The position numbers and the translations under genes were made by a program. Shown here piece after piece: positions 1 through 64,000 of a stretch of 64,000 bases of DNA. The notes below the pieces were generated by a model. That model searched no databases. It had not been told where the DNA came from and saw only the letters and a list, made by a program, of their open reading frames with translations. Numbering within the stretch: the stretch's first letter is position 1; each line of letters begins with the position of its first letter. The stretch lies in sequence record MT968995.1. One strand, given 5' to 3'. The stretch is from Escherichia phage vB_EcoM_WL-3.

Positions 1-608
1 TTATATATTTTAATTTGCTGGATAATACTATCTTTTTTAACATCAAGCACTTGGTTTTGTGAATTTAATTCACGTATTAGTGCTTTATTAAGCTTATCCA
101 TTTCAGCTAATGTTCCTACCTCAAGCAGGTCTTCCACAAGCTTTCTTCGCGCAGGGGTCGACAAACCCATGAAAGGGGTATACCCTGCTGTACCAAGGAC
201 AACAATCTGCTTGAAACTGGCGTATGACATTCCGATAAGCTGTTCAAATTCTGCTTGGAAATCTTTACTGCTGGCAGATTCATTAAGACGTGTACCGTTA
301 ACGGTGATTTCGAAAACATTTGGTTTTTGTCCTCTTTTGATATAGTACTTTTTCTCATCATATTCCATCCACAGTTCAACTAAAAGTTCTTTCTTATTTG
401 TGCTGTTTATTAATTGACCTTTCTTTACATCACGGAATGGCTTGCCAAAAAGCCCAAACGTGATGGCTTCTAACATAGTAGACTTACCACCACCATTTCG
501 CCCAGTAATAAGAGTTTTTTGAACCTTATCTAGTTGAATGTCAATAGGATTTCCACCTACTGACATTATATTTTGATACCTAACTCGGTTTAGTTTAAAA
601 TTCTTCAC
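1..608 (-). CDS. 46: Recombination endonuclease subunit gp46 (SbcC/Rad50-like ATPase), N-terminal part only; 3' end lies beyond window start
   Basis: Minus-strand frame running off the window edge; GTG start 606-608; hand translation MKNFKLNRVRYQNIMSVGGNPIDIQL...GRNGGGKST (Walker A); synteny beside gp47. Confidence 0.85.
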   Translation of the reverse strand, partial: MKNFKLNRVRYQNIMSVGGNPIDIQLDKVQKTLITGRNGGGKSTMLEAITFGLFGKPFRDVKKGQLINSTNKKELLVELWMEYDEKKYYIKRGQKPNVFEITVNGTRLNESASSKDFQAEFEQLIGMSYASFKQIVVLGTAGYTPFMGLSTPARRKLVEDLLEVGTLAEMDKLNKALIRELNSQNQVLDVKKDSIIQQIKIY

Positions 609-868
609 AAAAGATTCCTTTTAATGTATCTTTTAGACCATTCTATCATATCATCATAATCTAAAAAGTATTCATCAAATTCAGCCATGCAAACAACACC
701 TTGTGCTGCTTTTGATGTGATATAAATTATTCCAACATATCTAGAATCTTCTTCGGTGTATTCAATATTTGCTATGAATTCATCGTTAATGTCAAATGTC
801 GAAAACTTCACAGTATGCATCCTTAATACAAGATACAGCCATATCTTGTAATGATTTAGGTGTGTCAT
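605..868 (-). CDS. Hypothetical small protein between genes 46 and 47 (start uncertain, possibly internal ATG at 820)
   Basis: ORF track 87 aa; no clear SD at either candidate start; overlaps neighbour ORFs. Confidence 0.4.
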   Translation of the reverse strand: MTHLNHYKIWLYLVLRMHTVKFSTFDINDEFIANIEYTEEDSRYVGIIYITSKAAQGVVCMAEFDEYFLDYDDMIEWSKRYIKRNLL

Positions 869-1055
869 TATCTAAAATGTTGAAGTTAAAAGATACAGCC
901 CAGTCAGTGCAGACCGTAACCTTTTTAATACAATTATCTTCAACCTCTAGTGGTTCAAACCAATATTCAATAATTTCTTTATGACCAATATCATCTTTTA
1001 CTTCGCATTCAAAATGCTGACTCATCATAACATTTTTAAATTCATCAAAAGTCAT
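792..1055 (-). CDS. Hypothetical small protein, translationally coupled to gp47
   Basis: ORF track 87 aa; ATG overlaps gp47 stop (ATGA); GAGG SD 8 nt upstream. Confidence 0.55.
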   Translation of the reverse strand: MTFDEFKNVMMSQHFECEVKDDIGHKEIIEYWFEPLEVEDNCIKKVTVCTDWAVSFNFNILDNDTPKSLQDMAVSCIKDAYCEVFDI

Positions 1056-2071
1056 TGTGTTGCCTCTACATATAACTGATTTGCATATTGAATAAGTGCT
1101 TCACGGTCAGAATCAGTGATGTCTGGAATTGCATTAATGTATTCTTCCATCAACGTCTGAAGAGATTGAACTTCAACTTCTTCACTATCATCTGACTCGA
1201 CAGAGTTATCAATCTTTGACACAACTCGTAATGAATGCACAACTTTTTCTAGTTCAGATTCGAACTTCGTTAGATTTTTGTCTACCTCAGTTACTATAAC
1301 ACGTACTGATAGATTTGTAAAATCTTTATAGTCAATTTTTCCCTTAAATGGATATTGAATTCGACGATGCCAGGTAGTGTTGTTTGGAATAAATTCCATT
1401 CGTTCTGTTTCTGTATCAAACATCCAGAACCCGCGAGGGTCATTCTCGTCACCTGCAGTTAGTGTCCATGGTGTCCCAATATATCTGACGTTAGCAGCCT
1501 CAGAGATAGTATGGAAGTGACCAGACCACACCTCTTTATAAGTCTTAAGGAAATCAGGTTCAAGACCGTGAGATTTCATTCCTTTATAAAAATAAAATCC
1601 ATTCAGCTCCCAGTGACCGACACAAAAAGAAGCAGATGAAGTTTTGATGTGTTCAAGAATTTCACCAGTATTTTCTTCACACATCCAAGGAATTAAATCA
1701 ATCAAACATCCGTCAAAATCTACTGTAGTAGGCTTATCATATACTTTAACATTAGGATATTTAGCCAAAAGCTCAGTAGAAGCATTTGGAGTTAAAGTAT
1801 TTTTAAAGTGCATATCATGGTTTCCTACAACAGTATGCAGGGTAATACCAGCATCATCAAGCATTTGAACTATTTCACGAGCGAACTCCATAGTTTTATG
1901 CGTGATTGCTTTTCGCACATCAAAAATATCGCCGTATTGAATCCATGTAGTAATTCCATTTTTCTTAGAATATTCTATCGCCTGCTTAATTCCATCCAAC
2001 TGGATTGATTGAACCCACTCATCATCGGCTTTAACACCTAAATGCCAATCACCTAAATTTAAAATTTTCAT
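1052..2071 (-). CDS. 47: Recombination endonuclease subunit gp47 (Mre11/SbcD-like phosphoesterase)
   Basis: 339 aa; calcineurin-like motifs GDWHLG, GDIFD, GNHD; matches recalled T4 gp47 length and N-terminus. Confidence 0.95.
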   Translation of the reverse strand: MKILNLGDWHLGVKADDEWVQSIQLDGIKQAIEYSKKNGITTWIQYGDIFDVRKAITHKTMEFAREIVQMLDDAGITLHTVVGNHDMHFKNTLTPNASTELLAKYPNVKVYDKPTTVDFDGCLIDLIPWMCEENTGEILEHIKTSSASFCVGHWELNGFYFYKGMKSHGLEPDFLKTYKEVWSGHFHTISEAANVRYIGTPWTLTAGDENDPRGFWMFDTETERMEFIPNNTTWHRRIQYPFKGKIDYKDFTNLSVRVIVTEVDKNLTKFESELEKVVHSLRVVSKIDNSVESDDSEEVEVQSLQTLMEEYINAIPDITDSDREALIQYANQLYVEATQ

Positions 2072-2231
2072 ATATCAAGAACCGTCATTGAAATGCAAAA
2101 TAAAATTATTGAAATAAATCCATCTGGAGTGCTAAAGAACCCAATCCAACATGCTCTAGTAAATAGATAAAATGCAAGAAAAAGTATCACATATCCAAGA
2201 AATATCATTATATCAAACTCCGTATAAAGCT

Positions 2232-2249
2232 AAAGGGCCGAAGCCCTTT
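2232..2249 (-). terminator. GC hairpin (AAAGGGC-CGAA-GCCCTTT) at a-gt stop codon
   Basis: Perfect 7-bp stem with tetraloop, overlapping stop of a-gt. Confidence 0.4.
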
Positions 2250-3450
2250 ATTTTGTAATAATGTCAAATTGTTCTTTAAAGCAGAAGCTTGAATCTTGAT
2301 GCTGATACAAAAATTCATAAGCTTTTTCGCGTTCGCGGTCATAAAGAGCTCGGTCAGATGACAGTTCTTTAATACGTTCAAATGTTGATTCCATGTCATT
2401 TTCATCAAACCAAACGATACCGCTATCATGAGAAATTAATGGAGTATTATCAACACGGAATTTTAAATTTTCGCCCGTAGATTTCCAAAATACTGGAATT
2501 GTTCCGCATGCACCAAGCTCGAGATGAGTATATTCTAAAGAACGTTGTAGATATTTTTTATCTAATTTACTCAGCTGATAACCAAATCCGGATTTACTCA
2601 TACGTTCAAGCATTTCGCTATTTACATAACGGTCAAGAATTTGCGTTGGCAAATTAGGAGCAATTTTAATTTGGTCTACTTGATGAAGACGATAATACTC
2701 GTATGGAATTCCTTTTTCTTTAATAGGAATGAATGCTGGAGAACGTTCCAGACCTTCCATAATAGTACTTAGTCCTGCAGGTTTAAGATGTTTTTCGTGA
2801 AAATCAAACATCTGGTAAAAACCTTTCCATGTAGTCGTACGACCAATCCAACGGTTGATATTCATGTTAATTTCAGAAACATCTTTCCAGTAGGTTGATC
2901 GAACCTTCGCAATATCCATAGGAGGCTGAAAGTTATATACGGTCGGTGCTTCTTCAATATCATCAAACAAAGAAACAGTTTCCGGATACCATTCTTTCAT
3001 TAAAACTTTATTAAAATCGCCATTATCAGAATGACTAAAAATAACATCAGCTCGACGAACAGTTTCTTCTAATCCCAAATTTCGGCGTAAAGAAAGAGAA
3101 GAATGGTCATGCTGATAAACTACAACACGAACCGAAGGTTTAATATTATCAATAATTTTTTTATAGTTATTAATTGTGTCTTCTTCGACTGAAGTAGCAG
3201 GAACTGAATTGATAATTAGAATATCACAATCATTTACCAGCTTAAGTGTTTTATCGTATTCTTTTGCCAATAAAACCGGAATTGAAAATGATTTATAATC
3301 ATGCGCGCAATTACGAGTAAATGATTTATCTTTAGCATAAACCAAAGTTACTTCATGACCATTTTTAATAAACCAATCACGTTGCTCAAGAGAAAATTTA
3401 GTTACACCGCAACCTTCAAGACCTCGAGCCATAAAAATACATACTTTCAT
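2248..3450 (-). CDS. a-gt: DNA alpha-glucosyltransferase
   Basis: 400 aa; N-terminus MKVCIFMARGLEGCGVTKFSLEQRDWFIKNGHEVTLVYAKDKSF matches recalled T4 AGT. Confidence 0.93.
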   Translation of the reverse strand: MKVCIFMARGLEGCGVTKFSLEQRDWFIKNGHEVTLVYAKDKSFTRNCAHDYKSFSIPVLLAKEYDKTLKLVNDCDILIINSVPATSVEEDTINNYKKIIDNIKPSVRVVVYQHDHSSLSLRRNLGLEETVRRADVIFSHSDNGDFNKVLMKEWYPETVSLFDDIEEAPTVYNFQPPMDIAKVRSTYWKDVSEINMNINRWIGRTTTWKGFYQMFDFHEKHLKPAGLSTIMEGLERSPAFIPIKEKGIPYEYYRLHQVDQIKIAPNLPTQILDRYVNSEMLERMSKSGFGYQLSKLDKKYLQRSLEYTHLELGACGTIPVFWKSTGENLKFRVDNTPLISHDSGIVWFDENDMESTFERIKELSSDRALYDREREKAYEFLYQHQDSSFCFKEQFDIITK

Positions 3451-3500
3451 TTAATATCCTCATTGTTTTGGTTTATTTTACCAAAAATTTATAAAGCAAT

Positions 3501-3520
3501 ATAGGAGCCGAGGCTCCTAT
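3501..3520 (-). terminator. GC hairpin ATAGGAGCC-GA-GGCTCCTAT
   Basis: Inverted repeat overlapping stop of small ORF 3517-3690. Confidence 0.4.
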
Positions 3521-3690
3521 CCACATAATACACCATACAGAGGCTCATTAGAGCTTCTAAATTTTATGCGCTTATACGTTATAGTTCCTTCTGCTTTAGC
3601 TTTATCATGAGACTCTTTAAAACGTCTCATCATTTCTACTTTAGAGGAACGAATTTTATTATAATCTATTTCAGAAGTCTGGGTGTTCAT
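3517..3690 (-). CDS. Hypothetical small protein (57 aa, below ORF-track cutoff)
   Basis: Hand translation MNTQTSEIDYNKIRSSKVEMMRRFKESHDKAKAEGTITYKRIKFRSSNEPLYGVLCG; ATG next to upstream stop; followed by hairpin. Confidence 0.35.
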   Translation of the reverse strand: MNTQTSEIDYNKIRSSKVEMMRRFKESHDKAKAEGTITYKRIKFRSSNEPLYGVLCG

Positions 3691-3693
3691 CTT

Positions 3694-3900
3694 TCACAGT
3701 TGCCACCATTTTTTGACTTGATAAGAATCAACCCACACTTTCATATTAGGGTCTGCTCTTACAATAGGAGGATTAACTTCTTTGATTGAACTATCATGGT
3801 ATTCTTTTTCAGAAATTTTCACGCAAAGATGACCATTCAAAGATTCAGTAAATCCTGCATTAATTTTAAGACGCTTGAATTTTACGTGTGTAAGCATCAA
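3694..3900 (-). CDS. Hypothetical small protein
   Basis: ORF track 68 aa. Confidence 0.45.
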   Translation of the reverse strand: MMLTHVKFKRLKINAGFTESLNGHLCVKISEKEYHDSSIKEVNPPIVRADPNMKVWVDSYQVKKWWQL

Positions 3901-4183
3901 TCATATCCTCAATCTGCGATCTAGTAGTCTTCCAAAGAATACTAATGAGTTCATCGTTATATGGCTGTTTTAGAATATCCCGACTTTTCTTGATAGCATA
4001 TTCGTATTGAGCGAAATTATTGTTTTCAGCTGCAATCTGAGCGTGTTTATAAAGACGGTTCAGTTCGCGTTTATTTTTAGACAATAACTTATTTGCTTTT
4101 CTTTCTGCTTCAAGACGGTTCTTTTCTTCAATAGAAGAAATAAGCTTTTCCACTTCATCATTAATTTCGGGTTTATCAGTCAT
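3866..4183 (-). CDS. Hypothetical coiled-coil protein
   Basis: ORF track 105 aa, Lys/Glu-rich heptad-like sequence. Confidence 0.55.
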   Translation of the reverse strand: MTDKPEINDEVEKLISSIEEKNRLEAERKANKLLSKNKRELNRLYKHAQIAAENNNFAQYEYAIKKSRDILKQPYNDELISILWKTTRSQIEDMIDAYTRKIQAS

Positions 4184-4184
4184 A

Positions 4185-4403
4185 TTATTTCTCTAATATA
4201 AAATAAAAATCATCATCTGTTAAATGATACCGATAGTTTAATTCTACACCATTAGATTTAAAAGCGGTATCATACGGATTTTCTGGATCAATATCAATGT
4301 CAAGAGCTAAAACTTCCCTGAGATACATTTTAAGTAAATAGGGAATAGCTTCAACTTCAGGTATTTCTTCCAAGAATCCGGAGAGGTTAATCGTTAGCCT
4401 CAT
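4185..4403 (-). CDS. Hypothetical small protein downstream of gene 55
   Basis: ORF track 72 aa; start overlaps gp55 3' end. Confidence 0.5.
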
Positions 4404-4944
4404 ATAAAAAATCCAAACTAGGAGAATCGTCTACAACACTTTTCTTTTCAGCCCCCGGTGTTCTATAGGTTGATTCTTCGTAATGCGTCATTTTATCGTA
4501 GATGTCTTGAATAAAAGTTTCATCTACTAACGCAACCATATCGTCGTCACGACTGTCATAGACATTGTGAACGAAGTAACTATATTTCTTTGCAACTTCC
4601 TTACGTTCTTTTTTAATACGTTGGACAAATGCATTAAAACAAGCTTGAGTTATATATGCATGTGGGTTTTTATATTTCGTTTCATCAAAATTATGAAGTC
4701 CCTTAATAGAAGCTTCTATACCATCTGCAATCATTTCTTGTTTCCAAGATTGGGTGTATCCTGAAAAGTTGAAACGTTTAGATAAGCCTTCTGCAATAAG
4801 CATAATGGCTAATCCGATAGTATCATTCTGACGAACTACTTTATTTGGGTCTTTATTATTTGCTAATTCTGTTTTCCAATCAATAATAGCTTGTAAAAGC
4901 TCTTTATTGTTTACGTAATTATATTTAGGCTTAGTTTCTGACAT
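4387..4944 (-). CDS. 55: Late-transcription sigma factor gp55
   Basis: 185 aa from internal ATG (track shows upstream GTG); [24 protein letters not shown] matches recalled T4 gp55; SD AGAGGTG. Confidence 0.95.
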
Positions 4945-4974
4945 TTTCACCTCTTAGCTCAATTCATAGATCTA

Positions 4975-5012
4975 TTATATCATAATATTTGAAGATCTAT
5001 CTTAAAGCATAG
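4975..5012 (-). promoter_or_regulatory. Putative middle-type promoter for gene 55 (MotA-box-like TGCTTTA plus -10 TATTAT)
   Basis: Minus-strand CTATGCTTTAAG then 15 nt then TATTAT, about 30 nt upstream of gp55 ATG. Confidence 0.35.
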
Positions 5013-5022
5013 AGGATATCAG

Positions 5023-5292
5023 TTATCTAAGTAAACAGTATGCTTGGAACACTTTCTCCATCATCTTTTTAAATTCATGAATATCTATGTAATGACTAGT
5101 TAAATCAGCATGATATAAAAAGTCTAAAAACTTTTCATGTGTGCTAACATATTCGCTTTCATTTAATTCAGAAACATGGCTTTCCCAATATCCAACACCA
5201 GTCTTATTTGGGAAAAATGAAATTTTCATGTATTGGTCAACATAGAAAATTCCATAATTTTCAATAGTAATAGAAATATTAATAAATTTCAT
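5023..5292 (-). CDS. Hypothetical protein (55.x region)
   Basis: ORF track 89 aa. Confidence 0.55.
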   Translation of the reverse strand: MKFINISITIENYGIFYVDQYMKISFFPNKTGVGYWESHVSELNESEYVSTHEKFLDFLYHADLTSHYIDIHEFKKMMEKVFQAYCLLR

Positions 5293-5504
5293 ACATTCAT
5301 CAACTTAGCCGCTTCAAGAGCTGCATCTAGTGAATCAAATTGGTCAACGTATTCAATCAATTCGCCATAATTAGCGTATAACCACCATTGGCTAAATTCA
5401 TACTCAAGGATGAATCCATTTCCTTCAATTTGAGTTAAACCAATGCCATTTGTATTTACTTCATATCCGGCAAGACGTAAATCGTTAATAAGAGCTTCGT
5501 TCAT
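5289..5504 (-). CDS. Hypothetical protein (55.x region)
   Basis: ORF track 71 aa; overlapping stop/start with neighbours. Confidence 0.6.
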   Translation of the reverse strand: MNEALINDLRLAGYEVNTNGIGLTQIEGNGFILEYEFSQWWLYANYGELIEYVDQFDSLDAALEAAKLMNV

Positions 5505-5506
5505 AA

Positions 5507-5833
5507 TTATGCCTTAGTAATTTTCAGATCAGCAAATTTTTTCTTGCGTTGATTTTTCATACGACGAATAGTTTTATCGGAAATTTCATGCTTTTGATAA
5601 GCTTTAGATTCTACACCAAAAGCTTTAACATCAAATTCTGACAAGATATATTGAACAAACAATTCACGAATAGTATTTCGTCCAATTTTCTGATCATTCT
5701 GTTTCATCATCTGATGAAGCTCTTTTTCCCATTTATCCAAAATTTGAGGAGTTACAATATCGCCTTTTTCTAGCAGAGAAACTACTTTATCATATGCATA
5801 AGAATTGATGGCGTTTTTAATTTGAATAGTCAT
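5507..5833 (-). CDS. Hypothetical basic protein (55.x region)
   Basis: ORF track 108 aa. Confidence 0.6.
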   Translation of the reverse strand: MTIQIKNAINSYAYDKVVSLLEKGDIVTPQILDKWEKELHQMMKQNDQKIGRNTIRELFVQYILSEFDVKAFGVESKAYQKHEISDKTIRRMKNQRKKKFADLKITKA

Positions 5834-5871
5834 ACATTATCCTCAATTGCGTTAAAATTTTATTATCCAAA

Positions 5872-5888
5872 AAGGGCCGAAGCCCTTA
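5872..5888 (-). terminator. GC hairpin GGGCC-GAAG-CCC
   Basis: AAAGGGCCGAAGCCCTT at the stop of ORF 5886-6086. Confidence 0.4.
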
Positions 5889-6086
5889 GCTAAACTGTTT
5901 GGCACCCTTCCAGCCTTCATACATCATTGCGGCTGATATTAATATTGCCCCTGAGCAACTTGAATATTTGTGATTCCAAAACCAGTTCAGAAAAACTTCG
6001 TCATCAATACCTTGGGCTATCATATTTTCAAAGAACTGACGACGAGCTTCGGCAATTCGTTGTGATAATTTAGATTCAGGATTCAT
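5886..6086 (-). CDS. Hypothetical small protein
   Basis: ORF track 66 aa; GGAAAATTTAAATG junction. Confidence 0.55.
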   Translation of the reverse strand: MNPESKLSQRIAEARRQFFENMIAQGIDDEVFLNWFWNHKYSSCSGAILISAAMMYEGWKGAKQFS

Positions 6087-6218
6087 TTAAATTTTCCAAT
6101 TACCGTTTTCATCAATAAATTTAATCCAGTCATTTACTGACCACTTGGTCGTATCGCCTTTTGGAGCAACATTTAAAGTGTATAATCCTTGTTTAAAAAG
6201 CATTCGTTTGATATTCAT
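6087..6218 (-). CDS. Hypothetical small protein (43 aa from internal ATG with GAGGAAA SD)
   Basis: Track ORF 6087-6302 overlaps the upstream ORF; internal ATG at 6218 has a strong SD. Confidence 0.4.
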   Translation of the reverse strand: MNIKRMLFKQGLYTLNVAPKGDTTKWSVNDWIKFIDENGNWKI

Positions 6219-6225
6219 ATTTTCC

Positions 6226-6519
6226 TCAGCTGTAACGATAGCACTCGTTTGATTTACGCTTAGCAACTCGTTGAGAAGTATTGTAATCAAAATCGTCATC
6301 AATGTAAACTGATTTTTTCAACTTTCTTACTTCACCACGCAATTGACGATTTAGCTCATCTTTAACTTCTGAATCAATGCCTTTCATTCTACGCCATTTA
6401 TCAGAGCGAAAAATGTTTTCAACCATATCTTTATGACTTACACCGTCAGGAGCTTTACGCTTTCCGAAATAGTCATAATCACGTACTTTTAAATCTTTAC
6501 GACGATACGTTTTACCCAT
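6226..6519 (-). CDS. Hypothetical basic protein
   Basis: Track ORF 112 aa; start moved to ATG 6519 with AAGGAA SD. Confidence 0.5.
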   Translation of the reverse strand: MGKTYRRKDLKVRDYDYFGKRKAPDGVSHKDMVENIFRSDKWRRMKGIDSEVKDELNRQLRGEVRKLKKSVYIDDDFDYNTSQRVAKRKSNECYRYS

Positions 6520-6694
6520 GGAGTTTAATTTCCTTAGCAACTGAACTAAATACAACACGATCACAAATCATCTGTTTATGTAACTTGAGTATAAGATAAT
6601 AAACTTCAAAACCGTTTACATAAGTAACACGAACAACATTACCATTAATAAAATAATATTGTCCCTTTTTAATTTCTTTATCAACCACAACCAT
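6512..6694 (-). CDS. Hypothetical small protein
   Basis: ORF track 60 aa; early promoter just upstream. Confidence 0.5.
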   Translation of the reverse strand: MVVVDKEIKKGQYYFINGNVVRVTYVNGFEVYYLILKLHKQMICDRVVFSSVAKEIKLHG

Positions 6695-6721
6695 ATCAAA
6701 TCCTCAAAGGCAATTCATATG

Positions 6722-6757
6722 TTAATAATACCACAGTTTGAACTTCTTGTAAACAAC
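6722..6757 (-). promoter_or_regulatory. T4-type early promoter (-35 GTTTACA, -10 TATTAT, A/T-rich upstream element)
   Basis: Minus-strand GTTTACA (6748-6754 rc) and TATTAT (6725-6730 rc), 18-nt spacer. Confidence 0.5.
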
Positions 6758-6830
6758 TTTGTGAAAATTATTTTAGGGAATGATAAGAAGGGAACGATAG
6801 CTTAGAATGGTAATATACAGAATGTGAGAA

Positions 6831-6852
6831 AGAAAGGCCCAGAGGGCCCGTC
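6831..6852 (-). terminator. GC hairpin AAAGGCCC-AGA-GGGCCCGTCTT downstream of nrdH
   Basis: Stem-loop immediately 3' of nrdH stop. Confidence 0.4.
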
Positions 6853-7161
6853 TTAGTCTTCTATGATATCTCTATCATATCCAAGTGAAATGAGAGTTTC
6901 TTTGAAGTGTTTAATGTTCTTTTGTCTAGAATCATTGATGAAAATGACTGGATAACGAATGTTAAGAGATGTGAATCCAGCGCGTTTAGCAAGAGATACA
7001 ATCAGTGGACGATCATACTCAATCTTACCATTATTTGTAAGAACTTTATAGAAAGTAAAAGGAGCATTGAGCTCCTTTAGAAGTTTTGTAACTGATTGAC
7101 ATCCAGGACAACGACCTACTTCATCTGGAATTCCATAGACTTCAATCTTGTTTTGTTTCAC
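6853..7161 (-). CDS. nrdH: Glutaredoxin-like protein
   Basis: 102 aa; CPGC redox motif; position beside nrdG/nrdD. Confidence 0.8.
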   Translation of the reverse strand: MKQNKIEVYGIPDEVGRCPGCQSVTKLLKELNAPFTFYKVLTNNGKIEYDRPLIVSLAKRAGFTSLNIRYPVIFINDSRQKNIKHFKETLISLGYDRDIIED

Positions 7162-7163
7162 AA

Positions 7164-7376
7164 CTATTCCTTACTAAGAGCAGCATTCAGCTTATTAGTA
7201 ATTTTATCCAGACGCTCATTGAACTCACTAGAAGATAGTCCTTTTTCTGGAGAAATCAAACTAATCACGAAAAATATAGCAATAAAAGGAATAAGGAAAA
7301 TAGCTCCAACTGCCATAAACAAAAAGAATGTTACGGTTGTAAGAAAATCAGCTAAACCTTTACGAAATTTATACAT
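7164..7376 (-). CDS. Hypothetical small membrane protein
   Basis: Track ORF from TTG; internal ATG 7376 with AAGGG SD; hydrophobic segment FFLFMAVGAIFLIPFIAIFFVISLI. Confidence 0.5.
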   Translation of the reverse strand: MYKFRKGLADFLTTVTFFLFMAVGAIFLIPFIAIFFVISLISPEKGLSSSEFNERLDKITNKLNAALSKE

Positions 7377-7490
7377 ATTTACCCTTAATTGATTAACCAA
7401 GCATTGATAAGCACTAAACTATATTGCGAATAAAATTCTGGACCAAAATGAAAAATCATATCATTTATAGTGTCCATAATATAATTCAAT

Positions 7491-7961
7491 TTAATCATGT
7501 TTCCACACCCCATCGGTATTTGACCAAAGTCGCTGATTATCTGATCCTCGCCACAGCTTTTTGGTCGGAAGATTTTTCTCATACTTCCCATCAATAATAA
7601 CATCAACATATTTAAGCATTTCTAGTTGTTTAATATCTTCAAATTTATATCCTGTCCACAACCAAATGCTTTTATTGGGATAAAGATTTTTTACTGTTTG
7701 AACAATGCAATGAACAACATCTCGGTTATCAGGATAGAGAGGGTCTCCTCCAGTTATAGTTAATCCTTCTATATAATCATTATTCAAACATTCAATTAAT
7801 TGTTCTAGTGTTTCACCAGTGAATGGAACGCCATTTCTAGCATTCCATGTTGATTTATTATAACACCCTTCACATTTATGCAAACACCCCGTAACGAAAA
7901 GAACGACCCTGCATCCAGGGCCATTCACAAAATCACAGGGATAAAATCTATCGTAATTCAT
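7491..7961 (-). CDS. nrdG: Anaerobic ribonucleotide reductase activating protein (radical SAM)
   Basis: 156 aa; CxxxCxxC cluster (CLHKCEGC); adjacent to nrdD. Confidence 0.93.
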   Translation of the reverse strand: MNYDRFYPCDFVNGPGCRVVLFVTGCLHKCEGCYNKSTWNARNGVPFTGETLEQLIECLNNDYIEGLTITGGDPLYPDNRDVVHCIVQTVKNLYPNKSIWLWTGYKFEDIKQLEMLKYVDVIIDGKYEKNLPTKKLWRGSDNQRLWSNTDGVWKHD

Positions 7962-9775
7962 TGGTGTTTAACCCTATGCATGATTTCTTTATTTTTGCCG
8001 AGATTAAATCCGCGTTCATTCGGATTTCCCAAATAACCACAAGTTCTTCTTATTGTGTTCATCTTTTTAGGATCAGTTTCTCCACAAATAGAACAAACAA
8101 ACCCGTTTTCAGTAGGAGTCATTTCATGGGTACTTCCGCATGTAAAACATTTATCTACTGGCATGTTAACACCAAAATAATCTAAATGTTGTGCAGCATA
8201 ATCCCATACAGCCTCAAGACCTTTTAGGTTATTTTTCATATCAGGAAGTTCAACATAAGAAATGTGACCACCTGTCGCAATGAAATGATATGGGGCTTCG
8301 CGAGAAATTTTTTCAAACGGAGTAATATTTTCTTCTACTGAAACGTGGAAACTATTAGTGTACCAGCCTTTATCGGTAACATCTTTTACACTTCCATATT
8401 TCTCAGTATCAAGTTTACAGAAGCGATAACAAAGGTTTTCAGCAGGTGTAGAATACAAGCTAAAAGCAAAACCAGTTCTTTCAGTCCACTGCTTAAGACG
8501 AGCATTCATTTTAGTTAAAATTTCCTGTCCAATATCACGACCGACAAGAATATTCAATTCGTGAATACCAATGTATCCCAAAGACACTGAACTTCTACCG
8601 TTTTTAAATAACTCAATTATATCGTCATCAGGTTTAAGACGAACCCCGAATGCACCTTCTTGGTAAAGAATAGGAGCAACAGTAGCTTTAACTCCTTTTA
8701 AGGAACTAATTCTACACATCAATGCTTCAAAACACAAATCCATTCGTTCATTGAACAATTCGGCAAATTTCTGTTCATTGAACTGTGTTCCAATATAAGA
8801 ATCTAGCGCAATGCGAGGAAGATTCAGTGTTACAACACCAAGATTATTACGTCCATCAAGAATTTCATTACCAGTCGAATCTTTCCATACACTCAAGAAA
8901 CTACGACAACCCATTGGAGAAACAGGAATAGATGAACCGGTGATAGCTTTATTGTTCTTAGCCGAAATGATGTCAGGATACATTCTTTTACTTGCACACT
9001 CTAGAGCAAGCTGCTTAATATCATAGTTCGGATCGTCTTTATAAAGATTAACACCTTCTTCAACGAACATAACAAGTTTAGGGAAAATAGGAGTTATCCC
9101 GTCACGACCAAGGCCTTTAATACGATTTTTCAGAATTGCTTTCTGAATCATTCGTTCAGTCCAGTCAGTTCCCATGCCAAATGTAATTGTTACAAAAGGC
9201 GTTTGTCCGTTTGAACTAAAGAGAGTATTTACTTCATATTCATAAGCTTGGAATGCATCGTATACGTCTTTTTCTGTTTTAGATTGTGCATAATTCAACG
9301 CATCAGCGATTTGCCATTTTTCTGCATCCTCAATATGTTTTGCATAGGTGCGTTTAACATAAGGAGAAAGGACTTTATCTACATTCGCAAAAGTCGTTCC
9401 ACCATATTGATGGGAAGCAACCTGTGCAGTAATTTGTGCCATAATTGCAGTAGCAACACCGATTGATTTAGGAGTTTCAATCTGTGCATTACCGAGCTTA
9501 AATCCGTTCTCAAGCATTCCTTTTAAATCTACTAAACAGCAATTAGTAAATGGAAGAGCAGGGGAATAATCAATATCATGGAAATGAATAATTCCGCTTT
9601 CATGCGCTTTCATAATAAAAGACGGGACCATATTTTTGGCAATGTGTTTAGACACAATACCAGCCATAAGGTCCCGTTGAGTTGGAAAAACACGAGAATC
9701 TTTATTAGCATTCTCGTTTAAAAGGTCTTTATTAGTTTTATGAATCAATCCTTCAATTTCTTTTTCAATTGTCAT
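7958..9775 (-). CDS. nrdD: Anaerobic ribonucleoside-triphosphate reductase, uninterrupted
   Basis: 605 aa single ORF; C-terminal glycyl-radical region and Cys-rich tail (CFTCGS...CSICG); no intron. Confidence 0.95.
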   Translation of the reverse strand: MTIEKEIEGLIHKTNKDLLNENANKDSRVFPTQRDLMAGIVSKHIAKNMVPSFIMKAHESGIIHFHDIDYSPALPFTNCCLVDLKGMLENGFKLGNAQIETPKSIGVATAIMAQITAQVASHQYGGTTFANVDKVLSPYVKRTYAKHIEDAEKWQIADALNYAQSKTEKDVYDAFQAYEYEVNTLFSSNGQTPFVTITFGMGTDWTERMIQKAILKNRIKGLGRDGITPIFPKLVMFVEEGVNLYKDDPNYDIKQLALECASKRMYPDIISAKNNKAITGSSIPVSPMGCRSFLSVWKDSTGNEILDGRNNLGVVTLNLPRIALDSYIGTQFNEQKFAELFNERMDLCFEALMCRISSLKGVKATVAPILYQEGAFGVRLKPDDDIIELFKNGRSSVSLGYIGIHELNILVGRDIGQEILTKMNARLKQWTERTGFAFSLYSTPAENLCYRFCKLDTEKYGSVKDVTDKGWYTNSFHVSVEENITPFEKISREAPYHFIATGGHISYVELPDMKNNLKGLEAVWDYAAQHLDYFGVNMPVDKCFTCGSTHEMTPTENGFVCSICGETDPKKMNTIRRTCGYLGNPNERGFNLGKNKEIMHRVKHQ

Positions 9776-10245
9776 TTTAAACTCTTTCTAAGCTGCTTCT
9801 TAAATGAAGCTATTAACTGTGTTTTGGTGTCAGATTCATTATATTCAAATCCTCTTTGAAGCATCTCGGCCATCATTTCCTCTTTTCCTAAACGAGAAAA
9901 TTCCTTTGATTTATCTCCAACAAAGTTAGGGTGAATATTATTTTGGGTGTAATCGGATTTTAAATAAGTAAGTAAATTTTCTAACCATTCAAGATAATCA
10001 ACACCTTGTCCCTTTAAGCCAGAACGATTAAATTTATGCTTCATTTGACCTTCTGCGGCATTGCAGAGATTACAAAGCAATCCACGTACCTTTCCTGCTT
10101 TTGGTCCATTTAATTCATGGTCATGATCAAGATGATTAGCTTGAACATCAGGATTTAGTTCTCGTTGGCAAATTAAACATTTACCGTTTTGTGCATCATA
10201 AAATTTCTGTTTTTCTTCTTTGTATAATTTGCCAGTCAATAACAT
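9772..10245 (-). CDS. 49: Endonuclease VII (Holliday junction resolvase)
   Basis: 157 aa, matches recalled T4 gp49 (MLLTGKLYKEEKQKFYDAQNGKCLICQRELNP...HLDHDHELNGPKAGKVRGLLCNLCN). Confidence 0.95.
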   Translation of the reverse strand: MLLTGKLYKEEKQKFYDAQNGKCLICQRELNPDVQANHLDHDHELNGPKAGKVRGLLCNLCNAAEGQMKHKFNRSGLKGQGVDYLEWLENLLTYLKSDYTQNNIHPNFVGDKSKEFSRLGKEEMMAEMLQRGFEYNESDTKTQLIASFKKQLRKSLK

Positions 10246-10284
10246 AATAAATACCCTTACCTTAAATAGATAAGGGTATTTATT
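10246..10284 (-). promoter_or_regulatory. Long A/T-rich hairpin sequestering the gene 49 ribosome-binding site
   Basis: 14-bp inverted repeat AATAAATACCCTTA / TAAGGGTATTTATT directly upstream of gene 49 ATG; fits the known hairpin control of T4 gene 49 translation. Confidence 0.5.
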
Positions 10285-10570
10285 ATTTTTAAGTATTGTA
10301 AAACATTCGATGCAATCGTTTATACTGTCGAATCATCTTTTTAGTAGGACGAGAATAGGTTCCTACGCAAGTGGTCATATGAGGGTCCGTAGAATGTCCT
10401 TTAATAAAAAGTTTCCAAACCTTACCGCCATTTAACTTTTCAGTATAAACCAATTCGGTTTTCATTAAAATGCCTTGTCAGAAAAAGAATTTTGAGTTTT
10501 TTCAAGTATTATAAAACATTTGATGCAATCGCTTATATTGCCGAATCATTTGGTCAGAAAAAGAATTTTG
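10283..10570. repeat. Imperfect direct repeat pair (about 50-70 bp each; 10283-10340 and 10496-10549 with flanking GTCAGAAAAAGAATTTTG copies)
   Basis: Two copies of ...AAGTATT(G/A)TAAAACATT(C/T)GATGCAATCG(T/C)TTATA(C/T)TG(T/C)CGAATCAT at roughly 85 percent identity. Confidence 0.6.
10289..10465 (-). CDS. Hypothetical small protein (58 aa) sharing a C-terminal tail with Pin
   Basis: Hand translation MKTELVYTEKLNGGKVWKLFIKGHSTDPHMTTCVGTYSRPTKKMIRQYKRLHRMFYNT; AAGG SD; tail lies in a direct repeat. Confidence 0.35.
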   Translation of the reverse strand: MKTELVYTEKLNGGKVWKLFIKGHSTDPHMTTCVGTYSRPTKKMIRQYKRLHRMFYNT

Positions 10571-10987
10571 TGTTTCAAGCCATTCAATATATTCTGCCGC
10601 AGCTTGCATCAGGTTACCTTCATAATCATCAATATCTTTTTTCAATGCCACTTTAGCTAATGCATATGAAATACGTTCACCTTGAAAAGCGGCTTTAGGC
10701 TTCTGAACAACTTGATTAGTTCGCTCTACAACTTCTTCAATTTCGCCATTTTCAACGGATTCAGTATTCCATAAGCACCAATACGTAATTGGCTTATCAT
10801 AGATATTAATAATCTTTCCGTCGGAAAGTTCAATTTCAATAATTCCAGTATCAGGTTCTATATCATCTTCACATTCTTTTGCAAGTTCACGAACTTTAAA
10901 GACAGTACCTGCACTAAGTTCCGGCCAGTAATTACACAGCCCTGTATCAACACGATTAATTCTAAACCACTTATCTACTGTAATCAT
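10502..10987 (-). CDS. pin: Protease inhibitor Pin-like protein
   Basis: 161 aa from internal ATG (track shows TTG); position between gene 49 and nrdC as in T4. Confidence 0.6.
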   Translation of the reverse strand: MITVDKWFRINRVDTGLCNYWPELSAGTVFKVRELAKECEDDIEPDTGIIEIELSDGKIINIYDKPITYWCLWNTESVENGEIEEVVERTNQVVQKPKAAFQGERISYALAKVALKKDIDDYEGNLMQAAAEYIEWLETQNSFSDQMIRQYKRLHQMFYNT

Positions 10988-11110
10988 GTCCCATCTCCAT
11001 ATCAATTAAGTCATTTATCGTTGGTTCATTATATACTGTTTCTTCATCAGTGTAAACCGGTTCTTCCGGCTCTGGCTCTACTGTTTCCCATCTAGCCGCC
11101 CACCAGGGTT

Positions 11111-11431
11111 TTATAGCGTAATCCATTCTCGTATTGTCTGAGTTACTACACGTTCATGGAGCTCGACTAGTTCAACAGTCGGAACTGCATAATACCAGTC
11201 AGAATGGTAAGAACCTGAGCGAGATTCATTTACAGACACATGAACGTTATGTTTTGGACTAAAATAAACACACTGACGATATTGGCATTTACCATCTTGC
11301 ACCCAGTCTTCTATTTCAATAGGTTTAAGATAGTCGGAAAAATCGAAATCATAGTTTTCCGAAAATGCATCATGGTCTTCGATGATTTCACTCAGAACTG
11401 CATCAACATCTAATTTATTTTCAATAGTCAT
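11111..11431 (-). CDS. Hypothetical protein (49.x region)
   Basis: ORF track 106 aa. Confidence 0.55.
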   Translation of the reverse strand: MTIENKLDVDAVLSEIIEDHDAFSENYDFDFSDYLKPIEIEDWVQDGKCQYRQCVYFSPKHNVHVSVNESRSGSYHSDWYYAVPTVELVELHERVVTQTIREWITL

Positions 11432-11442
11432 TTTTTCACCAA

Positions 11443-11613
11443 TTAATTTCGCAATTTATTAAGTTCTTCATAATCAATCCAGGATTCTAATCCTGATGGC
11501 AAATCAGATTCAATTTCCCACAGAAGTTCTTCAATTTTATGAAGACGATCTAATTCTTCAGCTGGAATAGTAACCATTGATGGAGCTCTTGATACACTAA
11601 TATCGTAAATCAT
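11443..11613 (-). CDS. Hypothetical small protein (49.x region)
   Basis: Track ORF shortened to internal ATG abutting the upstream stop. Confidence 0.45.
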   Translation of the reverse strand: MIYDISVSRAPSMVTIPAEELDRLHKIEELLWEIESDLPSGLESWIDYEELNKLRN

Positions 11614-11615
11614 AT

Positions 11616-11831
11616 TTACCCCAGTTTGACCATACAATCGCCGTATTTCCACTTAGAAATAGACTTTTCGCCGTTAGAATAATAAACTTCGAGTTTAGCA
11701 CGATTATTTTTAATTTGAATAACCTTGGCTGTCATTAAAGTTCCATACCCATAGTAAACTGCAACTTCATCACCTACATATACCGCGCTTCCGCGGTAAT
11801 CATGGATATAATCAGTTCCTTCGAGCATCAT
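11616..11831 (-). CDS. Hypothetical small protein (49.x region)
   Basis: ORF track 71 aa; start overlaps nrdC stop. Confidence 0.55.
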   Translation of the reverse strand: MMLEGTDYIHDYRGSAVYVGDEVAVYYGYGTLMTAKVIQIKNNRAKLEVYYSNGEKSISKWKYGDCMVKLG

Positions 11832-12091
11832 TTAAAGTATTCCCGCAATTGGTCAAATCCACCAATATGACTTCCATCAGGAGCAAATACCTGAGGCATT
11901 GTCAAGCCAATTTGAGTATCACGACCTAGTTTAGTCAGAAGCTCAGCAATTTTCTCATCGTCAAAAACACCTTTTTCCGGCATAATGTTGATAAACTCAA
12001 ACGGCTGTTTCTTCACGGTCAAAAGACGTTTTGCATTATCGCAATACACACATTTATGGATGTTGCTATCATAACCATATACTTTAAACAT
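11828..12091 (-). CDS. nrdC: Thioredoxin/glutaredoxin
   Basis: 87 aa; CVYC redox motif; matches recalled T4 NrdC. Confidence 0.9.
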   Translation of the reverse strand: MFKVYGYDSNIHKCVYCDNAKRLLTVKKQPFEFINIMPEKGVFDDEKIAELLTKLGRDTQIGLTMPQVFAPDGSHIGGFDQLREYFK

Positions 12092-12092
12092 A

Positions 12093-12335
12093 TTATTCCT
12101 TAATTCCTAGTACTTGTTTAAAAGTCTCGTCGTAATCAAGACTTTGGCCCGTTTGTTCTTTATGTTTGTATATAATATCACTTACTTCTGATAGCATATT
12201 TTTATATGAACGAGTTAAAGCAGATTTAAGCACACTGTATCTATCAGGAAATTTACCGTGTTCATTATAATAAGCTATTGCTAATTCACGGACTGCCTTT
12301 TCGGCAGTCTCCATATATTCTTTACGCTTTGTCAT
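12093..12335 (-). CDS. Hypothetical small protein (nrdC.x)
   Basis: Track ORF trimmed to internal ATG; weak SD. Confidence 0.4.
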
Positions 12336-12639
12336 TTTCTTCTCGGTCAAATCGGTGTTTACAATGGCGGCATTTATAACGAAGATTATTAGTCTGCCAA
12401 TGGACCAATTGCACCTGTTCAGTTCCACACTCAGGGCAATTAGGAACGTTTTTAGAAGCTCTTTCACGTCGTTCAACCATAGCCATAATAGCATCCCATG
12501 CTGGAGGTTTAAAATCTAAATCGTCGCAGCCGTGAATCTTTCCACGCATTTCCATATCATCTTCCTCACCAGCCATAATAATTTTAATTAGACTGGAATT
12601 ACTTGAAGCTGCAATGTCTTCTAATAGACGCTTTTTCAT
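12322..12639 (-). CDS. Hypothetical zinc-ribbon protein
   Basis: 105 aa; CPECG...CRHCKH four-Cys motif. Confidence 0.55.
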
Positions 12640-13565
12640 TTCAATACCTCAATAGCATTGCGTAAACCATTTGCTTTTGCATTAAGAGCTTTTAACAATT
12701 TGGTGTGTTCTGCAATTTGGGCTTCAACTTCAATCAAACGAGCATTGAGATATTCGCGTTCTTCGCTCAGGTTATCAACCTTTTCTACTTTAGGTTCTTT
12801 TACAACTGGCTTATACGTATTAGGGTTCTTCAGTTTAATTAGAATGCGTGAGCTGTATAACATTGAACCATTATCTTCGGTTTCATCATACATTTCTACT
12901 ACGTCCATGATTTTTAACATCATGCGGAGTTTATAAGATAACGAACGAATAGTTTTGTTGTGCTTATTAATTTCTCTAGCTGTCATGGTGCCGAGATTAC
13001 GTGAGTAATAATAAGGAACCTGGATATTAATTAATACTGATGAACCACCTGGCTTGTGTGTTACTTCATCAGCAATAACCCAGTCCTTAACATGAACTGT
13101 ATTTGTACGGTCATCGCCAGCGGTAAACAGTTTGCGAGCATGCTTAAAAAGCATATTCACTTGAGTATTGAATTGACAAGCAAATTTATCAGCAAATTTA
13201 GTTTCAGGAATGGTAGATAACCAATCAGCCAAATGGGTCTTTTTAACATCGTTAATAATAGTAAATTCAACCAAATCGGTTATAGATGTCGAAGTTTTAA
13301 TGAAGCTCGGCTTCATAAAGTTTTTAATGTTATCACGAGCTACAGTAGAAGATAACATACGAGAACGTTTAAACCATTCAAGCAAATTGCCTAACGAATG
13401 AGAATAAGCGTTCTGAGTATCTTTACAGATATGATTTTCCTGGCCAACATACTGAAGGAAATCACGAAGAATATTATTGATTACTGCTCTATGTCCTATC
13501 TGATAATCACGATGTTTAGTAATAAGATTGTCAAAATAATCAATATAATGTTTACGAGTTTTCAT
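12636..13565 (-). CDS. Hypothetical protein with C-terminal coiled coil (nrdC.x array member 1)
   Basis: 309 aa; heptad-rich tail ...[42 protein letters not shown]. Confidence 0.65.
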   Translation of the reverse strand: MKTRKHYIDYFDNLITKHRDYQIGHRAVINNILRDFLQYVGQENHICKDTQNAYSHSLGNLLEWFKRSRMLSSTVARDNIKNFMKPSFIKTSTSITDLVEFTIINDVKKTHLADWLSTIPETKFADKFACQFNTQVNMLFKHARKLFTAGDDRTNTVHVKDWVIADEVTHKPGGSSVLINIQVPYYYSRNLGTMTAREINKHNKTIRSLSYKLRMMLKIMDVVEMYDETEDNGSMLYSSRILIKLKNPNTYKPVVKEPKVEKVDNLSEEREYLNARLIEVEAQIAEHTKLLKALNAKANGLRNAIEVLK

Positions 13566-13621
13566 ATTCTTCTCACTTGGTTAATAATTTATGCTCCAAG
13601 CCGTCCTTGGCTTAAATTACT

Positions 13622-14629
13622 TTACTTAATTAACTGTAAAGCTTGTTCCAGACGATCAAGACGATTAACAGATTCTTCCCAAATCCTTTTAGCTTGTTCA
13701 TACTCTTTGTGCGCTTTATTAGAAATTTCTAGAGCTTCCTTATACGCCTTTTCTAGTGCGATAACTTCTGGACGAATTTCTATCGGTTCAGGTGAATCGT
13801 CAAGACATTCCATTAGTTCCTCAAGGGTAGTTTCTTCTTTAGGAGTATTCACAATTTCATCACATTTTTGCTGGTAAATTTCTTTATCAGTCGGTGAGTA
13901 CGCACACTTTACTTCACGAAGACTAACTACAATTTTATATCCTTCCCAACCGCATATATTCTTAAAAGGACAAGTATGAATATTTTCTACTGTTTCCATA
14001 CAAAGTAATGCAGTCTCTAACTGACGAGTTATATCACTAGCAATTGAGAAAAATTTATTAATGTTCTTTTGATTAGCTTCTGGTGTAAAAAATCCATAAT
14101 TAATAAAAATAGCTACTTTATTTTTATCAAGCTCATATTCTTTTATTGTAATCATATCAGCAGCTAAAGGATGAATTTGACGATAATCGCCATAACATAG
14201 TTTAGAAGCCGATTTCAGAATTTGCTTTTTGAAAAGTCTAAATTTACTAACCCAACGACGAGTAAAAATATTCTCAGGGTCTTCTTTGGTATTAAGATGA
14301 TAAGAATTAACATCACCGAACCAGTTATATCCTACTACATCTTTAGTTCGTTTAATTTCTTTACCAAATTTACTAAGAATATCTCTGTTGACTAAGTATG
14401 AAAGAAGACGAGACCCTTTAAAGGTTTTCTTAATACCATCTTTATTTGTACGACTAGAAATTTCACGAACTTCATGAATAAATTTGCCGGAAGAAACAAT
14501 ACTTGCATCAATATTATTGAGCCATTGATTGATAATAGAAAGAACGCTATTTTGGCCAAACAACGGTATAGGCATAACTTTATTATCAATAACATTATTG
14601 AATGATTTGATGTATTCGTTACGAGTCAT
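13622..14629 (-). CDS. Hypothetical protein with C-terminal coiled coil (array member 2)
   Basis: Start moved to ATG 14629 with GAGGAG SD; tail ...KEYEQAKRIWEESVNRLDRLEQALQLIK. Confidence 0.65.
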   Translation of the reverse strand: MTRNEYIKSFNNVIDNKVMPIPLFGQNSVLSIINQWLNNIDASIVSSGKFIHEVREISSRTNKDGIKKTFKGSRLLSYLVNRDILSKFGKEIKRTKDVVGYNWFGDVNSYHLNTKEDPENIFTRRWVSKFRLFKKQILKSASKLCYGDYRQIHPLAADMITIKEYELDKNKVAIFINYGFFTPEANQKNINKFFSIASDITRQLETALLCMETVENIHTCPFKNICGWEGYKIVVSLREVKCAYSPTDKEIYQQKCDEIVNTPKEETTLEELMECLDDSPEPIEIRPEVIALEKAYKEALEISNKAHKEYEQAKRIWEESVNRLDRLEQALQLIK

Positions 14630-14654
14630 AATAATCTCCTCAGTAGAAAGTAAG

Positions 14655-14690
14655 AACATTATACCACATCCTTGTGGCAAAGTAAACTAG
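14655..14690 (-). promoter_or_regulatory. T4-type early promoter (-35 GTTTAC, -10 TATAAT)
   Basis: Minus-strand GTTTAC then 18 nt then TGGTATAAT upstream of ORF 13622-14629. Confidence 0.45.
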
Positions 14691-15709
14691 TTCAGTGCAT
14701 TTAGTGCATTGTTTAGTTTAGAACGTTGCTTCGTGAGATTTTTGACTTTTTCTTGAGCTTTTTCTAGCATCTTTTCAGCTTCTAGCACTTCATTAGTTGC
14801 TTTGACGAGTTCATCATCTACTGCCTTGATAGACTTCTCAATCGCATCCGCGTGCCATTTTTCAACAGGTTTAAGACTCGGATTTTCAATAGGAAGAAAA
14901 TTCACTTTATTGAATTTCCATGCATCTTTATTGCCTGAACTATACATCCAAAATTTAGAATCGTTTGATGAGTAATTAGATAAATTTAAGTTATCTTGCA
15001 CTTCTTGCTTTTTCTCTTGCGGGACTTCGTCCTTTCTCAAAAAATCGTATTTAAATGAAACGATCATATCAAGTTCATATGTTGTTGTATGTTCCCAATT
15101 TCGCTCAAAACGAGGTAAAATCTTAGAATGAACAGCGGCAACAACATCCATATACTTAAATGCTTCTGTCAACTGCGATTTAAGGCATTCGCAAATTGAA
15201 AGAGAATTTTTTGTATTAGGTTTAAAGCTAATTCGTGCAGTTCTATTATTTTCTTTTAATGGTCTTACTTCCATCTGAAGAGTATAACCATCAAATTTCA
15301 GGTTCTTTAAGTTAATGTCAGAACCTTTTAATCGACTAGCCGTCGACAAAATTTGCTTTAATTGTTTACGGAATAGAGCAATAAATCTCCATTCAATACG
15401 ATAATGATTTGGATTGAAAAATCCAGATGATAAATCGACCTTACTTTGACCAACGCCTTGAACAAATAGAGGATTTTTATAATCAATAGTTTTACAGAAA
15501 TCGGTGAGCTGCTCACGAGCAGTCATTTGTGTAATATACCCCGCTTTACTAAAATGACGTAACCATTCACTGCTATTCAGATGTTTAAAGGCGTGAATGG
15601 AACAATTAACTTTACCAAGGTCTAAATTATTTTCGCACAAAAATGTCATAGCATCACGAGTATAGCTGGCATTACGAACCATATCTTCAATTTGAGAACG
15701 AGTTTTCAT
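14687..15709 (-). CDS. Hypothetical protein with C-terminal coiled coil (array member 3)
   Basis: 340 aa; tail ...LEAEKMLEKAQEKVKNLTKQRSKLNNALNALN. Confidence 0.65.
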   Translation of the reverse strand: MKTRSQIEDMVRNASYTRDAMTFLCENNLDLGKVNCSIHAFKHLNSSEWLRHFSKAGYITQMTAREQLTDFCKTIDYKNPLFVQGVGQSKVDLSSGFFNPNHYRIEWRFIALFRKQLKQILSTASRLKGSDINLKNLKFDGYTLQMEVRPLKENNRTARISFKPNTKNSLSICECLKSQLTEAFKYMDVVAAVHSKILPRFERNWEHTTTYELDMIVSFKYDFLRKDEVPQEKKQEVQDNLNLSNYSSNDSKFWMYSSGNKDAWKFNKVNFLPIENPSLKPVEKWHADAIEKSIKAVDDELVKATNEVLEAEKMLEKAQEKVKNLTKQRSKLNNALNALN

Positions 15710-15717
15710 GGTGTTCC

Positions 15718-16629
15718 TTAAGATTTAAGTAAATCAACAATTTTAATTAATTTTTCACGCTCAGATTTAGCTTTACTACTCAATCCAGATAGTCTGAAAA
15801 TTTCATCGTCATATTGTTGAATAGAAATATTCAGCTCTTCAATCTGTTTATTAAAATAATCAATTTGTTCAGAATGTTTTTCGTTACTACGAACTGGTAC
15901 AGGTTTTGTAGGCAATTTAGTTGAACTGGATTCATCCGGGCGATAAATTAAAATACAACTTGAACCAATAGGGCATTTTGCACCAGATGAATATTCTAAT
16001 GTTCCGGCTTCTTTTAAAACTTCAAAAGCTAAACAGAGATGATGCCCCATATTAACATAATCTGTAGAGTGAGCTCTGACGTAATAATCATCTCCACGAG
16101 TGCTAAATTTAAAGCATTTAAGGTCTTCTGTATTATTGGTCTTAAAAATCATTTGTTTATCTAGACCTTTAGCTAATCGAGCGCCTAATGCTAATAATCG
16201 TCTTTGATTTTCCCACAAATCCGCAATCATTTGATCGAATGATAATTTTGGCATTAGTCGACCATAAAGGTCATATCCTTTATTATAATTACGAAGGATT
16301 TCACTCGCATTAATACGAGACAATGCTCCAATTTTATTAAGGGCTTTCATAATGCGATTAGATAAACTCATTCCAGATCCGTTTGTTCGCTGCAAATGTT
16401 TTTCTAATCCAAATCCAATATCAACTTTAAACTTATCTAAAATTTCTGCATGAACATCTCTGTCAATAACATTCAAATCCAAAGTTGAGTTAAATCTATG
16501 AAAAAATTTATCTGGCTCTGCACTGCGAAATACAGTCCATTCATTCATCATTTTTTTATTAACTAAAGATTTAATTACTGCATTGACATTATTAATTACT
16601 ACTGACATATTTTCCTCACTCAATTTCAA
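15718..16629 (-). CDS. Hypothetical protein with C-terminal coiled coil (array member 4)
   Basis: 303 aa; tail ...IEELNISIQQYDDEIFRLSGLSSKAKSEREKLIKIVDLLKS. Confidence 0.65.
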   Translation of the reverse strand: MKLSEENMSVVINNVNAVIKSLVNKKMMNEWTVFRSAEPDKFFHRFNSTLDLNVIDRDVHAEILDKFKVDIGFGLEKHLQRTNGSGMSLSNRIMKALNKIGALSRINASEILRNYNKGYDLYGRLMPKLSFDQMIADLWENQRRLLALGARLAKGLDKQMIFKTNNTEDLKCFKFSTRGDDYYVRAHSTDYVNMGHHLCLAFEVLKEAGTLEYSSGAKCPIGSSCILIYRPDESSSTKLPTKPVPVRSNEKHSEQIDYFNKQIEELNISIQQYDDEIFRLSGLSSKAKSEREKLIKIVDLLKS

Positions 16630-17023
16630 TTTTACTAAATATACAGAATAAGATGGAACAGACTATATAAGCACCACACACAGATTGAACTAATACCATT
16701 CCAAAGAACCAAACAATATTATCAAACAATGTCTGTTTTACGTCGAAAGGACGTAAACTTACAGTAATATTATCACCTTTTTCTATTGAAGAATACATCT
16801 CTGGGGAAATATATTCACTAAATCTATAACCATCTTTGAGTTCATATACGGCAATAAACGATAAACTAGACCCTTTTCCTTGTGTTCCTGTAATGGTATT
16901 AACTACAGTAACATCATAATCTTTATAATGCATATAATCATTAATTGCGTAATAACCATATGCAATTACTACACATAAACAACATATCAATAAATTCAAT
17001 CTTTTAATTATCAACTGTTTCAT
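16616..17023 (-). CDS. Hypothetical membrane protein (two predicted TM segments)
   Basis: 135 aa; hydrophobic N- and C-terminal stretches. Confidence 0.55.
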   Translation of the reverse strand: MKQLIIKRLNLLICCLCVVIAYGYYAINDYMHYKDYDVTVVNTITGTQGKGSSLSFIAVYELKDGYRFSEYISPEMYSSIEKGDNITVSLRPFDVKQTLFDNIVWFFGMVLVQSVCGAYIVCSILFCIFSKIEIE

Positions 17024-17078
17024 AATAATCTCAATTAAAAGGGCTTAGAACCATTATACCATCCTTGGTATAAAGCGG

Positions 17079-17606
17079 TTATGCGAGTACCGTCTTTAAC
17101 CGTTCTTCAAACTTCCGAAGAGTATTTTGGCGTTCAGCTCTTTGCTTTTTGTAAGTTTCAATACGCTCTGAAATGAGAGTGTATCGTTCATTTACTGATT
17201 CTTTCATAAAATCAGGAATTTCACGAGAAGCTTTAATCTCGTCAAATTTATCAATAACAGCTTGCTCTTCAGCAATTAAGTTATCATACATTAAAATATC
17301 TTTCTTGATAAACTCAATATCTTCTTGAGTTACACGAGATAATTTAGATGCTTTATCCTTTTTGTACTGTTCGTTAGTATCACGAGACCAGTGTAATGTA
17401 CGATTTTTATTCGTATTTTTGTAAATTTCTACAATACCGATCTCATCGATAATAACGATCCAATTCCAACGGGATTTGTAAATTTGTCCTCCATCAACAG
17501 TGATTTCACCTCCGATTGAGATGTCATTAAAGAACTTGCTTTGCGCTTCAGATTTAAATTTACCATCGTTGTAATTTACTAAGTTGAAAATATCTTTAGC
17601 GTTCAT
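17079..17606 (-). CDS. Hypothetical protein
   Basis: 175 aa; ATG with GGAGG SD; early promoter upstream. Confidence 0.6.
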   Translation of the reverse strand: MNAKDIFNLVNYNDGKFKSEAQSKFFNDISIGGEITVDGGQIYKSRWNWIVIIDEIGIVEIYKNTNKNRTLHWSRDTNEQYKKDKASKLSRVTQEDIEFIKKDILMYDNLIAEEQAVIDKFDEIKASREIPDFMKESVNERYTLISERIETYKKQRAERQNTLRKFEERLKTVLA

Positions 17607-17631
17607 TTTCTGTTCCTCCGTAGTTGATAGT

Positions 17632-17667
17632 TGTATAGTACCACAGAGGAACAGTCTTGTAAACCAC
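17632..17667 (-). promoter_or_regulatory. T4-type early promoter (-35 GTTTAC, -10 TACTAT)
   Basis: Minus-strand GTTTAC (17659-17664 rc), TACTAT (17635-17640 rc), 18-nt spacer. Confidence 0.45.
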
Positions 17668-17981
17668 TAAAAGAAACTTCTTTCACAATTTTTTCCACTG
17701 AACCATGCGCTTACCGCTTTCTTAGTCTCAGGAGCAGTGTTATCCATAAACCATTCAAAGGCAGCCTTTTTATGATTCTGGAGGGCTTCTCGGGCTTTAA
17801 TCTGCTCACGGTCTATTAACACTAACATATGAGCCTTTCTTGTCACCATGGGCTTCTTATGATTTTTTGAATACTCCCAGTCATTTGTCCATCGCATTGT
17901 CGTTGCGAATTGAAATACTGCTTCTTTAATCTTAGTTTCGTAAATTTCACGAGCCTTTGAGTATAACATCACTACCTCCAT
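17667..17981 (-). CDS. Hypothetical protein
   Basis: ORF track 104 aa. Confidence 0.5.
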   Translation of the reverse strand: MEVVMLYSKAREIYETKIKEAVFQFATTMRWTNDWEYSKNHKKPMVTRKAHMLVLIDREQIKAREALQNHKKAAFEWFMDNTAPETKKAVSAWFSGKNCERSFF

Positions 17982-18070
17982 TCACCAGTTTAATTCTAGT
18001 CATCTTTTTAATGGCAGTCCATATAATCTATTTCTGAACTGCCTTTTTGTCATAGAAGTCCTCTTATGAA

Positions 18071-19039
18071 TTATTTCAGAAGAGTAACCTCAGCAATTTC
18101 TTCCCAACCGTTTTTGTCGGTCATAATAAAGTCAGCAAGATAAAGAGCAGTACGTAGTGAAACATTGCGTAAACGATTAACATTAACTTTCATCCATGAT
18201 AATGCTTTATAAGTTTCTTCATCAGAAAGACCGCGCTTTTGCATCATGTCAGTTGAAAGAATAACATCTTCAACCCTGACCATAATTTCTTCATTAGTGT
18301 GAACACCCAAATCCAAATAAACTGAGCGGGACACTAATGCTTGTAAGTGTGGAGCAAGTTTAGTACCACGGTCTAATTCGCGGTCAATGTCAACGTTTGT
18401 GATAAAAACAATCGTTCCTTTAAATTCAAACTCACGGTCAATGCCTTTTTCTTCTAAGTAAGAAGATGCAGTGCTCCAGCAGACTTTACGGGTCTCTCCA
18501 GTGTCCAGAGCAGCTTTTAGAAGATTAAGAATGTCCATATCAGAGAAAACATCCACATCATCAATCAAAAGGACAGAATTCTCTTCACGATTATTCCAAA
18601 GCTGTTCATAAAGACCAATACCAGAGATTTTACCATTAATGCTTTTATATTCAATGTATCCATTATCATTTGCTTTATTTAAAGCTTTATCTAAAGAATA
18701 CGTTTTACCAATACCTGCTGCGCCAGAGATAATTAATGAACGAATGTTTCCGTTAATAATACCATTCGTCATCATTCCCATAACATTAAATCTTTTATTA
18801 ATGCGGGTTTTCATATCTTCATACGATTCTTTAACTTCTTCAACTTTTACACCATCATATGAAATGTCTGATTTGTAAACCCAAACACCGCGACGTTTAC
18901 CGTCAATTTCAACAAAAACTTTACCATCTCCTTGTGCATCTACTGGAGCATTATCTGGGAACCATTCGCCTAAGAGCTCAAAAGTTCCAGAGATTTCTTT
19001 ACCGAAGTAGATACCCTTATTGATAGTTACAGTTTTCAT
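18071..19039 (-). CDS. P-loop (AAA-type) ATPase
   Basis: Walker A GAAGIGKT, Walker B LLIDDVD; start moved to ATG 19039 (GGAG SD); upstream 40 codons of the track ORF are translated promoter. Confidence 0.7.
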   Translation of the reverse strand: MKTVTINKGIYFGKEISGTFELLGEWFPDNAPVDAQGDGKVFVEIDGKRRGVWVYKSDISYDGVKVEEVKESYEDMKTRINKRFNVMGMMTNGIINGNIRSLIISGAAGIGKTYSLDKALNKANDNGYIEYKSINGKISGIGLYEQLWNNREENSVLLIDDVDVFSDMDILNLLKAALDTGETRKVCWSTASSYLEEKGIDREFEFKGTIVFITNVDIDRELDRGTKLAPHLQALVSRSVYLDLGVHTNEEIMVRVEDVILSTDMMQKRGLSDEETYKALSWMKVNVNRLRNVSLRTALYLADFIMTDKNGWEEIAEVTLLK

Positions 19040-19070
19040 TTTATTCTCCAAATCCGTATCAGTTGATAGT

Positions 19071-19106
19071 TGTATAGTACCATAAAGCTTTATGCTTGTA
19101 AACAAT
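19071..19106 (-). promoter_or_regulatory. T4-type early promoter cassette (-35 GTTTACA, -10 TACTAT, A/T UP element)
   Basis: Minus-strand GTTTAC (19098-19103 rc), TACTAT (19074-19079 rc); near-identical copy at 32970-33005. Confidence 0.5.
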
Positions 19107-19135
19107 TTTGTGAAAAAATTTTTGAAATAAAAAAA

Positions 19136-19153
19136 GGGAGCCCGAAGGCTCCC
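19136..19153 (-). terminator. GC hairpin GGGAGCC-CGAA-GGCTCCC
   Basis: Perfect stem-loop immediately after the stop of ORF 19156-20202. Confidence 0.45.
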
Positions 19154-19155
19154 TA

Positions 19156-20202
19156 TCATTTATAATAACTTCGGTGGTTTTCAAGATAAACCTGTTCGAG
19201 GAAATTATTCCAAAAGCTCATATCTACTGTTTTAGGCATACCATTCTTAGAAGCTTCAGTAGATGCTGCTTCTACTTGATCGACCACATCTTCCAAAAAC
19301 TCTTGAACTGTTTTAAATGGATGTTTACCCAACTTCACGTCGAGAATAAATGGAGCATCTTGGAGTGGATAAACCAAGTCACCAGTTTTGTAAATTTCCA
19401 ATAGTTGAAGTCCACCACGACAAGCATGACTCAGAGCTTTCCAGTCAATACCTTCATTGGCTTCGGCCTTACGAGCACGTTCACCATATTCAGCATCTAA
19501 TTTGTTCAGTGACTGCTTAAGCTCAATAAGAGAAAGCGTTGTCTGATATTTACGACCCAACACTGTGTAGAACGTTTGTGGACCTGTTTTCTCATGATTA
19601 TGGAACACCCATTCACAGAATTCGTTTTCTGGAAGACGATGCTTAATATCTTCAACTTTAGTGCGACGCTGCTTAATAGAACCATCTTCTTGGTAATCAA
19701 CCCATTGCTCAGGGATTTGATTAACTACTTTCAATACATCACGTAATGCAGCCAAACGAGAACCCTTGACACCGTATTTAGAAGCTTGCTTGCGGACATA
19801 TCCTAAATATGATTTCATGTTAGTCGTATAAAAACGAGAACGGTTGTCTTGAATAAACTTCCACACATCAGGCAAATCAGATTTAACCACTAGTTCAGGT
19901 GGAGTGTGAAGCATATCCAACGCTACAGTTTCACCATCTGCCGCTAATTTAAAGAAATACTTAAGACTGTATAGTTCATGGTCAATATCATCTTTAGTGT
20001 TTTTAGATGATGTGTTGTTAGTGTTTTTACTCATATGCTCTTTAACATTTCCGATAAGAATATCACGAGCAGGAGGAACAAAGATTTCTTTAAAATCTAC
20101 ATCAGATTCTGGAGTAGAAGTTCCATAAAGATGACTACCAAAATAAGACTTAACTACAGTTTTCATTATTAGACCTTTCATAATCTTCATTAAATTGTAC
20201 AA
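19156..20202 (-). CDS. Putative nucleotidyltransferase (pol-beta superfamily motif GS-x10-DVD)
   Basis: 348 aa; motif YFGSHLYGTSTPESDVDFKEIF near N-terminus. Confidence 0.65.
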   Translation of the reverse strand: MYNLMKIMKGLIMKTVVKSYFGSHLYGTSTPESDVDFKEIFVPPARDILIGNVKEHMSKNTNNTSSKNTKDDIDHELYSLKYFFKLAADGETVALDMLHTPPELVVKSDLPDVWKFIQDNRSRFYTTNMKSYLGYVRKQASKYGVKGSRLAALRDVLKVVNQIPEQWVDYQEDGSIKQRRTKVEDIKHRLPENEFCEWVFHNHEKTGPQTFYTVLGRKYQTTLSLIELKQSLNKLDAEYGERARKAEANEGIDWKALSHACRGGLQLLEIYKTGDLVYPLQDAPFILDVKLGKHPFKTVQEFLEDVVDQVEAASTEASKNGMPKTVDMSFWNNFLEQVYLENHRSYYK

Positions 20203-20241
20203 TCAATCGATGATAATTAGATTTTGGATATCCTAATTTAC

Positions 20242-20931
20242 TTATATAAGTTCCGAATGAGACCCACGTTTAGGTCTATTTAATTTAATCCATAACTTAT
20301 AAAGTAAGTCATAGTCTTGCCAATGTTTACCAGTTCTTTGTCTAATTTTAGATGAATTTGATTGTTTCTTTTTAGTTTCAAAATTATTCAAAGATTTTTT
20401 GACTGCAGCAGAGTGTTTTTCTTTAACTCCCGGTCGTTTAAAAGCAGCTTTCACCCCTTTAGATATTTTTTCTTTAACTTCCGGTTTGTTTTGTGCTTCT
20501 AACTGGGATTCTGAAATTTTAGCCCTTATTTCAGGAAGACTTAATGTTATCGAACGTTTTTCTCTGTATTCATTAGACTTCCACATTTCTTTCATTGTAT
20601 TAGAATGTATTTTTGAAAATTTTTCTCTAACTAACTGATATCCTCTTGAAGTTAATTTGAGATTTCTTCCTAAAGAATCTTCTCCAAAATTATAAAATGA
20701 CCACCATGCATAAATTAATCCAGGCGAATTATAATGAATTTTAGCTAAAAGCCAATGGGCTATAAAATGCTCTCTAGCTGTTAATAAAACTAGATTATCA
20801 GAATCATCATTACCACCAATACAAGATGGAATAATATGATGCTTTTCCGTATAAAAATTTAATTTAGATTTATCTAATTTTCTGAGTTTTCCTTTCTTAA
20901 TTAAATTATTATATACTTTAGTATAATTCAT
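20242..20931 (-). CDS. mobD: Free-standing HNH homing endonuclease (mobD-like), a mobile element gene
   Basis: 229 aa; HNH motif EKHHIIPSCIGGNDDSDNLVLLTAREHFIAHW; basic C-terminal DNA-binding region; same location as T4 mobD. Confidence 0.75.
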   Translation of the reverse strand: MNYTKVYNNLIKKGKLRKLDKSKLNFYTEKHHIIPSCIGGNDDSDNLVLLTAREHFIAHWLLAKIHYNSPGLIYAWWSFYNFGEDSLGRNLKLTSRGYQLVREKFSKIHSNTMKEMWKSNEYREKRSITLSLPEIRAKISESQLEAQNKPEVKEKISKGVKAAFKRPGVKEKHSAAVKKSLNNFETKKKQSNSSKIRQRTGKHWQDYDLLYKLWIKLNRPKRGSHSELI

Positions 20932-21005
20932 TGGTTCTTCGTCTCATTTAATTTTGCTTTGCATTTATAACACATGTCTGTTCCACTTGAAATAAACATA
21001 TTTCC

Positions 21006-21563
21006 TCACTTTGAAATCATAGTTGGAATGACAGAATCAAGATAAGTCTTTAGCGCAATAGCTTCGTCTTTGGTAAATGTGACAATATGTGATCGAAAAT
21101 CATCAATTTGACGAATAGTTAAGACATCTCCCTCTTCATAACATTTTGATACATTTAAAAGAGTTTCATCATTCTGATTGCAATCGTTAGTAATAATAGC
21201 ATTGCAATTTTTAAACCATTTTAAACCATGTTTTCTTTCGTTAGAATAATAAAAATATTTAATTTTAGTTATAAAATTATCCCAATTATTAATTGATAAG
21301 CATATTGACTCGCTTTCAATGTTAAATCCTGGGCATGAAGAATAAAAATGAATTTTGTGCTCATCATTGATGCTTACTATTTTATCAGTATAAGGATATT
21401 CAATTTGGGTTAAATGAATGATTTCACTAGGCGTAAAATATAGCATATCGTCTTCTTGCGTCAAACGATACATATTATTTACTTTTTCTATAGCCAATTC
21501 GCCAAAAAGTGGACTAACTTCTAATACTAATCGTTTCATATTGATTCTCTTCGACTCACTCAC
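21006..21563 (-). CDS. Hypothetical protein
   Basis: 185 aa; GTG start with AAAGGAG SD (or ATG 21539). Confidence 0.55.
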   Translation of the reverse strand: MSESKRINMKRLVLEVSPLFGELAIEKVNNMYRLTQEDDMLYFTPSEIIHLTQIEYPYTDKIVSINDEHKIHFYSSCPGFNIESESICLSINNWDNFITKIKYFYYSNERKHGLKWFKNCNAIITNDCNQNDETLLNVSKCYEEGDVLTIRQIDDFRSHIVTFTKDEAIALKTYLDSVIPTMISK

Positions 21564-21565
21564 AA

Positions 21566-21670
21566 TTACATACTCCTTTGAATAATATCAATAATGTTGT
21601 TCACCAGATTATAAGTAAACATCGGATGATAATATTGAATCATCACATACACAACAAACAAAACTTTCAT
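21566..21670 (-). CDS. Hypothetical hydrophobic micro-protein (34 aa)
   Basis: Hand translation MKVLFVVYVMIQYYHPMFTYNLVNNIIDIIQRSM; GAGGAG SD; just downstream of an early promoter. Confidence 0.3.
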   Translation of the reverse strand: MKVLFVVYVMIQYYHPMFTYNLVNNIIDIIQRSM

Positions 21671-21695
21671 TCTCTTCTCCTCGGCAGATGGCAAG

Positions 21696-21731
21696 ATTAC
21701 TATACCATAACCTTGCCAACTTGTAAACCAT
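21696..21731 (-). promoter_or_regulatory. T4-type early promoter (-35 GTTTACA, -10 TATAGT)
   Basis: Minus-strand GTTTAC (21723-21728 rc), TATAGT (21699-21704 rc), 18-nt spacer. Confidence 0.45.
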
Positions 21732-21904
21732 TAAATGACGTTTTCAATAAAATTCTGAAGCTTTGTGTGAGCATCAACCATGATTTTCATTTCTTCCTTT
21801 GCGAAAGCTGTACCTCTTTCACGAGAAGAATACTCATAGTCAGAAACTGCATTAGCGTATTCTTCAATTAGCTTCATTAAAAACATCTGCTTTTCAGTTT
21901 TCAT
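21731..21904 (-). CDS. Hypothetical small protein (57 aa, below track cutoff)
   Basis: Hand translation MKTEKQMFLMKLIEEYANAVSDYEYSSRERGTAFAKEEMKIMVDAHTKLQNFIENVI; the plus-strand track ORF 21578-21871 is antisense to it. Confidence 0.35.
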   Translation of the reverse strand: MKTEKQMFLMKLIEEYANAVSDYEYSSRERGTAFAKEEMKIMVDAHTKLQNFIENVI

Positions 21905-22088
21905 TATTCCACCTAATCATTTCAAGATATTGAACTAACTTAGCTTTGGATTTATCCAAATCCTTTTTAGCTGCTTCTATACCATCGTATGAATATCCTT
22001 CACAATGCTCAACTGCCAATTGGTATGAATCTATTTCAATATCACGTGCTAATTTAATGATTTTTTCAAACTGTTCACGTGTTAGCAT
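21894..22088 (-). CDS. Hypothetical small protein
   Basis: ORF track 64 aa. Confidence 0.5.
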   Translation of the reverse strand: MLTREQFEKIIKLARDIEIDSYQLAVEHCEGYSYDGIEAAKKDLDKSKAKLVQYLEMIRWNNEN

Positions 22089-22090
22089 AC

Positions 22091-22294
22091 TTAAACTCTC
22101 GTATTATGATCGATAATTTCATCAAGAAACATATCTAAAGCTTCTACAGCATTATCAACTTTAGCTTCAAGTTCTTCAGCGCCTTTATTTGCAATGCCTG
22201 CCGAAAACCAAGCAAAGTCACTAAGTTCCTCATCTGCTTTGCGAATTAAAGCTACCAATTCTTTAATTTTATCTGCTTGTTCGATACTAATCAT
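22091..22294 (-). CDS. Hypothetical small acidic protein
   Basis: Track ORF trimmed to ATG overlapping the upstream stop (ATGA). Confidence 0.5.
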   Translation of the reverse strand: MISIEQADKIKELVALIRKADEELSDFAWFSAGIANKGAEELEAKVDNAVEALDMFLDEIIDHNTRV

Positions 22295-22482
22295 TATTCC
22301 ACCACATATGAAAGAGAGAATATTGCACACGCCATATGAGTTGCAGCTTCATCACACATATCATAACGTTTCTTAAGAAGTTCTACAAGTTCTTCACTTG
22401 TAACTTCATCCATGTCGACGAAAAAATCACCATTAATGATGACGTAAATATTTCCTTCTTGATTAAGTGCTTCAATTTTCAT
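22294..22482 (-). CDS. Hypothetical small protein
   Basis: Start moved to ATG 22482 with GAGGAG SD; early promoter upstream. Confidence 0.5.
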
Positions 22483-22508
22483 GATGTTCTCCTCTTTATC
22501 CGATGGTT

Positions 22509-22543
22509 GTATAGTATCACAACTCAAATGGAAAGTAAACCGG
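22509..22543 (-). promoter_or_regulatory. T4-type early promoter (-35 GTTTAC, -10 TACTAT) with flanking inverted repeat
   Basis: Minus-strand GTTTAC (22535-22540 rc), TACTAT (22512-22517 rc); GTTGT/ACAAC inverted repeat around -10. Confidence 0.45.
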
Positions 22544-22556
22544 TAAAATGAAAAAA

Positions 22557-22572
22557 GTCTCCCGAAGGAGAC
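22557..22572 (-). terminator. GC hairpin GTCTCC-CGAA-GGAGAC
   Basis: Stem-loop after the stop of ORF 22578-22964. Confidence 0.4.
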
Positions 22573-22577
22573 TAATG

Positions 22578-22964
22578 TTATTCGAGGGAAAGAAGATATT
22601 TGCTCTGGTAAAACATTCCAGTAATATCATCTATCGTGCTTTGAATGGCTGGAGGCATTTCTTTATAAATGCTGTTAGATTGGTCTAGTATGCGATCAAT
22701 CATTTTAATTGTGTCGGTAGGAAGTTTACTGGCATCTGGAATTGAAGGCGTGTATTTTCTACCAGAATACCCCAAATATTGCTCACCAAATTTATCAATC
22801 AAATCTGGCAACTCAGAGAAAATAAAATCGTATGCTTTGTGTCTAGCATAACTTTTAGTTTCAAAATGCGCAGAATGAAAATAAGCTTGTGCAGCCATTA
22901 ATAAACCTAAGTATTCATCTGCCTTTGAAGGTTTTCCACTTTGTGAAAAGTCGCTGAATTTCAT
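22578..22964 (-). CDS. Hypothetical protein adjacent to rI
   Basis: ORF track 128 aa. Confidence 0.6.
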
Positions 22965-23254
22965 TCAGTCTCCAATTTAATGTTCATAATTCTAGCGTAT
23001 GATTGTGCCATCTCCGCGCCTCGCTCTATACATTCAAAATCAGAAGAGCACGGGTCATTTTTATAGGTCGTTCGCATAAAACTATAGAACTGTTTAGATG
23101 ATTCTACGCTTTTATTTTCAAAAAGCGTATAAACATGTCTAATACCAGATTCCATAAATTTATCAAAATGAGGATCGACATTCGCTTCAATCGGCGGAGA
23201 TAAAACAAACGCTAATCCTAGCATGGCGAATAGTGCCGCTGCTTTTAAGGCCAT
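22961..23254 (-). CDS. rI: Lysis-inhibition regulator rI (membrane/periplasmic)
   Basis: 97 aa; N-terminal signal-anchor MALKAAALFAMLGLAFVLSPPIEA; matches recalled T4 rI. Confidence 0.88.
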   Translation of the reverse strand: MALKAAALFAMLGLAFVLSPPIEANVDPHFDKFMESGIRHVYTLFENKSVESSKQFYSFMRTTYKNDPCSSDFECIERGAEMAQSYARIMNIKLETE

Positions 23255-23266
23255 AAAGGCCTCCTA

Positions 23267-23479
23267 TCATTTTTGTCCTGTATTTACTTTATGCCGATGC
23301 ACGGCCTTAACTTTATCAAGGTATTTTTCAAAATTTCGCAATCTAGTATAGTCTGCCGGAGATTGGTTGAGTGATACTTCTCGACGCAAAGCTGAAATGA
23401 TATTTCCAACTTCCCTACGAATTTCATCTAATTGAAGAACAGTAAGATTGCGAAGTTGCTTTTCAGTTAATTGTAGCAT
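23267..23479 (-). CDS. Hypothetical small protein
   Basis: ORF track 70 aa. Confidence 0.55.
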
Positions 23480-23521
23480 ATATACCCCTTTAGTTAGATA
23501 AACCTATTTATAACTTTTGCA

Positions 23522-24103
23522 CTAACCGAGCTTTTTAGTTAATTCATTCCAATGTTTTCTACACAAAGAAACATAAATTTCATCACCAATACAGATTTGA
23601 TTACCTTCTTTAACTGGTGTTCCATCTTCCATTAATCGAGCTGTCATAATCGCTTTTTTACCGCAATGACAAACTGCTTTTAGTTCAATAAGTTTATCTG
23701 CAATCGCCAAAAGTTCCTTAGAACCTTCAAATAATTTTCCAGCGAAATCAGTCCTTAGACCATAAGCCATAACAGGAACATTATATGTATCGACAATTCG
23801 GCTTAATTGATGCACCTGTTCAGTTTTTAAAAACTGTGCTTCATCTACAAATACACAATGAATATCTTTTTGTGCTTCAGCCCATTTATAGAACTCAAAA
23901 ATATTCATATCATCTGTAATAATATTCGCTTCCTGCTTAATTCCAATGCGAGAAACGACTTCACAGACAGAATCGCGAGTATCAATAGCAGGCTTAAGAA
24001 CTAATACACTCATTCCACGTTCTTTATAGTTATGGGCGGCAGTCAAAAGAGAAGCAGATTTTCCAGCATTCATTGCTGCATAAGTAAAAATTAAACTCGC
24101 CAT
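23522..24103 (-). CDS. tk: Thymidine kinase
   Basis: 193 aa; P-loop AAMNAGKS, Cys cluster CHCGKK...C; matches recalled T4 Tk. Confidence 0.93.
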   Translation of the reverse strand: MASLIFTYAAMNAGKSASLLTAAHNYKERGMSVLVLKPAIDTRDSVCEVVSRIGIKQEANIITDDMNIFEFYKWAEAQKDIHCVFVDEAQFLKTEQVHQLSRIVDTYNVPVMAYGLRTDFAGKLFEGSKELLAIADKLIELKAVCHCGKKAIMTARLMEDGTPVKEGNQICIGDEIYVSLCRKHWNELTKKLG

Positions 24104-24104
24104 C

Positions 24105-24293
24105 TTAGTCCTTAGTTAAATTTTCTAAATATGTTTCTAAATCATTTTCAGCTTTATCGATAGATTTTACTAATTCGTAGTATGTTTCAGCATCTCCATA
24201 ATCCGAAGCCAATTCAAAAGATAAATCTCGTTCTAAACTAATAATTTCGCTGATTAAAAATCGTATTTCATTCTTTTGTTCGCAAGTAATCAT
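24105..24293 (-). CDS. Hypothetical small acidic protein
   Basis: ORF track 62 aa. Confidence 0.5.
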   Translation of the reverse strand: MITCEQKNEIRFLISEIISLERDLSFELASDYGDAETYYELVKSIDKAENDLETYLENLTKD

Positions 24294-24496
24294 AAGGAAT
24301 TTATATAATCAATAAGTTCTTGTTCTTTATCGTCGAAATCTTTACATAGTTCTTCGTATTCGTCGGTATTAAAAGGACCGCATTCATCGCAAACTTTTTC
24401 CAATTCACTATTTTTATCCATAACTTCGTGAATAAGAGAAAACAGTCTGTCTTTTTGTTCTTTACTCAGACTCATAACCATGTAACCTTTAAGCAA
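24290..24496 (-). CDS. Hypothetical small acidic protein
   Basis: ORF track 68 aa. Confidence 0.5.
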   Translation of the reverse strand: MLKGYMVMSLSKEQKDRLFSLIHEVMDKNSELEKVCDECGPFNTDEYEELCKDFDDKEQELIDYINSL

Positions 24497-24684
24497 TATT
24501 CTTCTACATGTTGTTTACGACCTTTCTTATCAATAAAGGTATATTCAACGAATGTTCCAATGTAGTCTTTATCGACATCATGTGGACTATTAATTGGGCA
24601 TTTAGTACGGCAAATGCGTTCCCATTGACGAATAATTTCCGCTTTATTTTTAGGGTCAAACGGATGCGGGTAATGTACTTTCAT
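24472..24684 (-). CDS. Hypothetical small protein
   Basis: ORF track 70 aa. Confidence 0.5.
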   Translation of the reverse strand: MKVHYPHPFDPKNKAEIIRQWERICRTKCPINSPHDVDKDYIGTFVEYTFIDKKGRKQHVEEYCLKVTWL

Positions 24685-25135
24685 AATCCACCACTATTAA
24701 ATCAATATCAGGAGTAAACATGTCGATTAATTTAGAAACCTTATCCCAATCACCGCCAGCAATACCACAACCTATGCGTGGAATGTAAATTACTGGTTTA
24801 AACAAAAGGGTCTCTGCCTGTAGATTTAATTCTATCATGCAGTTTACTAAAGCACCATAATCAAGATTAGGACCCGGTTCGTATTGTGTATACAGGTTAT
24901 AGCATATACCAAATCCTGTAGGATTATGTTTAAAAACAATAGACATATCGCCTAATTTATCACGAGAACCGTACTCGGTAGTGGTTTTATCTATTTCTAA
25001 AATTTTAGGATAGGCCCTTGCTAATTGACCCGCTACACCTGAACCCATAGTATGAAAACAGTTGCACCCGTGCGCAATAATATTACCTTGAAGAAATAGG
25101 GCGACAATATCGCCCTTGATATATTTTACAATCAT
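24656..25135 (-). CDS. Macrodomain protein (TARG1/OARD1-like, putative ADP-ribose hydrolase)
   Basis: 159 aa; motifs KGDIVALF, AHGCNCFHTMGSGVAGQLA and PRIGCGIAGGDWDKV resemble TARG1-type macrodomains. Confidence 0.65.
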   Translation of the reverse strand: MIVKYIKGDIVALFLQGNIIAHGCNCFHTMGSGVAGQLARAYPKILEIDKTTTEYGSRDKLGDMSIVFKHNPTGFGICYNLYTQYEPGPNLDYGALVNCMIELNLQAETLLFKPVIYIPRIGCGIAGGDWDKVSKLIDMFTPDIDLIVVDYESTLPASV

Positions 25136-25473
25136 CTAGTACTCAATCCTCGATTATAAGAATCTACCAAACGGTCAACCATTGAATGACAAGCGGCTTT
25201 ATCTTTCTCCTCCGCAACTGAACATTCTAAGGTATTCCACTTTTTAGCATATCGTTTTAATAAAGTATCGTTCTTGTATCTACTTGATTTATCTCTTTCT
25301 CCGTCTTTATATGCATATATTAATTTCTGCGCAAATTCAGCTTGGCATGCTTTATTTTTCCCACAATAATCCGCGGCAGTACGGTTTACATACTCTCTAA
25401 TTTCAGTGTATGATGTATTTGCTAACGCAGAAAATGAAATTAATCCTATACATAAAACCAAAATTTTAGTCAT
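25132..25473 (-). CDS. Hypothetical secreted/periplasmic protein (signal peptide)
   Basis: 113 aa; N-terminal MTKILVLCIGLISFSALA; four Cys. Confidence 0.55.
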   Translation of the reverse strand: MTKILVLCIGLISFSALANTSYTEIREYVNRTAADYCGKNKACQAEFAQKLIYAYKDGERDKSSRYKNDTLLKRYAKKWNTLECSVAEEKDKAACHSMVDRLVDSYNRGLSTR

Positions 25474-26011
25474 TTACTATTTCCAAAAGTTTATTATTTT
25501 TAAGGTAATTAGCCTTTTCTAGGACTTCAGAAGCATATTTAGAACCAGCTTTAACATTCCATCCCGAATTATAAGAGGATATTGCTTTTCTTATATCGCC
25601 CTTATGTATATTTAACCAATAAGAAAGTTCAATGTACGCCCAGGAAGCTGAATTGGACCGTTTATTCAACATTCTTTTTATTTCAGCATCGGTCATATTA
25701 TAACCAAGTTCCTTGACTCTCGCTCGCATAGTAGGCAAATAATTTTGGAACATTCCATAGGCATGATGCTTTGGTTTAGATTTTAAATTAACTCCGCCAG
25801 AGCTTTCTTGCCATAAAATAGCAGCCATTATATGACCTAATCCGCTCTTGTGGATATTTTTGTGTGTTTTATATTTTCCATCCTTAGAAAATTGTTCCCC
25901 GAATTGATACGCGTAACGCATGTTATCGAGTTGGACATTACTGAAAGTATGCTCGGAGCTATGTGCCATCATTGAAATGGCCAATAGACCAGCGAGTAGT
26001 GCTTTTCTCAT
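25466..26011 (-). CDS. Secreted lytic-transglycosylase-like protein
   Basis: 181 aa; signal peptide; SLT-like motif AAILWQESSGG. Confidence 0.65.
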   Translation of the reverse strand: MRKALLAGLLAISMMAHSSEHTFSNVQLDNMRYAYQFGEQFSKDGKYKTHKNIHKSGLGHIMAAILWQESSGGVNLKSKPKHHAYGMFQNYLPTMRARVKELGYNMTDAEIKRMLNKRSNSASWAYIELSYWLNIHKGDIRKAISSYNSGWNVKAGSKYASEVLEKANYLKNNKLLEIVND

Positions 26012-26018
26012 GCTTACC

Positions 26019-26480
26019 TCATTGAGTTTTAATTACTGCTTTAGAAGCCTTTCCTGGTAAACGACGACTATTGATAATTGCCATCCTGCATTGAAGCGAC
26101 GGGTCTTTGAACTTCGCATTAGGTTTACAAACTGTAAATCCAAGCCAAAGATTTCCATCTGTGATTTCTAAACGTCCAGGACGGTATTCAACCCCATCAA
26201 TAAAATCCTCATCAATGTCAGGACGCGGAGGCATACTCAGGAATTCATTAACTTCTAAAACATGGTCTTTTATTTTGTGGAATAATTCAAAAACATATGT
26301 CTCATCAATCTCCCGTTGAATTGCACGATCAAGAAGATGCTGAGAATATTTTAGATGAAACGATGAGACCCCTGCTGCTTTTGATGCCTCACGAATCTCA
26401 TTGTTAATTTGACGAAACTCCGACTCAAAGTGACGACGAAGCTTATTTCGACGGATAAAAACTTCTGTATTGATAGTCAT
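26019..26480 (-). CDS. regB: Site-specific endoribonuclease RegB
   Basis: 153 aa; length and position match T4 RegB. Confidence 0.8.
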   Translation of the reverse strand: MTINTEVFIRRNKLRRHFESEFRQINNEIREASKAAGVSSFHLKYSQHLLDRAIQREIDETYVFELFHKIKDHVLEVNEFLSMPPRPDIDEDFIDGVEYRPGRLEITDGNLWLGFTVCKPNAKFKDPSLQCRMAIINSRRLPGKASKAVIKTQ

Positions 26481-26504
26481 GTTGTTCTCCTCTTAACTGA
26501 TAGA

Positions 26505-26540
26505 AAAATTATACCACAGTCAAGAGGAAAAGTAAACAGT
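26505..26540 (-). promoter_or_regulatory. T4-type early promoter (-35 GTTTAC, -10 TATAAT)
   Basis: Minus-strand GTTTAC (26532-26537 rc), TGGTATAAT (26508-26513 rc), 18-nt spacer, upstream of regB. Confidence 0.5.
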
Positions 26541-26818
26541 TATTCTTTAAATCTAATCAATTTATTCATAGACTTTGAAACTTCTGCACGAACCTCATGT
26601 AGATTTTTGAGCTGTTCAAGACGCTGCTCATAGTAAGCAATTTCATCTTCTTCGAGACAGTCCTGTGAATCTTCTTTAAGATACCGTGCATAGTCCTGGA
26701 AAGCGTTACGGACTACTTCCTGGAAGTCATCAAGACTTTGAATTTTCTTAGGAGCAGCAGACACACGACGAGGGGCAGTATAATACTCATAACCAAACCC
26801 TGCGCTTAATTGAGCCAT
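26540..26818 (-). CDS. Hypothetical acidic protein
   Basis: Track ORF trimmed to ATG overlapping the upstream stop (TAATG). Confidence 0.5.
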
Positions 26819-27120
26819 TAATATTTTTCCTCTGGTTGGAACACAGCACGACAAGCCCACATACTAGCTTCTTTGAGTTTCGTTTTAGCAATAGCTAACT
26901 GATCGAGGCTTTCAGCATAATTCTTCGCGAGTTCAAAGTCTTCGCAATTATCTAGTGCTTCCCAGAATTCATCATATAAAGCATCAAAGATAAGTCCTAA
27001 ACGAACTTCAGCGTCTTTAATAGCATTTACTTTACCGATTTTTTCGTCGGTATGTGGCTTATAACCTTTAATATCTTCAATCATATTTGACTTCCTCACC
27101 AGTACATAAATCGTATTCAA
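26818..27120 (-). CDS. Hypothetical protein
   Basis: ORF track 100 aa. Confidence 0.5.
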
Positions 27121-27298
27121 CTAAACGAATAGGTTCATGAATGCCATATCCCTGAACAGAAATTTCTGTCGTAGGATAAATTCCACTAATATCACCCATA
27201 TTCCACGCTTCATTAAATTGCTGTTCGCCTGAATTACTAAACCATTCTGCGAAAGCATTTAGCACATCTTCAGAACCTTCAATAATTATCTTTGCCAT
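27077..27298 (-). CDS. Hypothetical small acidic protein
   Basis: ORF track 73 aa. Confidence 0.5.
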   Translation of the reverse strand: MAKIIIEGSEDVLNAFAEWFSNSGEQQFNEAWNMGDISGIYPTTEISVQGYGIHEPIRLVEYDLCTGEEVKYD

Positions 27299-27672
27299 TA
27301 CAAACTCTCAGTAAAGGTACGAGCGATAACGTCGCGCTGCTGTTCCGGAGTCAGAGAGTTAAAGCGAACTGCATAACCGGATACACGGATGGTCAGCTGC
27401 GGATATTTTTCCGGATGCTTAACTGCATCTTCCAGAGTTTCACGACGCAGAACGTTAACGTTCAGGTGTTGACCACCTTCAATTTTAACTGTAGGTTGTG
27501 TTTCAATTTCAATTTCACGGGCATGCAAACCATAGAAAATTTCTGGGTCTACAAAAGAGTCCTCTTTAAAAGTTTTAGAAACAATAATTCGTGCTTGAAT
27601 ACCATCTTCAAAATAAATAGTACCTTTATGTGTGCCTTCAAGAATTTGATATGCTTTCATATAACCTCTCAA
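27298..27672 (-). CDS. Autonomous glycyl radical cofactor (GrcA/YfiD-like)
   Basis: C-terminal [59 protein letters not shown] is near-identical to the glycyl-radical domain of E. coli GrcA as recalled. Confidence 0.85.
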
Positions 27673-28049
27673 TTAGAAAATAAATTTATCCAAGATTGCT
27701 CTTTAATTAAAAATGGCTCAGAATCATATGCCATTAAACTTTGGGTAATTAGTCCTTTAAAAGGCCCATCAATAAATTCCATGGTAAAATATGGAATTTT
27801 ATTCATTAATCTTGCATTAGGAGCAGTGCACAAAACTCTGCATCCTCTGAATACGCCTTTTTGTAATTTGTATTGCTTAGGATAAAATTCGCTCAAGGCG
27901 TTGTTATTTGCCAAAATTTCAAAATGATTCACCAATTTATTTTTAATAGTTTTTGGCGAAAAATAAAGATATTCGAAAAGTTGCGTATCTGTCATCATTG
28001 CATTCCAATTACGAAAAACTGTGGACGAGTAATACCACCAATGCAACAT
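27669..28049 (-). CDS. Hypothetical protein
   Basis: ORF track 126 aa. Confidence 0.5.
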
Positions 28050-28534
28050 TTACTATTGCAACAGTGTTGCACAGTTTCAATATGAATATCGTAAATTTTA
28101 TCCATATCAGGAGATTTAACAGGCTCATCGATTATATACAAAATTCGAGAAAGCGATAAACCTCTGAACTTGCTACCTCTATTACCAACAAAACTACGGA
28201 CAGAATCAGTAAATAAGCGGAATCGAATATCATCATTAGAATAACGTGAAAATTCCTTTTTAATGTTATTTGCAGAAATTTTAGCGTAAGCTGAAGTATT
28301 AGAAAGAACAATAACTGTTCCGCCATCATACAACCAATTAGCAGCAAAGTTAGTCACAGCAATTGATTTACCAGATTGACGTCCACCGTCTAGTCGAAGT
28401 GTGCAATACTGTTTAAGCAAGTCTTCAAATGGCAGGATATATTCGTTTTTACAAATTTCTTCTACTCTAGCATCAGAATGGTGTGTAAAAGCATTCATCA
28501 GGGATAGATAAGGACCAGTTAAAAATGTTATCAT
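27995..28534 (-). CDS. Hypothetical P-loop NTPase
   Basis: Walker A GGRQSGKS, Walker B-like LYIIDEP; start ambiguous (28534, 28564 or 28582). Confidence 0.5.
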   Translation of the reverse strand: MITFLTGPYLSLMNAFTHHSDARVEEICKNEYILPFEDLLKQYCTLRLDGGRQSGKSIAVTNFAANWLYDGGTVIVLSNTSAYAKISANNIKKEFSRYSNDDIRFRLFTDSVRSFVGNRGSKFRGLSLSRILYIIDEPVKSPDMDKIYDIHIETVQHCCNSKCCIGGITRPQFFVIGMQ

Positions 28535-28679
28535 TTTATTCTCTCTAAATTTGGGCCATTCCATGGCGCATGAATTGTCCATTTCTGTATTTACCCATTA
28601 CCGCACTTGGGCTCGACCTTATTACAGGTTGGTGGGAATCCCTCACAGAATCATGAGGTCCAGGTTATTCCCATGTTAT

Positions 28680-29096
28680 TTAAATGTAAATATTTTTGCC
28701 GTAATACTTATACCAGTGTGGCTTCATTAAAATTTTTTCATCGAGTCGTTGTTGACTCAACTTAATAGCTGATTTGCATGGATTATAATCATTTTTCCAT
28801 TCTACTGGAATATCGCTGATGTCAGGAACTTCAGTATCTTTTATACTGAACCCGCGTTTTAAGCATTCCGTTATAATGTCCGATTGACGCTTTCGCAAAA
28901 ATTCTAACTTATCGTAAAAGAAAGTAACATGACCAGAACCTAAAATAAATTTAGAAGATATTTTAAAATCTTTAACGCGCTTACCGTTTGCCACATGCTT
29001 ACGAACTATACCAAAAACACGCGGCAATTCACGGTATTCTGCGATTAAATGTTGATCAGCAAGTTCAGATACTAAAGTCAAATTAATACGAGTCAT
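28680..29096 (-). CDS. denV: Endonuclease V (pyrimidine-dimer DNA glycosylase)
   Basis: 138 aa; [17 protein letters not shown]...[10 protein letters not shown] matches recalled T4 DenV with substitutions. Confidence 0.9.
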
Positions 29097-29155
29097 TTTA
29101 TCCCTCCAAGTAACTGTGAATATACTATCACAATTCTAGGAGAAAGTAAATAGCT

Positions 29156-29686
<531 letters not shown>

Positions 29687-30142
29687 TTAAAAGAGGCTGT
29701 TCATTATTCGGTAAAGTGAAGGACCCATCACATATTGCCACTGAGTACGAGGAATAAGAGCAAAAGCATCCATCTCTGGAATCATAACACCATCTTTATT
29801 TTCAAAATAAGACTCGCAATGGCAATTTCTAAACATCTCATGCTCTACTGGAATCGTATAATAAAATAACTGAAGGTCTTTATTACTAGAATATTTAAAT
29901 ACACCTAGGTCTTCTAGAAGGTCTGGATTATAATTGCTAAAACCAGTCTCTTCTAAACATTCTCTTCGTGCTGCATCTAGTGCGTTTAAATCAGAATTTT
30001 CTACACGGCCTTTTGGAATATCCCAGCGATGTGCCATCATTCCAGGCTTACGAGAACCAGTAACCCGTCCCATGAATAAATCTTTATCTTCTGTCATAAA
30101 GATAATACCAGCTGATAGTGTTTTCATTTTAATTTCCTGCAT
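29687..30142 (-). CDS. nudE: Nudix hydrolase
   Basis: 151 aa; Nudix box GRVENSDLNALDAARRECLEETGF; alternative start ATG 30127 overlapping upstream stop. Confidence 0.8.
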   Translation of the reverse strand: MQEIKMKTLSAGIIFMTEDKDLFMGRVTGSRKPGMMAHRWDIPKGRVENSDLNALDAARRECLEETGFSNYNPDLLEDLGVFKYSSNKDLQLFYYTIPVEHEMFRNCHCESYFENKDGVMIPEMDAFALIPRTQWQYVMGPSLYRIMNSLF

Positions 30143-30384
30143 TCAGTGATAAAGTTATTTAAATTTTGAGTATATTTCTTTTCATCAAAAATCTTTTGTT
30201 GTCTGCGTAGCCGCCATGGCATTTCTATGAACGTGTACCATATCCCAGATAATATTGCTGCTGTAAAAATATTAACAAGTATGGTTAAAAGAATCCAATC
30301 TCCTATTCTGTCCATTGGATTTTTTATAAAAAAGTAAAATATGAATGATGTCACAGGAAGACTAATAATATACCACAGAATCAT
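30124..30384 (-). CDS. Small membrane protein (e.x cluster)
   Basis: 86 aa; two hydrophobic segments; ATGA-coupled. Confidence 0.5.
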   Translation of the reverse strand: MILWYIISLPVTSFIFYFFIKNPMDRIGDWILLTILVNIFTAAILSGIWYTFIEMPWRLRRQQKIFDEKKYTQNLNNFITECRKLK

Positions 30385-30611
30385 AATTTATCTGTGAACC
30401 AATCAGCGTTCGTTAACTTAGCGCGACCATTATAAATACACACGAATTTATCATCTGTTGCAGTAGATGGCTTAACTGGTTGATATCCCATTCTAAACTC
30501 CCTAATTAACAAATTTTTCATATCTTCGGAACAGCCATTCCAGTCAACTCTATCAACTGGAATGCCATCATCCCCATCATCTAAATCATACCAGCGAGTT
30601 TTTAAAATCAT
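30381..30611 (-). CDS. Hypothetical small protein (e.x cluster)
   Basis: 76 aa; ATGA overlaps on both sides. Confidence 0.5.
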   Translation of the reverse strand: MILKTRWYDLDDGDDGIPVDRVDWNGCSEDMKNLLIREFRMGYQPVKPSTATDDKFVCIYNGRAKLTNADWFTDKL

Positions 30612-30868
30612 TTAATTTTCCTACAATCACTCACAAACTCTTCCATTGATTCTTTTTCAATATAAGACATGTAGTTATTATATTCCTTTAATTGTATTTT
30701 GTAATCCTTTTTTCTTTGCCAATTTATTTTAAAATTATCATAATGAAAATATAGCATGGTGCCAAAGAATGAAAATAATGAAATCGCTATAGTATAACGA
30801 AGTTCACTCCAAACCTCTGTTATAATTACTGTGCCGTCGATGTTTAAAATAAAACAGTCAATTAGCAA
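30608..30868 (-). CDS. Small membrane protein (e.x cluster)
   Basis: 86 aa; hydrophobic N-terminal half. Confidence 0.5.
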   Translation of the reverse strand: MLIDCFILNIDGTVIITEVWSELRYTIAISLFSFFGTMLYFHYDNFKINWQRKKDYKIQLKEYNNYMSYIEKESMEEFVSDCRKIK

Positions 30869-30953
30869 TCCAATAAGAGACTACCCGCAAGAGCTGCAAA
30901 TACTGACACAGCAAGAATTAATAGTGCCTCGGGAAACGAATATTTGACTTTAT

Positions 30954-31346
30954 TTAGTTTTGGCTTTTGCATCGTGATTCCTTAACAAATTTCATAATTT
31001 CATTAAATTCATACATATCTAGTTTAAGCTGGTGTTCCTTTTTAATCTTTTTACACTGAGCTTTCCATTCACGTACACGTTTACGATAATGCCTTCCTTG
31101 ATACCAATATCCTACCCAATTTACAGGTACTAATAAAAATGGAACTACTAATGGAAGAATTAATACTGACAGAAATATTACACCAGATTCAATATCAGTC
31201 ATAACATCTATAACTATTCCAATAATCATTAGGATTATAAATGATACAGCTGTCACAGGACCTACTAATACATCAGTAGGAATTAGCTGGCGCTTTAATT
31301 CATACTTCAACGGTTTACTTGGAAGGTATAGTGATGGTTTTGACAT
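30954..31346 (-). CDS. Small membrane protein (e.x cluster)
   Basis: Start moved to ATG 31346 (AAGGAA SD); long hydrophobic segments. Confidence 0.5.
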   Translation of the reverse strand: MSKPSLYLPSKPLKYELKRQLIPTDVLVGPVTAVSFIILMIIGIVIDVMTDIESGVIFLSVLILPLVVPFLLVPVNWVGYWYQGRHYRKRVREWKAQCKKIKKEHQLKLDMYEFNEIMKFVKESRCKSQN

Positions 31347-31929
31347 ATTCTCTACATTCCTTAACAAATTTTTCTAGTAATAAATCGCTTTCAAAATTGG
31401 GATTTTCTACGAATTTATCAAAAAGATCATCAACAATAGTTAAGATATTCTTTTTACTAAGAATACGTTTATTTTCATGCTTCGTTTCAGAATCAACTAT
31501 AAGAGTAAAGAAATATTTCTTGCCCTGAAATTTTACAGTAGTATCAATATAAAATAAATTTGACTTTTGTAAATTACGTTTAAACCATGCGTCACTTAAA
31601 CTATAAACACCGAGATAATCAAAATCGTCGTTTAAATAACAAACCGTCCATTCAGGAGAAATGAAATCAGTAAATTCAACATCAAAATCACACGTCAATG
31701 AATGAATTGATTCAATACTGTTAATGAGTATTCCAGGACGTATTAAAGACTTTTTACCTCTAGAAAATCTTCCGGAAAGGCTTTCATCAGTTTCATATGA
31801 AGACCCCCAATAGTAATTACGTCCTTCTGCCATGCGTTTAAGAGCATTTAGTAATTGGTCTGGAACATCAACCTGTCTTTGGAACTCTTCAAACATTGAA
31901 TTGAAATCACTTTGCATTTTCATTTTCAT
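31315..31929 (-). CDS. Hypothetical protein (e.x cluster)
   Basis: ORF track 204 aa. Confidence 0.55.
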   Translation of the reverse strand: MKMKMQSDFNSMFEEFQRQVDVPDQLLNALKRMAEGRNYYWGSSYETDESLSGRFSRGKKSLIRPGILINSIESIHSLTCDFDVEFTDFISPEWTVCYLNDDFDYLGVYSLSDAWFKRNLQKSNLFYIDTTVKFQGKKYFFTLIVDSETKHENKRILSKKNILTIVDDLFDKFVENPNFESDLLLEKFVKECREYVKTITIPSK

Positions 31930-31948
31930 TCCTATTTACTCCAAGTAT

Positions 31949-31966
31949 AAGGGGCCGAAGCCCCTT
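31949..31966 (-). terminator. GC hairpin AAGGGGC-CGAA-GCCCCTT
   Basis: Stem-loop immediately after the stop of ORF 31971-32564. Confidence 0.45.
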
Positions 31967-31970
31967 ATCA

Positions 31971-32564
31971 TTATTTCAGAGAATTAATGTATTCCTGAAC
32001 ATCGGCAGAGGTAGTTTCAACCCCAGAAATATTACCGTTAAAGGTTTCAACTCGAGCAAGGGTATCTTCAATATCAACCTTAGTCAGTGCTGCAATTTCA
32101 ACTACATCATCAGCAGTACTAATTCCAAGGGCATTTGCTGCACGAGTTTCACGGATATATTCCAATTTAACCGCAAGTTCTTGACGAGCATCATCTAACT
32201 CAACTACTTTCTTGGCGATTTCAATTCGCATTTCAGCATAACCGTCAGCCTTAGTAGTCAACTGCTCAGCTGTTCGACGATATAGTAAACCGAGTTTAGC
32301 ATGCATTGTTACATCTTGGCCTTCGAAAAGAAGTTTACGAATTTCACGCTCTTTTGATTCGGCCTGTCGATTCTTTTCGATAACAAGTTCACGAATACGT
32401 TTTTCTTCGTTAATAGATTTAACAGAAGCAGTTTTTAGATCTTTAATTTTATCAAGTAGTTTTGCTGCTGCAGCAGTATACTGTTCTTCGACAGATAGAT
32501 TTTTAGCCATAGCAGAACCAAGTTTAGTGCGAATAAACTCAACAATTTTCTTCAGTGTGTTCAT
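31971..32564 (-). CDS. Coiled-coil protein, possibly PspA/IM30-like
   Basis: 197 aa; all-helical, heptad-rich; weak by-eye resemblance to PspA family. Confidence 0.55.
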
Positions 32565-32665
32565 AGTATTTCCTTAGGTTAATTGAGATTTAAAATCCGT
32601 AGGAGTATAATACTCTATCGTCAAATTATAGGCTCATAATATCTCAATCATGAGCCTGCGTAAAC

Positions 32666-32929
32666 TTATTTCATATTATTGAAATATTCTTCTGCGATTT
32701 CGTCGTTATCATGGTAAACTTTAGAAGACAGTTTAACATAACCTTCTGCTGTGAACATATTAATCACAACTTTTACAGTATACCACTGACCGTCTTCATT
32801 ACCCATTACTGCGTAAGTTTCAAACATCGGATGATCAGGACCGATAACTTTAATATCATTCACTGTATGACCGAAATCTTCTGAAACGCATTTCATAAAG
32901 AAGTTGAACAGTTCGCCGTAATTATCCAT
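32666..32929 (-). CDS. Hypothetical small acidic protein
   Basis: Start moved to ATG 32929 (GGAG SD); upstream 40 codons of the track ORF are translated promoter. Confidence 0.5.
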   Translation of the reverse strand: MDNYGELFNFFMKCVSEDFGHTVNDIKVIGPDHPMFETYAVMGNEDGQWYTVKVVINMFTAEGYVKLSSKVYHDNDEIAEEYFNNMK

Positions 32930-32969
32930 TTCATTCTCCAAGTTGTTTTCTGTATCAGTAGTTGATAGT

Positions 32970-33005
32970 TGTATAGTACCATGGAAGAACAGAGATGTAA
33001 ACAGT
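32970..33005 (-). promoter_or_regulatory. T4-type early promoter cassette (-35 GTTTACA, -10 TACTAT), near-duplicate of 19071-19106
   Basis: Minus-strand GTTTAC (32996-33001 rc), TACTAT (32973-32978 rc). Confidence 0.5.
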
Positions 33006-33132
33006 TTTGTGAAAAAATTTTTAGGGAATTCTAGGGCAGGGATGGGCAATTAAAGGATAGGATAATATATTATAAAGGGTATAAACTAAATGATGCCTAG
33101 AGAGGTCCAGAAAGGCCTAGATACCAAAAAGC

Positions 33133-33151
33133 CCTATCATTTAGATAGGGA
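33133..33151 (-). terminator. Hairpin CCCTATC-ATTTA-GATAGGG
   Basis: 7-bp stem immediately after the stop of ORF 33159-33722. Confidence 0.4.
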
Positions 33152-33158
33152 TTTAAAA

Positions 33159-33722
33159 TTATTTACCTAGTTTAGTTATTATAGCTTCGGCAGCAGCTTT
33201 TAGCTTAGATGCGGTGTTAATACGATTTTTAATTTCAGTATACGCATCGCCAAGAACGTCGAGGCTATCAGAATAAACACTTACACTATTGCGTTCGCTA
33301 TTTGAAATAGAACCTTTAGTTTTGCGGTCAAAATCGGTGTACACGTCTTGAAGATCGCGGGCTGCCTTCTTTGCATCATCCAATGCATCAAGAGCTTTAT
33401 TCAAAGCATTAACGTATTTTTTAGTGTCGAACATATTCTTAGAAATTTTAACAGGTGCGCGTTCAGGAGTAGCTAACACAGATTTAGGAACCTGAGCGCC
33501 AGATGCCAATTTCTTAGAAATTTTGAAAAATGCTTTATTGAATTTATTTTCTTGACTCATTGTAAAAGAACTATTATCGATGTTGTACATTTCAATAGCT
33601 TTAGCTTTCCACTTAAGAAAATCGCCGCGGTCTTTTGGATCCAATTGGAAGAATACTTTAGTAAGTTCTGCTTCAGATGGTAATTTTGCTGCTTCGGTTA
33701 AAAATTCGGCATAGGTTTTCAT
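33159..33722 (-). CDS. Capsid-targeted internal protein (IPIII-like)
   Basis: 187 aa; N-terminal capsid targeting sequence MKTYAEFLTEA of the MKTYQEFIAE type; basic, Lys/Ala-rich. Confidence 0.65.
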   Translation of the reverse strand: MKTYAEFLTEAAKLPSEAELTKVFFQLDPKDRGDFLKWKAKAIEMYNIDNSSFTMSQENKFNKAFFKISKKLASGAQVPKSVLATPERAPVKISKNMFDTKKYVNALNKALDALDDAKKAARDLQDVYTDFDRKTKGSISNSERNSVSVYSDSLDVLGDAYTEIKNRINTASKLKAAAEAIITKLGK

Positions 33723-33812
33723 TTAAAATCCTTGAAATAATTTATCGGTCGGTTATTAATTATTTATTACTTTGTTATTATCCGTAACAGCATTCTCTAT
33801 GTGATTCAAACT

Positions 33813-33840
33813 AAAAAGCCCCAACCTTTCGGTCGGGGCT
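33813..33840 (-). terminator. Intrinsic terminator (10-bp GC stem, then U-run on the minus strand) ending the tRNA/small-RNA transcript
   Basis: AGCCCCAACC-TTTC-GGTCGGGGCT preceded on the plus strand by AAAAA. Confidence 0.5.
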
Positions 33841-34150
33841 AAGCCTTGCGGCAACCTTGTCGGGGTTCCACCTGCTAAGGCAAGTGTTTGTACGAAACGC
33901 CGGGATTCGAACCCGGTTATTAAGTAGTTGACGCTACTCAATATTTTTAAAAGGCCATATCTCGACCATATCCGAACGTTCCGTCAAAAACGCTACTCGG
34001 CTTACGGCAAAGATATTTCCTCGAATCGATAATTCGGTGCGCCGTTTCTGCTGTGATGTAAGAGGGCATCAACAAATCATAAAGATTTATTAACACAATT
34101 CCTTACCCAGGGAACATCAGTCCGACGACTTACCGGTAGCGACCCGGTTT
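33841..34150 (-). ncRNA. Small stable RNA region (T4 RNA C / RNA D-like, tRNA-like T-arm element)
   Basis: Non-coding 0.3 kb between terminator and ORF; GC-rich stems, CCGGG-TTCGAAT-CCCGG element; position matches T4 species 1/2 RNAs; boundaries not determined. Confidence 0.35.
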
Positions 34151-34151
34151 C

Positions 34152-34502
34152 TTAATATTCTTTTAAAGCATCAACCTGTTCACGACGTTTACGCCATAAA
34201 TCAATTGCTTCATACGCAGATTCAGCATTTCGAATTGGACGACATTTATATAAAGACTTGTGATTTTGATATTGTGTAGATAACGGAATTTTATCTAAAA
34301 GGTCTTTACGTTCAAAATATTCGTAACCATCTAAACCAAATGAACGATTTTTGAGAAATTGCCAATGACCATATTCGTTTTCGACATAAACATAATCTGC
34401 ATGCTGATAAAGCAAATTAATTACACGTTCAGAAATAACAGTGTCATTGTGATTAAAATAGAATGTTAAATCATGAACTACTAAATAAACATTACCTTTC
34501 AT
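34152..34502 (-). CDS. Hypothetical protein
   Basis: ORF track 116 aa. Confidence 0.5.
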   Translation of the reverse strand: MKGNVYLVVHDLTFYFNHNDTVISERVINLLYQHADYVYVENEYGHWQFLKNRSFGLDGYEYFERKDLLDKIPLSTQYQNHKSLYKCRPIRNAESAYEAIDLWRKRREQVDALKEY

Positions 34503-34521
34503 ATTTTCCTCACTTATAATT

Positions 34522-34597
34522 GGTCGAGGCAGTAGGGATCGAACCTACGACCTAGGACTTAGAAGGTCCTTGCTCTTCCTTCTGAGCTATGCCTCGG
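34522..34597 (-). tRNA. tRNA-Arg (anticodon UCU)
   Basis: Hand-folded cloverleaf; anticodon stem-loop GGACC-UUCUAAG-UCC; TTCGATC T-loop; encoded CCA. Confidence 0.8.
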
Positions 34598-34601
34598 ATT
34601 T

Positions 34602-34676
34602 GGCGGACATGATAGGATTCGAACCTATAACCAATCGCTTAACAGGCGATCGCTCTGCCATTGAGCTACACATCCA
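34602..34676 (-). tRNA. tRNA-Asn (anticodon GUU)
   Basis: Hand-folded; anticodon arm ATCGC-CTGTTAA-GCGAT; TTCGAAT T-loop; encoded CCA. Confidence 0.7.
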
Positions 34677-34680
34677 AATT

Positions 34681-34767
34681 GGTGGGGAGTGATGGAGTCG
34701 AACCACCCGAGTCGCAATGACAATGGATTTACAGTCCACACCGCTACCTCTACGGGATAACTCCCCT
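34681..34767 (-). tRNA. tRNA-Tyr (anticodon GUA), long variable arm
   Basis: Anticodon loop CTGTAAA identical to E. coli tRNA-Tyr; TTCGACT T-loop; encoded CCA. Confidence 0.7.
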
Positions 34768-34779
34768 AATTCTTAATTT

Positions 34780-34854
34780 GGTGGCCCTGGGTGGAATTGA
34801 ACCACCATCTGGCGATTATGAGTCGCTTGCTTGAACCTTCCAGCTACAGGGCCA
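34780..34854 (-). tRNA. tRNA with anticodon CAU (Met or lysidine-type Ile)
   Basis: Acceptor GGCCCTG/CAGGGCC; anticodon loop CTCATAA; TTCAATT T-loop; encoded CCA. Confidence 0.65.
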
Positions 34855-34861
34855 AATTTTC

Positions 34862-35347
34862 TTATTTTATGTAATATTTATTTAAAAACTTTCTAGCTTG
34901 AGTATGGCTAACATTTATAGCATTTGCATAATTTTTAATAAAACCTCGTTCATCCATATTAAAACTTTCTAATATTTTTAATCGTCTAGCTATCTCATCT
35001 TGACTTAAAGTACTTGCATTATTTTTAGAAATTTTTTCTAAGGACTGTACTGAGTGTTTTCGACCATTAAAATTAAAATTTTTAGATTTTGGAGGAAATC
35101 TATCATTTAGTCTCGCATCTTTTGTATTTTGATTATTAGTTGCGCAATATATGTTATTTAATGAGTATGGTCCTTTATCACCAAAACGGCACATACAGTA
35201 TTCATGACCCTTTCTTCCACGCTTATCATAATTTCCCGTTGATTTCCACCAATGCAACCACTCATCAAAAGTTAAATTCCATTCAATGTTTCTACGTATA
35301 GCAGAATTCCGCTGAGAAATATATTTTGCATAATCTTCTTTCATCAC
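34862..35347 (-). CDS. Cys/His-rich ORF in the tRNA gap; candidate mobile nuclease-like gene
   Basis: 161 aa; A/T-rich; motif NLTFDEWLHWW...GHEYCMCRFGDKGPYSLNNIYC; occupies the slot where T4 carries segB. Confidence 0.55.
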   Translation of the reverse strand: MMKEDYAKYISQRNSAIRRNIEWNLTFDEWLHWWKSTGNYDKRGRKGHEYCMCRFGDKGPYSLNNIYCATNNQNTKDARLNDRFPPKSKNFNFNGRKHSVQSLEKISKNNASTLSQDEIARRLKILESFNMDERGFIKNYANAINVSHTQARKFLNKYYIK

Positions 35348-35391
35348 AAATTTCTCTACTTATTACATACACTAAGCTAAATCAGCAAAAC

Positions 35392-35481
35392 TGGCGGAGG
35401 CGATAGGATTTGAACCTATGAGTCGCCGGAGCGACTGCCGGTTTTCAAGACCGGTGCATTAAACCACTCTGCCACGCCTCC
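35392..35481 (-). tRNA. tRNA-Ser (anticodon UGA), long variable arm
   Basis: Anticodon arm CCGGT-CTTGAAA-ACCGG; TTCAAAT T-loop; encoded CCA. Confidence 0.8.
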
Positions 35482-35483
35482 AG

Positions 35484-35557
35484 TCTCCATACAAGGATTT
35501 GAACCTTGGACCTCCTGATCCCAAATCAGGCGCTCTACCAAACTGAGCTACACGGAG
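35484..35557 (-). tRNA. tRNA-Pro (anticodon UGG), 3' CCA not encoded
   Basis: Anticodon arm CCTGA-TTTGGGA-TCAGG; 2 nt from tRNA-Ser (dimeric precursor as in T4). Confidence 0.75.
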
Positions 35558-35567
35558 TAAATTAAAT

Positions 35568-35641
<74 letters not shown>

Positions 35642-35646
35642 AAATT

Positions 35647-35733
35647 TGGTGCGAGAAGTGGGACTCGAACCCACAAGGAAATCATTCCGCAGCATTTTAA
35701 GTGCTGTGCCTTTACCAATTTGGCCATTCTCGC
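35647..35733 (-). tRNA. tRNA-Leu (anticodon UAA), long variable arm
   Basis: Anticodon arm CAGCA-CTTAAAA-TGCTG; TTCGAGT T-loop; encoded CCA. Confidence 0.8.
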
Positions 35734-35734
35734 G

Positions 35735-35807
35735 CTGGGAATAAAGGACTCGAACCTTTGCATCCTGGAATCAAAATCCAGTGCCTTACCAACTTGGCTA
35801 ATTCCCA
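35735..35807 (-). tRNA. tRNA-Gln (anticodon UUG), 3' CCA not encoded
   Basis: Acceptor TGGGAAT/ATTCCCA; anticodon loop TTTTGAT; 1 nt from tRNA-Leu (Gln-Leu dimer as in T4). Confidence 0.75.
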
Positions 35808-35904
35808 ATTATTAACAAAGGCTCTTAAGCAAGAACCCTTGATGATAGAGGGTATTAATCAGTGCGATATGAGTTAATAATAACAAATAATTCTTAAAGC
35901 ATAT

Positions 35905-36192
35905 TTACCATTTATAATAATACATATTTACGATGCATTCAAGACCCAAAGGATTCTTGAAAATATCATATTCAAGAGGACCTTTTTCTGTTTCAATAAA
36001 GAAATCAAAATTTACTGTATTAAATTTACGTTCTTCCTTCACTAATTTAACTTGAGAAGATGAACGGTCAATGTAAACCTTTTCAACTTCAAAACATGTT
36101 AAAATGCCATAATCATCAATCAAAGCTTTAGCCGCGTCTTGATCATATTTATATCCATTTTCAATGGATGATACTTTCGCATAAAGAATCAT
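35905..36192 (-). CDS. Hypothetical protein
   Basis: ORF track 95 aa. Confidence 0.5.
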   Translation of the reverse strand: MILYAKVSSIENGYKYDQDAAKALIDDYGILTCFEVEKVYIDRSSSQVKLVKEERKFNTVNFDFFIETEKGPLEYDIFKNPLGLECIVNMYYYKW

Positions 36193-36194
36193 TA

Positions 36195-36593
36195 TCAGCC
36201 TTCATCAACAATAGTGTGAGTATTAGCATTTACGATTTGCCACCAATCAAAGCGATTAGAATCCATCGGTTTGTTTTCATTTTCTTTGATAATGTCACGG
36301 AGTTCATCTTCAGAGAATGCTTTAGCGATTAAATCGGTATACCCACCACGTGGATAATAATTATCACCTGCAAACAAAAGGAAATTTACCTTCCCGGAAG
36401 GAACATACGCTTCCTTAGGATACTTGTTTCCTGCGTGGTCAACCACTTCAATATAACGGTAAGGAATATCGGTTCTTTCAACCCATTGCCATGCCGCCGC
36501 AGGGGAATCGAAAGCATCTACACCTAAACGATTATCTTCATCTTTAGACGGATTATTTTCGTAATCCGCATATACATAATATTCAACGTTCAT
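36195..36593 (-). CDS. Hypothetical acidic protein
   Basis: ORF track 132 aa. Confidence 0.55.
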   Translation of the reverse strand: MNVEYYVYADYENNPSKDEDNRLGVDAFDSPAAAWQWVERTDIPYRYIEVVDHAGNKYPKEAYVPSGKVNFLLFAGDNYYPRGGYTDLIAKAFSEDELRDIIKENENKPMDSNRFDWWQIVNANTHTIVDEG

Positions 36594-36778
36594 TATTCAC
36601 CTTTAGAAATTTTATCCATAACAATAGCAATTAAACCAATTAAAAATGCTACTACAAGTGAAAAAACATTTTCTGCCGTAGTCAATAATCCGCATATAAA
36701 TCCAACAAACATTGAAAAACTGAAAGCGGAAGCAGAAATTGCAATAGCAACATTTCGAATTAATTCACAACGTTTCAT
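36593..36778 (-). CDS. Small membrane protein
   Basis: 61 aa, two hydrophobic segments. Confidence 0.5.
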   Translation of the reverse strand: MKRCELIRNVAIAISASAFSFSMFVGFICGLLTTAENVFSLVVAFLIGLIAIVMDKISKGE

Positions 36779-36797
36779 TTTATTCTCCTCAGTAGTA

Positions 36798-36838
36798 GAT
36801 AGGGTAATAGTATCACTACCCTATCTAAAAGTAAACTT
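36798..36838 (-). promoter_or_regulatory. Early promoter with stem-loop (PeSL-like cassette)
   Basis: -35 GTTTAC (36831-36836 rc), -10 TACTAT (36807-36812 rc); inverted repeat GATAGGG...CCCTATC around -10. Confidence 0.5.
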
Positions 36839-37070
36839 ATTTTTTACGAAAAATTGATTTATTTTCTGCTGCCCATTTTTCAATAACTGCAGCAGGACCA
36901 GTAACAACAATTTTATCACCGTAATCTTCTGCGGCGAGTTGACCGAAATTATCTAATGCATCACGAAGAACTCCATGAGGCATTTCACCCATTTTATCTT
37001 TCTTGCCAGTGTAAATAAACTCAACTTTTACATCAGCAGTTTCAGCAATAAATTCTTGGTAAGTTTTCAT
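36837..37070 (-). CDS. Capsid-targeted internal protein (IPI-locus ORF)
   Basis: 77 aa from ATG 37070; starts MKTYQEFIAE (canonical capsid targeting sequence). Confidence 0.65.
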   Translation of the reverse strand: MKTYQEFIAETADVKVEFIYTGKKDKMGEMPHGVLRDALDNFGQLAAEDYGDKIVVTGPAAVIEKWAAENKSIFRKK

Positions 37071-37096
37071 TTTGATTTCCATTTGGTTTTGTTTTG

Positions 37097-37136
37097 ATAG
37101 GGTAATAGTATCACAACTAAAACCCTATGTAAACAA
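37097..37136 (-). promoter_or_regulatory. Early promoter with stem-loop (PeSL-like cassette)
   Basis: -35 GTTTAC (37129-37134 rc), -10 TACTAT (37105-37110 rc); inverted repeat ATAGGG...CCCTAT. Confidence 0.5.
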
Positions 37137-37146
37137 CTTTGTGAAA

Positions 37147-37404
37147 TTATTTTAAATCTTCTAATCGTTTCTTCATCTTAGAACCATTTTTAGCAATTTC
37201 TCCTGCATCGGAGCATAATGCTAAAAGTGCTTTAACTTTAGTTTGGTCTCCTTTAAAAGATGAAGGATCGACCGCAGCAGCAAGTTCTTTAATACGAGAG
37301 AAAAGACGCTCAGCTTCAGCTAAAGCCATTCCAAGCTTTACTTCCATACCGTGGGAAGATTCAGTGATAGTAGTTTTTGTAGCAAACTCTTTGAAAGTTT
37401 TCAT
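37147..37404 (-). CDS. Capsid-targeted internal protein (second IP-locus ORF)
   Basis: 85 aa; starts MKTFKEFATKTTITE (capsid-targeting-like); Lys/Ala-rich. Confidence 0.6.
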   Translation of the reverse strand: MKTFKEFATKTTITESSHGMEVKLGMALAEAERLFSRIKELAAAVDPSSFKGDQTKVKALLALCSDAGEIAKNGSKMKKRLEDLK

Positions 37405-37426
37405 TTTTATTTTCCTAATTAATTTT

Positions 37427-37467
37427 GATGAGGTAATAGTATCACTACCTCATCAGTATGTAAACAA
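37427..37467 (-). promoter_or_regulatory. Early promoter with stem-loop (PeSL-like cassette)
   Basis: -35 GTTTAC (37460-37465 rc), -10 TACTAT (37436-37441 rc); inverted repeat GATGAGG...CCTCATC (compensatory versus the other two copies). Confidence 0.5.
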
Positions 37468-37477
37468 CTTTGTGAAA

Positions 37478-38162
<685 letters not shown>

Positions 38163-38163
<1 letters not shown>

Positions 38164-38888
38164 TATAGTACCTTTAGTGTATTTTTAATTTTAGAAAAAA
38201 GTTCTTCAAGAGAACCATCGTTTGTAATTACTAAATCGCCATCACGAATTGGCAATCCAGCTTCTGTAATATGTGTATCATTGGATTTTTGACCAGGACG
38301 AACTACATGAATTACTGTAGCACCCATCGCCCTAGCCGCATCCATTTCATGATCTTGACGGGTATCAGGAACGATATAATAATCATAACCTGAGTTAAAT
38401 TTATCAAGATAATCTAAAGCAAATAATTTTACCCAGTACATGCGGTCGAAGTTATTAACAATCAAATCCGTACCTAGGGCTTGCATCAGACGACGGACTG
38501 ACCATTGATCTTCAATATTATTTATAACGTCAATAATCTTGTTAAATGCTACGGAATTAACTGATTCTTGTCCTTCGTCATCAAAAACAAACACACCTTT
38601 AATTGGGCTTTTACCATTAAGATAGCAAAATGCTTGTTCCATAATCGTGATTACTTCTAATTTAGTTAGATTTAAATTAGTCTCACGATCATAGTCAATT
38701 CCTTCAAACTCTTTACGAGTTAAGCAAGGATAGTCGGTATTTGCTGCAAATACTCCCCATGCATAAGCCAATGCATCCTTAATAGGACCAGCAAGTTGGT
38801 ATTTAACTGCAGAATAATTGCTCATGATAAAATCAGCAGTAGTATCTTTTCCACTACGCTTTACACCGCTTAAAAAGATTAGTTTCAT
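38163..38888 (-). CDS. 1: Deoxynucleoside monophosphate kinase gp1
   Basis: 241 aa; P-loop GVKRSGKDT; matches recalled T4 gp1. Confidence 0.9.
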
Positions 38889-38937
38889 ATGTTTCTCCTC
38901 AAATTTAGTTAAGATTATAACACATGAAACTGAAGCA

Positions 38938-39468
38938 TTAAACTTCCGCTATAATTTTTCCATCTTTTTCTACTTGAAAATACGTATAAGGAATCGTTGC
39001 TGTACATACTAAAGCCGGGTCTGAATCTTCTGTGTAGCTAAATTCTACTTCAGACAGGTCAGAAACCCAAGGCTTATAAAAATTTATTGACATCACGATT
39101 TCAGTTTTGCTATTATCTAAAATGTAAAGCGTAATGTATTCAGGACCTGTTTTTTGGGCAGTATTTTCACCTGTAAGATAGTTGCTAGTTCCTAGCATCC
39201 ATTCATACATTCCTATCCATGACTTAAGTTCTTCATCAACTATAAATCTCACGATGAGTGGATCGTACTCAAATGTAGCACCTGGACGTTGTGCTCGGCC
39301 CAGTCCAAACGGCCCAGTCACGGTATCAGTAACAGGTATTCTAATTCCTGGAATAGGAACTGACTGAGCATTTAAAGTAAAAGCAGATGTAGTATTACTA
39401 TGTGGTATTGATACTACAAAGTTAGTTGTATTTGCTTGGTTAAAAATTTGTTGCAGTGCTTGCGACAT
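38938..39468 (-). CDS. 3: Tail completion / sheath stabiliser gp3
   Basis: 176 aa from ATG 39468 (GAGGAA SD); the track ORF extends 27 codons upstream. Confidence 0.82.
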   Translation of the reverse strand: MSQALQQIFNQANTTNFVVSIPHSNTTSAFTLNAQSVPIPGIRIPVTDTVTGPFGLGRAQRPGATFEYDPLIVRFIVDEELKSWIGMYEWMLGTSNYLTGENTAQKTGPEYITLYILDNSKTEIVMSINFYKPWVSDLSEVEFSYTEDSDPALVCTATIPYTYFQVEKDGKIIAEV

Positions 39469-39574
39469 ATATTCCTCATAATGCTTTATAACTGTTGGTG
39501 GTATAATGGGTCTAAGTCCCTTCCATTCAATTCCATTTAGAACAAACAACAGAAAAGAATGGAAGATAATAGAA

Positions 39575-40399
39575 TTAGATATTTGACCAGACTTTGTTTG
39601 CAGAGAAACGTTTTCCTTTTGAAACGAACTGCTGAAGTGGCATTAACACAACGTTCGCCCAGTCTTTCGGGGCGATTTCAACAAGGCTACCCATAATATT
39701 ACCAGGTATATATGCCTTAATCATTTGGTCTGCACCCCTAAATCCTTTCACTTGACTCCAATCAATTTTTAATTTCGTTTTATTAGTAATAGTAGGTGTA
39801 TTTGAATATTGCTTTAAAAGCTCTTCTAGGAATTGCTGGCGAGCTTTAGGTGGAATATAGTGCAAGTTCAATCCGTACATTAAATTATGCTTACCTAAAC
39901 CAAGGTAAATTATCAAAGGAAATTTATCCCAGTAAGGAAGAGTTTCCTTGTGTTTAGCATCATAAGCAAAAGCATATATTCGTCCCGGCTGCGGGCGAAC
40001 AACTTTATGTCCTTTTACTTGCTTAATAGTTTCAGCAAACCACTTTCTGGTTTTATTATTAATTGCTGCGCCTTCATTACGAATTTTATCGCGCAATGTT
40101 TGTCTGAATGAATTTATCATAAGCAGTTGTCTTTCTTGCTTATTGAGTTTATTCATTGGTTTTGATTCAAGCTTTTGAATCTTTTCAGCCGTTTTAATTC
40201 CTGAAGCATATTTTGACATTGCTGAAGTAAACGTAGAGTATTTGATTCCTCTTTCTTCAGCAAATTGCTTTCCGGTCATTCCTTTTGCTTTGGCCTTTTT
40301 ATATTCAAGACCTATCTGAATCCATTTCTTTTCGTTTAATGATTGCTTAACCTTTGGAACTTGGGGAGTGCTTTCATTAATTATTTGAAAAATAGCCAT
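39575..40399 (-). CDS. 2: DNA end-protector protein gp2
   Basis: 274 aa; basic; T4 order 3-2-4. Confidence 0.88.
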
Positions 40400-40851
40400 T
40401 ATGCCCCCTTAAAGCCAAGAGCTCGTAATCCATCTTCTGTTAAAATTCTAAATTTTATTCCACGCTTTTCAGCTAAAGCTTGAGCTGCTTTCCATTTGTC
40501 AGTATTAACGGAATATGTATAAATTTCATTCATAAATCTTTTCTTCGCTGCAGTTGTTAGATGTGCTGGTTTAACTGGTGGTTGTGTTTCTTTTTTAGGT
40601 TTTATTTCAATAAAAAATTCTTGTCCAGAAGAATCTTTCATCCAAATATCCATGAAGTATCTACGTTTTTTCCCTTCTGCATTACAAAAATAAGGAATTA
40701 CTGCTGTTTCACTACCCCATGCAATAATTTCTGGATTTTTATCTAACCATTCAAAAAAGAATTTTTCCCAATTTGATCTATACGTAATTTTTTTAGGGTC
40801 ACCTCTATACTTTGATATATTTTTAGGAACCCATTTTCCAGAATATGCCAT
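40399..40851 (-). CDS. 4: Head completion protein gp4
   Basis: 150 aa; ATGA-coupled to gp2; divergent from gene 53. Confidence 0.88.
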
Positions 40852-40862
40852 TGGATTCTCCT

Positions 40863-40885
40863 TATAAATAGATAATATATTTATA
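40863..40885. promoter_or_regulatory. Divergent late promoters (TATAAATA on both strands) between genes 4 and 53
   Basis: Plus TATAAATA 40863-40870 (29 nt before gene 53 ATG); minus TATAAATA at 40878-40885 rc (27 nt before gene 4 ATG). Confidence 0.55.
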
Positions 40886-40898
40886 AACAGGAGGGCCC

Positions 40899-41489
40899 AT
40901 GCTCTTTACATTTTTTGATCCGATTGAATATGCGGCCAAAACGGTGAATAAAAACGCGCCGACTATTCCTATGACAGATATTTTTAGAAACTATAAAGAC
41001 TATTTTAAACGCGCTCTTGCGGGATACCGCTTACGTACTTATTATATCAAAGGTTCACCACGCCCGGAAGAATTAGCAAATACTATATATGGAAATCCAC
41101 AGTTGTATTGGGTTTTATTGATGTGTAATGATAATTATGACCCGTATTATGGATGGATTACTTCACAAGAAGCAGCTTATCAAGCATCTATACAAAAATA
41201 CAAAAATGTAGGTGGAGACCAAATAGTATATCATGTGAATGAGAACGGTGAAAAATTTTATAATTTAATATCATACGATGATAATCCATATGTTTGGTAT
41301 GATAAAGGTGATAAAGCTAGAAAATATCCTCAATATGAAGGAGCACTTGCTGCTGTTAATACGTATGAAGATGCTGTTCTTGAAAATGAAAAACTTCGTC
41401 AAATAAAAATAATAGCAAAATCAGACATTAATTCATTTATGAACGACCTTATACGTATAATGGAGAAATCTTATGGAAATGATAAGTAA
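40899..41489 (+). CDS. 53: Baseplate wedge protein gp53
   Basis: 196 aa; synteny; late promoter upstream. Confidence 0.9.
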   Translation: MLFTFFDPIEYAAKTVNKNAPTIPMTDIFRNYKDYFKRALAGYRLRTYYIKGSPRPEELANTIYGNPQLYWVLLMCNDNYDPYYGWITSQEAAYQASIQKYKNVGGDQIVYHVNENGEKFYNLISYDDNPYVWYDKGDKARKYPQYEGALAAVNTYEDAVLENEKLRQIKIIAKSDINSFMNDLIRIMEKSYGNDK

Positions 41490-43200
41490 TAACCTTAATT
41501 GGTTTGTTGGTGTTGTTGAAGATAGAATGGACCCATTAAAATTAGGTCGTGTTCGTGTTCGTGTGGTTGGTCTGCATCCACCTCAAAGAGCACAAGGCGA
41601 TGTAATGGGTATTCCAACTGAAAAATTACCATGGATGTCAGTTATTCAACCTATAACTTCTGCAGCAATGTCTGGAATTGGAGGTTCTGTTACTGGACCG
41701 GTAGAAGGAACTAGAGTTTATGGTCATTTTTTAGACAAATGGAAAACTAACGGAATTGTCCTTGGCACGTATGGTGGAATAGTTCGCGAAAAACCGAATA
41801 GACTTGAAGGATTTTCTGACCCAACTGGGCAATATCCTAGACGTTTAGGAAATGATACTAATGTATTAAACCAAGGCGGAGAAGTAGGATATGATTCGTC
41901 TTCTAACATTATCCAAGATAGTAACTTAGACACTGCAATAAATCCCGATGATAGACCACTATCAGAGATTCCAACCGATGATAATCCAAATATGTCAATG
42001 GCTGACATGCTTCGCCGTGATGAAGGATTAAGACTAAAAGTTTATTGGGATACTGAAGGATATCCGACAATTGGTATTGGTCATCTTATCATGAAGCAGC
42101 CAGTTCGTGATATGGCTCAAATTAATAAAGTTTTATCAAAACAAGTTGGTCGTGAAATTACTGGAAACCCAGGTTCTATTACGATGGAAGAGGCGACGAC
42201 TTTATTTGAACGTGATTTGGCTGATATGCAACGGGACATTAAATCACATTCTAAAGTAGGACCAGTCTGGCAAGCTGTCAACCGTTCTCGTCAAATGGCG
42301 TTAGAAAATATGGCATTTCAAATGGGTGTTGGCGGTGTAGCTAAATTTAACACAATGTTAACTGCTATGTTAGCCGGAGATTGGGAAAAAGCATATAAAG
42401 CCGGTCGTGATTCATTGTGGTATCAACAAACAAAAGGCCGTGCATCCCGTGTTACCATGATTATTCTTACGGGGAATTTGGAATCATATGGTGTTGAAGT
42501 GAAAACCCCAGCTAGGTCTCTATCAGCAATGGCTGCTACTGTAGCTAAATCTTCTGACCCGGCTGACCCTCCTATTCCAAATGACTCGAGAATTTTATTC
42601 AAAGAACCAGTTTCTTCATATAAAGGTGAATATCCTTATGTGCATACAATGGAAACTGAAAGCGGACATATTCAGGAATTTGATGATACTCCTGGGCAAG
42701 AACGATACAGATTAGTTCATCCGACTGGAACTTATGAAGAAGTATCACCGTCAGGAAGAAGAACAAGAAAAACTGTCGATAATTTGTATGATATAACCAA
42801 CGCTGATGGTAATTTTTTGGTAGCCGGTGATAAAAAGACTAACGTCGGTGGATCAGAAATTTATTACAACATGGATAATCGTCTTCACCAAATAGATGGA
42901 AGCAATACAATATTTGTACGTGGCGATGAAACTAAGACAGTTGAAGGCAATGGAACTATCCTAGTTAAAGGTAATGTTACTATTGTAGTTGAAGGTAATG
43001 CTGACATTACAGTTAAAGGAGATGCTACCACTTTAGTTGAAGGAAATCAAACTAACACAGTAAATGGAAATCTTTCTTGGAAAGTTGCTGGGACAGTTGA
43101 TTGGGACGTTGGTGGTGATTGGACAGAAAAAATGGCATCTATGAGTTCTATTTCATCTGGTCAATACACAATTGATGGATCGAGGATTGACATTGGCTAA
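41473..43200 (+). CDS. 5: Baseplate hub / tail lysozyme gp5
   Basis: 575 aa; internal T4-lysozyme-like domain (DEGLRLKVYWDTEGYPTIGIGHL); C-terminal VxGxxxxx beta-helix repeats. Confidence 0.95.
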   Translation: MEMISNNLNWFVGVVEDRMDPLKLGRVRVRVVGLHPPQRAQGDVMGIPTEKLPWMSVIQPITSAAMSGIGGSVTGPVEGTRVYGHFLDKWKTNGIVLGTYGGIVREKPNRLEGFSDPTGQYPRRLGNDTNVLNQGGEVGYDSSSNIIQDSNLDTAINPDDRPLSEIPTDDNPNMSMADMLRRDEGLRLKVYWDTEGYPTIGIGHLIMKQPVRDMAQINKVLSKQVGREITGNPGSITMEEATTLFERDLADMQRDIKSHSKVGPVWQAVNRSRQMALENMAFQMGVGGVAKFNTMLTAMLAGDWEKAYKAGRDSLWYQQTKGRASRVTMIILTGNLESYGVEVKTPARSLSAMAATVAKSSDPADPPIPNDSRILFKEPVSSYKGEYPYVHTMETESGHIQEFDDTPGQERYRLVHPTGTYEEVSPSGRRTRKTVDNLYDITNADGNFLVAGDKKTNVGGSEIYYNMDNRLHQIDGSNTIFVRGDETKTVEGNGTILVKGNVTIVVEGNADITVKGDATTLVEGNQTNTVNGNLSWKVAGTVDWDVGGDWTEKMASMSSISSGQYTIDGSRIDIG

Positions 43201-43234
43201 TATACTTCCAATGAGCGCTGATTTAGGAGAATCC

Positions 43235-43729
43235 ATGGAAGGTTCTTCTATTGACGTCACCTTTACCGCTCAATTAGAAACAGGTGAAACGTTAGTATCT
43301 ATAAATATAACTAGTTACGAAGAAACTCCTGGGGTTTTAGTAGAAGAAAATCGCTTATACGGAACATATGAATCTGTGTTTGGATTTGGAAATGACGCGT
43401 TGAAATATCGTTTAGGCGATGAATTTAAAACTGCTGCTTCATGGGAAGAACTTCCTACTGATTCTGATACTCAGTTGTATTTATGGAAAGCTCCTCAAAA
43501 CCTCCAGAAGACATTCACTTACGAAGTAACATTAATATATGACTATCAAGAACAAAGTGAATCTGGAGGTTCTGGTAGTAATTCTAGGTCATCTTCTGAT
43601 ACTACTGAACCAACGGATCCTCCTGCTCCAATAAGAAAAACTCTTGTTAAAAATTACACAAAAACTATAGTTGGAAATTGGAGTCGTTGGGCTAATAAAT
43701 TAAGAAGCTATGTGTATGAGAGGTCATAG
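43235..43729 (+). CDS. 5.1: gp5.1-like protein
   Basis: Track ORF trimmed to ATG 43235 with AGGAG SD. Confidence 0.6.
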
Positions 43730-44023
43730 ATGTCAGGATTAAGTTATGATAAGTGTGTTACTGCTGGCCATGAAGCATGGCCTCCAACAGTTGTGAATGC
43801 TACGCAAAGTAAAGTATTCACTGGAGGAATTGCTGTTCTCGTAGCAGGTGATCCAATTACAGAACATACAGAAATTAAAAAGCCATATGAAACACATGGC
43901 GGAGTGACACAACCTAGAACTTCTAAGGTATATGTCACTGGAAAGAAAGCTGTTCAAATGGCTGATCCAATATCATGCGGTGATACTGTGGCTCAGGCAT
44001 CATCTAAAGTATTCATTAAATAG
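43730..44023 (+). CDS. 5.4: PAAR-repeat baseplate spike tip protein gp5.4
   Basis: 97 aa; PAAR-like sequence; position after gene 5. Confidence 0.8.
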
Positions 44024-44031
44024 GATTTAAA

Positions 44032-46014
44032 ATGGCAAATACCCCTGTAAATTATCAATTAACAAGAACAGCAAATGCTATTCCCGAGATATTCGTCGGG
44101 GGTACGTTTGCTGAAATAAAACAAAACCTCATTGAATGGCTTAATGGCCAAAATGAATTTTTGGATTATGATTTTGAAGGCTCAAGATTAAACGTTCTGT
44201 GTGACCTTTTAGCTTATAATACATTGTACATTCAACAGTTTGGTAATGCTGCTGTGTATGAAAGCTTTATGCGTACTGCTAACTTACGAAGTTCAGTTGT
44301 TCAAGCTGCACAAGATAACGGATATTTACCTACTTCAAAATCCGCTGCGCAGACCGAAATTATGTTAACATGCACCGACGCATTGAATAGGAATTACATT
44401 ACTATTCCTCGCGGAACTCGCTTTTTAGCATATGCAAAAGATACTTCTGTTAATCCATATAACTTCGTTTCTACCGAAGACGTTATTGCTATTCGTGATA
44501 AAAATAACCAATATTTTCCGCGTTTAAAATTGGCCCAGGGACGTATAGTAAGAACTGAAATCATTTATGATAAATTAACACCTATTATCATTTATGATAA
44601 AAATATTGATAGAAACCAGGTTAAATTATATGTTGATGGAGCGGAATGGATTAACTGGACGAGAAAGTCAATGGTTCATGCTGGTTCAACATCAACGATT
44701 TACTATATGCGTGAAACTATTGATGGAAACACTGAATTCTATTTTGGTGAAGGTGAAATTTCTGTTAATGCTTCTGAAGGAGCTTTGACCGCTAATTATA
44801 TCGGAGGTCTCAAACCTACTCAGAACTCTACGATTGTTATTGAGTACATTAGTACTAATGGTGCTGACGCGAACGGAGCAGTCGGATTTTCATACGCAGA
44901 TACATTAACAAATATAACTATCATCAATATTAATGAAAATCCAAACGGTGACCCAGATTTTGTTGGGGCAGATGGAGGCGGTGATCCAGAAGATATTGAG
45001 CGTATTCGCGAATTGGGTACTATTAAACGCGAAACCCAGCAACGATGCGTAACTGCGACTGACTACGATACATTCGTTTCAGAGAGATTTGGTTCTATTA
45101 TTCAGGCAGTTCAGACTTTCACTGATTCTACTAAACCTGGGTATGCATTTATTGCTGCTAAACCTAAATCAGGTTTGTATTTAACTACCGTACAGCGTGA
45201 AGATATTAAAAATTATCTCAAAGACTATAATTTAGCTCCTATTACGCCATCAATTATTTCTCCTAATTATCTTTTTATTAAGACTAATTTAAAAGTCACG
45301 TATGCTTTAAATAAACTGCAAGAATCCGAGCAGTGGCTTGAAGGTCAAATAATTGATAAAATTGATCGCTATTATACCGAAGATGTAGAAATTTTTAACT
45401 CATCTTTCGCTAAATCTAAGATGTTAACTTATGTAGATGATGCAGATCATTCTGTCATCGGTTCATCGGCGACTATTCAAATGGTTCGTGAAGTACAAAA
45501 CTTCTATAAAACACCTGAAGCAGGTATTAAATACAATAATCAAATAAAAGATCGTTCTATGGAATCTAATACGTTTTCATTTAATTCTGGACGAAAGGTT
45601 GTAAATCCTGATACTGGTTTAGAAGAAGATGTATTATATGATGTTCGTATAGTATCAACAGACCGAGATTCTAAAGGAATTGGTAAAGTTATTATTGGTC
45701 CATTTGCTTCTGGCGATGTTACTGAAAATGAAAACATTCAGCCATATACAGGCAATGATTTTAATAAATTAGCAAATTCTGATGGACGCGACAAATACTA
45801 TGTTATCGGTGAAATAAATTATCCGGCTGACATGATTTATTGGAATATCGCTAAAATTAATTTAACATCTGAAAAATTTGAGGTTCAGACTATTGAATTA
45901 TATTCTGACCCAACCGATGATGTTATCTTTACCCGTGATGGTTCACTGATTGTATTTGAAAATGATTTACGTCCGCAATACTTAACTATCGATTTGGAGC
46001 CTATATCACAATGA
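44032..46014 (+). CDS. 6: Baseplate wedge protein gp6
   Basis: 660 aa; synteny and length. Confidence 0.93.
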   Translation: MANTPVNYQLTRTANAIPEIFVGGTFAEIKQNLIEWLNGQNEFLDYDFEGSRLNVLCDLLAYNTLYIQQFGNAAVYESFMRTANLRSSVVQAAQDNGYLPTSKSAAQTEIMLTCTDALNRNYITIPRGTRFLAYAKDTSVNPYNFVSTEDVIAIRDKNNQYFPRLKLAQGRIVRTEIIYDKLTPIIIYDKNIDRNQVKLYVDGAEWINWTRKSMVHAGSTSTIYYMRETIDGNTEFYFGEGEISVNASEGALTANYIGGLKPTQNSTIVIEYISTNGADANGAVGFSYADTLTNITIININENPNGDPDFVGADGGGDPEDIERIRELGTIKRETQQRCVTATDYDTFVSERFGSIIQAVQTFTDSTKPGYAFIAAKPKSGLYLTTVQREDIKNYLKDYNLAPITPSIISPNYLFIKTNLKVTYALNKLQESEQWLEGQIIDKIDRYYTEDVEIFNSSFAKSKMLTYVDDADHSVIGSSATIQMVREVQNFYKTPEAGIKYNNQIKDRSMESNTFSFNSGRKVVNPDTGLEEDVLYDVRIVSTDRDSKGIGKVIIGPFASGDVTENENIQPYTGNDFNKLANSDGRDKYYVIGEINYPADMIYWNIAKINLTSEKFEVQTIELYSDPTDDVIFTRDGSLIVFENDLRPQYLTIDLEPISQ

Positions 46015-49000
46015 CAGTAAAAGCACCTTCAGTCACTAGTCTCAGAATTTCCAAGTTATCCGCAAATCAGGTGCAAGTACGCTGGGATGACGTTGGTGCT
46101 AATTTCTACTATTTTGTAGAAATCGCTGAGACAAAAACAGACTCGGGGGAAAATCTCCCGAGTGATCAATATCGTTGGATTAATTTAGGATATACAGCAA
46201 ACAATAGTTTCTTTTTTGATGATGCTGATCCACTAACATCATACATCATTAGAGTAGCTACAGCTGCACAAGATTTTGAGCAATCTGATTGGGTTTATAC
46301 GGAAGAGTTTGAAACTTTTGCTACGAATGCTTACACATTTCAAAACATGATTGAAATGCAATTAGCCAATAAATTCATTCAGGAAAAATTTACTCTTAAC
46401 AATTCTAATTATGTCAATTTTAATAATGACACTATAATGGCTGCATTGATGAATGAATCGTTCCAATTCAGCCCATCATATGTTGATGTTTCATCAATCA
46501 GTAATTTTATTATTGGTGAAAATGAGTATCATGAAATACAAGGTTCCATTCAGCAAGTATGTAAGGATATTAACCGAGTTTATTTGATGGAATCAGAAGG
46601 GATTCTATATCTTTTTGAGCGTTATCAACCCGTGGTTAAAGTATCTAATGATAAAGGACAAACCTGGAAAGCTGTAAAACTCTTCAATGACCGCGTAGGA
46701 TATCCTTTATCTAAGACAGTATATTACCAATCTGCAAACACAACATACGTTCTAGGATACGACAAGATTTTCTATGGCCGCAAATCTACTGATGTTAGAT
46801 GGTCAGCTGATGATGTCAGATTTAGTTCGCAGGATATAACATTTGCTAAACTTGGCGACCAATTACATCTAGGATTTGATGTAGAAATTTTTGCCACTTA
46901 CGCGACTTTGCCAGCTAATGTATACCGCATTGCAGAAGCTATTACTTGCACCGATGATTACATTTACGTTGTCGCCAGAGACAAAGTTAGATACATAAAA
47001 ACGAGTAATGCACCTATAGATTCTGACCCATTATCTCCAACATATTCGGAAAGGCTATTTGAACCTGATACGATGACTATAACTGGAAATCCTAAAGCAG
47101 TATGTTATAAAATGGATTCTATTGGTGATAAAGTTTTCGCTCTTATTGTTGGAGAAGTTGAAACATTAAATGCTAATCCTAGAACATCAAAAATAATTGA
47201 TTCTGCCGATAAAGGAATATATGTTTTAAATCATGCCACGAAAACATGGAAAAGAGTTTTTGGCAACACTGAAGAAGAAAGAAGACGTATTCAACCTGGA
47301 TATGCGAATATGTCAACTGATGGTAAATTAGTTTCTCTGTCTTCGAGTAATTTTAAATTTTTAAGTGATAACATTGTTAATGACCCTGAAACTGCAGCGA
47401 AATATCAGTTAATCGGTGCTGTTAAATATGAATTTCCTCGTGAATGGCTAGCTGATAAGCATTATCATATGATGGCATTTATAGCAGATGAAAAATCTGA
47501 TTGGGAAACTTTTACGCCTCAACCGATGAAATATTATGCAGAACCATTCTTTAACTGGTCTAAAAAATCTAACACACGTTGTTGGATAAACAACTCTGAC
47601 AGAGCTGTAGTAGTTTATGCTGATTTAAAATACACTAAAGTTATAGAAAATATTCCGGAAACATCGCCAGATAGATTAGTTCATGAATACTGGGATGATG
47701 GTGATTGCACGATAGTAATGCCAAATGTTAAATTCACGGGATTTAAAAAATACGCATCTGGGATGCTTTTTTATAAGTCTTCTGGTGAAATAATTTCTTA
47801 CTATGATTTTAACTATCGAGTGAGAGACACGGTTGAAATAATTTGGAAGCCAACTGGAATATTTTTAAAAGCATTTTTACAAAACCAAGAGCGTGAAACT
47901 CCTTGGTCACCAGAAGAAGAGCATGGATTAGCTGACCCTGATTTAAGACCATTGATTGGCACAATGATGCCTGATTCTTATTTACTACAAGATTCGAATT
48001 TTGAGGCATTTTGCGAAGCATATATTCAATATCTTTCTGATGGATATGGAACTCAGTATAACAATTTACGAAATTTAATTCGTAACAAATATCCACGAGA
48101 AGAGCATGCATGGGAATATTTGTGGTCAGAGATATATAAAAGAAACATTTATTTAAATGCTGACAAACGTGATGCTGTTGCAAGATTTTTTGAATCACGT
48201 AGCTATGATTTTTATTCTACTAAAGGAATTGAAGCATCATACAAATTTCTTTTTAAAGTTCTTTATAATGAAGAAGTTGAAATTGAAATTGAATCTGGGG
48301 CTGGTACTGAATATGATATAATCATTCAATCTGATTCTTTGACTGAAGACTTAGTAGGACAAACGATTTATACAGCTACAGGAAGATGTAATGTTACTTA
48401 TATAGAAAGAAGCTATTCTAATGGTAAATTGCAATGGACTGTAACTATTCATAATCTTTTGGGAAGATTAATTGCCGGTCAAGAAGTTAAAGCAGAAAGA
48501 CTCCCTAGTTTCGAAGGCGAAATTATTCGCGGGGTTAAAGGAAAGGATTTGCTTCAAAATAATATAGACTATATTAATAGAAGTCGATCATATTATGTAA
48601 TGAAAATTAAATCCAATTTACCTTCTTCCCGCTGGAAATCTGACGTTATTCGTTTTGTTCATCCAGTAGGATTTGGATTTATAGCAATTACCCTTTTAAC
48701 AATGTTTATTAATGTTGGTTTAACTCTTAAACATACGGAGACTATAATTAATAAATACAAAAACTACAAGTGGGATTCTGGATTGCCTACTGAATATGCT
48801 GATAGAGTAGCTAAATTAACTCCAACTGGTGAAATTGAACATGATTCAGTAACAGGAGAAGCAATTTATGAACCTGGCCCAATGGCTGGTGTAAAATATC
48901 CTCTTCCTAATGACTATAATGCTGAAAATAATAATTCAATATTTCAAGGTCAATTGCCTTCTGAACGACGCAAGTTAATGAGTCCTCTATTTGACGCATC

Positions 49001-49109
49001 TGGAACAACATTTGCACAGTTTAGGGATTTAGTTAATAAACGTCTAAAAGATAATATAGGAAATCCAAGAGACCCTGAAAATCCAACACAGGTTAAAATA
49101 GATGAATGA
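46011..49109 (+). CDS. 7: Baseplate wedge protein gp7
   Basis: 1032 aa; overlapping start with gp6. Confidence 0.93.
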   Translation: MTVKAPSVTSLRISKLSANQVQVRWDDVGANFYYFVEIAETKTDSGENLPSDQYRWINLGYTANNSFFFDDADPLTSYIIRVATAAQDFEQSDWVYTEEFETFATNAYTFQNMIEMQLANKFIQEKFTLNNSNYVNFNNDTIMAALMNESFQFSPSYVDVSSISNFIIGENEYHEIQGSIQQVCKDINRVYLMESEGILYLFERYQPVVKVSNDKGQTWKAVKLFNDRVGYPLSKTVYYQSANTTYVLGYDKIFYGRKSTDVRWSADDVRFSSQDITFAKLGDQLHLGFDVEIFATYATLPANVYRIAEAITCTDDYIYVVARDKVRYIKTSNAPIDSDPLSPTYSERLFEPDTMTITGNPKAVCYKMDSIGDKVFALIVGEVETLNANPRTSKIIDSADKGIYVLNHATKTWKRVFGNTEEERRRIQPGYANMSTDGKLVSLSSSNFKFLSDNIVNDPETAAKYQLIGAVKYEFPREWLADKHYHMMAFIADEKSDWETFTPQPMKYYAEPFFNWSKKSNTRCWINNSDRAVVVYADLKYTKVIENIPETSPDRLVHEYWDDGDCTIVMPNVKFTGFKKYASGMLFYKSSGEIISYYDFNYRVRDTVEIIWKPTGIFLKAFLQNQERETPWSPEEEHGLADPDLRPLIGTMMPDSYLLQDSNFEAFCEAYIQYLSDGYGTQYNNLRNLIRNKYPREEHAWEYLWSEIYKRNIYLNADKRDAVARFFESRSYDFYSTKGIEASYKFLFKVLYNEEVEIEIESGAGTEYDIIIQSDSLTEDLVGQTIYTATGRCNVTYIERSYSNGKLQWTVTIHNLLGRLIAGQEVKAERLPSFEGEIIRGVKGKDLLQNNIDYINRSRSYYVMKIKSNLPSSRWKSDVIRFVHPVGFGFIAITLLTMFINVGLTLKHTETIINKYKNYKWDSGLPTEYADRVAKLTPTGEIEHDSVTGEAIYEPGPMAGVKYPLPNDYNAENNNSIFQGQLPSERRKLMSPLFDASGTTFAQFRDLVNKRLKDNIGNPRDPENPTQVKIDE

Positions 49110-50106
49110 TTCAAGTGTTATCTATCGTGCGATAGTTACTTCAAAATTTAGAACAGAAAAAATGTTGAATTTTTATAATTCAATTGGAAGTGGTCCGGAT
49201 AAAAACACTATCTTTATTACATTTGGAAGATCAGAACCGTGGTCATCAAACGAAAATGAGGTGGGATTTGCCCCACCTTATCCCACCGATTCTGTATTAG
49301 GTGTAACTGACATGTGGACTCATATGATGGGAACCGTGAAGGTTCTTCCATCTATGCTTGATGCAGTTATTCCTCGTCGAGATTGGGGAGATACTAGATA
49401 TCCGGATCCATACACATTTAGAATTAACGATATTGTAGTGTGTAACTCAGCTCCTTACAACGCTACCGAATCAGGCGCAGGCTGGTTAGTATATCGTTGT
49501 TTAGATGTTCCTGATACCGGAATGTGCTCAATTGAGTCTTTAACTAATAAGGATGAATGCCTTAAGCTAGGTGGAAAATGGACTCCTTCTGTTAGGTCAA
49601 TGACTCCTCCTGAAGGTCGAGGAGACGCGGAAGGAACAATCGAACCTGGAGACGGGTATGTATGGGAATATCTTTTTGAGATTCCGCCTGATGTATCTAT
49701 AAACAGATGCACGAATGAATATATCGTGGTTCCTTGGCCTGAGGAATTAAAAGAAGATCCGACTAGATGGGGGTATGAAGATAACCTCACCTGGCAGCAA
49801 GATGATTTTGGATTAATTTACCGAGTTAAGGCAAATACTATTCGTTTTAAAGCATACTTAGATTCAGTTTATTTTCCTGAAGCTGCATTGCCAGGAAATA
49901 AAGGATTTAGACAAATATCGATAATCACGAATCCTCTTGAAGCTAAAGCTCATCCAAATGACCCAAACGTTAAAGCTGAAAAGGATTACTATGATCCGGA
50001 AGATTTAATGAGGCATTCGGGCGAAATGATTTATATGGAAAATAGGCCACCTATTATTATGGCAATGGATCAAACAGAAGAAATCAATATTCTGTTTACA
50101 TTTTAA
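49102..50106 (+). CDS. 8: Baseplate wedge protein gp8
   Basis: 334 aa. Confidence 0.93.
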   Translation: MNDSSVIYRAIVTSKFRTEKMLNFYNSIGSGPDKNTIFITFGRSEPWSSNENEVGFAPPYPTDSVLGVTDMWTHMMGTVKVLPSMLDAVIPRRDWGDTRYPDPYTFRINDIVVCNSAPYNATESGAGWLVYRCLDVPDTGMCSIESLTNKDECLKLGGKWTPSVRSMTPPEGRGDAEGTIEPGDGYVWEYLFEIPPDVSINRCTNEYIVVPWPEELKEDPTRWGYEDNLTWQQDDFGLIYRVKANTIRFKAYLDSVYFPEAALPGNKGFRQISIITNPLEAKAHPNDPNVKAEKDYYDPEDLMRHSGEMIYMENRPPIIMAMDQTEEINILFTF

Positions 50107-50110
50107 ATTA

Positions 50111-50130
50111 AGGGAGCCCATGGGCTCCCT
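50111..50130 (+). terminator. Intrinsic terminator (GGGAGCCCATGGGCTCCC then T-run)
   Basis: Perfect inverted repeat followed by TTTTTCTTT after gp8. Confidence 0.5.
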
Positions 50131-50137
50131 TTTTCTT

Positions 50138-50145
50138 TATAAATA
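50138..50145 (+). promoter_or_regulatory. Late promoter TATAAATA for gene 9
   Basis: TATAAATACTAT 25 nt upstream of gene 9 ATG. Confidence 0.55.
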
Positions 50146-50169
50146 CTATAAACTCATAAGGAAACCGCT

Positions 50170-51036
50170 ATGTTCATTCAAGAACCAAAGAAATTGATTG
50201 ATACCGGCGAAATTGGTAACGCTTCTACTGGTGATATCTTATTCGACGGTGGTAATAAAATTAATAGTGATTTTAACGCAATTTATAACGCGTTTGGCGA
50301 TCAGCGTAAAATGGCAGTAGCAAATGGCACTGGTGCTAACGGCCAAATTATCCATGCTACTGGATATTATCAAAAACACTCTATTGCAGAGTACGCAACT
50401 CCAGTAAAAGTTGGTACTAGACATGATATTGATACCTCTACTGTTGGTGTTAAAGTTATCATTGAAAGAGGCGAACTTGGCGACTGCGTTGAATTTATTA
50501 ACTCAAATGGATCAATATCAGTTACTAATCCTTTAACGATTCAAGCTATTGATTCAATTAAAGGCGTTTCAGGTAATTTGGTAGTAACTAGCCCATATAG
50601 TAAAGTAACTTTGCGCTGTATTTCATCTGATAATTCTACGTCAGTTTGGAATTATTCTATTGAAAGTATGTTTGGCCAAAAGGAATCACCGGCCGAAGGT
50701 ACATGGAATATTTCTACGTCTGGATCAGTTGACATTCCGCTATTTCATCGTACTGAATATAACATGGCTAAATTGTTAGTTACATGCCAATCAGTAGATG
50801 GAAGAAAAATTAAAACAGCAGAAATAAATATTCTTGTAGATACTGTTAATTCAGAGGTCATTTCTTCTGAATATGCTGTCATGCGAGTTGGGAATGAAAC
50901 CGAAGAAGACGAAATCGCTAATATTGCATTTAGTATTAAAACAAATTATGTAACAGCGACTATAAGTTCTTCAACTGTCGGTATGAGAGCAGCAGTTAAA
51001 GTTATCGCTACGCAGAAAATCGGGGTGGCTCAATAA
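50170..51036 (+). CDS. 9: Baseplate protein gp9 (long tail fibre socket)
   Basis: 288 aa. Confidence 0.93.
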   Translation: MFIQEPKKLIDTGEIGNASTGDILFDGGNKINSDFNAIYNAFGDQRKMAVANGTGANGQIIHATGYYQKHSIAEYATPVKVGTRHDIDTSTVGVKVIIERGELGDCVEFINSNGSISVTNPLTIQAIDSIKGVSGNLVVTSPYSKVTLRCISSDNSTSVWNYSIESMFGQKESPAEGTWNISTSGSVDIPLFHRTEYNMAKLLVTCQSVDGRKIKTAEINILVDTVNSEVISSEYAVMRVGNETEEDEIANIAFSIKTNYVTATISSSTVGMRAAVKVIATQKIGVAQ

Positions 51037-52841
51037 TGAAACAAAATATTAATATCGGTAATGTTGTTGATGATGGTACCGGTGACTACCTGCGTAAAGG
51101 TGGTATAAAAATAAATGAAAACTTTGATGAACTTTATTATGAACTTGGTGATGGAGATGTTCCATATTCAGCCGGTGCCTGGAAAACTTATAATGCTTCA
51201 TCTGGACAAACACTAACGGCAGAATGGGGAAAATCATATGCCATTAATACTTCGTCTGGAAGAGTAACTCTACAACTTCCTAAAGGAACTGTTAATGATT
51301 ACAACAAGGTAATTAGAGCTAGAGACGTATTCGCTACATGGAACATCAATCCAGTTACTTTAGTAGCTGCTTCCGGAGATACAATTAAAGGGTCGTCATC
51401 GTCAGTTGAAATTAATATTCAATTTAGTGATTTAGAGCTCGTTTATTGCGCTCCAGGACGTTGGGAGTATGTCAAAAACAAACAAATTGATAAAATTGTT
51501 AGTTCAGATATTAGTAATGTAGCTCGCAAAGAATTTTTAGTTGAAGTTCAAGGACAAACTGACTTTTTAGATATTTTCCGTGGAACTAGTTATAACGTTA
51601 ATAACATAAGAGTAAAACACCGTGGTAACGAATTATATTACGGCGATGTATTTAGCGAAAACAGTGACTTTGGCTCTCCAGGGGAAAATGAAGGCGAATT
51701 AGTTCCTCTTGATGGATTTAATATTCGATTAAGACAGCCTTGTAATATTGGTGATACTGTTCAAATTGAAACATTTATGGATGGTGTATCACAATGGAGA
51801 AGTTCATATACAAGACGCCAAATAAAAGTACTAGATTCAAAACTAACATCAAAGACTTCTTTAGAAGGAAGCATTTATGTTACTGATTTATCGGCGATGA
51901 AATCAATTCCATTTTCTGCATTTGGATTAATTCCTGGTGAACCCATTAATCCTAACTCTCTTGAGGTTCGTTTTAATGGAATTTTACAGCAGCAGGCTGG
52001 AACAGCTGGATATCCTCTGTTTTTGTGTGAAGGCGCTAGTTCAGATACACAAGAAGGATGTATATCTCTTGGTGGCGAATGGAAAGAATCAAACACAGAT
52101 TATTCTATAGAATATGAAGATGGAAAACCTACCAGTCTTTTATTTGATAGAAAATTTGAATCCGGTGACATTATCGTTATAACATGGTTCAATAACGATT
52201 TAGGAACTCTTTTAGAAAAAGATGACATTATTGAATTGACTGATGACCGCTATGTTAGCAAAGGATCATCTACTGAAGTTACTGGTGATGTGGCCTTAAC
52301 AGATTTTGATAAAATCGGTTGGCCAAATGTTGAAAAAGTTGATTCTTATACTAGAACGTATAATTCAATATCATCTATTTTCGATAGCATTTATCCTGTA
52401 GGTTCAATTTATGAAAATGCTATAAATCCAAATAATCCGGTGACTTATATGGGATTTGGTTCATGGAAATTATTTGGTAAAGGACAAGTTTTAGTAGGAT
52501 GGAATGATGATGTTACGGATCCAAACTTTGCTTTAAACAATAATGATTTAGATTCTAGCGGAAATCCTTCACATACTGCCGGTGGAACAGTTGGTACAAC
52601 ATCAGTAACGCTTGAAAACGCAAATCTTCCTGCGACTAAAACTGATGAAAGAGTTTTAATTGAAGACGAAAATGGATCGGTTATTATTGGGGGTTGCCAA
52701 TATGACCCAGATGAAACTGGTCCTATATATACAAAATACCGTGAAGATTACGCAACAACAAACTCTTCACATACTCCTCCTGCTAATATTAGTAATATTC
52801 AACCGTCTATTACTGTATACCGTTGGATAAGGATTGCATAA
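51036..52841 (+). CDS. 10: Baseplate wedge protein gp10
   Basis: 601 aa. Confidence 0.93.
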
Positions 52842-53500
52842 TGAGTTTACTTAATAATAAAGCGGGAGTTATTTCCCGCTTAGCAGATTTTCTTGGTTTT
52901 AGAACTAAGAAAAATGATATTTCGGTTATGAATAATCAGCCAGTAGGCGCTGTAACAATTTCACAAATAGCAAAAGGTTTTTATGACCCAAATGTAGAAT
53001 CTGCTATCAATGATGTTAGAAATATGGCAGAGCAACAGGTTGGAGCTGTATTAGTTAATATAAGCGGAGTATCTCCTACTGGCGTGCAACAAACAGACTA
53101 TTGGTCATTTGAAGGAACCGTTACTGATACTTCAGCCAAACCAGGTGATCCAGTTATTGTTAACATGTTTGGTATTCCAGTTAAAGCTACTAATGGAATG
53201 ACTTCAATCGAATTTACTAGTGCCGTTAGAGTAGCTCTACAGGAAATGGTTGTAAAATTTATTGCAATTGATTCATTTGAAGACCATCCTACCATAGGAA
53301 ATAAAATACAAGTTAAGTATTTAGATAACCAAGAACATATCTTAGAACAATACTCTGATAAAGGAATTACTTTCAAACAGGAAATAATTTCTCCTTCTAA
53401 ACCTGGGTACGGAACTTGGCAATTATTAGGTGCGCAAACTGTTACGCTAGATAGTCACACACAACCTACAGTATTTTATTATTTTGAGAGAGTAGCATGA
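52841..53500 (+). CDS. 11: Baseplate wedge protein gp11 (short tail fibre attachment)
   Basis: 219 aa from ATG overlapping gp10 stop (TAATG); track start 52823 is inside gp10. Confidence 0.9.
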
Positions 53501-55047
53501 GTAACAATACATATCAGCACGTATCAAATGAATCAAAATATGTTAAATTCGATCCTACTGGATCGAATTTTCCTAACACTGTTACGACAGTGCAGTCTGC
53601 ATTATCAAAAATAAGTAATATCGGCGTAAATGGTATTCCTGATGCAACTATGGAAGTTAAAGGAATAGCAATGATTGCGTCAGAACAAGAGGTTTTAGAT
53701 GGAACTAATAATTCTAAAATCGTTACGCCAGCTACATTAGCAACAAGGTTATTATACCCAAATGCTACTGAAACTAAATATGGTTTAACGCGTTATTCAA
53801 CAAATGAAGAAACGTTAGAAGGCTCAGATAATAATTCATCAATAACGCCGCAAAAACTGAAATACCATACTGACGATGTGTTCCAAAATAGATATTCATC
53901 TGAGTCATCAAACGGGGTTATTAAAATATCATCTACGCCTGCGGCTTTGGCTGGTGTTGATGATACTACGGCGATGACTCCGCTAAAAACCCAAAAACTC
54001 GCAATAAAATTAATTTCACAAATAGCTCCTTCCGAAGATACTGCATCAGAATCTGTGAGAGGTGTGGTTCAATTATCAACTGTTGCGCAAACTCGTCAAG
54101 GAACTCTCCGCGAAGGATATGCAATTTCTCCGTATACCTTTATGAATTCTGTTGCAACACAAGAATATAAGGGTGTTATACGTTTAGGAACACAATCGGA
54201 AATTAACAGTAATTTAGGAGATGTTGCAGTAACAGGTGAAACACTAAATGGTCGAGGAGCTACTGGTTCTATGCGTGGAGTAGTTAAATTAACGACGCAA
54301 GCCGGTATTGCCCCTGAAGGTGATAGTTCTGGAGCATTAGCGTGGAACGCAGATGTAATTAATACGCGTGGTGGACAAACTATTAATGGTTCTTTAAATT
54401 TAGACCATCTTACAGCAAATGGAATTTGGTCACGCGGTGGAATGTGGAAAAATGGCGATCAACCTGTTGCCACTGAAAGATATGCGTCCGAACGAGTTCC
54501 GGTTGGAACTATTATGATGTTTGCGGGTGATTCAGCACCTCCAGGTTGGATTATGTGTCATGGTGGAACCGTGTCAGGTGACCAATTTCCTGATTATAGA
54601 AACGTAGTTGGAACAAGATTTGGTGGCGATTGGAATAATCCTGGCGTTCCTGATATGCGGGGTCTTTTCGTCAGAGGAGCTGGCACAGGCGGTCATATTT
54701 TAAATCAACGAGGACAAGATGGTTATGGAAAGGATAGACTTGGCGTAGGATGTGACGGAATGCATGTTGGTGGTGTTCAAGCACAACAAATGTCATACCA
54801 TAAACACGCCGGTGGTTGGGGGGAATATAACAGAAGTGAAGGCCCATTTGGCGCGTCAGTTTATCAAGGATATCTTGGAACTAGAAAATATTCCGACTGG
54901 GATAATGCTTCATACTTCACTAATGATGGATTTGAATTAGGTGGACCGAGAGATGCTCATGGTACACTTAATCGTGAAGGATTAATTGGTTATGAAACTA
55001 GACCATGGAATATATCATTAAACTATATTATTAAAGTTCATTACTAA
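53497..55047 (+). CDS. 12: Short tail fibre protein gp12
   Basis: 516 aa; ATGA-coupled to gp11. Confidence 0.92.
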
Positions 55048-55056
55048 GGATTACAA

Positions 55057-56514
55057 ATGATTGAATTAAAAGAGTTACCTTTTGTTGATAGCGTTCCTGA
55101 CGAAGGTCAGGAACGTATTTCATGGATTAAAAATGGTGAAGAAATATTAGGAGCTAGTACTAAGTATGGAAATGATGGATCAATGAATAGACCAATTGTT
55201 TCCGTGTTTAAAAACGTCGAAGTTCTTGATGAAAATGTGGGAATTCTTAAAACTGCCATTGAAACATCGCAGAAAGATATTAAAACAATTCAAGGAGTTT
55301 TAGACGTATCAGGAGATATAGAAGCGCTATCGCAGATCAGTGTTAATAAAAATGACATATCAAATTTAAAGACACTTACTAATGAACACACTGATATATT
55401 AACTGGAACTAATAATACAGTTGACAAAATTATTGCTGATATAGGTCCATTTAATGATGAAGAAAACTCTGTTTATAGAACAATTAGAAATGATTTATTG
55501 TGGATTAAACAGGAATTAGGACAATATTCTGGTCAAGACATTAACGGTCTTCCTGTTGTTGGTAATGCTAGCACAGGAATGAAACACAGAATAATAACAA
55601 ATAGTACATTATTATCTTCACAAGGCATTCGTTTAAGCGAATTAGAAAATAAATTTACTGAATCTGACGTAGGATCATTGACTGTTGAAGTTGGTAAATT
55701 ACGTGATGAACTTGGTAATAAACCGGTAGATTTTGGACCAAATATTTATAATAGATTAAACACTATAGATGATAAACAAACTTTAATAAATTCTGATATA
55801 GCAGAAATTAAATCTTCTATTGGATACCCAGAAAATGTTTCTATAATAACAGAAATTAATAATAACAAAAGTAGCATTGAAGCTATTAATAATGAATTAA
55901 ATCAGAGCGAAGGTGTTAAACAACGCTTAACGGCTATTGAAACTTCTATCGGTTCAGATGATATTCCTTCTAGTATTAAAGGAAAAATTAAAAATCACAC
56001 AACTTCTATTGAGTCTTTAAACGGAATTGTTGGTGAAAACACTTCGTCTGGTTTAAGAGCGAATGTTTCGTGGTTAAATCAAATTGTTGGAACTGACTCC
56101 AGCGGAGGACAACCGTCTCCTTCTGGATCTCTATTAAATAAAGTTTCAGTGCTTGAAGGAGAAGTTTCAGTTTTAAACAATAATGTTCAAAATATACAAG
56201 TTGAAATAGGAAATAATAGAACAGGAATTAAAGGTCAAGTTATTGAACTTACTTCACTTATAAATGGAAATAATCCTGACGGATCAACTGTTGAAGAACG
56301 AGGATTAACTAATTCTGTAAAAACGAATGAAACCAACATTGCGGCAGTTACACATGAAGTAAATACAGCTAAAGACAATATATCCTCTTTACAGAGCAGC
56401 GTTCAAGCTCTACAAGAAGCAGGTTATATTCCTGAAGCTCCAAAAGATGGCCAAGCTTACGTTCGTAAAGACGGCGAATGGGTACTACTTTCTACCTTTT
56501 TATCACCAGCATAA
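55057..56514 (+). CDS. wac: Fibritin (whisker) Wac
   Basis: 485 aa; coiled-coil segments; C-terminal foldon [27 protein letters not shown]. Confidence 0.95.
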
Positions 56515-56517
56515 CAT

Positions 56518-56533
56518 GGGGCCGCAAGGCCCC
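56518..56533 (+). terminator. GC hairpin GGGGCC-GCAA-GGCCCC after wac (no clear T-run)
   Basis: Perfect 6-bp stem with tetraloop. Confidence 0.35.
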
Positions 56534-56545
56534 AAAGGATTTTAA

Positions 56546-58247
<1,702 letters not shown>

Positions 58248-58288
58248 TAAATATTATAAACTAATTAAAGCCCAGATTAGGAGAAATC

Positions 58289-61429
<3,141 letters not shown>

Positions 61430-61457
61430 TATTAAAGCATATTAAAGAGGATTAAAA

Positions 61458-63437
61458 ATGACTTTATTATCTCCGGGCATTGAGCTCAAAGAAACTACGG
61501 TTCAAAGCACCGTGGTTAATAACTCTACTGGTACAGCAGCTTTGGCCGGTAAATTCCAGTGGGGTCCTGCTTTTCAGATTAAACAGGTTACAAACGAAGT
61601 AGATTTAGTTAATACTTTTGGTCAACCTACAGCTGAAACTGCTGACTATTTTATGTCTGCAATGAATTTCTTACAATATGGAAATGATTTGCGAGTTGTG
61701 CGCGCTGTCGATAGAGATACCGCTAAAAACTCATCTCCGATTGCTGGTAATATTGAATACACAATTTCTACCCCAGGTAGTAACTACGCGGTTGGAGATA
61801 AAATCACGGTCAAATATGTTTCAGAAGATGTTGAAACAGAAGGTAAAATTACCGAAGTAGATGCTGATGGAAAAATTAAGAAAATTAATATTCCTACTGC
61901 AAAAATTATTGCTAAAGCTAAAGAAGTTGGCGAATACCCAACATTAGGTTCTAACTGGACTGCAGAAATTTCTTCATCTTCTTCCGGTTTAGCTGCAGTA
62001 ATAACTCTTGGAAAAATTATTACTGATTCCGGTATTTTATTAGCTGAAATCGAGAGCGCTGAAACTGCTATGACAGCAGTTGATTTTCAGGCAAATCTTG
62101 AAAAATATGGAATTCCAGGAGTAGTAGCTCTCTATCCAGGCGAATTAGGCGATAAAATTGAAATTGAAATCGTATCTAAAGCTGACTATGCGAAAGGCGC
62201 TTCTGCATTACTGCCAATTTATCCAGGTGGTGGTACTCGTGCATCTACTGCCAAGGCAGTATTTGGATATGGGCCGCAGACTGACTCACAGTACGCTATT
62301 ATAGTTCGTCGTAATGATGCTATTGTTCAAAGTATTGTTCTTTCAACTAAGCGTGGTGAAAAAGATATTTACGATAGTAACATCTATATTGATGACTTTT
62401 TCGCAAAAGGTGGTTCAGAATATATTTTCGCAACTGCGCAAAACTGGCCAGAAGGCTTCTCTGGAATTTTAACTCTGTCTGGTGGATTATCATCAAATGC
62501 TGAAGTAACAGCAGGAGATTTGATGGAAGCTTGGGACTTCTTTGCTGACCGCGAATCTGTTGACGTTCAGTTGTTTATTGCGGGTTCTTGTGCCGGTGAA
62601 TCTCTTGAAACAGCATCTACTGTCCAAAAACATGTTGTTTCAATTGGTGATGCTCGTCAAGATTGCTTAGTATTGTGCTCACCTCCGCGTGAAACTGTAG
62701 TTGGAATTCCTGTAACTCGTGCAGTAGATAATTTAGTTAACTGGAGAACTGCAGCAGGTTCATACACTGATAATAACTTTAATATCAGTTCAACCTACGC
62801 AGCAATTGATGGTAACTACAAATATCAGTATGACAAATATAATGATGTGAATCGTTGGGTTCCATTAGCAGCTGATATTGCTGGTTTATGCGCAAGAACT
62901 GATAACGTATCTCAGACTTGGATGTCTCCAGCTGGTTATAATCGTGGCCAGATTCTTAACGTTATTAAACTTGCTATTGAAACTCGCCAAGCTCAGCGCG
63001 ACCGTTTATACCAAGAAGCTATTAATCCAGTAACTGGTACAGGTGGCGATGGTTACGTATTGTATGGTGATAAAACAGCTACTTCTGTTCCTTCTCCATT
63101 TGATCGTATTAACGTTCGTCGTCTGTTTAATATGTTGAAAACGAATATCGGACGTAGTTCAAAATATCGTTTGTTCGAATTAAACAACGCGTTTACTCGT
63201 TCATCATTCCGCACAGAAACTGCCCAATACTTACAGGGAATTAAAGCTCTCGGTGGAATTTATGAATATCGTGTAGTTTGCGATACAACAAATAACACTC
63301 CGTCAGTAATTGATAGAAATGAGTTTGTTGCAACATTCTACATTCAACCGGCTCGTAGTATAAATTATATCCAACTTAATTTCGTCGCAACTGCTACTGG
63401 TGCAGATTTCGATGAGTTAACTGGTCTTGCAGGTTAA
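61458..63437 (+). CDS. 18: Tail sheath protein gp18
   Basis: 659 aa. Confidence 0.95.
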   Translation: MTLLSPGIELKETTVQSTVVNNSTGTAALAGKFQWGPAFQIKQVTNEVDLVNTFGQPTAETADYFMSAMNFLQYGNDLRVVRAVDRDTAKNSSPIAGNIEYTISTPGSNYAVGDKITVKYVSEDVETEGKITEVDADGKIKKINIPTAKIIAKAKEVGEYPTLGSNWTAEISSSSSGLAAVITLGKIITDSGILLAEIESAETAMTAVDFQANLEKYGIPGVVALYPGELGDKIEIEIVSKADYAKGASALLPIYPGGGTRASTAKAVFGYGPQTDSQYAIIVRRNDAIVQSIVLSTKRGEKDIYDSNIYIDDFFAKGGSEYIFATAQNWPEGFSGILTLSGGLSSNAEVTAGDLMEAWDFFADRESVDVQLFIAGSCAGESLETASTVQKHVVSIGDARQDCLVLCSPPRETVVGIPVTRAVDNLVNWRTAAGSYTDNNFNISSTYAAIDGNYKYQYDKYNDVNRWVPLAADIAGLCARTDNVSQTWMSPAGYNRGQILNVIKLAIETRQAQRDRLYQEAINPVTGTGGDGYVLYGDKTATSVPSPFDRINVRRLFNMLKTNIGRSSKYRLFELNNAFTRSSFRTETAQYLQGIKALGGIYEYRVVCDTTNNTPSVIDRNEFVATFYIQPARSINYIQLNFVATATGADFDELTGLAG

Positions 63438-63445
63438 TTGATTGT

Positions 63446-63459
63446 GGGGCTTCGGCCCC
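63446..63459 (+). terminator. GC hairpin GGGGC-TTCG-GCCCC after gene 18
   Basis: Perfect 5-bp stem with UUCG tetraloop. Confidence 0.4.
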
Positions 63460-63476
63460 TATTCTCGAGGAAACAA

Positions 63477-64000
63477 GTGATTATTTCTAAGTTTGTTACA
63501 ATAAAACCAAGAAATCATTCAAAAATGTGGTCGACAATTCTGGGATATAAAGTATCATATCATGATACAATATCTGTTCCAATAGAATTAATGCCAAAGA
63601 ATAGTAATAAAATAGTTGACGCTAAATGTGATTTGTGTGGTATTAAATTTAGTAGAAGCATTCAGCTTTTAAATAGAACACCCACACATGCATGTAGAAA
63701 ATGTAGCATTAAACAAGTTGCTATTAAAAATTCGGAAGTTCAATCTGGAATAAGCAGACCATGGCAAAGAGGCGATAAACATCCTCGATGGACTGGTAAA
63801 AGAAAAGAGTTTGCATTATATGCTAGTAGAGTTCATTCTATAACTAAGTCAGCTAAAATAAGAAAAATTTGGTCAAAATGGCCGAATGCTGATAAAATAG
63901 GAGTGTGCGGCGTAGAAGGTGCTTACCAACTTGATCACAAGGTATCTATCAAATATGGATTTGATAATTTAATTCCGCCGGAAATTATAGCAAGCGTAAA
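63477..64000 (+). CDS. Free-standing HNH homing endonuclease, partial (runs off window end); mobile element gene where T4 has gene 19
   Basis: Hand-translated frame from GTG 63477 (GAGGAA SD) or ATG 63525; zinc-finger CDLCGIKFSRS...CRKCS; HNH-like core GVEGAYQLDHKVSIKYGFDNLIPPEIIAS; no stop before window end. Confidence 0.65.
   Translation, partial: MIISKFVTIKPRNHSKMWSTILGYKVSYHDTISVPIELMPKNSNKIVDAKCDLCGIKFSRSIQLLNRTPTHACRKCSIKQVAIKNSEVQSGISRPWQRGDKHPRWTGKRKEFALYASRVHSITKSAKIRKIWSKWPNADKIGVCGVEGAYQLDHKVSIKYGFDNLIPPEIIASV

Follow-up and report, generated by a model that had tools for sequence, protein, structure and literature searches.

The spacers between genes 57B and trna.4 of Escherichia phage vB_EcoM_WL-3 carry three predicted early promoters, each lying within an inverted repeat whose arms differ from spacer to spacer and yet remain complementary. 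The question raised by this locus is what such promoter-containing hairpins do, and how they relate to the exchange of the genes that they separate. The window analysed here is a 64,000-nt stretch from sequence record MT968995.1; the phage is a Tequatrovirus, 100% identical to Escherichia phage Paracelsus over the 2.5 kb compared. The gene order is 57B(Acb1)–ip5–ip6–trna.4, with all genes on the minus strand, and the same order is annotated in relatives; this is the T-even ipI (57B-trna.4) hyperplastic locus. Its conserved anchors are 57B upstream (37478..37936; Pfam Acb1, PF23474, E 2.7e-60) and the trna.4 homologue downstream (36593..36778; 61 aa). The former is the anti-CBASS gene acb1, which the internal protein (IP) locus adjoins. 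Between the anchors are ip5 (37147..37404), which encodes an internal head protein of 85 aa starting MKTFKEF (phrog_3499, E 1e-49), and ip6 (36837..37070), whose product, an internal virion protein, has 77 aa when counted from MKTYQEF (phrog_8111, E 1.5e-52; an alternative in-frame ATG at 37082 would prepend MEIK). Both products fall into PHROG internal protein families and have the conserved IP leader of about 11 residues, the capsid-targeting sequence (CTS). In ip5 this leader occupies the first ~11 codons (37372-37404) and constitutes an additional conserved recombination block; homology between T4 ipI and ip5 ends about 35 nt inside the ORF.

The promoters are readily recognized. GTTTAC-N18-TACTAT occurs at 37436-37465, 37105-37134 and 36807-36836, one copy per spacer and each with an extended-10 TG, and the pattern has seven matches in the window against 0.03 expected. 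Cassette 3 (37405..37477, the 57B|ip5 spacer) has an UP-like block, the -35 GTTTAC at 37460-37465, and a TG with the -10 TACTAT at 37436-37441. In cassette 2 (37071..37146, the ip5|ip6 spacer) the corresponding hexamers are at 37129-37134 and 37105-37110. In cassette 1 (36779..36836, the ip6|trna.4 spacer) they are at 36831-36836, touching the ip6 stop codon, and at 36807-36812, with the Shine-Dalgarno sequence (SD) GAGGAG. All three are on the minus strand, and a preliminary description of this DNA had located these -35/-10 cassettes before the IP-locus ORFs correctly. The same promoters can be written TTTACA-17-TACTAT with TG; measured against the sigma-70 consensus TTGACA-N17-TATAAT, they read TTTACA or TTTACT plus TACTAT, with 8-9 of 12 matches. 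They are instead of the T4 early type (UP-like A/T block, GTTTAC, TGn, TAnnAT), the weakest UP/-35 match being that of cassette 1. T4 early promoters are UP/-35/TGn/-10 promoters (PMC2988021), and promoters are annotated, by prediction, in the same two spacers of phage JB75. A literature search for T4 5'-end or transcription start site mapping found nothing usable. The cassettes had also been called near-identical, which overstates their likeness: an UP/-35 block of 33 nt and a -10 core of 14 nt are common to cassettes 2 and 3, and the similarity of cassette 1 is limited to the -35 hexamer and a core of 18-19 nt. Cassette 3 is identical to the T4 57B|ipI spacer over the aligned ~97 nt.

Each promoter is overlaid by a 12-14 bp hairpin that has the -10 in its tip; folded as RNA, these hairpins have a dG of about -17 to -18.5 kcal/mol. 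An inverted repeat around the -10 had been noticed before, but as 7-bp arms enclosing a 14-nt loop; the helix actually passes through the -10 (e.g., GAUGAGGUAGUG-AUAC-UAUUACCUCAUC), giving 12-13 bp that include two G.U pairs. The arm sequences themselves were read correctly: GATGAGG/CCTCATC in the cassette at 37465 (hairpin 37426-37455, GAUGAGG.../...CCUCAUC, loop AUAC) and GATAGGG/CCCTATC in the cassette at 36836 (hairpin 36796-36827, GAUAGGG.../...CCCUAUC). In the middle cassette (hairpin 37097-37128) the left arm is shifted (ATAGGGT in DNA), so that AUAGGGU pairs with ACCCUAU, and there is an inner 4-bp helix, UAGU/ACUA; an outer helix extends to 37091-37134. For cassettes 3, 2 and 1, respectively, constrained shuffles in which the -35 and TGn-10 were fixed give z = -6.1, -6.0 and -4.7, and dinucleotide shuffling of stretches of 81-91 nt yields z = -4.5, -3.7 and -3.4 (dG -20.5 for the 91 nt of cassette 3). 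The SD of all three is unpaired or marginally paired, and the 3' arm stops 10-25 nt before it. An Rfam scan of 32000-38500 at E<=1 returned just tRNAs and chance matches, none of them on the cassettes (36779-37477). The terminator at 33150-33132 has the arms CCCTATC/GATAGGG, but these 7-mers occur at near the expected frequency of about 2-3 per strand, which gives no evidence that it is related to the cassettes.

The arms vary widely among relatives. Across 59 related loci there are many arm sequences, of more than eight types and in at least four registers, with pairing maintained, and this pattern extends to distant relatives with other -10 hexamers. Since the left arm occurs in several registers, a single consensus structure fails, and we used a register-0 subset together with register-free tests. 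The covariation score, calculated for sequences that are phylogenetically related, is 0.244 against 0.151±0.014 in shuffles, above all 500 of them. Within the 27 register-0 variants, 73% of cells are paired, compared with 34-54% when the partner is slid, and in 7 of 13 pairs both partners vary. Native combinations of left and right halves, likewise from related sequences, fold at a mean of -10.4 kcal/mol, versus -5.8 for chimeras. One recombinant cassette, in L029 (AUGGGGU/ACCUCAU), has an altered left arm that pairs again. Hybrids with broken stems also exist (L020, L029), which indicates that the hairpin is not indispensable. These comparisons support selection for the structure, as the preliminary description had concluded from the differing but complementary arms. 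They also bear on the idea that a dimeric DNA-binding regulator uses the repeat as its operator, to which the dyad symmetry about the -10 might point. Because the arms change both within a single genome and from relative to relative without losing complementarity, they bear the signature of a structure and not of a sequence-specific site, and we reject this hardly credible reading.

The hairpin does not accompany every early promoter in the window. Six additional cassettes had been listed in the preliminary description, and all six are indeed T4-type early promoters, but a hairpin straddles the -10 at only two of them (17635-17664 and 26508-26537). The remaining four sites (6754, 19103, 33002 and 22540) have no such hairpin; at 22540 there is a separate UUCG terminator upstream. 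Together with 14687, they make up five early promoters in the window at which no significant hairpin was found, and four of the five have the same TGnTAnnAT core. Conversely, a hairpin cassette absent from that list lies at the e.8|e.6 junction (32636..32665, minus strand; AGGCUCAU/AUGAGCCU; z -4.4 and -3.6), where T4 has e.7 between two GTTTAC cassettes. At the two straddled sites, both on the minus strand, the hairpin reaches further: the promoter spacer pairs with the SD of regB (26470..26537; dG -23.1; z -6.8 and -4.9), and at 17597..17664 the ORF at 17079-17606 has the SD GAGGAACAG, which is complementary to the promoter spacer CUGUUCCUC (dG -25.4, z -5.4). The SD-sequestering version is also present upstream of trna.4 homologues in relatives.

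This distribution weighs on the proposal that the complementarity has no function, being a quasi-palindrome inherent in the promoter consensus that was extended by templated (quasipalindrome-correcting) mutation or shared ancestry. The three apex pairs (G.U, U-A, and G.U or A-U) are in fact set by TGnTAcTAT, and templated mutation of this kind is classical in T4. Such an origin would nonetheless leave the hairpin-less promoters with the same core as exceptions, and it accounts poorly for unrelated arms in at least four registers and with different -10 hexamers that all stay paired, or for native arms that outfold chimeras; we regard it as very improbable.

A further reading is that the hairpins act as unconventional transcription terminators or attenuators, like the stem-loops of the PeSL (promoter-early stem-loop) elements of phages phi1 and RB49, one of which lowered lacZ expression in the manner of rrnB T1, as described in PMC2839356. 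The hairpins do occupy the terminator position of the upstream gene and replace canonical terminators: of 99 distinct early-promoter cores, a straddling hairpin is present at 39 and a canonical upstream terminator at 9, with no core combining the two (Fisher p 0.011), a mutual exclusion that points to a role at the transcript level. However, none of the three hairpins is called by a terminator scan or followed by a U-tract, and their tails (CAAAAUUAAUU, CAAAACAAAAC and UACUACUGAGG) are A-rich, so that canonical intrinsic termination is unlikely. Their stems are also AT-richer than the poly-G/poly-C stems of PeSLs, and such stems are termed weaker by Arbiol et al. in PMC2839356. We lean against termination as the function of these hairpins.

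Swaps bounded by the cassettes, which the preliminary description had suspected, are apparent from the flanking gene content. Close relatives, defined by a 57B at least 99% identical, have one of five contents at the locus (ip5+ip6, ip6 only, ip5 only, ipI, or another ORF), and the distance between 57B and trna.4 in related loci varies from 79 to 1663 bp. The junctions between contents lie within the UP/-35 block, the -10/right-arm core or the capsid-targeting leader, and sequence identity differs sharply on their two sides (91.4% versus 99.3% in L036, for example). In 500 GenBank phage records, partial matches end at the cassette edges, with recurrent break points at query positions ~213-215, 258 and 316-326. 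Two crossovers, one between T4 and the window and one in L045, lie within the 21-24 bp at the hairpin centre. Comparison of relatives shows that recombination at repeated conserved blocks shuffles the IP genes. As the crossovers occur in all of the conserved blocks, and not specifically in the hairpin, plain homology suffices as an explanation; we know of no dedicated integrase or recombinase for cassette exchange.

A more active part for the inverted repeat would be that it forms a hairpin, or a cruciform, in DNA that is single-stranded or supercoiled, and there stalls replication or is cut, by endonuclease VII or some other structure-specific protein, and so creates recombination hot spots. 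The two crossovers at the hairpin centre fit this, and both DNA strands fold to an equal and significant extent (-8.0 to -8.7 kcal/mol, with z from -3.4 to -4.9). The excess of G.T over A.C wobbles (39 to 1) falls to 4 to 1 without the three consensus-imposed apex pairs, and the greater stability of the sense RNA is largely a consequence of the G.U pairs that the promoter consensus imposes. A recombination protein that binds stem-loops is a speculation offered by Arbiol et al. in PMC2839356. Against this, the other junctions are outside the hairpin, either in the UP/-35 block or in the CTS leader; the A.C mismatches at the tip of the antisense strand open a loop of about 10 nt that is unfavourable for cruciform extrusion; the same topology elsewhere clearly targets an SD in RNA; and the mutual exclusion with upstream terminators in the 99 cores points to a role in transcripts. 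We judge a DNA-level role unlikely.

We consider it highly probable that these elements are early-promoter/stem-loop cassettes of the T-even ipI locus, at which IP genes are shuffled by homology and the hairpins may handle read-through; judged from sequence, the three repeats are T4-type early promoters within a conserved hairpin, bounding swappable internal-protein genes. Each cassette opens with an UP/-35/TGn/-10 early promoter of T4 type, which host sigma-70 RNA polymerase is predicted to transcribe. Downstream of it come a short A/U-rich leader and an SD and then, where the gene is an IP gene, the conserved codons of the capsid-targeting leader. In the hairpin laid over the promoter, the 5' arm is provided by the -35/-10 spacer, the tip by the TG and -10, and the 3' arm by the discriminator/start-site region (..CCCTATC or ..CCTCATC). 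The cassette's own transcript is predicted to start ~7 nt past the -10, within the 3' arm, so that the complete hairpin would form only in read-through RNA from upstream or in single-stranded DNA. Our preferred reading is that the hairpin handles such read-through RNA, either through attenuation or through the formation or protection of 3' ends, and that translation would be silenced where the 3' arm reaches the SD; each promoter-ORF unit would thereby become autonomous. Among relatives, IP genes have been lost, gained or exchanged by homologous recombination in the UP/-35, -10/3'-arm core and CTS leader blocks. In this way the cassettes probably explain how T-even phages swap IP genes as units that provide for their own expression, shaping host range. 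The proteins encoded by this locus are injected alongside the DNA and are probably anti-defence; of the injected IP proteins, at least IPI (against GmrSD) and IPIII counter host defences, according to PMC9391042.

A tentative extension, which could well be wrong, is that a promoter within a hairpin is a general T-even device for telling cassette-started RNA from read-through RNA. The device might exist in two grades, short-range (IP type) and SD-sequestering (regB type), with a left arm that has re-evolved in several registers against a near-fixed start-site arm, and autonomy, rather than homology alone, might be what enables the free exchange of single-gene anti-defence cassettes. To our knowledge, only the late-promoter version of such hairpins (e, soc, 49 and I-TevI) is experimentally characterised.

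Early-promoter/stem-loop motifs that flank IP genes at two polymorphic loci were reportedly described by Repoila, Tetart, Bouet and Krisch in 1994 (EMBO J 13:4181). The arrangement is already known (Repoila 1994; Arbiol 2010; Comeau 2014), the 1994 description for T-even IP loci being credited in PMC2839356 and PMC4122927. The cassette-swap proposal is likewise documented, and the present work confirms it for one more genome and adds quantitative covariation and break-point evidence. Our cassettes share with the 1994 motifs the 57B-ipI-trna.4 locus, the phage group, the early promoter with an overlapping AT-rich stem-loop, and ORFs that have an N-terminal IP leader and vary in number, order and identity between motifs; nothing essential differs, ip5+ip6 here replacing T4 ipI. 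The match to PeSLs made in the preliminary description holds in a looser sense, since T-even IP-locus elements are called "PeSL-like" by Arbiol et al. (2010, PMC2839356), as analogues and not homologues of the PeSLs found in phi1/RB49; the name was widened to T4/PST by Comeau et al. (2014, PMC4122927). As in PeSLs (phi1/RB49, PST/T4 and nt-1/KVP40), a promoter, a stem-loop that may overlap the -10 and an SD precede small accessory ORFs in hyperplastic regions, and repeated copies delimit the indels and replacements that distinguish close relatives. PeSLs in the strict sense (phi1/RB49) differ in having a near-perfect TTGACA/TATAAT instead of T4-early GTTTAC/TACTAT with UP, and typically poly-G/poly-C stems instead of stable but mixed, AT-rich ones. 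For the PST/T4 PeSLs, a figure in PMC4122927 shows the stem-loop immediately before the promoter, whereas here the two are superimposed. Terminator activity, and mini-circles arising by recombination between copies, have been demonstrated only in phi1/RB49. At T4 e, soc, 49 and I-TevI, hairpins with embedded promoters silence read-through transcripts (as reviewed by Uzan and Miller 2010, PMC3014915); there too the promoter is inside the hairpin and both arms are present only in RNA from upstream, and the 3' arm pairs with the SD or start codon of the downstream gene. In the present set the SD itself forms the 3' arm at regB (26537), at 17664 and, in relatives, at trna.4 homologues. The T4 promoters are late rather than early, and IP cassettes 1-3 show marginal SD pairing or none. 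By analogy, finally, the cassettes resemble integron gene cassettes and the 'linker' model of Botstein for modular phage evolution, as discussed in PMC2839356, in that short boundaries, conserved and structured, delimit exchangeable single-gene modules; unlike in integrons, exchange here is explained by general homologous recombination.

The three cassettes lie in a minus-strand cluster whose order, from annotated relatives and T4, is gene 1 (dNMP kinase), 57A, 57B, ip5, ip6, trna.4, trna.3, trna.2 and the tRNA array. Over 2.5 kb around them the window is 100% identical to Escherichia phage Paracelsus and 99.6-99.9% identical to many other Tequatrovirus genomes, with 862 phage records matched in total. 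57B (37478-37936, -) matches Pfam Acb1 (anti-CBASS nuclease family, E 2.7e-60), and ip5 (37147-37404, -) and ip6 (36837-37070, -) match PHROG internal-protein families (E 1e-49 and 1.5e-52, respectively) and start with a capsid-targeting leader (MKTFKEF and MKTYQEF); trna.4 occupies 36593-36778 (-). A single gene, ipI, stands in T4 at the place of ip5 and ip6. Because 57B adjoins genes for injected internal proteins (IPs), the locus resembles a small neighbourhood of anti-defence genes. An in-frame ATG occurs further upstream of ip6 (37070-37082, -; MEIK-MKTYQEF), and annotated relatives and the PHROG profile begin at the second ATG (37070), from which the canonical leader is read. A third ORF with an internal-protein leader (MKTYAEFLTEA..., 187 aa; 33159-33722, -) is located away from the ipI locus, with the tRNA array on one side and e.8 on the other, at a position where T4 has no annotated gene; it is without an early-promoter cassette and is flanked by terminator-like hairpins (33840-33817 and 33150-33132).

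Each intergenic spacer carries, on the minus strand, GTTTAC, 18 nt and TACTAT, with TG two bases before the -10 (cassette 3, 57B|ip5, 37405-37477; cassette 2, ip5|ip6, 37071-37146; cassette 1, ip6|trna.4, 36779-36836). GTTTAC-N18-TACTAT has seven matches in the 64 kb, against 0.03 expected, and in sigma-70 terms the promoters read TTTAC(A/T)-17-TACTAT with an extended -10. Their assignment to the T4-type early promoters with UP/-35/TGn/-10 architecture (UP being the upstream A/T block), which the host RNA polymerase reads, is well founded (PMC2988021). In folding, the helix of cassettes 1 and 3 runs on through the -10 box, with 12-14 bp including two G.U pairs and a four-base AUAC loop, so that the TG and the TACTAT hexamer form the hairpin tip. 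Cassette 2 is of similar stability; its left arm is displaced (AUAGGGU/ACCCUAU), and it has an additional inner helix of 4 bp. The core RNA dG values are -17.4, -16.5 and -18.5 kcal/mol for cassettes 3, 2 and 1, with z scores of -6.1, -6.0 and -4.7 when the -35 and TGn-10 were held fixed and the remainder shuffled, and of -4.5, -3.7 and -3.4 for dinucleotide shuffles of 81-91 nt. The cassettes are real and non-random. The preliminary description had the motifs, the inverted repeat and the quoted arms (GATAGGG/CCCTATC, GATGAGG/CCTCATC) right, although the folded structure is larger than it described, and its term "near-identical" does not hold: cassettes 2 and 3 have in common 33 nt upstream (a UP-like block and the -35) and a 14-nt -10 core, but what cassette 1 has in common with them is limited to the -35 hexamer and an 18-19-nt core. 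The T4 spacer that precedes ipI is the same in sequence as cassette 3, and Rfam has no family for the element, a scan of 36779-37477 giving no match at E<=1.

The UP/-35 block AAAATAATTTCACAAAGTTGTTTAC (37442-37477 and 37111-37146, -; also at 6754, 19103 and 33002) is a quasi-palindrome that forms a small second hairpin as RNA, and its ~30-bp copies, dispersed over several early promoters, offer potential ectopic homology. One terminator-like hairpin (33132-33150, -), CCCTATC-TAAAT-GATAGGG followed by CTTTTT, is built from the 7-mers of the cassette 1 arms, probably by coincidence, since the number of these 7-mers in the window is close to that expected.

Whether the arms are kept complementary was judged across 59 loci, namely 57 found via the 57B protein (36 from IMG/VR and 21 from metagenomes), T4 and the window, which together hold 58 distinct GTTTAC-type cores in the 57B-trna.4 interval. 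Arm pairs among these cores include GATGAGG/CCTCATC, GATAGGG/CCCTATC, GGGTC/GACCC, AGGGCTAT/ATAGCCCT, AGGGTTAT/ATAACCCT, AGGTCTATAG/CTATAGACCT and GATGATGG/…ATCATC; more distant phages have other -10 hexamers and other arms (GGTAGGAC/GTCCTACC, GTGTAGG/CCTACAC and GATGGGATAA/TTATCCCATC). Its overlap with the conserved start-site motif (..CTATC) keeps the right arm always directly 3' of the -10, and the left arm occurs in at least four different registers. For the register-0 variants (n=27), 73% of cells are paired versus 34-54% with slid partners, changes fall on both sides in 7 of 13 pairs, and the covariation score of 0.244 was reached by none of 500 shuffles (0.151±0.014); in a register-free test, native halves have a mean dG of -10.4 versus -5.8 for left halves joined to foreign right halves, and 35 of the 58 natives fall within the best 5% of their own chimeras, although none of these figures is a probability, because the sequences are related. 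A recombinant cassette in L029 (L numbers denote related loci collected for comparison) joins a cassette 2 left module to a cassette 3 right module; a change in its left arm, ATAGGGT to ATGGGGT, has made the arms pair again. The covariation, the chimeras and the repaired recombinant support co-adaptation of the arms, as had been proposed from their differing yet complementary sequences, and arms and registers are too diverse to be accounted for by simple inheritance. Hybrids of a cassette 1 left module and a cassette 3 right module (AATAGGG versus CCTCATC) also occur, in L020 (6177) and L029 (5805); little of the stem survives in them (dG -7), which is what recent crossing-over at the -10 core should leave. 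In L020, GATACTATTACCTCATCAA is in addition tandemly duplicated.

An action of the hairpin at the DNA level is a possible but less likely explanation: both strands fold equally well as DNA, and G.T exceeds A.C in variable helix positions only 4 to 1. Promoter geometry would place the transcription start ~7 nt downstream of the -10 and within the 3' arm, so that a cassette's own mRNA would be without the hairpin, which would be present only in read-through RNA from the upstream gene. Consistent with a role in read-through RNA, hairpin-bearing promoters abut the upstream gene's stop codon; where the hairpin is missing, a canonical terminator tends to precede the promoter closely. Among 99 distinct early-promoter cores, a hairpin straddling the -10 is present in 39 and an upstream terminator in nine, and in no core do the two occur together (Fisher p 0.011, on non-independent data). 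On these sequence grounds the hairpin probably addresses read-through RNA. There is no U-tract after the hairpin at cassettes 1-3, which are therefore not canonical terminators; attenuation, 3'-end protection and processing are candidate roles for the IP-type hairpin.

Similar cassettes had been listed at six other sites. All six are T4-type early promoters, but they are not the same cassette, and only two have a straddling hairpin: the regB promoter (-35 at 26537; 26470-26537, -; dG -23.1, z -4.9) and the promoter of ORF 17079-17606 (-35 at 17664; 17597-17664, -; dG -25.4, z -5.4). In both, the 3' arm is the Shine-Dalgarno sequence (SD), the -35/-10 spacer pairing with the gene's own SD, so that read-through RNA would be translationally masked and promoter-proximal RNA unmasked. 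Spacer-SD pairing in this promoter-inside-hairpin topology is also found at the trna.4 homologues of L006, L034 and L038, and in T4 such pairing silences the read-through RNA of e, soc, 49 and I-TevI (PMC3014915). The promoters with -35 at 6754, 19103, 33002 and 22540 lack the hairpin; canonical C(UUCG)G-tetraloop intrinsic terminators (~19110-19140 and ~22550-22575, -) lie immediately 5' of the UP element at 19103 and 22540. A further hairpin cassette, missed in the preliminary description, lies between the e.8 and e.6 homologues (32636-32665, -; straddling hairpin AGGCUCAU/AUGAGCCU). In T4 (locus L003, 3940-4362) e.7 stands between two GTTTAC cassettes, and in the window e.7 is absent and a single hairpin cassette is left; a cassette-bounded gene difference thus recurs outside the IP locus.

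Within the IP locus, the 57B-trna.4 gap ranges from 79 bp (one cassette, no IP gene) to 1663 bp. Among phages that share at least 99% identity with the window in 57B, there are five gene contents: ip5 and ip6 (the window, L005, L041, L043 and L046), ip6 only (L036, L042), ip5 only (L045), ipI (T4, L044) and a different 102-aa ORF (L035). Homology breaks in the shared UP/-35 block in L036, in the 21-24 bp -10/right-arm core in T4 and L045, and, in T4 ipI versus ip5 and in L035, where the capsid-targeting leader ends, ~35 nt inside the ORF. The trna.4-proximal cassette of L045 combines the 5' half of cassette 2 with the 3' half of cassette 1, and identity jumps across the break points (e.g., 91.4% versus 99.3% in L036). 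In an independent sample of 500 GenBank phage records searched with an ip6-cassette 2-ip5 query, 158 have both genes, and partial matches stop where the ip6 leader ends (query positions ~213-215), at the base of the hairpin (258) and at the upstream margin of the UP block (316-326). Cassette boundaries therefore coincide with gene-content differences, and the two samples agree in this. Crossovers were found in every conserved block, and T4 recombination proceeds via short homologies (PMC2839356; PMC9391042); a role in recombination requires no special mechanism.

The phenomenon is already known. Repoila et al. (1994) described the same structure at T-even IP loci, as cited in PMC2839356 and PMC4122927, and Comeau et al. 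(2014) extended the promoter-early-stem-loop (PeSL) concept to T4/PST, citing the IP locus again (PMC4122927). Our analysis adds to this by delimiting the whole hairpin, which has the -10 at its tip, by quantifying covariation across many arm types and registers, by mapping the break points explicitly, and by making a link to SD-sequestering early-promoter hairpins. The published layout of the PST/T4 PeSLs is terminator-then-promoter, as at ~19110-19140 and ~22550-22575 of the window. For the T-even IP loci, Arbiol et al. (2010) called the elements "PeSL-like", analogues rather than homologues of the phi1/RB49 PeSLs, built on T4 early promoters and with weaker, AT-richer stem-loops (PMC2839356). 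Cassettes 1-3 lack both the sigma-70 consensus promoter and the poly-G/poly-C stem of the strict phi1/RB49 PeSLs, for whose stem-loops terminator activity was measured (Arbiol et al. 2010, PMC2839356), and they show every feature of the T-even IP-locus motif that sequence can reveal. The proposed match to PeSL-type shuffling elements is supported at this level, with the cassettes read as PeSL-like analogues rather than strict PeSLs (PMC2839356).
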